A program made the position numbers and the translations under genes. DNA of 60,514 bases, the filler included, from Dugesia japonica (lineage: Eukaryota): assembly GCA_001938525.1 (NCBI GenBank). It is 5 parts of 5 records of this genome, joined end to end, with 100 filler letters (N's around TTAATTAATTAA, not from the genome) between each part and the next. Parts side by side here need not be neighbours in the genome. Positions count along the whole stretch, not along the records: positions 20,714 to 33,947 come from MQRL01509380.1; 4 more parts are not named here. One strand, given 5' to 3'. The stretch's first letter is position 1; each line of letters begins with the position of its first letter. This document shows, in pieces, positions 1 to 60,514 of the stretch. The notes beneath the pieces were generated by a model. The model made no database searches, was not told the DNA's origin, and saw only the letters and a program-made list of their open reading frames with translations.

Positions 1-159
1 CTTTAAAACTTAAGGTATTGATTTTTATATTAAAGTAGTAATTAAAGGAACTCAGCTAAATATACATAATAAATGTTTTTTTTTGGATTCAACTGACTGA
101 TAATAAAAATTCAATAAAATCCGTTATAAACTAAAGTCGAATAAAATAATGATTAATAA

Positions 160-335
160 GTATGATTTAAATCAGGCGAGTATCATGTGAAACGAATCTG
201 AACCAAAGGAGTGCGAGTCTGTACTCAAGTTTCGAGTCAACGGCTCTATTCTGAAGATCTGGATTTTTGGGTACACCAGATTCAAATTCATCGCGGAGTT
301 TTACCAGGTCAATTACCCTAGACTTAATTTAATAT
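160..335 (-). repeat. Dispersed repeat with a diverged inverted copy at ~23680-23858
   Basis: The reverse complement (tctagggtaattgacctggtaaaactcc...cccaaaaatccagatcttcagaatagagccgttgactc...agtacagactcgcactcctttggttc) aligns colinearly with 23689-23818 (tctagggtggtctggtctagaaaaacccc...cccaaaaatctagatattcggaatggagtcgttgactc...agtacagatacgcattcttttagttc). Confidence 0.75.
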
Positions 336-669
336 AAAGTGCGAACCCCTAGATTTAAGGCATACAAGAATTCAACTCATCTAGGGTAAAACCCCAACAA
401 TATAAACCTATATAAAAAATAATACATATAAAACTATGCAAAACCAAATCGTATTTCAACACTCAATTTTGCTTAGTAATCGTCCATTTGCATTGTATTA
501 TGATATAATCATTGTTAGTATACGAGTTTAATTGTCTATGAACTTTTGTTAAATGACTACAGTTAATTTATTTTAAAATACCACAACAAATATATTTTAA
601 GAATGTGTGTCTAAAATTTCATTGTACATTATATAAATAAATTTTTATAAATTTGTCATTTTTGTAATA

Positions 670-846
670 AATGTGTATAATAAAACTATTCAAGAAACAG
701 CTCTTGCTATGCGGGAAGACGCTTTAACGTTTGTGGAAATTTTAAATCGCATTAAAGTATCTGTTTCAATTTTATTCAGGTGGAAAAATGGAGATCAACC
801 AACAAAAGAAAAACCTCTGGACAGTCAACACTTCAGAGAAAATTAG
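670..846 (+). pseudogene. Short helix-turn-helix DNA-binding protein remnant
   Basis: Manual translation gives VYNKTIQETALAMREDALTFVEILNRIKVSVSILFRWKNG, which fits the 'G-x-S/T-x-x-E-I-x-x-x-L-x-V-S-x-S-T-L-x-R-W' HTH pattern. Confidence 0.45.
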
Positions 847-1385
847 GAAAGATGATAAGACCCAAAATGGAAACCGAAATGAAAGCTGAAATGAATAAAA
901 GTATTCCTGTTCGAGTTACAAAAGAAGAAAGATAATTTCATGTCTTTAGTGACGATAATTCCTTTTTATTTGAGTATGACAAACTTTATTTTCATCAAAT
1001 CATGAGAGGAAATCAATCCAAAACCATGCATCGTATTATCCCTACACCGAAAGAAACATTTAATGTTGATATTTTTGGACCTGAATATTCAACGATAAAG
1101 GATTGATTTGGTGTTAATTTCAGAGATAAAAATAATATGTATATTTATTTGAATTTTCCGTTTAATAAATGTTAATTTTTATTTTTTTATGTGTTTTATC
1201 AATAAACTATATTTAATAAATGTGCACCATATCTTTTAAAATACCGCCACGTAGCATATATTATAATAATATAGATCAAAGTGGTATAGTTTTGAAATGT
1301 TTTATATTTATTTATTTTATTTAAATGAATCAATTAAAATAATAACAATAATATATATACCAAAAATTACTTAAAAACAATAATT

Positions 1386-1538
1386 ATGGTTGCTAATATT
1401 AATGACAAGGAGAAAGTTTCTAAAGAGATTATAAGTAAAATGAAATTTCCAATTGGAAAACCTTCACAATTTGTTGACAAAAGTAAAAAATATACAATCA
1501 TATTCTTTAAATCCGGGAACTGTCGAATAGCCGGATGA
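1386..1538 (+). CDS. 50-aa micro-ORF ending in a TBP-repeat-like motif (copy 1; probably truncated)
   Basis: MVANINDKEKVSKEIISKMKFPIGKPSQFVDKSKKYTIIFFKSGNCRIAG*. TIIFFKSGNCRIAG resembles the TBP motif TALIFSSGKMVCTG. Confidence 0.35.
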   Translation: MVANINDKEKVSKEIISKMKFPIGKPSQFVDKSKKYTIIFFKSGNCRIAG

Positions 1539-1595
1539 GAGTTGACTTTGACTTACAAATGGTTGTAATGTTAATTATCTTGTTTTATATTTCTT

Positions 1596-1903
1596 CGACC
1601 TTGAAACAATCCGCTTATCAAAATTGAGTGTACTAGATTACTGACCTTGAAATTTTCCATCAATCAGAATCGAGTATACTGGATCACTGACCTTGAAACG
1701 TGACATAAATGAAAATTGAGTATACCAGATCAATTCGACCTTTAAAGTTTTCACCTATCAGAATCGAGTATACTAGATCATTGATTTTGAATTATTTCAG
1801 CTAATGAGAATGAAGTATACTAGATTAGAGACTAATCAGAATAGAGTATACTAGATCACTGACCTTGAAAAATTTGACCTTGACGGGGAAAGGTCTGATT
1901 TAG
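1596..1903. repeat. Subterminal array of ~46-bp units (ATCAGAATCGAGTATACTAGATCACTGACCTTGAAA + ~10 variable nt)
   Basis: About six recognisable units with an AGTATACT palindrome and a TGACCTTGA motif. Confidence 0.85.
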
Positions 1904-2090
1904 NNNNNNNNNNNNNNNNNNNNNNNNNNNNNNNNNNNNNNNNNNNNNNNNNNACGTAGCATATATTATAATAATATAGATCAAAGTGGTATAGTTTTGA
2001 AATGTTTTATATTTATTTATTTTATTTAAATGAATCAATTAAAATAATAACAATAATATATATACCAAAAATTACTTAAAAACAATAATT

Positions 2091-2243
2091 ATGGTTGCTA
2101 ATATTAATGACAAGGAGAAAGTTTCTAAAGAGATTATAAGTAAAATGAAATTTCCAATTGGAAAACCTTCACAATTTGTTGACAAAAGTAAAAAATATAC
2201 AATCATATTCTTTAAATCCGGGAACTGTCGAATAGCCGGATGA
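2091..2243 (+). CDS. 50-aa micro-ORF with TBP-repeat-like motif (copy 2)
   Basis: Identical to 1386-1538 and lies within the local duplication. Confidence 0.35.
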   Translation: MVANINDKEKVSKEIISKMKFPIGKPSQFVDKSKKYTIIFFKSGNCRIAG

Positions 2244-2300
2244 GAGTTGACTTTGACTTACAAATGGTTGTAATGTTAATTATCTTGTTTTATATTTCTT

Positions 2301-2560
2301 CGACCTTGAAACAATCCGCTTATCAGAATCGAGTATACTGGATCACTGACCTTGAAACTTGAAATAAATGAAAATTGAGTATACCAGATCAATTCGACCT
2401 TTAAAGTTTTCACCTATCAAAATCGAGTATACTAGATCATTGATTTTGAATTATTTCAGCTAATGAGAAGGTAGTATACTAGATCACGGACTAATCAGAA
2501 TAGAGTATACTAGATCACTGACCTTGAAAAATTTGACCTTGACGGGGAAAGGTCTGATTT
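2301..2560. repeat. Second copy of the ~46-bp unit array, one unit shorter
   Basis: Same units as 1596-1903, but lacking one of the first two units. Confidence 0.85.
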
Positions 2561-2582
2561 AGTGCGCATGTATATACCTACT
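2561..2582 (-). mobile_element. Polinton/Maverick-like terminus (AGTAGGTATATACATGCGCACT on minus strand)
   Basis: Shares AGTAGGTA-N7-GCGCACT with termini at 10126-10151 and 33907-33931. AG...CT ends with short AGT repeats are typical of Polintons. Confidence 0.55.
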
Positions 2583-3192
2583 ATTTTTATATTAATTTCG
2601 ATAATAATCATAATTAAATTAATAATAATTTCATTAATAAATAAAAATAATTTTAATAATTATCAATAATAATAATTATTTCAATAAAAATAATAATTAA
2701 TAATAATTATTTTAATAAAAGTAATTATGAATAATAATTTTCATAAAAATAATTATAATTTTAATAATAATTAATAATAATAATATTAATTATAATTAAT
2801 GATAAATTATAATAGTAATAATAAATATATGATTAGATCAATTACACAACACAAAACAGATAGATAGATTTAACTCAACACAGCAAACTTATTTAACAAA
2901 ACACAGATAAATTGTTTTATGTTGTTTTGAATAGGCATGTATTGACTTATAAATTATAAATAATAATTATAGTAATAAGAAGAAATTATATTTAATAATA
3001 AATTAATTAATTAAAATTTTGAAATTATTTTAAATTAGTTCTATTTTTAATCGTAAAGTTATTTTACAAATAAAATTATTATTAAAAAAAATCTGAAATA
3101 TTGAGAAAGAATTCTAAAATCATACGAATAATTTAAATTACAATATTTATTTTAAATCATGTTGTATCTTTCGTTGATCATAATTGAACTGG

Positions 3193-4240
3193 ATTCTATT
3201 AACAGTCTAAAATTTAATACAATAATTTAGTTTAATTGACTGATTTGATTGAGTATTGTATTAAAATACTACTAGTTATATTCACTTATTTACTCTTTTC
3301 ATTGATCTACTGAAACACATGAGCTTATTGCGCATTTTTACTTTATCACATTGGTTTTATTGAAACACATTGATTTCTGTGTTACATGGGCTTTACCGTC
3401 TCCTACTGATTTTCTGAAATACATTGGGTTTACTGTGTCATATTTGCTTACTCTATCCACTTGTTTACTGTATTTACTGGCTTTAGTATCCCTTGCTAAA
3501 ATCTGTGAAATTTATAAAACTTAGAGAAATTAAGGAAATTAGTAGAAATTAGACAAATTCCAATAAATTAGTTTACATTTTAATCACGGGTCTATACATT
3601 GTAATGTAATTACTTGTGGACTTAGTAATGTTTTTAGTAAATCTTTATAAATTTATAAAATCNNNNNNNNNNNNNNNNNNNNNNNNNNNNNNNNNNNNNN
3701 NNNNNNNNNNNNATTCTATTAACAGTCTAAAATTTAATACAATAATTTAGTTTAATTGACTGATTTGATTGAGTATTGTATTAAAAAACTACTAGTTATA
3801 TTCACTTATTTACTCTCTTCATTGATTTACTGAAACACATGAGATTATTGCGCATATTTACTTTATCACATTGGTTTTATTGAAACACATTGATTTGTGT
3901 GTTACATGGGCTTTACCGTCTGCTACTGATTTACAGAAAAACATTGGGTTTACTGTGTCATATTGGCTTACTATATCCATGATTTACTAAAACTCATTGG
4001 TTTTTCTGTATCATATCGGTTTTCTGTACTCTATCTACTTGTTTACTGTATTTACTGGCTTTAGTATCCCTTGCTAAAATCTGTGAAATTTATAAAACTT
4101 AGAGAAATTAAGGAAATTAGTAGAAATTTGACAAATCCCAATAAATTACTTTACATTTTAATCACGGGTCTATACATTGTAATGTAATTACTTGTGGACT
4201 TAGTAATTTTTTCAGTAAATCTTTATAAATTTATAAAATC
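3193..4240. repeat. Tandem duplication (~3193-3662 and 3713-4240) around an N gap, containing a degenerate minisatellite (cattgatttactgaaaca-like)
   Basis: Direct near-identity on both sides of the gap. The second copy has extra minisatellite units near 3975-4030. Confidence 0.8.
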
Positions 4241-5000
4241 CTGTTATCCAAAATCAATTTTGAATTGAAAAATTACATATTAATTGTTAGATGAGTTTTG
4301 AGAAATAAATTTTAGATATTTTGTTTTATTTTAATTTATACACAATTTATTAAATTTGAAATTTAAAAATTCATTATATATATTTTATCTCATTTTCTTG
4401 TTTAAATATTTATCAAACTGATTTCAATAAATTCCGCCTCAAAATACAAAAAATTAAATCTGCTTTTAAAAATTACCTTTCACTAATATCTCAATGTACA
4501 ATAGATGGTGAAATTTTGCTTATAGATGTTTACAATTAATTCATAGGTGGTTACGATTTTTTTATTGGGTTTTTCAGGGAAAATTTCACGTTGTTTAAGT
4601 AATATGAAAATTTCAAATCTTTTAAAATAAAATTTTTATAGAAATCTGCGTGAAGGACTTTGCGGGGATCATTTTTAGTTTTTCCAATATTTTACATGGA
4701 ATTTTTCCAAAAGTTTTTATCAAAATTGATCAATAAAGTAGCGATTTTTTTCTAAAATCATGAAATCTTAAAGAATAAAAGTTAAATCATTAAAAAGTTA
4801 AAACATGTACTTAAATGGGAGTCTCCCACGAGAAACATTAAAATAAAATATAAAGTAAAAATACCAATTTAATTTCTACNAATATATTTTTTATTACATT
4901 CTGTAAATGGAATATTGTTTTTTCAACATTTCTTTTATTACATCTTTGAATGCATTGTATCAACATTTGTACGTCAGTTAGTAAAAATAATAAATTGCAA

Positions 5001-5052
5001 TTCGATGAACTCGTTTTCGATAAACTAGCTTTCGATGAACTAGTTTGTTACC
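5001..5052. repeat. Three 15-bp tandem units (ttcgatgaactagtt) ending in ...ACC; MULE-like terminal fragment
   Basis: ttcgatgaactcgtt-ttcgataaactagct-ttcgatgaactagtt-tgttacc. The MULE assignment is inference. Confidence 0.4.
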
Positions 5053-7068
5053 ATATAATACTGTCAATTCTTATTTGAATTAATTATTATTTTATTTACT
5101 CAAAATGCTTTTTTATTAAAATTATAAATTAGGAATTTTTCGAATGTTATATCAAACAATAATAATTTACATTCTTTTTTATATATTACCTACAGGTATT
5201 GCTTATTATTAATTAAATTAAATAGTTAAGTATTTGTTTTAATATCATAATAAATCTTTACTCAACGTGTAATATTTGAAATCTTGTTTTTAAGAAATCA
5301 GATGATAAAGATAGCGTAACTCATGCAAACTTGGAATTTATAGTTTTCTATTTTATTGGTCCATGTTTTCTTTCAAAAAAAACCGGATTTGCTTTATAAT
5401 TATTACATTAATTCCTTTTGATTTATTTAGACATCTTTAGCGATTCGGAAATCCGTCTAATGTTTAAAATGTTGTATAATGTTTTCCACAATTTTTTTAA
5501 AATAATAAATAACAGAAAAATTTTTGAAAACTAAACGTTTTTTTGAAATATGAATATTGGGAAAATATAGAAAACATTTCTGTTAACAAATTGAAACAAA
5601 AATGTCAGTTTAAAATCAAATCTCACCAAGTTAAAATTTAAAAAATTTTCGTTCTATAGTAAAATACTGAAAGTTTCTAAAATGATCTTCTGNNNNNNNN
5701 NNNNNNNNNNNNNNNNNNNNNNNNNNNNNNNNNNNNTAATTAATTCGCGGATGAAAAAAAACATTATTTACATTGGTTAGGATATTTTAAATACCAATTT
5801 ATTACTATTAAACAATGACTTTATAAANNNNNNNNNNNNNNNNNNNNNNNNNNNNNNNNNNNNNNNNNNNNNNNNNNNNNNNNNNNNNNNNNNNNNNNNN
5901 NNNNNNNNNNNNNNNNNNNNNNNNNNNNNNNNNNNNNNNNNNNNNNNNNNNNNNNNNNNNNNNNNNNNNNNNNNNATTAATTAAATAATTAATTATTAAT
6001 TAGTTCACTTAACATCCAATAAATAATTTAACGATTTGAATTTATTTATTTAATCAGAAATGAACTTCAATATTATTTTATAGATAGAATTGGCATGAGA
6101 ATATTCTGATCAAAAATTGTTTTACGATTTTTCATCCTTTGCCTGTTTACATTGTTTGTAGACTTCTCNNNNNNNNNNNNNNNNNNNNNNNNNNNNNNNN
6201 NNNNNNNNNNNNNNNNNNCTGAACTTGCCAAGCATTTAATGCTTTTAAAATTCAAGGAATATCCGTCTTGAATAACAGCAACGAATACGACTAAAAACAA
6301 GGCAATCTAAAATTATATAAAATTATTTCCGAAATATTTTTTATTTAATTTTACCTTGAACATTTTTTTTATTTTTTACTTATTTTACACTTACAAATAT
6401 CAATTTATATACTCGTTGATAAATTTGGAAATGCTTTTAATATGTTTATTTTNNNNNNNNNNNNNNNNNNNNNNNNNNNNNNNNNNNNNNNNNNNNNNNN
6501 NNNNNNNNNNNNNNNNNNNNNNNNNNNNNNNNNNNNNNNNNNNNNNNNNNNNNNNNNNNNNNNNNNNNNNNNNNNNNNNNNNNNNNNNNNNNNNNNNNNN
6601 NNNNNNNNNNNNNNNNNNNNNNNNNNNNNNNNNNNNNNNNNNNNNNNNNNNNNNNNNNNNNNNNNNNNNNNNNNNNNNNNNNNNNNNNNNNNNNNNNNNN
6701 NNNNNNNNNNNNNNNNNNNACAATTCTCAATTCTTAAATCGTATTTCAAAATGCGAATCCATTGATACATACATTTGTGAGTAATCCTTATTTTTCGTTG
6801 ACTCCGTTCCAATTCACACTTCATATTTTGAACTTTTTTCTATATTTCATTTAACGATTTTCGATTCCTTCAATTCAGTAGTCTTATATAGTTGTACACT
6901 TTCAAATTTACTAAATCAATGTACCCCGTAAACCACATGCCATATCGAATAAATAAATTTAAATATATATTGAATATATAAATTTAAATAAAAATTTAGT
7001 GGTCTTGATCCGTATTGTTGGGGAATTGTATTAGTAAGATAAGGAGTTAGTTTTCATTCATATGCTTG

Positions 7069-10000
7069 AGTAGGTAGTGGCACGTATCCCCTCTTGATTT
7101 TATCCCTAAAAAAGTCCCCCTCCCCCTCCCCACTTTTTAAAAAGGGGATAAAAATTTAAAAGAAATTAAAAAAGGGGATAAAATTTTTAAAAACAATAAA
7201 AAAGGTGATAAAAATTTTAAAAAAATTTAAAAAGGGGATACAATTTTTTAAAAGGGATAAATTTAATAAATAAACCAAAAGTGGGAATTAATTAAATAAT
7301 TTAATAAATTAAAAGGGCGGATAAATTTTTAAAAATAAATTAAAATCGGTGTTTAATTTTTCCTGTGTGTTTAGTTAGGAATTTATTCGGTGAGGTGGAA
7401 TGAGGTCATTTTTTGATTTGTTCAGGTGAATTTGGTCGGATATTTTCTCGGTGAAATCAAATGTGGTCAATTTTTGAATGGTTAAGGTGAAATTGGTCAA
7501 TTTTTTCCTCGGTTTGGTCATTTTTGGTAATTTTTTGTGGGTGACTTGGTATAATTTTTCCTGAAGATTGGTCATTTTGGTTTAGGTGAAATTGGTTAAA
7601 AATGTCTCGGTAAGGTTGAATCTGGTCAAACCTGGTTTGTTTTAGTTTAATTTGGTCAAATATATCCTCGGGAATGATTAATTTAAGTCATTTTTGGGTG
7701 ACTTGGTCAGAGTTTTCATCGTGATTGGTAATTTTTTGGGTGGTTTAGGTGAAATTGGTTGAAAATTTCTCGATGAAGTCAAATCTGGACAAACTTGGTT
7801 GGTTTTAGATGAATTCAATCAAATTTTTCCTCGGGATTTGTTAATTATTTGATCACAAGGGTAATTTTTAGGTGAATTTGGTCAATTATTTTCTCGAGTT
7901 TGGACAACTTGGTCAATTATTTACTCGGTTTAGATAATATTTATCAATTATAAACTCACGGTGGTTAGTTTTTGACGGATTTTTGTCTGGTTATGGTTAA
8001 TTATTTACTCACAAGGATAGTTTTAGGTGAATTTGAGTGATCAATTCCTAGTGTTTGGTCTGCTTGGGTTGAATTTTAAGGAAATTCATGATAAAAGACG
8101 AATTTCTTTAAATTTTAAACTTTTTAAAAATTTTTTATCGGAGTGTTTTATAGGAATCCTCGCAAACCGTTCATGTTGTTTAAATAATATGAAAATTTAA
8201 AATTTTGTTAATGAAATTTTTATGGGAGTCTGGGTGAACAGTCTAAATTTTTTAAAAAATATGTTTTATATCTCAGATTTCAAGGATTTTTATAGCAAAC
8301 TGCTGAGAATTTTACGGCGATCATTTCTCACAAATAAAGATTTTTCGAAAAACCTTTCCTTCTCAAATAAGTTAAGACGTATTTATTAGATAGAGAATTT
8401 TTCGTTGATTCCAAATCTGTTAACCTTAAATCGTCATAGTCAATACTCGATGAAATAAATAGGGTTTTATGGTGAAAAAATCTCAAAATTTAAATTTTTT
8501 TACTCAATTTTCTTAGCGTTCATAACTCGTATAATTTCAAATTTGGTATTATTTTACTCAGGAGAAAGATGTGACTGTACACAATTAAAATATCGTCTCG
8601 GGAAAAAGGCTTCCTAACGAATATGTATAGCCGTTCTCCCGGATTTGGCAAAATTTTTTGAAAATATCAAAGGTAACTCAAAATTCGCCAAAAAGGTACC
8701 TTTTGATAGAGAATTTTATGATGAGTAAGAAAAACATGGTTAAAAATCCCCAATCTTTATTCTTGATTAAATAAATTGAAAAAGCTAGTACTTTATATTA
8801 GTTGATCCCTGAGAAAATTTGTAAGTATGAAATTTAAATTGATAACATTAAATTGGAAATAAATTAATTGTATTTATTAATTTAATCATCAAAAATTTAA
8901 TTCATCATTAATTAATAGTAATCAAGTTGATCGTAATTGAAACAATAAAATCATAATTAAAAACATACAAATTCAAATTTCACAATGTATTTAAATAGAA
9001 AATAAACCCATGAATTCGCTTTCATCAAGTCTTAATACATAATACTCATTATCATCGGCTATTAACATATACAATTCTCACTATAATCAAAAGGATAACT
9101 TGATTGTGAAATTTCGGAAAACTAACGTGTATGAGATAAGACTTCATGGTTTAATTAATACAATTTTGTATGGTTAATCGAGGCAAATGTAATCTTAAGT
9201 TATTGGGAAGTTTAATTGGCCTATTTTGATTTACAAGCACCAGCCATTTTTGAAGCAATATTTTGTGGATGATTATGATTTAAATTACGTGGTCACCATG
9301 TTAGATTTATTTGTTTGCTTCATTTAATTCAATTAAAATAAGATTTTTAATAATATATTTAAAAAAATTATTAAAAAAATATATTTTATTAAATTATTTA
9401 AAATAAATAAATTAAACAAATCATATAAATAAGTCATTAAAAAATTTACGCTTTTAACTATTTCACTCCCGATGTATCCAGTGGGATAGACTTAAATTTC
9501 CGGTAAACAGCAATGAATTCTGCATCGATTGATGTAAAAATCTCGACAAATATTATTTTCAAAAATTTTCCAAATTTCAGATGTTCTCCTGGATTTATAT
9601 AAAAATTTGATTTAAAAATTTTAAAAATCTGAAAATTTAAACAAAAATTATCTAATTTCACTAATTTACCACAAAAAGATAAAATAATTTTAAAAACCTT
9701 AAAAATTTAAACAAATTCGACTTTTCCTTGAATTTCCGTAAAACTTCTACCCAAATAGACCATCCCGAGAAAAAAATAGACCAAAGCGCCCAAAAATTAC
9801 CTAAACTGATCAATTTCGAAGAAAAATTTCAAGAATATTGCCTAAACCGAGTAAATAACTAACCAAATCACCCAAAAAATTACCCAAACTAAATAATCCT
9901 GAGGAAAAATTAGACCCATATTGCCTAAACCAGTCAAAAATTGACCACATTCGACGCCACTGAAAAAATTCCCAACTAAATACACAGGGAAAATTTAAAA

Positions 10001-10151
10001 ACAGTAACGTTATTGTTGCATAATGATGCAATTTATGATTCAGTTTTTAAATTCCTAACTAAATGCATTAGGATTAAGTTTCATTACATCACTAATCCTA
10101 TGATGATGTAATCGAATGGGTGCTGTTCCAGTGCGCCACTATCTACCTACT
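7069..10151. mobile_element. Putative non-autonomous Polinton-like or foldback element with AGTAGGTAG...CTACCTACT ends
   Basis: Starts agtaggtagtggcac and ends gtgcgccactatctacctact. Internal degenerate ggtgaaattggtcaa arrays at ~7380-8060 are mirrored in inverted orientation at ~9760-9960. No matching TSD. Confidence 0.5.
7380..8070. repeat. Degenerate tandem array (ttaggtgaaattggtcaattttt(c)ctcgg-like units)
   Basis: Many recurrences of ggtgaa(a/t)ttggtcaa and ttttctcgg. Confidence 0.75.
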
Positions 10152-11373
10152 AATAATTCAACATTGCATTGTATTCAGAATAAATATTCTTATTATGATT
10201 TTTTTGTTCTCTGTGTATTTATGAATATGTCTGATTATTATTCCACGGGGAAAATTCTAACATGAATATTTCTCAGTTAACGTTTTATTTATCATTTAGT
10301 AATATTTCCATGTACAAATTTTATGCATACTTTTATATATGGCCATACTTTGTCCGTTTATCAGTTTGTATTTATTTATTCATTGTTTAACTGCGTACTC
10401 ACTTTTTAATTGTTCGATAAAGAATAATGTATTTAATTTGTTCTATAGATACTTTAAAATTATGAAATTAAAATTTTTCTTATTAAAATAAGAAATACTA
10501 AATACGAAAAGGTAAGTAAAAGTCAAAACTGAAAATGAAAATTGAAAATACGAGTGTGTGTGTAATTGTTAAAATTTTTATGAATGAAAACGTTTTATAG
10601 AAAATAATAATTTCTTAAGAGAGTGCTTACTTCAATATTGTTAAATTTATTAATAACATTTAAACTTTCTAATTAATAAATTTTAAAATTTATCTTTAAC
10701 AAATATTCTCTAAAATATTTTTCTATAAATTGATAGATTTTCAACGACTATATTAGAAAAAAATTGAAAAAAAATTTATAAAAATCTAATTAACACTGAA
10801 AAGCAAACGACATAATTAGTTTGTGGTTTTTTATTATTAATTGTAATTATTTTTTTAAAAAATTATTATTTTCATTTATATTTTCAATTAAAATAAAAAA
10901 AATTTAAAAATGATTGTTTGTTTTATTTCACAAAATTTTACTTTAATTTTTATTAACAGGTTAGATGAGCCTACCCACGGGAGATGAACAGATGTTTCAA
11001 GGGAAGTATAACTTACTAATGAGATTATTCATTCAAGAATTATAAGTATATTTTAAAAAATTAATTTCTGAAATTGTAATTTGAAAAGATTTCATTTTTC
11101 TGAGTTATTTGATATCATAAAACTAACATGTAACTTTGATTTTTCTTATTTGGTGTCAAAATAGCCCAGGACAAAATAGGTCAAAAAATTTATAATTATT
11201 ATTATTAATATAATATTTTATTATATTAATATTTTATATTATTAATATATAACTTCATTTTATTTTATTATTTTATTGTCATTATTAATATTAATATTTA
11301 ATTTTACTATATTATATTTTATATTATTGATATCAAATTTTATTATATTTTATTTTTCATTTTATTATTAATA

Positions 11374-11473
11374 NNNNNNNNNNNNNNNNNNNNNNNNNNN
11401 NNNNNNNNNNNNNNNNNTTAATTAATTAANNNNNNNNNNNNNNNNNNNNNNNNNNNNNNNNNNNNNNNNNNNN
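11374..11473. other. Artificial assembly linker N44-TTAATTAATTAA-N44
   Basis: Exactly 100 bp with stops in all six frames. Recurs identically four times. Confidence 0.95.
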
Positions 11474-11799
11474 AACAAAAGAATAAATATCTGAAATGAA
11501 GTAATGCAAGAGATTTACAAATTTTATTTTCTTATGAAATAATAAAAGTAAGTATCAAAAGCTTTCTGTGTCGTATTTTTATAGAACTGTTTCAGTTGTT
11601 CTCATAAAAAATCAAAGACGTTTTTCAAAAATATTTAATATTTTTAATTTTAAATTGTAATAAAAATTTTTAAAACCTATAAAGTAATAAAATTGAAAAT
11701 TATTTTAAAAAATATAATACAAAACTTATAAAAACATGAGAATATAATAAACTTTCTAAAATTAAAAGATTTTTGATAAATAAAATTTTTTAATCAATT

Positions 11800-12322
11800 T
11801 AGTCGAAAGAGCTGTCTGTACATTATTGCTTGGATTATGAAATCTGATCATCAATACATACAACACTCTCCCAGTAATTTTTAAATTGATAAGACAAAAT
11901 TTTAAATTTTGAAATTTCAGCATTCGCATTGCAATTACTGTTAATTTTGTGCCCGGGAATATTACACTACCACCACCAAAACAATTATGCTCTTGGGCAC
12001 TTGTACAGAGATGACGGCAATCTCTCTAGTGTATATGGTATAACACCCATAACATTTAAATTGATAAACAAAGTTAGAACACAAACCAATTGGTGTATGG
12101 GATTTATTAACAAAGTTATTAACAATCCTCTGTGAAGTACAAACAATTTTCAATAAATGAAGATAGTTATAAGCTTTCAGAATCAAATTATAAAACCTTC
12201 AGAATAAAGAATCAATAAAACAAATTCCTCAATACAGAATGATAAAGTGTTATCAGGTTCAGAATTATTTAACACAGTTTCAATCTTCTTATCGAAATAA
12301 ATTTAATTACCTACCAATATTT
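11800..12322 (-). mobile_element. Penelope-like element B, 3' part (GIY-YIG endonuclease remnant)
   Basis: SNFVYQFKCYGCYTIYTRE matches the PLE motif SNVVYxFxCxxCxxxYIGE. Confidence 0.7.
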
Positions 12323-12435
12323 TTTAAAATTGCAATTATTGCGTGAATAACTGTTGGACGTAAACATTGATCGTTTTTCAGATTTCATTAGAATAAAAGC
12401 TTCAATCAAAATTTGTTTTTTTGGTTTTTGATAAT

Positions 12436-12470
12436 AGTTATATTTTTCGACTTTGTCTTCTTCAGGAATT
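12436..12470 (-). ncRNA. Minimal hammerhead ribozyme copy in the inverted pLTR
   Basis: Minus strand reads aattc-CTGAAGA-agacaaagtc-GAAA-aa-TA-taact. Confidence 0.65.
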
Positions 12471-24310: not shown

Positions 24311-25220
24311 AATCATTAACATCAGAATTCAACTCCATAAATTTATTAAAATAAAAACTATGTTTTACACTATTTTGTTTATTTAAACAAATTAAAAGCA
24401 TGTGTTTTCATTAGTGATCATTTTTCCAAATCGAAAACTGTACTTTATTTATTTAAATTTGATTTAATTTATTTCAAACATTTTATTTATTTATTTAAAA
24501 TTTAAGACAAATTTTTTTTTAAAAAAATTTTATTTATTAAAATTTACTTTATTATCCAATAATCATAATGGAATTCAAATGAAATTCCTCAAGAGATCAA
24601 TAGTATATATGTTTCGAGTAAATGTATTTATTTATTTTATTATTTAATATTTTCATTTAGGAGCCTCTGAAGATACAACGATTTACTTATAGTGTGTTGA
24701 TATCCGACATTGGTTCCAAAAACATGAATATTTTGAATTTATTATTCCAAAGAGTTGAACCAACAATTAAAATAAAGGATACAGTTTTCATCAATTTCAA
24801 TGATTCAAAATCGACAGTATTTGAAAAATTCCAACAATATATGATCCAGGTGGAAATACAGAGTCGAGAAAAATGGAAACAACATTAATTCAATTAATAG
24901 AAAAATTAACTCTCCAATTTAGAAAATTCGAGACAATTTGTAAATGTTGCTATTATAATAAATGTTATTTATTTCTTTGTCTTTTTAACTAAATCTATTT
25001 AAATCATTATATTTAAAAAGATTTACATATCAAATTAACTAAATAATGACTATCAAATAATAATAAGAATAAACTATTTAAAATAATAAATGAATCTTGA
25101 TATCAAATAAATTACTTAAAAACTATTAAATAATAACAACTATCAAATTAAATAAAAACTTTATTATAAATAACTAGCAAAGTAACTACATAAACAAGAA
25201 TCAATTATAATAACAAAAAT

Positions 25221-25516
25221 TTATTTAATCAAATTTATTAGCTTCTCAAGGAGCATATAACTACATCTGTAACACTCGTAATGGAAGCGTAGATATAGCT
25301 CTTTATAATAATCTTCTAATACTTTTTGGTAGTCTTCTTTTTTCAGGACCATTCTTTTTCTAAGTAAAATGATTGCGATAATATCTGAAAATAAAAATTA
25401 TAAATAATGAATAAAAAATTAAATATAACCTTTTTCATTAATCAGATCCTCCGGCCATCTGATTCTGCTGATTAAAGACAAGTTTTTTAAATCTCCTTGA
25501 TTTGAAATGTAGACAT
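25221..25516 (-). pseudogene. Small two-exon orphan gene remnant beside the Polinton ATPase
   Basis: ATG at 25516 and a 45-bp AT-rich GT..AG intron at 25429-25385. Exon 2 reads IIAIILLRKRMVLKKEDYQKVLEDYYKELYLRFHYECYRCSYMLLEKLINLIK*. Exon 1 contains stops. Confidence 0.4.
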
Positions 25517-25551
25517 TTTTTAAATTAACAACTGATTAAAATGAAATATTT

Positions 25552-25767
25552 AATGTGTTATATACAATTCTCTGTTTTACACAAATCGATCAAGATCAAA
25601 CAATTGTCGATTTTCTAGCATGATAGGGCTATCCTAATAATAGACAATTTCTTATTGAATCATTTCAAGATGCAACATTAAATTCACATGGCTATATTTT
25701 TCTCGACTTTACACAACAATTTCCAGACGAACTGAGGATGAGAACCGATATTTTCAATCCTGTATAA
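25552..25767 (+). pseudogene. Polinton/Maverick A32/FtsK-like packaging ATPase, C-terminal remnant
   Basis: YPNNRQFLIESFQDATLNSHGYIFLDFTQQFPDELRMRTDIFNP matches the conserved 'F...DAT..P(H/Y)GYL..D....P...RLRT.IF' end. Confidence 0.8.
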
Positions 25768-26032
25768 ACAAAATAAGTAATTATTATACTATTAAAATGA
25801 CAAAATTTAAGGAAATTGTAGTTGATCATATCAAAAAAATTCTTAAAATGAAGAAAGGTAAATGATCAAAGCGTATTGTAAAAAAGGAAAAGGGTGGAAA
25901 CCGGAAACAAAGTAAACATTTGAACATTTTTAAGAAACATTCGAAACTGTATGGTAAGAAAATGCCGAACGTAAACGTAAAATGAACATCATTATAAACA
26001 AATATGGGTAAGTTATATTATTAAAATATAAA

Positions 26033-26340
26033 ATGAATTTATAACAAAGTATTCCATTTTTATATCATTAATTCAATCTTCAAAATTGGCGATAATACAA
26101 ATTTTGAAATAATTTCCAACATTTTTTATGGATGATTTTATTGAAATTGTTATAAATATTATTTGCAAAAATGTAAATGTGAGTAATGCCAGAATAGAAG
26201 TATTGAAAAAACATAAAAGAAAGCTATTAACACTTGTAAAAATAAAAATTAGGAAATTGATGAGACGAGTAATACGAGATAATACGAGGCTTTATAGCAG
26301 CATAACTACCAATTGCCTTAGCAACACTAGGATTAACTCA
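26033..26340 (+). pseudogene. Small conserved Polinton/adintovirus core protein
   Basis: IEIVINIICKNVNVSNARIEVLKKHKRKLLTL, then in a shifted frame RGFIAA*LPIALA (GGF-xx-LLP-like). Lies between the ATPase and the integrase. Confidence 0.6.
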
Positions 26341-26489
26341 TTTCGAATAAACAATTGATTGTTTTATAGAAGTATTATAAGGATAAACTCATTCAAAATA
26401 AACAATGGGTGGTTTCCAATCATTACCTAATTTTGATTTCAAATTTTCATCTTAATTGTTGTAATTGGCAAACTAAAGACGAAATGGAC

Positions 26490-26825
26490 GGATGCAGAAA
26501 ATCCCTCAGGTTTTCGTGGCGTAGAAAAATAGATGAAAGCTGCACAAAAAAACAAAGACCAAAAAGTGGTTATCGGGTCAACTAGCGTACAAGTTTGAAC
26601 AAACCATTGTTGAAAAGATTTCCTACAAGGGCATATAAAATGTTTGGTATTGATGATTTATGGCAAATGGAATTGATGGATATGATCACGTATTCAAAAA
26701 TAAATAAAGGATACAAGTATATTTTGACATGTATTGATGTATTCAGTCGATTTGCAAGAGCTATTCCAGTCAAATCAAAATCCGCTAATGATATGGAACG
26801 GACAATTAAGTCAATTTTAAAATTA
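26490..26825 (+). pseudogene. Polinton retroviral-like integrase, N-terminal part
   Basis: ENPSGFRGVEK...KPLLKRFPTR...GIDDLWQMELMDM...NKGYKYILTCIDVFSRFARAIPVKSKS. Similarity ends at ~26825. Confidence 0.92.
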
Positions 26826-27309
26826 AAAATTAAAGCGAATAACTGTTATCATTCTGATTATATATTCTATTCCAGAAGATATATAAATGCATATTTTTAG
26901 TAAATTTATTATATATAAACCATTTTGTTTGGAAAAACCCCTTTACACCAATTCATTTAGTTAAACATTAAAACTAATTCAACTTAAACAAACAAAAATT
27001 CATCATTTTAACACAAAATATAAACCAATTACAGTATAATATCAATTTATAAAAAACCTTAGTTAAACCATTATTTGTATTTAATTTTTTCAAAAAATGA
27101 GGTAGATTAGTTAAATTTTATTTACATTTTGTCTTTTAATAAAACTCAAAACCAATTACCAAAATTTTAAGTTAAATTATTACATTTTTATCAAAAAACA
27201 TTAAAATCATAATTTTCTTACTCTTTAATTGACTCTTTACCTCTTTTTTTTACATCTTTACATCTTTACATCTTTAAAAATTCATCTAATCAATTACTAA
27301 ATACTTAAA

Positions 27310-28520
27310 ATGTCTACTAGAATCGAAACATTTAAAAAACAATTTTCATTTGTTGAAATTTATTTTTCAAGAATTAAACCCACTTCAATTGAAATTCTTA
27401 AATCAAGTTTAGATCTTATTATTAATGAAATTGTAACAGATATTAAAACAGAAAAAGTAGAAACTAAACTTGAAGAATTAGAAACTAAACTTGATAAAAT
27501 TGAAAAAGAATACTCTGAAGTTTCTAATTCTAAAATAAAAAATTAATATTGAAGATTCTGATTCTGATTCGGAATTAGATCTTGAAGCTTTAATAAATAA
27601 ATAACTTGAAGCCAGTTTTTATAAAATGGAAAGTGAAAATATTCAATTTAATCTTTCATTTTCTGAAGAAGGTATATGGTTGTAAAAGAAAATATTGAAG
27701 TAATTGATAAACCAATCCCTAAAAGTCCCATTATTGAAAAAGTTGAAGTTGAAAATAAAAGTGATTCAGATGTTGAAAATGAATTAGAAGTTGAAGTTGA
27801 AATTCCAACAACCTTTAAAGAAATTACAACAACTTCTAAAAAATTTGTAAAGTGTTCCAAGAAAACAAAAAATAAAGTTTCAGTATTAAAACAAAATAAA
27901 ATACTAGTATTAAAACAAAAAGGAACAAGTACAAATATAAATCAGAATAAAATAACTCCTTTTTCACAATTGGAAAAAGATGTTATTAAAAGAGGAAAAC
28001 TTGATAGAAAAGAATTTGTTCCTTTAGAAAGTGATGATGATATTTTTCAAGTAGATTAGATTTTAAGCAAGAGTTTTTAAGATCTTTCAATTCAAAACCA
28101 TTTCATTCAGTTATTTTAAAAGAAGAAGCAAATAAAAAAATTTTAAGTGTTTGTGAATTTTCTTCAGATACTTACAAATCATTTGATAGAAAAAGAATTA
28201 CTGAAGAAATTTATTATTGGGATGAAGTAATAACTAAAAGTAAACAAATTAGGTTAATTGGATATTCTAAATTAGGCAAATTATTATCAATTTTAAAAGA
28301 ACAATTTAATAAAAATTCTGATTTTAAAAATTATTTATCTGGAAGAGAAATTCGTTATTCAGAAAATTATATAAACAGATTAATTAGATTTAGTAATTTA
28401 GTTGATAAGTTTCCAAAACTAGTGACAAGTAAATTTTCTTTTTACAAAATACATAATAATTTTAAAAAATTGAAGAAATTATAGATGAAGAAATTAAAAA
28501 TGAAAAAGAAAATTAATAAA
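27310..28520 (+). pseudogene. Orphan ~400-aa protein broken by stops and frameshifts (coiled coil, acidic linker, globular C-terminus)
   Basis: ORFs 27310-27546 and 27676-28059, plus an unlisted frame ~28110-28485 (IYYWDEVI...FKNYLSGREIRYSENYINRLIRFSNLVDKFPKL), share strand and composition. Confidence 0.55.
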
Positions 28521-28541
28521 ATAAAAATAGGATAAAAAAAT

Positions 28542-28571
28542 AAAGCGGTTCACAAGTGTACCGTTTTTTTT
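28542..28571. terminator. Hairpin plus T-run downstream of the + strand orphan gene
   Basis: aaagcggttcac-aa-gtgtaccgtttttttt. Terminator function is inferred. Confidence 0.35.
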
Positions 28572-28911
28572 AATTTAAAACAACTTTAAAAATTAAAAAA
28601 TAAAAAAGTAGTTACCAATAGATAAACAAATATTAGTAATCTGTTTTTATTTTCCACAAAATTTGAAACTTCTTAAATTTATAAAACATATTTTCTAAAG
28701 TTTTCTAAAAGGAAATTATTAAAAAGAACAAGTTTATTCTTATCTTTAATTTTTTTAAATTAAAACAAGTAAGAAGTTTTATAAACCTGTGACTGCAGTC
28801 ACAACTTTAATATTAAAATTTCAACAAGCAGAAAAAGGTAAAAATAGATATATCCTTTATTTACAACTTTAATATTAAAATTTCATCAAATTTCAAAAGA
28901 AAAAAGATGTT

Positions 28912-29442
28912 TTAGTTTCTATCTGCATCATTTATAATATCTTCAAACATCATTCTTCCAGTTTCATTTTGATTTTTTCTTGATTTCTTATTTTTTAAAT
29001 TTGAATTGGGATTACTTGAAATGGAATTACTTTTTAATTTTATTGATGTAAAATTATTTCTTTTATCAGTTAAAGTATATTTGGGTAAAACTTCTATCAA
29101 TTCAAAATTATTTGTTTTAACATTAAAAACATAATCTACATAATTATTTTTAATAAATTTATTTGTTTGTTCATCAAAAGAATATTTTACTCTTGGATAT
29201 CTTTTTACTAGTGGTTTTAAATTTAATTCCCTTAAAGTTTTATTTAATTTTCGAATTGTAATACCCATTTCTTTAGCAATAGCAGAATCTTTTAAATTTG
29301 GTTTTTTAAAATTCAATTCTTGATATTTTTCAACTAAATAAATTTTCTGGGATTTAATTGATAGTGACTCATCAAAAGTATTTGCACAATCAATTGAATC
29401 ATTAATATTAACACTCAAATCTTTTCTACTTTCCATTTTCAT
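28912..29442 (-). CDS. HTH-containing orphan protein
   Basis: Intact 176-aa ORF. PNLKDSAIAKEMGITIRKLNKTLREL is a classic HTH pattern, and the C-terminus is basic. Confidence 0.65.
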   Translation of the reverse strand: MKMESRKDLSVNINDSIDCANTFDESLSIKSQKIYLVEKYQELNFKKPNLKDSAIAKEMGITIRKLNKTLRELNLKPLVKRYPRVKYSFDEQTNKFIKNNYVDYVFNVKTNNFELIEVLPKYTLTDKRNNFTSIKLKSNSISSNPNSNLKNKKSRKNQNETGRMMFEDIINDADRN

Positions 29443-29680
29443 TAGTAAAAAAATAAGAATTTATAAGTGGAATTATATTTTCTAATAAATTTTGAATTAT
29501 ATAAACAATTATATATGGAATTGCAATTGGAATTAAACAAACAATTAGACAAATGATAATAACTAAAAATATAATTAAATTTTTTTGTTGTTCAAATAAT
29601 TTATTTAAGTTAATATAATTATTTACAAAACTATGCATTTCTTTAGTATTAATCTCTTTAGTATTTATTTCCCTAGTCAT
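29426..29680 (-). CDS. Small membrane protein
   Basis: 84 aa with the hydrophobic run LIIFLVIIICLIVCLIPIAIPYIIVYII. Overlaps the start of the HTH ORF. Confidence 0.5.
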   Translation of the reverse strand: MTREINTKEINTKEMHSFVNNYINLNKLFEQQKNLIIFLVIIICLIVCLIPIAIPYIIVYIIQNLLENIIPLINSYFFTNENGK

Positions 29681-29693
29681 TTTGTAAAAGAAA

Positions 29694-29925
29694 TTATTGA
29701 ACTGTTTGTTTGATTTTCTTATTTAGTTTTCTCATTGTATCTTTTATTTGTTTATTTTTAATATTATTATTTTTGATTTTACTTTTTAGCTTTTCATTTT
29801 GGCACTTCGTTTGCGTCAGTTCAATTTTATGATTTTCTAATTCACTTTGTAATTTATTAATTATATTATCAGCTAAACTAATTGCTTGTTTATATAATCC
29901 AAACTTTGGGTAAATTTCCTGAATA
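29694..29925 (-). pseudogene. Coiled-coil protein C-terminus joined to the truncated PolB by a deletion
   Basis: LADNIINKLQSELENHKIELTQTKCQNEKLKSK shows heptad pattern. Confidence 0.45.
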
Positions 29926-32900
29926 ATGAATTTTATGCTTTCCTGGTATTTCATTATCCATCTGATTATAAATAAAATCATAAATTATTTCTTTAGCATA
30001 TTCTAAAATAGTAAATCCTATGTAAGGAAATTTATTATATTTTAATTTAGTTTTATAAAGATGAACTGCTGCTATTTGAACTTCTGAAGGTCCATGGGCC
30101 TCTGTAAATATTTTACTAGATTTAAAATGAATTTTACTTGCAAACTTTTGATAATCTTTATCGTTATCTACAATTTCGACATTACATCTATTTCTAATAT
30201 TTTCTAAAGTTTTCCCATAAAAAGCATTTTTTAATAATTTAAAGAATACATCCCCAAAACATCGTTATTTCTTTTAGCTTCATTTCTTTGATTGATATTA
30301 AATTCTATATAATCTTTTAACCAAGGTTTTGTTGGCATTTTATATTTTGTATGGATTTTTTTAATTTTAATCTCTAGAGATAAATACAAATCTAAAGTAC
30401 TTCCTAAAATAATATCATTTTGTTTATCAAATTGATTCAATGTTAATTTAGTATTTTTCTTGGATAACTTTTTACTAAAGCTTAATTGATAAGGTGCTAA
30501 CATTTTTTTTGTAATATTTAAAGGATCTGGTGCTAATGGAAAGTATTTAGTTTTTTCATGGATTTCTTTTGGATATTCTAAATCAACTTCATAAACATAA
30601 TTAATATCTTTAGTTGATTTAGTTTAAATTAAATCCTTACATTCATAGATTTCACCTGTTGGTTAAGGTTTTGTCATAGAACTAGTATACAAAGAATTTT
30701 CATCTAAATAGTTTAAAAATGTTTCTTCTTTCCAATTTGTTGGTGGAATTTTATTTTTAATAAATAAAAATAATATATCTCCAACTTGTGCTTTGTTAAA
30801 TTGTCTAGTTCTTTTAAATCTATTATTCGATTTTTGATTATTGGAAAATACTTGTCTTTCACCACAAACACCAGAATAACCACCCTTAACTCCTCTTTCT
30901 ATTTTAATAACTCTATCATAAGTTTCTTTTTGTGCATATTTTAGTTTTACTTGAGTAAATTTCATACCAGCATTCCAAGTTAATCCTGGAGCTGAATAAC
31001 AATAACTTGGATCAATTTAATAAATATTTAAACATGTTTCTCTAAACTTTTTAAAGTAATTAGCTAAAATAAATTACATCTAGTTTCATGTAATGTAACA
31101 TTTATTCCCATAAATTATTGAATTGATTAAAATCTTGTAAAAATTCATCCTATTCTTGATCATTTATTTGTTTTTGTCTTAATATTTTATCAAAATCTTG
31201 TTTCGATGAAATTATTTCTTTTTTTAATAATTCAATTGCTTGATTAATATTTTCTCCTTAAACATATCCATAAGGAAATTGTATTTTCTTTGGTTTTAAA
31301 TTAAAAGATTTTAAATGATTATATTTCATTTAATGTTTCACCCATTTTCTCAACTGAAGTTTGTGTACACATTCTTGCTGAATCTAAAAATCAAATATTT
31401 TCATATTGAAAAGAAATTTTAACTTCATCTGAATGTGGAATTATCTTTTTAACTTTCCCTGGATATTTACTAATTAATTCTTTAAAAAATAAATGATTAT
31501 CGTAACCTAAAGCATTGTGAAAATATAAAGGCATAAATACATTTTTTATTGATTTATCTTGTAAATTACATTTTGAATGAGTATAACCTCTGAATTCCCC
31601 ATTAAAGTGATCGTGATCCAAAACTAGTTTTTCATTTTTTGTTAACTCTTTATCGCAATATCTGGATTTAGTTCCTTGCTCAAGTTTTGGTTTCTCACCC
31701 ATATAAATAGGATTTAATTTATTTTCTTTTATATCTTTTAATTTAATATTTAATTCATTTAAAAATTCAAAGAAATCTTCATGAACACTTTCACCTGAAA
31801 ATGCTTTGTATTCAATTTTTAATTAACTGTTGATATTTACTCACTACATAAATTCCTAATGATAAAGATTTTTGTTTCTTTGTGTTAATATTAGTCCAAC
31901 TTTCGAAATCAGCATCAACTACAAATGGTATTTTATTTTTGTAATAATAATTTTGATAATAATAACTAGAATGTTTAGAAAAAACTATATTACTAATTTC
32001 ATGATTTATACATTCATTTTGGTGTTTAATTAATAAATCTTTATTAGAATAACAATTCATACATCTAATACATAAATGATTATGATGTTTGTTAATTGTA
32101 TAAAATATTTGTACATCTCTACATAAAATAAAATGATTTTTATAAACTAATAAATTACATTTATTCTGCTCTACTCTGGGTTTAGTTTCATAATGTGAAA
32201 TATATAAAGGTTCAAGTTGTTTAGACTCGGTTACAAGAAATACATTTATTTTCCATTCATTTAACTTTTCAAATTTTTTCACATAATCAATATTTACTGG
32301 AAATTTAATTCCAGTTGTTTTTAACTCATCAAAATAAGGAATATATTTTTCTACTCTAGTTTGATGATCTTTAAATACATGTTTATGAGCTAAAATTGAA
32401 TATAAAAAACATTTTTCATTTTTATTTTCAATATTAATTACTCCTTGTTTAATAAAAGGTAAGATAAGATAATTTCCCTCCAGCTAAAGATTGATATTTT
32501 GATAATTCAATTTTAAAATCTACGATATAACTTAAATTCCATCCACTTTCATTTCAATCTTCATCTTCCATAAATCTTTGAAGTTGATTTAAAATATCAT
32601 TGACACCTTCATTAATTTCACTTACTAATGTATATTGCTTATTATTCGAATACGAATTAAAAATTCTTTCAACATTTTCACCGTTTACATCTTTATTATA
32701 ATTACAAATAACATTCATTCGAACAATAATCTTTTTCCCATAATTGAAATATTTGGTAATTATTTCTAAGATTTCAGATTGAAATTCATTAATCATTTTT
32801 ACTGGTATTTTCAAAGATTCAAGATTTCTAGTTAATTTAACTTTACTTTCTTTAAAATATTCAATTTCATAATCTTTGTAAATTCTGAAGATATCACGAA

Positions 32901-33060
32901 TTTCTGGATCGAAATGAATTACTTCTTCTCCAGGTAATTCATCAAATAATATTTGATTAACCATTTCTTTATGTTTATTCGAATTGAAATGTGCTTTTGC
33001 ATGATTTTGACTTGCAAAATTTTTATTGCAAATTTCACAAAACTTTCTCTGAATTACCAC
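29920..33060 (-). pseudogene. Protein-primed family B DNA polymerase (HNH/endonuclease VII-containing type) with N-terminal C2H2 zinc finger; frameshifted, motif C lost
   Basis: C2H2 finger FCEICNKNF...HFNSNKH; GVINIENKNEKCFLYSILA; ExoI ADFES; DHDHFNGEFRGYTHSKCNL; ExoII FHNALGYDNH; motif A YLDENSLY; motif B NAFYGKT; YIGFTILEYAK. Confidence 0.93.
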
Positions 33061-33191
33061 AATTAGTGGAATTCAAATAGATCTAAAAATAGATCTAAAA
33101 GTATTTAAACATTTTAAACAAGTTAACATTGCTCTGTTTAAAAGACGAAATTTCGATCTAATATGAGCTGTTAGACCTGATTTGTTTTTAA

Positions 33192-33294
33192 AAACCTTTT
33201 TGCAAAGATTATTTGGACAAAAAAGAATAAACACTATTATGTAAAATGGCATGGATATTAAAAATCTACTTGGTTAGTTAATAATGACATCTAA
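33192..33294 (+). pseudogene. Chromodomain C-terminus of the Polinton integrase
   Basis: KIIWTKKNKHYYVKWHGY*KSTWL fits chromo YxVKWxGY...xW. Its stop overlaps the start of the penton ORF. Confidence 0.75.
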
Positions 33295-33906
33295 TAATTT
33301 TTATACACTTTTACTTAGTAATAGCTGTCATTTTATTCATCCAAATCATAATGCTAGTAAATTCATTGTTGAGCTTCAAAATCCGATTTATATGGATGGT
33401 AGTTGGGAAGTAGCATTGTTGNNNNNNNNNNNNNNNNNNNNNNNNNNNNNNNNNNNNNNNNNNNNNNNNNNNNNNNNNNNNNNNNNNNNNNNNNNNNNNN
33501 NNNNNNNNNNNNNNNNNNNNNNNNNNNNNNNNNNNNNNNNNNNNNNNNNNNNNNNNNNNNNNNNNNNNNNNNNNNNNNNNNNNNNNNNNNNNNNNNNNNN
33601 NNNNNNNNNNNNNNNNNNNNNNNNNNNAAACATTGGGATTAGAAAAACAAAAATATTCTCATGCAGAATTGAAAGATGGTATATTGCAAGGTATTAGAAA
33701 TCCGAAAATAATTAAGTTCCATCAACATATGTTCATCTATAGTAGTATTGTTGAATCAATAATTGTAGATGTTAAAGTTCATCTTTTGAAATCGTTATGA
33801 ATAGAAAATTATGAAACTGATGAAGTAATACAAAAAATAATTGATAATCCATTATATTTACCGATTGCAACATGTATAAACAATATAGAAATTAATATTC
33901 GTAATG
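33284..33906 (+). pseudogene. Polinton/adintovirus minor capsid (penton) protein
   Basis: FYTLLLSNS...PNHNASKFIVELQNPIYMDGSWEVAL and, after the gap, MFIYSSIVESIIV...DNPLYLPI...NNIEINIRN. Cut off at 33907. Confidence 0.85.
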
Positions 33907-33947
33907 AGTAGGTAGATAGTGGCGCACTGGATCACTTGCATGGCGCT
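33907..33947 (+). mobile_element. Polinton-like left terminus interrupting the penton gene
   Basis: agtaggtagatagtggcgcactgga is the exact reverse complement of 10127-10151. Confidence 0.7.
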
Positions 33948-34047
33948 NNNNNNNNNNNNNNNNNNNNNNNNNNNNNNNNNNNNNNNNNNNNTTAATTAAT
34001 TAANNNNNNNNNNNNNNNNNNNNNNNNNNNNNNNNNNNNNNNNNNNN
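33948..34047. other. Artificial assembly linker
   Basis: N44-TTAATTAATTAA-N44. Confidence 0.95.
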
Positions 34048-34709
34048 ATAGTGACAGGAGACTCTGCCAGGCTCAACAACTTATCTTCCACATAAATAAA
34101 TAATTCCCTTAAAATAAAATAGTAATAATATAACAGATTAGCCCCCATAACACTCCCCAACAGATGTATTTCACTTAGTTTGTTTATTTCTGAGGTTTTG
34201 ATTGGACTCAAGCACGAATCTACAGGGAGGCGATGGGCACGATTTCTTTCTATAGCTAGATTTTTAAAAGGCTATACGACGATAAGGAACGACTATTCAC
34301 ATGAATATTAAAATGGTAGGATGAAAAAATAAAGAAGAAATGATTAAAAACAATTTTATGTCTAAAAATCAAAGTCATCATCGTCGTCATGCGATTCAAG
34401 AGACAATGGTCATTTTATTAATAGAAAGGGTGATCTAGATGACATAACCAAATACAACATCATTAAAAATTCTTGATATTCATCTTAAACTTTTTAAATT
34501 GCGTTTTCTGTTCACTAAAAGTGTAACATTGAAGAAAAGAGGTATATGCAACAAAATCATACTTTAAATCATAAATGGTTCGTATTTCCAATATTTATAA
34601 AGACCTCTTCTTCAAATATTGTATACTATTTGCTTATTTTTGTGATGCTAATAGAAAAATTAAAGTAAAAAGATTTGTGGCAAAACCATTGCAAAATTAT
34701 TAAGAAAGG

Positions 34710-48590: not shown

Positions 48591-49554
48591 ATGCATAATA
48601 AATAAATATTAAAATTCTCAGTTTTGTTTTAATTCTTTCTACTTATCTTGTCGATTTATCAATCTTATTATTCAATGAAAAGTGTTTGATTGATTTAGGG
48701 TTTCTGTATTTATATGAATTGGAATTAATTTTCATTTGGAAATCGATTTTTGTTTTTTGACGTAAATGAATTGAGTATATAATATTCATATATTTAAATT
48801 TACACATCGATATATATAAATAAATATATTACCAGTCAGTGCAATGCAACATTATGCTCAATTGAATGCATTGTTTTTAACCGCAGTGTTGTGAGGGTAG
48901 CGAATTAGAAATGAGCAGTTGTGCTGTGTACATTATATTGAAAAGGGGTGAGTGTGTGTTTATGTTGAAGATATAATTTAACCAATACACTTGTAGTGAT
49001 ATGACTGCTGAGTTAATAACAAAGACGATATTGAGAAGTGTCATTTTACAATTGGAATATTTTGTTTAACATTTTTTCGTCGGATTTTGGTGTTCCAGAA
49101 AGTATTTATTTCTGTTAGATTTTAAATCGCTGATTCTTTTCTAATTATTTATAACTTTACTATTTGATTTCTTATTTTCTATTTTCATTCCAATCACAAA
49201 AAGCACATTTTCACGAACGCACACACTGAACTAACAAACTGGAAAAATCACAATTTCATTCTTAACAGTGTTGCGCTCGCACCTAAACCAGTGATTTTAT
49301 TCGATTAATGAAAATAAACCAGCATTAGATTCAACAACGAAAATCCAATCGGTTTTTCTATTAGTGGATTCTGATTGATTGCAAACTGATTTATTATTGG
49401 TTTTCGTGTGTATATTGGATGTTTGCGTTATCTAATTTACCAAATTTTCTCCAAGAACTCTTTTAAATTCCTTATTTAATTATTATTCCATTTCTTTCAA
49501 AATTTAATTTCACTATTTTTGCGGAGAAATTGTTTCTCAATAATCCGTTTATTA

Positions 49555-49647
49555 ATGTTGGGTATGGATGAAAACTATTTTGAAAGTTGTAATCAATTTC
49601 CGGATTCTAACAATCCAATGGATTATTTTCAAATTCGATATAATCAG
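49555..49647 (+). CDS. Probable first coding exon of an unidentified host gene
   Basis: MLGMDENYFESCNQFPDSNNPMDYFQIRYNQ ends at a strong CAG|GTGAGA donor. Preceded by higher-complexity non-repetitive sequence with CCAAT motifs (~49189, ~49344). Confidence 0.45.
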
Positions 49648-52169
49648 GTGAGATAATAAAATTAAAATCATTAATATTAATTTTTTGATCATTTATTTTT
49701 TTAATCAATTGATTTCATGTGATCGATTATATTTTGGTGATATTTAATGATTGATTAGATTTGGGTTTTTGTTTTTTTTGCTCTCTCATTACCGAGTATT
49801 GATTATTATAATTATTGTTGTTACCACCGTATTTGGCGTTTCTGTTGTAGATTAGCTGATGATTAGATAAGTATCGTTTATTATCTTCCACTGCACTTTG
49901 ACTTAAAATTTTCTGTTTAGTATTTTTGTTATTATTATTGAATTTAGATTTAACAAAAAAAGTGGTTAATACAATTAATCAGTAAGAAAAAATCTTCGAA
50001 TCAATGATTAATGTAATTTGTTTGAATAACAGTTAAGCGATATTTTATTGATTTTTATTTTCATATGAGTAAATAGTAATTGCTCTTGGCTGAATGAGAG
50101 ATATGAATATATTTCATGTTATTGACATATTAATATATATTGAATTAAAGATATATTAGTGCATACTGATGGCTGGCGCTCATTTTGTTGGGAAATCGAT
50201 AAATTAGTATTAGAGAATGGCAGTTCGTGTTGAGTATGATAAAAGTTTGAGATGCATTAACATAAATTATTGAAAATCTGACATTCATATTTATTGATTT
50301 TTAATGAAATACGAAATCTTTTACGATTTCTTTTTTTGTTTACAATTTTGATTATAAAATCAAAAATTTTTCGTCCAATTATAAATGAGAAAATTGATAA
50401 AATGAAGTCTATTTATGAGTTAAATGATTTGAAATTAATTTAAATATTTTTCTTATATATGTGATAGTTTTCGTGTTATAAATCATTATAAAATTGATTG
50501 TTCTTTATAAGTTTAATCAATATAATTAATTATGATAATTTTAACTTTAATTATATTTTATAGTTATAATGGTAATTGTATATTGTGATAAATATTCTTG
50601 TTTAAATCTTCAAGTCTTGAACATTATTTCAACTTTATTGCAACCAACGTTTTCTTTCTAGTCTTAAAATTTTCTGTTATATTAGTCTTTCACTTTTCTA
50701 TTTTGGTATGTAAATAACTGAGCAAAAATAATGTTCAAATAAGTATTTTTCAATTCTCGAAAACATAAGTGTGAAAATAATTTCAGAAATTCATTTATTG
50801 TTAAATAGATGCAAAATGATTAATGAGGAGACTAAAGCAGTTGCAGTATTTAATATTGGAAAATAAAACCAATTTATCAAGATTTAAAATTTAGAATGGT
50901 TCTTTTAATTTCATTTTTCAATATGTATCATTTATATATAATCAAAAAAATTATAAAATTTTGTTAAAATTACAATTTCAGTAAAATCAATATTTATTAT
51001 TGAAAAATGATAATAAAATTAACAAAAATAACTAATTTAAAACTAATTTTAATTTATGATTATTTTTAATTGTGTTTTATTTGGAATGTTAATTTAATAT
51101 TAGAATAGTTATTTTTTTAAAATAAATTTTATTGTTATTTTTTATTGATAATTAATAAATATAATAATAATTGATTTAATAAGTAAATTATTATTATTAC
51201 TATAAATTTAAATATTGAATTTCTTGATTTTTTAAATTTCAAGTGTTAATAAATTAAATAAAAACATGAAAATTTGATCTATGATTTCTATTGTAATATT
51301 AAAATTCAAAAATAATAAGTTGATAAAAATTAGTTAATTTTTTCCAAAAATTCACTATTTTAGTTTTTATGAGAATTAATGAATTTACATTATAGTTGGT
51401 TTGTAGAATTTATTATAACGTAGCTGCTCTTAGCTTGGTAGCTCATGCTACTATTTCAATAGTCTTATTAATTCGTAATAAATGAAATTATAAGAATTTA
51501 TTATCGCATATTTTCTTTTGTATTACAAAGTTGTATTATTTGTCTATTAAATACGTTTTTCAATTCTAAATTGGCTAGAACTATTTTAAAGGTTAGAAAC
51601 AAGTGAACTATAATTTAAAATAATTTGCCGAATGTTATTGATGTTTCTTTTTTGATTTTAGTCAATTGATATTTACAGCTATTTGGTAATTAAAATCAAT
51701 AAACATCTAGAAATATGGCATTTCATCATATAGATAAATATGTATAAATATTTTATTTTACGTATGAATTTGATTTGTTCGATTTAAAATTAGACTTCAC
51801 TACATGTTATTATTCTTATTTGTCTTACCCTAGATTGAATCATGAATTACTGAAGAATTATTTAGGGGTTTCTCAGTAATATAAGAATGAAAACTACTTA
51901 TATTAATACAATTTAAAGTAATCGTTTCAAATATTTCGCTAAAATTTCTAGTTTTCTGATATTTTAAAATTTCCAAGAATTTTAGTTTTATGCGAAATAA
52001 ATAAAATAAAATTTTAGAATAACAAAGGTTTAGTTTTGAATGTATTTTATTAAGATTTTCATCAGGAAATACTGTTCATTTTCGATTTAGCGTATACAAG
52101 ATCTGAACTAAAATTAAAAAATAATTTTTAAGTCGACAGTTTACCTTTTTCGCTTTCAGTAAATGAAGT

Positions 52170-53200
52170 TTATTTCCAAATATTAAAAATAACTTTCATT
52201 ACATAAAAAGAATAATTTGTAAAAGTCTTTTTACATTTCAGTATGTTTCGAGTGAATTCTTTCTGCCTTATTATCTCCTTCACTATGCGTGATTTGCTTT
52301 CAAAAAGAGAAGTCCAAATTTCGTGTTTAGTTGACCAAAAAGTCTCTTGTAATGATAACCACAGTTCAAAATTTTGAAATTTATTCCTAAGATATCTCTT
52401 ATTGAGCAAATTGAAAAAGCCGAGGTCGCTAGCATTTAAATCTGGAGACTGTGCTCACTGGCTAATGATGGTAATGCTATCTCTTAAGTCATTGAAACGT
52501 TCAACATTATTCTTTCCAACGTGATGGCGAGCATTATCCATTTGAATAATCACATTCTGACACCACTATATTTTTTTTGGAAATTGTTGGCATAATTTAC
52601 GACCAGTCATCTGGTCGTAAAAATTATCTGTGGTTATTAGTCAATAACTTTATAAATATTACCCTTATTAGAAGAACGCAGGGCTTTGACATGTTTCTTT
52701 ATCCTCCAAATACCGACCAATGCATTAAAGCCATTTTCAATATTAGGTTTAGTAATAGCTGAAAGTATCATAATTTTTGGTGGAATACCTTGACTGAGTA
52801 ATGGCTGTTTTCTTCGCGGACTGTTATTATGATATCGTTTCCGGTGGTAAGTGTACAAGTTGAACCACTTCCCATCTATATCAACATGAGTATAGCATTG
52901 CTTGTAACGATTCTCTCGACACCATTTTTGCCTCTTCACAAGCATGGGGAATTTCAGTCACTTCAGAAAGAGACGCGATGTTAAAGGATCGACGCTTGCA
53001 AATAGCTTCGACAACTTGTTGTCTATCAGTATATTCTTCGGTATTCTTTCTTTTTGAACCACTCTTCCTATACAGTGTATCTCTTTCAAAAATGTTGTTC
53101 TTAAATCGTAGACATAATCTTTATTGACATGGAATGCGTTGCATAAATTTTCCACTGTTTTATATAGTGTCTGGACTTTGCCAATTTTTATAAGAATCCT
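52170..53200 (-). mobile_element. Tc1/mariner transposase of the plant-type DD39D lineage (degenerate)
   Basis: HVDIDGKWF...PKIMILSAITKP...VGIWR, IQMDNARHH and Q*AQSPDLNASDLGFF. Confidence 0.85.
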
Positions 53201-56200
53201 CTAATAGTGAATTAGCAATAATATTATTTCAGCTAAACAAATAATAATTATAAACTCTTTTATTAAATGTTGGGTTCTTAACATTAAATAAATAAATCGG
53301 TTTTTATGGTATATATATATATATATATATAAGTTATGAAATCTAAGTTGCTAGTTTTCGATTTGTATTCCAAACAATAAACTAACTAAATCAATAGTTC
53401 TTTGTTTCATTGAATTGTTAGTCGAATTGTATTTTTTCATAAATTCCATTTCTTTGTTTTATTTTTTAAATGTACGAATTTTTAATTAAATAAATGTATA
53501 ACTTAATTTGCCATTGAAATAAAGCCAAGTTTTTCAGATTGGTATTTTATGTGGAATTTTAGAAATCCTCTTTTTTGCTGCTTGATTTATAAGTTATACA
53601 TTTGTGTTTTTTAGTTTGGCATTAAGTAATTTTTTTATAATTTGCCATTTTTTAATAGCCAAGATTTGGATTTAAAAATGGCAAAATTTAAATATCGCAA
53701 CAGTGAAAAATTTATATATAAATTATCAGAACAAATTACAGTTCTCATGTTTATCAACCTACTGTATTTGGGGAGTTGATTTTTACCTATCAATTAAGTG
53801 GCTACTGAGAAAAAACTGTCCACATGATTATCACAAATCATTTGGCACATGGCGGCGATAAACATGATTGGCTTGAGAATTGGCATGTAGTTTCGGAAAT
53901 TTCTATTAATTGATTGAATTAGGCCATTTTATTTTATTAGCATTTTACGTGTAAATAGTGTGTTCTTTGTGTTATGCCATCATGTGGTTTTCATTGTAAA
54001 TTTTTTATTTAGATAACAAACTTTTCTACAGTAAAGTTTTGTACGATTTTAATTTTATTTATTGTTACAAATTTAATTAGAAAAAAACTTATAAATTAAA
54101 TTTTGGAAAGGTTTTTAAAATGTTTTTTGGATTATAAGGACAAAAAAAGTAAAATATAAAGATTTGAAATATAATTCAATTAGAAAAACAATATTTACTT
54201 AATATTTTTTTTCAACTAAAAATCAATAGGATTAGAAAAATATGTTTAAATCTGTTTAATATATATGTTGAAAATTGATTAAAACTCGATTTTATCAAGA
54301 AATGTTTTCTTTAGTTTATTATTCAGTCAGAAAATATGTAAATTTTGAATTGGATGACAATTTTTAACATTTTAATAAATTTCGTAAAGATTTGAAAATT
54401 AAACAATACTTATATTCACTTAATTTTGTTTGAATTTAACCGAACTTAATTGAATGAATAAATTTTGTCCAATCGTTATATAATATTTTAACTTGAAAAT
54501 TATGAAATTTTATTCTATTTTATGTTACGGAAAATGTAATTATTTAATATTCATCAATTATCAAATACCACGAATCGTTTAGTGTAGTATAATAAAGCGA
54601 CAATACAATAAAATATGTACATTATGTTCTTTTTAGCATTAGTTTTTCTTCGGCCGTTTAACCGAACATTTTGAGCCGCAAATCGAAAAGCTGCTATAAT
54701 TAAAGTAGGCCGTTAAAACAAAAAAACCGTATTAAGAGCAACCGTCTAGTGAGGTATTCATGTATATAGTATTTTTTCATCTATAACGCGTGGGTTATCT
54801 ATTCAATAAAGCGCGAAAACATGTATTTACTAAATGCCCGTTGTTGAAACATTTACACATTATAACACATTTCCCCTTTAAATCACTAGATTCGCGATAT
54901 ACATAAGATGCGAGTTATCGGTGAGATAAACATACTCGAAATTTGATCGAAGCTTTTTAATGAAATTATTCTCGCAATAATTGTATTTGTAAAATAATAT
55001 TTTTTATAACATTTTAAACCTGGGTTTGAAGCTTTCTACATTATTGTTAAAATTATTATACTGTGCTCATGGCCCTCTATAAATATAGAGGAGCAAGGAG
55101 ATTGTTGTGAAATNNNNNNNNNNNNNNNNNNNNNNNNNNNNNNNNNNNNNNNNNNNNNNNNNNNNNNNNNNNNNNNNNNNNNNNNNNNNNNNNTGAATGG
55201 TTCATTGAGAGCTCAAATAATCTTAGAAGCAGTCTTAATTATTTTACTTTGAGTGAAATGGTGGTTATGCGTAACTTTTATAAAAATAAAATTTAAAAAC
55301 ACTTCAAAACATACATTTTGAAATATAAAACTGTTTTTATGCGTTTTACTATGTATTTCATTGAGCTATTTTTGTGTAGTTTATGACAACAAAAATTTGG
55401 TAATAGTTCAAAATGTGATTTTTCAATGATTAACCCGTATTATTTTGAGATAAACTTTATATAAGGTGTAATTATCGTTTGCAAAAAAATTAAATCTTTA
55501 ACTCGGGTGAAACATTATAAATATTTTAAGATGCTAACAGTTGATTTTAAACCATATTTTTGTTATAAGTTAATTTATTTTTCCACATTCCCCGAAAACC
55601 AAACAAATATCATAGTTTGATTTAGTAATAGCAAAATTATTAGAGCATCTTTAAAATAATTAAGCTCGGGAAAATCCAGGTTTTGAAAGATTAAATTTTT
55701 AGTTTTAATTTCATTTGAATTAAGTTTTTAAATTAAAATTGAACTAAGATTTTCTTATGTAAATGCTGTGGAACACCAATTAATTGTACTAATTGTTTGA
55801 AAATCAAGACTGCTAATTGAGAGGCAAATATATATTCATTTAAAATTGCATTAGACGATTTTTATTTAAATATATGGAATATGCATTCCAGATTAACAGT
55901 TTTAATTAAGAAACTGTTTAAGGCCATTTACCGGGGTTCCACTGCGCAAATATTTCTGAAAATTCAACCATCTTATATTTATTCGGTGTTAATTGGTTTT
56001 CTATAAAAGTCTTAGGTATATTTAAATTAAATTAATAATCTTAATTAACAATTACTTATGTACCCAAACAGCACATTTTTTATTCAATTTTTTTTTTACC
56101 AATTTTATTGTGATTCTTTCCCTTTTCAATTTACTTTAGTTGTTTGAATTATTTTTTGTATATATTTTGAAAACATTATTATTTACTACTTAAATGTAAA

Positions 56201-59200
56201 TTTTTTAAAAAAATTATAAAAACATGTTCATTATAATTTTAAAATTTTCTTTTCAACAAATGTAATATTGAAATTAGTAATTTGTTGAAGATTAAAAACA
56301 TCTATATCCTTTTAATTACTAAATATTTTATTTTTGCTCTTATATACTTTAATTTTCACATATATATTATAAGATAATAAAGAAACCTATTTTAACAGAA
56401 TTCATATAATTATTTTTAATATAATTTTTAAAATAATTTAATATAATTTAGTGGTTATTAATATTCAAATTTTTATTATGGTTTAAAAAAATATAAAAGT
56501 CAATGAAAATTTTCTATTATAAGAAAAAAAATTAGAAATGAAGCTCACGAAAAAAAATTTCTCAATAATTATATATTTCGATAGATAATCGATATTTGAG
56601 GATTTTCTAGAAATTTTTAAATTATACATTTTTTTATCAAAAATTTTGTAATCGGTATAAAATTATTGAAAATTATCGAGTTTTTGGGGAAAAAATTGAT
56701 TTCTAATTTTTCTTATAAAAATATATTGAAATAAAAACGTTTTTTTAGATGTAATAGCGAACAAATTTATTTTTCTTTTATTTATGAAGTATCCTCATGA
56801 ATTAGTCAAAATAAATTTGTAAAATAACAATAACAAGGCATGATAAATGAATTAATTTATTACTTTCATAAAAACAAGTTCAAATGTCTTCGAAAAACTT
56901 TAAATTGGTAAAAAAAATGTTCACAATATTAGTTTGATTGTAATACGAAACCTTATAAGTTAATTAATTAATATGGAAGTTTATTAATTATTTAATTAAA
57001 TATTATGGGGATTTACAAGAAAAATAACTATTAAGAGTCAAAATTCATTAAGCAAACTTACAAAAGTGTAGAAATAATAAAGTAGAATACATTAAATGAA
57101 AAATTAAATAAATTAATGGAAATTGTAAATTACAAAAGAAATATTTAATCGATTAATTTTAGTAATTAGTTTCTATTACTTTTACTGGAGTCCTGAAACT
57201 AAAAATTTTCATTAATATTTATAAAGATGTAACCTTTGGTCTCTTCTATGTACACTTTATAATTAATTTTTTTTGATTTTTTGTTTTAATAACAATATTT
57301 TCGTTTAGATGAAACAATTTAATAGAACATTGGGTGTCTGAAATTATAATTTAAGTTGAATTAAAATGAATAAAATTAATGATAACGTAAATGTGAATAA
57401 AATATATTATGCAATTCTATTAATCTGCAGTTCTTATCTTTAGTTCATGGATTCCCAGTGCTCCGTTGCTTCTTCTTAGAGGGTCTACGAGGATTTGAAT
57501 TTTTTGATTAGTAATTGTAATTATTTTAATAATCATTTATTGAAACTGTAAATTGAATTTGAACTATATTGAAAACATTGTTGATTGGTTTTATTTGATT
57601 TTTACATTTCTATGGAAATATATAAATAAAAAATACAGTAGCAAATAATACAATAATAAATAATACAAATAATAATACAATAATATAATAATAATACAAT
57701 AAATAATACAATACACTTATTTATTTTTGTGGTAATAATTTTTGGTAATTAATTTACAATGAAGATATCTGATACAATAGCTGGGGTATAAATAGTTTGA
57801 AAAATTTTCAATGAATATCAATTTGTATCAATGATTTACTAATGGCTGCAAAATGTTTTAGTTATTCATCTTAATTTTATTTTGATTAAATAAAATTTTG
57901 GATTCTTATATAGCTACAGTCCACACCAAAATGGATACTTTTACAATTTCTTTTATTAATGCAAGTAAATTCTGGTAAAACACTTTTTTATATTTATAAT
58001 TTAAATTTTAAGCTTTCACATATGCCTTACTAGGTTTCATATTGCCATTAATTACATCTGTTTAGGATCGTTTGGTTCTTCTGATGACTTTGTAATTCAC
58101 GTGATAAAATAAGTTGTGCATAATTGCTATATTGTGATCTATTTCCACTTTATCGAATAAGCTTTTGTAGAACAAATGAATAAAAATGAATGTGAAAAAA
58201 TTCTTATTATTAGTAAATACAATTAGAAATAATCGCTATATTTCATATTTATAATTACCATTTTAAACAGCAAATATTACTTTAATATAAAATAAATTAC
58301 ATTTCTCGTAAAGGTTGAATAAAATTGAATAAAAAAATAACTGAAAATTAATAAATCGGTTTCAGATATACTGACTAAATTCAATTAATACGAAGCTTTT
58401 AAATTAATTTATGTTCTTTGGTATTAATTACATATTAATTAAGTTTATATTAAATGAGTTTATTGATTTATTATTATTATTATTATTATTTTTATCTAAC
58501 TTTTGAGTTTAGTTTCATTTCTTTTCTAATTTTTTGAAAACAAAAATCCACAGAAAAAGATAAACTAATAAAACAGTAAAATAAACGGATGTCGGTAATC
58601 GATTGGTACAATTAATTAATTAATCAATTAATTTAATAAATATTAGATAAATAAATGTTTTCGTAATAGATATTTTATTTCGTTGCTATTTCATGCGATT
58701 AAAGTTTTTTTTTCAAATGTCGATCTTGAATGTATATTGGTTTATCAAATATTGAATAAAAACTGCCTTTTTAAAAGTTTTATCAGAGAATTGTTTTTTT
58801 TACAATTTCTTCTCTGTTTTTTTATTATTATAAAATTTTGAAAATAATTTAATCTATTTGAAAAAATAAATAATTTGGCAAAAAAACATTACATAAATTT
58901 CTCCGTATTGTTTTCATTGCTAATATTTATAGATTATTTTAATTGTTTATTGAAAAAATGTTTTCTTTTATGTCAAATGAATTCTCAATCAAATTTTTCT
59001 TTCTTTGTATTTGGGGATTTGAAATCATTACTATTTGTTTAAATAACATTTTTCTGTCTTAACTAAAATTGAAATTTATTGACGGAATCTGTGAGTAATG
59101 ATTTTATTCTATTGATCATTAAAAGAAATTGTTTTTCGTCGATTGGAAATTTTAAGAGAATTGAATATTAAATAAATTGATAATTAATTTAACTGTGACT

Positions 59201-59959
59201 TAATATTATTTTCTGCTTATAATTTATATGTTTATTATATCGATTTATTTAATCGTTATCGTCATTATTAAAATTAAAAATAATAAATAATTATTTTTTA
59301 ATTTTATTTAGTAAAGGATTAACGTTTTTTCTATAATCATTTTTTTATTCAAATTGAATTTATTATTTTTTTTTATTATTATTATTTATTTATTTATTAT
59401 TATTATTATTGAATTTATTAAAATTATTACTAGTTTTCGTTATTTATACAAATGATATCTTTATAAAAATATTTTAAATTACAATTAAAAGAATATAAAA
59501 TTACTAAACTTTTTAAATAGATAATCTGTCCTTCGAAAAAATATCATGTATCATTTCAACATTAAAATCTTTTTATATCAATCTCTGATTTTGTTAAAAT
59601 ATAAAAATACTTGTAATTATTTGAAAATTTATTCATCCCGTCATGTGTTCTATACAAATTAAAATATTTATAAAATTGATTATTATTATTTAATCGGTAA
59701 TATAATAATTGTTTATTTAATTTATTGTTTATTGAATTTTAATTAATTATTTTTTTTAAAAGGTATTTTTTCATTTTTAATTGTGAAAAATATTTTAAAT
59801 ATATTAACTACCTTTGAGAAAGTTTTTTAGTTTTGAAAATCTAAATCAAATTTGTTTACTATAAATCAAATCAATAATAATTTTACTTTTTATATCACTT
59901 TTTTAAAAATTATTATAAATGATTTGTTATAATAGATAGCAATTTTAAATAGCAATCAA

Positions 59960-60514
59960 TATGTCTACTTATTATGACAAAACGATAAAAGTCTTGCTAG
60001 GAGGAAGTTAAGAAGAACTTATACAGTTCTTTAAATCAAAGGAGTTACCGGTTTCATCAATGCAGTGTAAGTATTATGAAAGTGAGATAAATTAGTCAAA
60101 ACAAATATCCACGAGAGATCGATTGGTTTAGAAATACCAAAAGAAACATTGTAGTCTCTTTAAGACTACAATATTCATAAGAAATTTTTCATTTTTTGGT
60201 AGTTCCACAATCAATCTTAAAACTTGGTAGGAGATTTTATATCGATGGGCATTTGAAAAGATTATTTGTCAGATAACAAAGTCAATATCGATTGCGTCAC
60301 CTACCCTAATTAAGATATTTAAATTGTGAGTAACCTATGTCTCCAACGATTTTCTCGTGCATCCAATTAAATTTTCAGGAGAAAATGTTGTATGTCAAAT
60401 TGACGAAAGCTTTATTAACCCTCAAACAGGAGCTCATACCCAGAATGTCGAATCATATTGGAATAAACAAAAATCGCGTTGTAAAAATATGCGAGGAATT
60501 AGAAAAGAATATTT
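59960..60514 (+). mobile_element. Merlin / ISXO2-like (IS1595) transposase remnant, internally deleted
   Basis: IKFSGENVVCQIDESF is joined directly to INPQTGAHTQNVESYWNKQK...MRGI. Confidence 0.85.

Follow-up and report, generated by a model that had tools for sequence, protein, structure and literature searches.

Architecture of the locus

The window, the whole stretch of DNA analysed here, comprises 60,514 nucleotides of the Dugesia japonica assembly GCA_001938525.1, in five parts joined end to end. It contains a decayed Polinton/Maverick gene set, hereafter element A. As assembled, an insert of ~6.4 kb lies between the N-terminal part of its integrase and the chromodomain, carrying on the opposite strand a zinc-finger/HNH protein-primed family B polymerase (pPolB) together with orphan ORFs. 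The source of the insert is hereafter element B. The features, with plus and minus denoting strand, are:

25549..25758, plus: element A packaging ATPase, C-terminal third; first 131 codons absent, 2 stops
25806..25949, plus: element A small basic ORF remnant; 36% identical to the same-position ORF of locus L016, low score
26059..26332, plus: element A conserved small ORF upstream of the integrase; 3 breaks, 36% identical to an L025 ORF
26464..26822, plus: element A rve integrase residues 1–121 (PF00665); 3 breaks, terminates at the left junction
26823..27309, no strand: insert, non-coding and AT-rich, adjoining the left junction; GC 0.19, no terminal inverted repeat (TIR) or target-site duplication (TSD) partner found
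27310..28484, plus: insert, convergent orphan, split into three ORFs that comprise a coiled coil, an acidic linker and a helical C-terminal domain; GC3 0.05–0.09
28912..29442, minus: insert, 176-aa ORF; weak helix-turn-helix (HTH_Mga, E = 0.02)
29426..29680, minus: insert, 84-aa ORF; one strongly hydrophobic segment (19-residue hydropathy 3.6)
29694..29916, minus: insert, coiled-coil ORF; adjoins the pPolB break, by position against the end of pPolB homology
29917..33219, minus: insert, pPolB pseudogene; two C2H2 fingers and an HNH/endonuclease VII insertion, ~14 stops or frameshifts
33220..33291, plus: element A integrase chromodomain tail; 1 stop, begins at the right junction
33284..33910, plus: element A ORF after the integrase; 42–46% identical to an L013 ORF, N gap at 33,422–33,627
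33948..34047, no strand: artificial scaffold linker; remainder of element A outside the window

The interval from 22,760 to 33,421 is free of N gaps, and the scaffold of element A stops at 33,947, closed by the artificial 100-nt linker. Elsewhere the window is rich in N gaps, linker-joined scaffolds and sequence duplicated across gaps.

Element A retains two genes expected of a Polinton/Maverick, each in part. The packaging ATPase survives as its C-terminal third, 54–56% identical to the ATPases of related loci L025 and L011 over residues 132–199 of 209; the L022 homologue matches Pox_A32. The rve integrase (PF00665, E = 1.7e-6, under the gathering score) has lost its core: beyond 26,822 (residue 121 of about 345) homology breaks off, and about 190–200 codons are gone before the chromodomain, itself a weak match to PF00385 (E = 0.016) that also matches the integrase C-terminus of the same relatives. 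The integrase N-terminus is 81–87% identical over ~77 aa to the best 6 of 147 matches, and residues 1–121 are 80% identical to P0157 and 73% to P0159. The conserved small ORF upstream, which we take to be PZ/cupiennin-like, has matches in L012, L013, L015–L020, L025, L029, L039, L041 and L042. The ORF after the integrase has a homologue in 16 of 38 integrase loci and, by its position and a motif, is presumably a penton/minor capsid gene; a Pfam search of this ORF and the related-locus proteins gave no match for the penton-position ORF. Two hexon queries found no capsid gene in the insert or the remaining window, and there is no major capsid or protease match, nor a second pPolB, elsewhere in the window. 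The ends of element A, where TIRs and a 5–8 bp TSD would be expected, were not located.

The insert polymerase

The protein-primed family B polymerase of the insert is a pseudogene without its DTDS motif. It is 40% identical over 811 residues to P0154, which itself matches PF03175 (E = 2.8e-22), and it samples a little-known subfamily with N-terminal C2H2 fingers, whose nearest known relatives are ~40% identical. On the minus strand, the fingers lie at 33,219–33,154 and 33,042–32,968, and the HNH/endonuclease VII insertion at 31,681–31,559 (Endonuclease_7, E = 6.4e-6). At one end the gene is cut inside the first zinc finger, and at the other its homology ends at 29,917–29,920, directly before the catalytic DTDS.

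Like the nematode/oomycete pPolB2 (HNH) class, the window pPolB has an HNH domain within the polymerase. Such insertions are common: the HNH piece by itself matches 2,751 clusters at E ≤ 0.001, and Endonuclease_7 matches occur in the pPolBs of L001, L006, L034 and L036, which are capsid- or operon-bearing elements. The pPolBs of L051 and L008 have no Endonuclease_7 match at E ≤ 0.01. As L051 lacks the match and the L022 contig holds the C-terminal part alone, the domain is seen in two of four operon-linked pPolBs.

The accessory ORFs of the insert matched nothing in the searches run. They have no protein homologues among 52 candidates, reach only E ≥ 0.002 against PHROGs, give unnamed or weak matches in the Atlas, have no match in 57 loci and are unlike the genes that precede the ATPase in L013, L015, L022 and L025. 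The three pieces of the convergent orphan are probably a single frameshifted gene; its single-sequence model is helical (pLDDT 61), and fold searches with it were negative (top Foldseek E = 0.6, top Z 6.5). Atlas HTH matches of the 176-aa ORF at 0.89–0.91 are leads only, and a search of viral contigs for its gene context yielded 0 of 59 candidates. The coiled-coil ORF is probably the 5′-truncated tail of a gene.

Junctions and breaks

The left junction lies at 26,822. The right junction is better set at ~33,220 than at 33,192, because the minus-strand zinc finger (PF00096) begins at 33,219 and DNA identity to related loci picks up again at 33,223–33,227; an integrase alignment beginning at 33,205 requires a 3-codon gap. 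Each flank is 70–81% identical at the DNA level to the same set of loci. Four abrupt joins fall inside 8 kb; at three of them the break either has coding sequence on its two sides or interrupts a conserved gene.

Neither inverted nor direct repeats bracket the insert, as they would an autonomous replicase module or a transpoviron-like element: at its ends no TIR or TSD exceeds chance, with an inverted match of at most 9 nt against a control mean of 10.3 and a direct match of 6 against 6.7 (200 random pairs). The left junction bears no recognisable remnant of an element B terminus. No integrase, ATPase or capsid gene lies within the insert; with both of its ends broken, the absence of a capsid gene is not informative.

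A preliminary description of this DNA had reported most of this layout. Its split integrase without the central catalytic part, its opposite-strand zinc-finger/HNH pPolB, and its coiled-coil, membrane, HTH (here a weak signal) and convergent plus-strand ORFs are all borne out, as is the lack of a capsid gene in the insert, which carries no information here. Of its junctions, ~26825 agrees with ours and ~33192 is moved. It overlooked the truncation of the pPolB before DTDS, the position of the coiled-coil ORF against that break and the start of the ATPase at residue 132 of 209.

Composition and decay

The flanks have a third-position GC content (GC3) of 0.217 (85/392), the pPolB one of 0.114 (106/933) and the orphans one of 0.091 (62/678); the insert is compositionally homogeneous and distinct from its flanks. 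Flank and pPolB differ at P = 2e-6 (Fisher), an optimistic value given that codons within a gene are not fully independent. The ratio of pPolB to operon GC3 is 0.52 here and 0.91–1.35 in all six calibrating elements, and five relatives of the flanks have GC3 of 0.19–0.25. The right flank alone, at 0.179, does not differ from the left (P = 0.14) and differs only modestly from the pPolB (P = 0.027), so it could be part of B or of a third copy. Decay does not separate the parts significantly: the flank has 11 breaks over 1.4 kb, the pPolB 14 over 3.3 kb (P = 0.13).

Related loci and trees

The order ATPase, small ORFs, integrase and penton is colinear in L010, L011, L013, L015–L017 and L022; downstream of the penton, where the contig reaches, related loci carry a small ORF and then hexon-like and protease-like ORFs. 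A pPolB is included in 3 of 38 integrase-related metagenome loci, all three of the window pPolB class, and one complete viral contig also pairs this class with the gene set. The class occurs with the operon type in L022, L034, L036 and L051, where the pPolB lies upstream on the operon strand, whereas the window pPolB is internal and on the opposite strand. None of the contigs of the closest integrase relatives (70–87%) included a pPolB. L022 is a single point at 58% identity in the integrase N-terminus, and its C-terminal pPolB piece is 31% identical, which is background.

In the pPolB tree (FastTree, 33 hand-picked rows, 913 columns, midpoint root), the window sequence groups with P0154 and P0010 with support of 1.0, apart from the pPolBs of L034, L036 and L051. 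The integrase tree, built on only 77 columns, is weakly supported. For the gene context of P0154, viral contigs yielded 0 of 1 candidates and genome contigs 0 of 22. Alignment A5 contributed 10 loci, of which only L052 lies within the wider pPolB clade, holding the polymerase alone, and from integrase alignment A4 came one weak prokaryote match and, for viral contigs, 0 of 57.

Origin of the insert

We consider it likely that a fragment of Polinton B is lodged in Polinton A, that both are dead and that four or more break-joins have trimmed them. GC3, the orientation of the pPolB and its place in the tree indicate two separate elements of origin. Element A would contribute the ATPase, small ORFs, integrase and penton in native order, and a 6.4-kb piece of B, with the pPolB and accessory genes, would have ended up inside the A integrase in reversed orientation. 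The likelier route is that the whole of B integrated into A and host deletions followed; alternatively, a templated patch at a double-strand break may have brought in the fragment. The break-joins would have taken the start of the A ATPase, the A integrase core together with the start of the B polymerase and all beyond it, the end of the B polymerase, and any left terminus of B. Nothing in the locus is capable of replication or integration.

The main competing account needs only one element, in which a pPolB-orphan block from upstream of the ATPase moved, inverted, into the integrase through three breaks and end resection. Relatives do carry this pPolB class upstream of the operon type, in the four loci named above, which is half of what the preliminary description had said would reduce the locus to a simple rearrangement; the other half fails, with the orphan ORFs in 0 of 57 loci and unlike the ORFs upstream of the ATPase in the four relatives compared. 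The loss of the 5′ part of the ATPase, where the upstream block would have joined, and levels of decay that do not differ significantly fit such a move, and combinations of one PolB class with the virion operon of the other have been described (bioRxiv 10.1101/697771, in the part available). A twofold GC3 gap beyond the range of six calibrators, the distance of the L022 pPolB (31%) and the need for three simultaneous breaks make it unlikely all the same. An assembly artefact, in which a fragmented short-read assembly merged pieces of different repeat copies, is also improbable. The many N gaps, linker-joined scaffolds and sequence duplicated beside gaps invite it, and the four joins within 8 kb are known from the assembly alone, but 22,760–33,421 is gap-free, the joined pieces have no common repeat at the junctions for an assembler to collapse, and the copies appear old and diverged and so would be near-unique sequence. 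In 7 of 12 sequencing runs (three studies, one coded organism), 0.20–0.29 of the words of 24,500–33,400 were present, a share of the whole interval without positions.

It is distinctly improbable that B is a true pPolB module, without capsid and integrase, that moves into Polintons, or that it is a stage in polymerase exchange, perhaps HNH-aided. Its distinct and homogeneous composition and its lack of capsid, ATPase and integrase would suit such a module, and autonomous replicase modules have been proposed, as speculative, in the accessible part of bioRxiv 10.64898/2026.10.13.758929; there, however, a DDE integrase accompanies the pPolB modules. Here both ends are broken without bracketing repeats, the polymerase lacks its start and DTDS, and an intact replicase with its own integration gene is not what the insert holds, with ~14 breaks and no integrase. 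The insertion destroys the element A integrase, leaving a dead-end product, and HNH insertions are common and also found in capsid- or operon-bearing elements. The preliminary description's second pPolB element, nested or recombined, has support from GC3, tree and orientation in so far as two origins are concerned; its terms replicon and cassette are not supported, given the broken ends and polymerase, the missing TIR and TSD and the lost catalytic motif. Nor is its suggested snapshot of module swapping supported: in a nematode-type swap the pPolB and the remainder of the element both stay intact, here the integrase is destroyed, and this pPolB class is seen with the operon type in related loci. 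The broader proposal is very improbable: that B stands for an animal lineage, hitherto undescribed, of zinc-finger/HNH pPolB modules that lack capsid and integrase, bear HTH, membrane and helical orphan genes, insert into Polintons and feed polymerase exchange, this copy being a decayed example. If the B clade were indeed capsid-less and mobile, it would offer a testable animal case for the autonomous-replicase hypothesis.

A fragment of B lodged in A would most likely be ordinary decayed nested debris, neither a new mobile element nor a polymerase swap in progress. The locus demonstrates neither swap nor autonomous module, and its importance is modest: it would be one more fossil case of two Polinton lineages overlapping physically in one genome, the raw material assumed by accretion-and-deletion models of Polinton mosaicism. 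A literature search of titles and abstract openings, with incomplete coverage, returned none describing a Polinton nested in another's integrase.

Comparison with known systems

Like Polintons/Mavericks (animal adintoviruses), as far as the available part of bioRxiv 10.1101/697771 describes them, the locus has an rve integrase with chromodomain, an A32-like ATPase, a minor capsid position and a pPolB; unlike them, its polymerase lies inside the integrase, in opposite orientation, and all parts are broken. The same part of that source records degraded endogenous copies and hybrids of an Alpha PolB with a Beta-class virion operon. An Alpha/Beta assignment here would follow by analogy from L001, which pairs the window pPolB class with a PLA2 gene. 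The nematode pPolB1/pPolB2 swaps, in what is available of bioRxiv 10.1101/2023.08.22.554363, replace the gene in full-length elements with all polymerase motifs kept. They share with the window an HNH insertion in a Polinton pPolB and a polymerase history apart from the rest of the element; by contrast, the window integrase is destroyed and motif C is lost. The mobile modules of polisuvirus and transpoviron-like type are repeat-bracketed, with pPolBs accompanied by DDE integrases, in the accessible portion of bioRxiv 10.64898/2026.10.13.758929, and the window insert has neither. That portion also describes polisuvirus insertions as tandem or multi-replicase and degraded, and proposes accretion and deletion as a route to mosaicism; what the window shares with them is degraded endogenous elements that overlap each other.

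Structure of the interrupted integrase

The locus lies within the scaffold at 20,714–33,947, in an AT-rich window (16–36% GC per kb). The integrase of the flanking Polinton, hereafter element A, has an N terminus that matches PF00665 and has 147 relatives, the top six 81–87% identical. Its homology stops at 26,822, at residue 121 (versus approximately 345 amino acids in full-length relatives), and picks up beyond the insert within the chromodomain, bearing out the preliminary description of an integrase split by an insert with a protein-primed family B polymerase (pPolB). The right junction falls at approximately 33,220, because DNA identity to related loci returns at 33,223–33,227 and the first of the zinc fingers in the minus-strand pPolB starts at 33,219. 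Approximately 190–200 integrase codons are absent; judging by position in relatives and the DDE fold, these would include the second and third catalytic residues.

The insert, whose source we call element B, encodes a pPolB that carries an endonuclease VII/HNH domain as well as two C2H2 fingers. It also contains coiled-coil, membrane and weak-HTH ORFs, plus a convergent orphan split into three. Immediately downstream of the HTH ORF, 28801–28924 is a tandem duplication of 62 nt (71% identical). Frameshift-aware alignment places 11 breaks in the pPolB against its relative P0154 and 12 against P0010, 13 of them distinct, and a further stop lies between the two fingers. Homology stops at 29,920. 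Of 24 aligned relatives, 23 continue with DTD at this point and the other is a degenerate copy, so the polymerase lacks motif C and everything after it. Its 5′ end is cut within the first finger and abuts the codons of the chromodomain, which leaves no space for a start, a promoter or a terminus, and a search for terminal repeats at both insert ends found none above chance level. The flank is broken too: the left-flank ATPase starts only at residue 132 of 209, and the flank has 11 breaks in 1.4 kb versus 14 in 3.3 kb of polymerase (P = 0.13). With at least four break-joins within 8 kb, the lack of a capsid gene in the insert is uninformative.

Surrounding sequence

Separate scaffolds are joined by four identical artificial 100-nt linkers at window 11374, 20614, 33948 and 43418 (each a 12-mer, carrying stops in every frame, between two runs of 44 N), so adjacency across them is not real. 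Reverse transcriptase and mariner-type remnants mark the region as rich in transposon debris, which together with the short introns would fit an invertebrate host.

1249–2562 and 3193–4240: direct repeats of 214–300 nt (94–100% identity) flanking 50-N gaps, probably unmerged contig overlaps
18655–19620, 34894–35412 and 36648–36857: remnants of reverse transcriptase in two places (PF00078) and part of a mariner-type transposase (PF01359)
20961–22905, minus strand: several short ORFs (64–96 aa), three ubiquitin-like in appearance by eye; no Pfam match, and no resemblance to each other or to the rest of the window
23700–24400, minus strand: degraded ORF pieces adjoining the Polinton remnant on its left, which from a motif we take to be like gypsy-type gag; the sole Pfam match is weak and unrelated
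24570–24890 (plus) and 25227–25500 (minus): by eye, two seemingly spliced gene fragments whose GT-AG introns measure approximately 45 nt; no Pfam match in the pieces scanned

Origin of flanks and insert

The flanks are one ordinary operon. Among 38 loci recovered when an alignment of 12 relatives of the integrase was used to scan metagenome contigs, the ATPase or small upstream ORF was matched in 20 and a penton-like ORF in 16, and the gene order of the window recurs in L010, L011, L013, L015–L017 and L022. Two tandem penton-like ORFs lie downstream of the integrase in the flank relatives L009 (1432–3475), L010 and L011.

The insert probably derives from a different element. Third-position GC (GC3) is 0.217 in the flanks but 0.114 in the pPolB (P = 2e-6 for this pair), and the orphans have 0.091. 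The ratio of pPolB to operon GC3 is 0.52 versus 0.91–1.35 in six calibrating elements; five flank relatives have GC3 of 0.19–0.25. L022 is 58% identical to the window in the integrase and 31% in the polymerase piece, and in a tree the window polymerase clusters with P0154 and P0010 (support 1.0), apart from those of L034, L036 and L051. Against a two-element origin stand the intermediate GC3 of the right flank by itself (0.179), the absence of a polymerase of element A itself among the loci recovered and further contig scans for B's gene neighbours, which gave no informative context. The orphan ORFs had matches in 0 of 57 loci. We regard internal rearrangement of one element as improbable. Of the second pPolB element proposed in the preliminary description, the separate origin is supported by GC3, the tree and the orientation, but the reading as a cassette or replicon is not, the insert being a broken fragment. 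Misassembly is slightly less probable; the sequence is free of gaps from 22,760 to 33,421. It is very unlikely that the insert is a genuinely autonomous module or an intermediate of a polymerase swap, and it failed the tests run for such a module, having no bracketing repeats, intact replicase or integrase.

The layout and lesions are directly observed. As to the order of events, the most likely route would be integration of a whole element B into A's integrase, with later deletions taking B's termini and virion arm together with A's integrase core; alternatively, a templated patch could have formed at a break.

Comparison with known Polintons

Only 3 of the 38 integrase loci include a pPolB (L022, L034 and L036). 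In each, it belongs to the same broad class as the window pPolB and lies upstream of the operon on the operon's strand, and the complete viral contig L051 has the same pairing of pPolB class and operon type. Endonuclease_7 was found below gathering score in the L034 and L036 pPolBs and was not matched in that of L051, while the L022 locus covers just the C-terminal part of its pPolB; the L034 and L036 integrases are distant (31–39%) and their gene order differs. This class also occurs with the other, PLA2-bearing operon (L001), and there are 2,751 cluster-level relatives of the HNH/exonuclease piece. A polymerase of this type is thus widespread, and finding one with this type of operon is nothing foreign. 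The pairing agrees with the hybrid elements reported in bioRxiv 10.1101/697771, and may map onto its Alpha/Beta names. Broken Polinton pPolB pieces also occur on prokaryote-MAG contigs (L053, L054 and L057), accompanied on L053 and L057 by pieces of integrase; this is probably eukaryotic contamination.

The locus is a real but ordinary Polinton fossil, and a capsid-less mobile pPolB lineage is very unlikely. Nematode Polintons are reported to have exchanged polymerases (bioRxiv 10.1101/2023.08.22.554363), but those swaps are in full-length elements retaining every polymerase motif, whereas the window pPolB lacks motif C. bioRxiv 10.64898/2026.10.13.758929 treats overlapping degraded elements and accretion-deletion, and proposes autonomous replicase modules speculatively; judged by bracketing repeats, replicase and integrase, the locus falls outside the modules, and it fits the degraded-overlap class.
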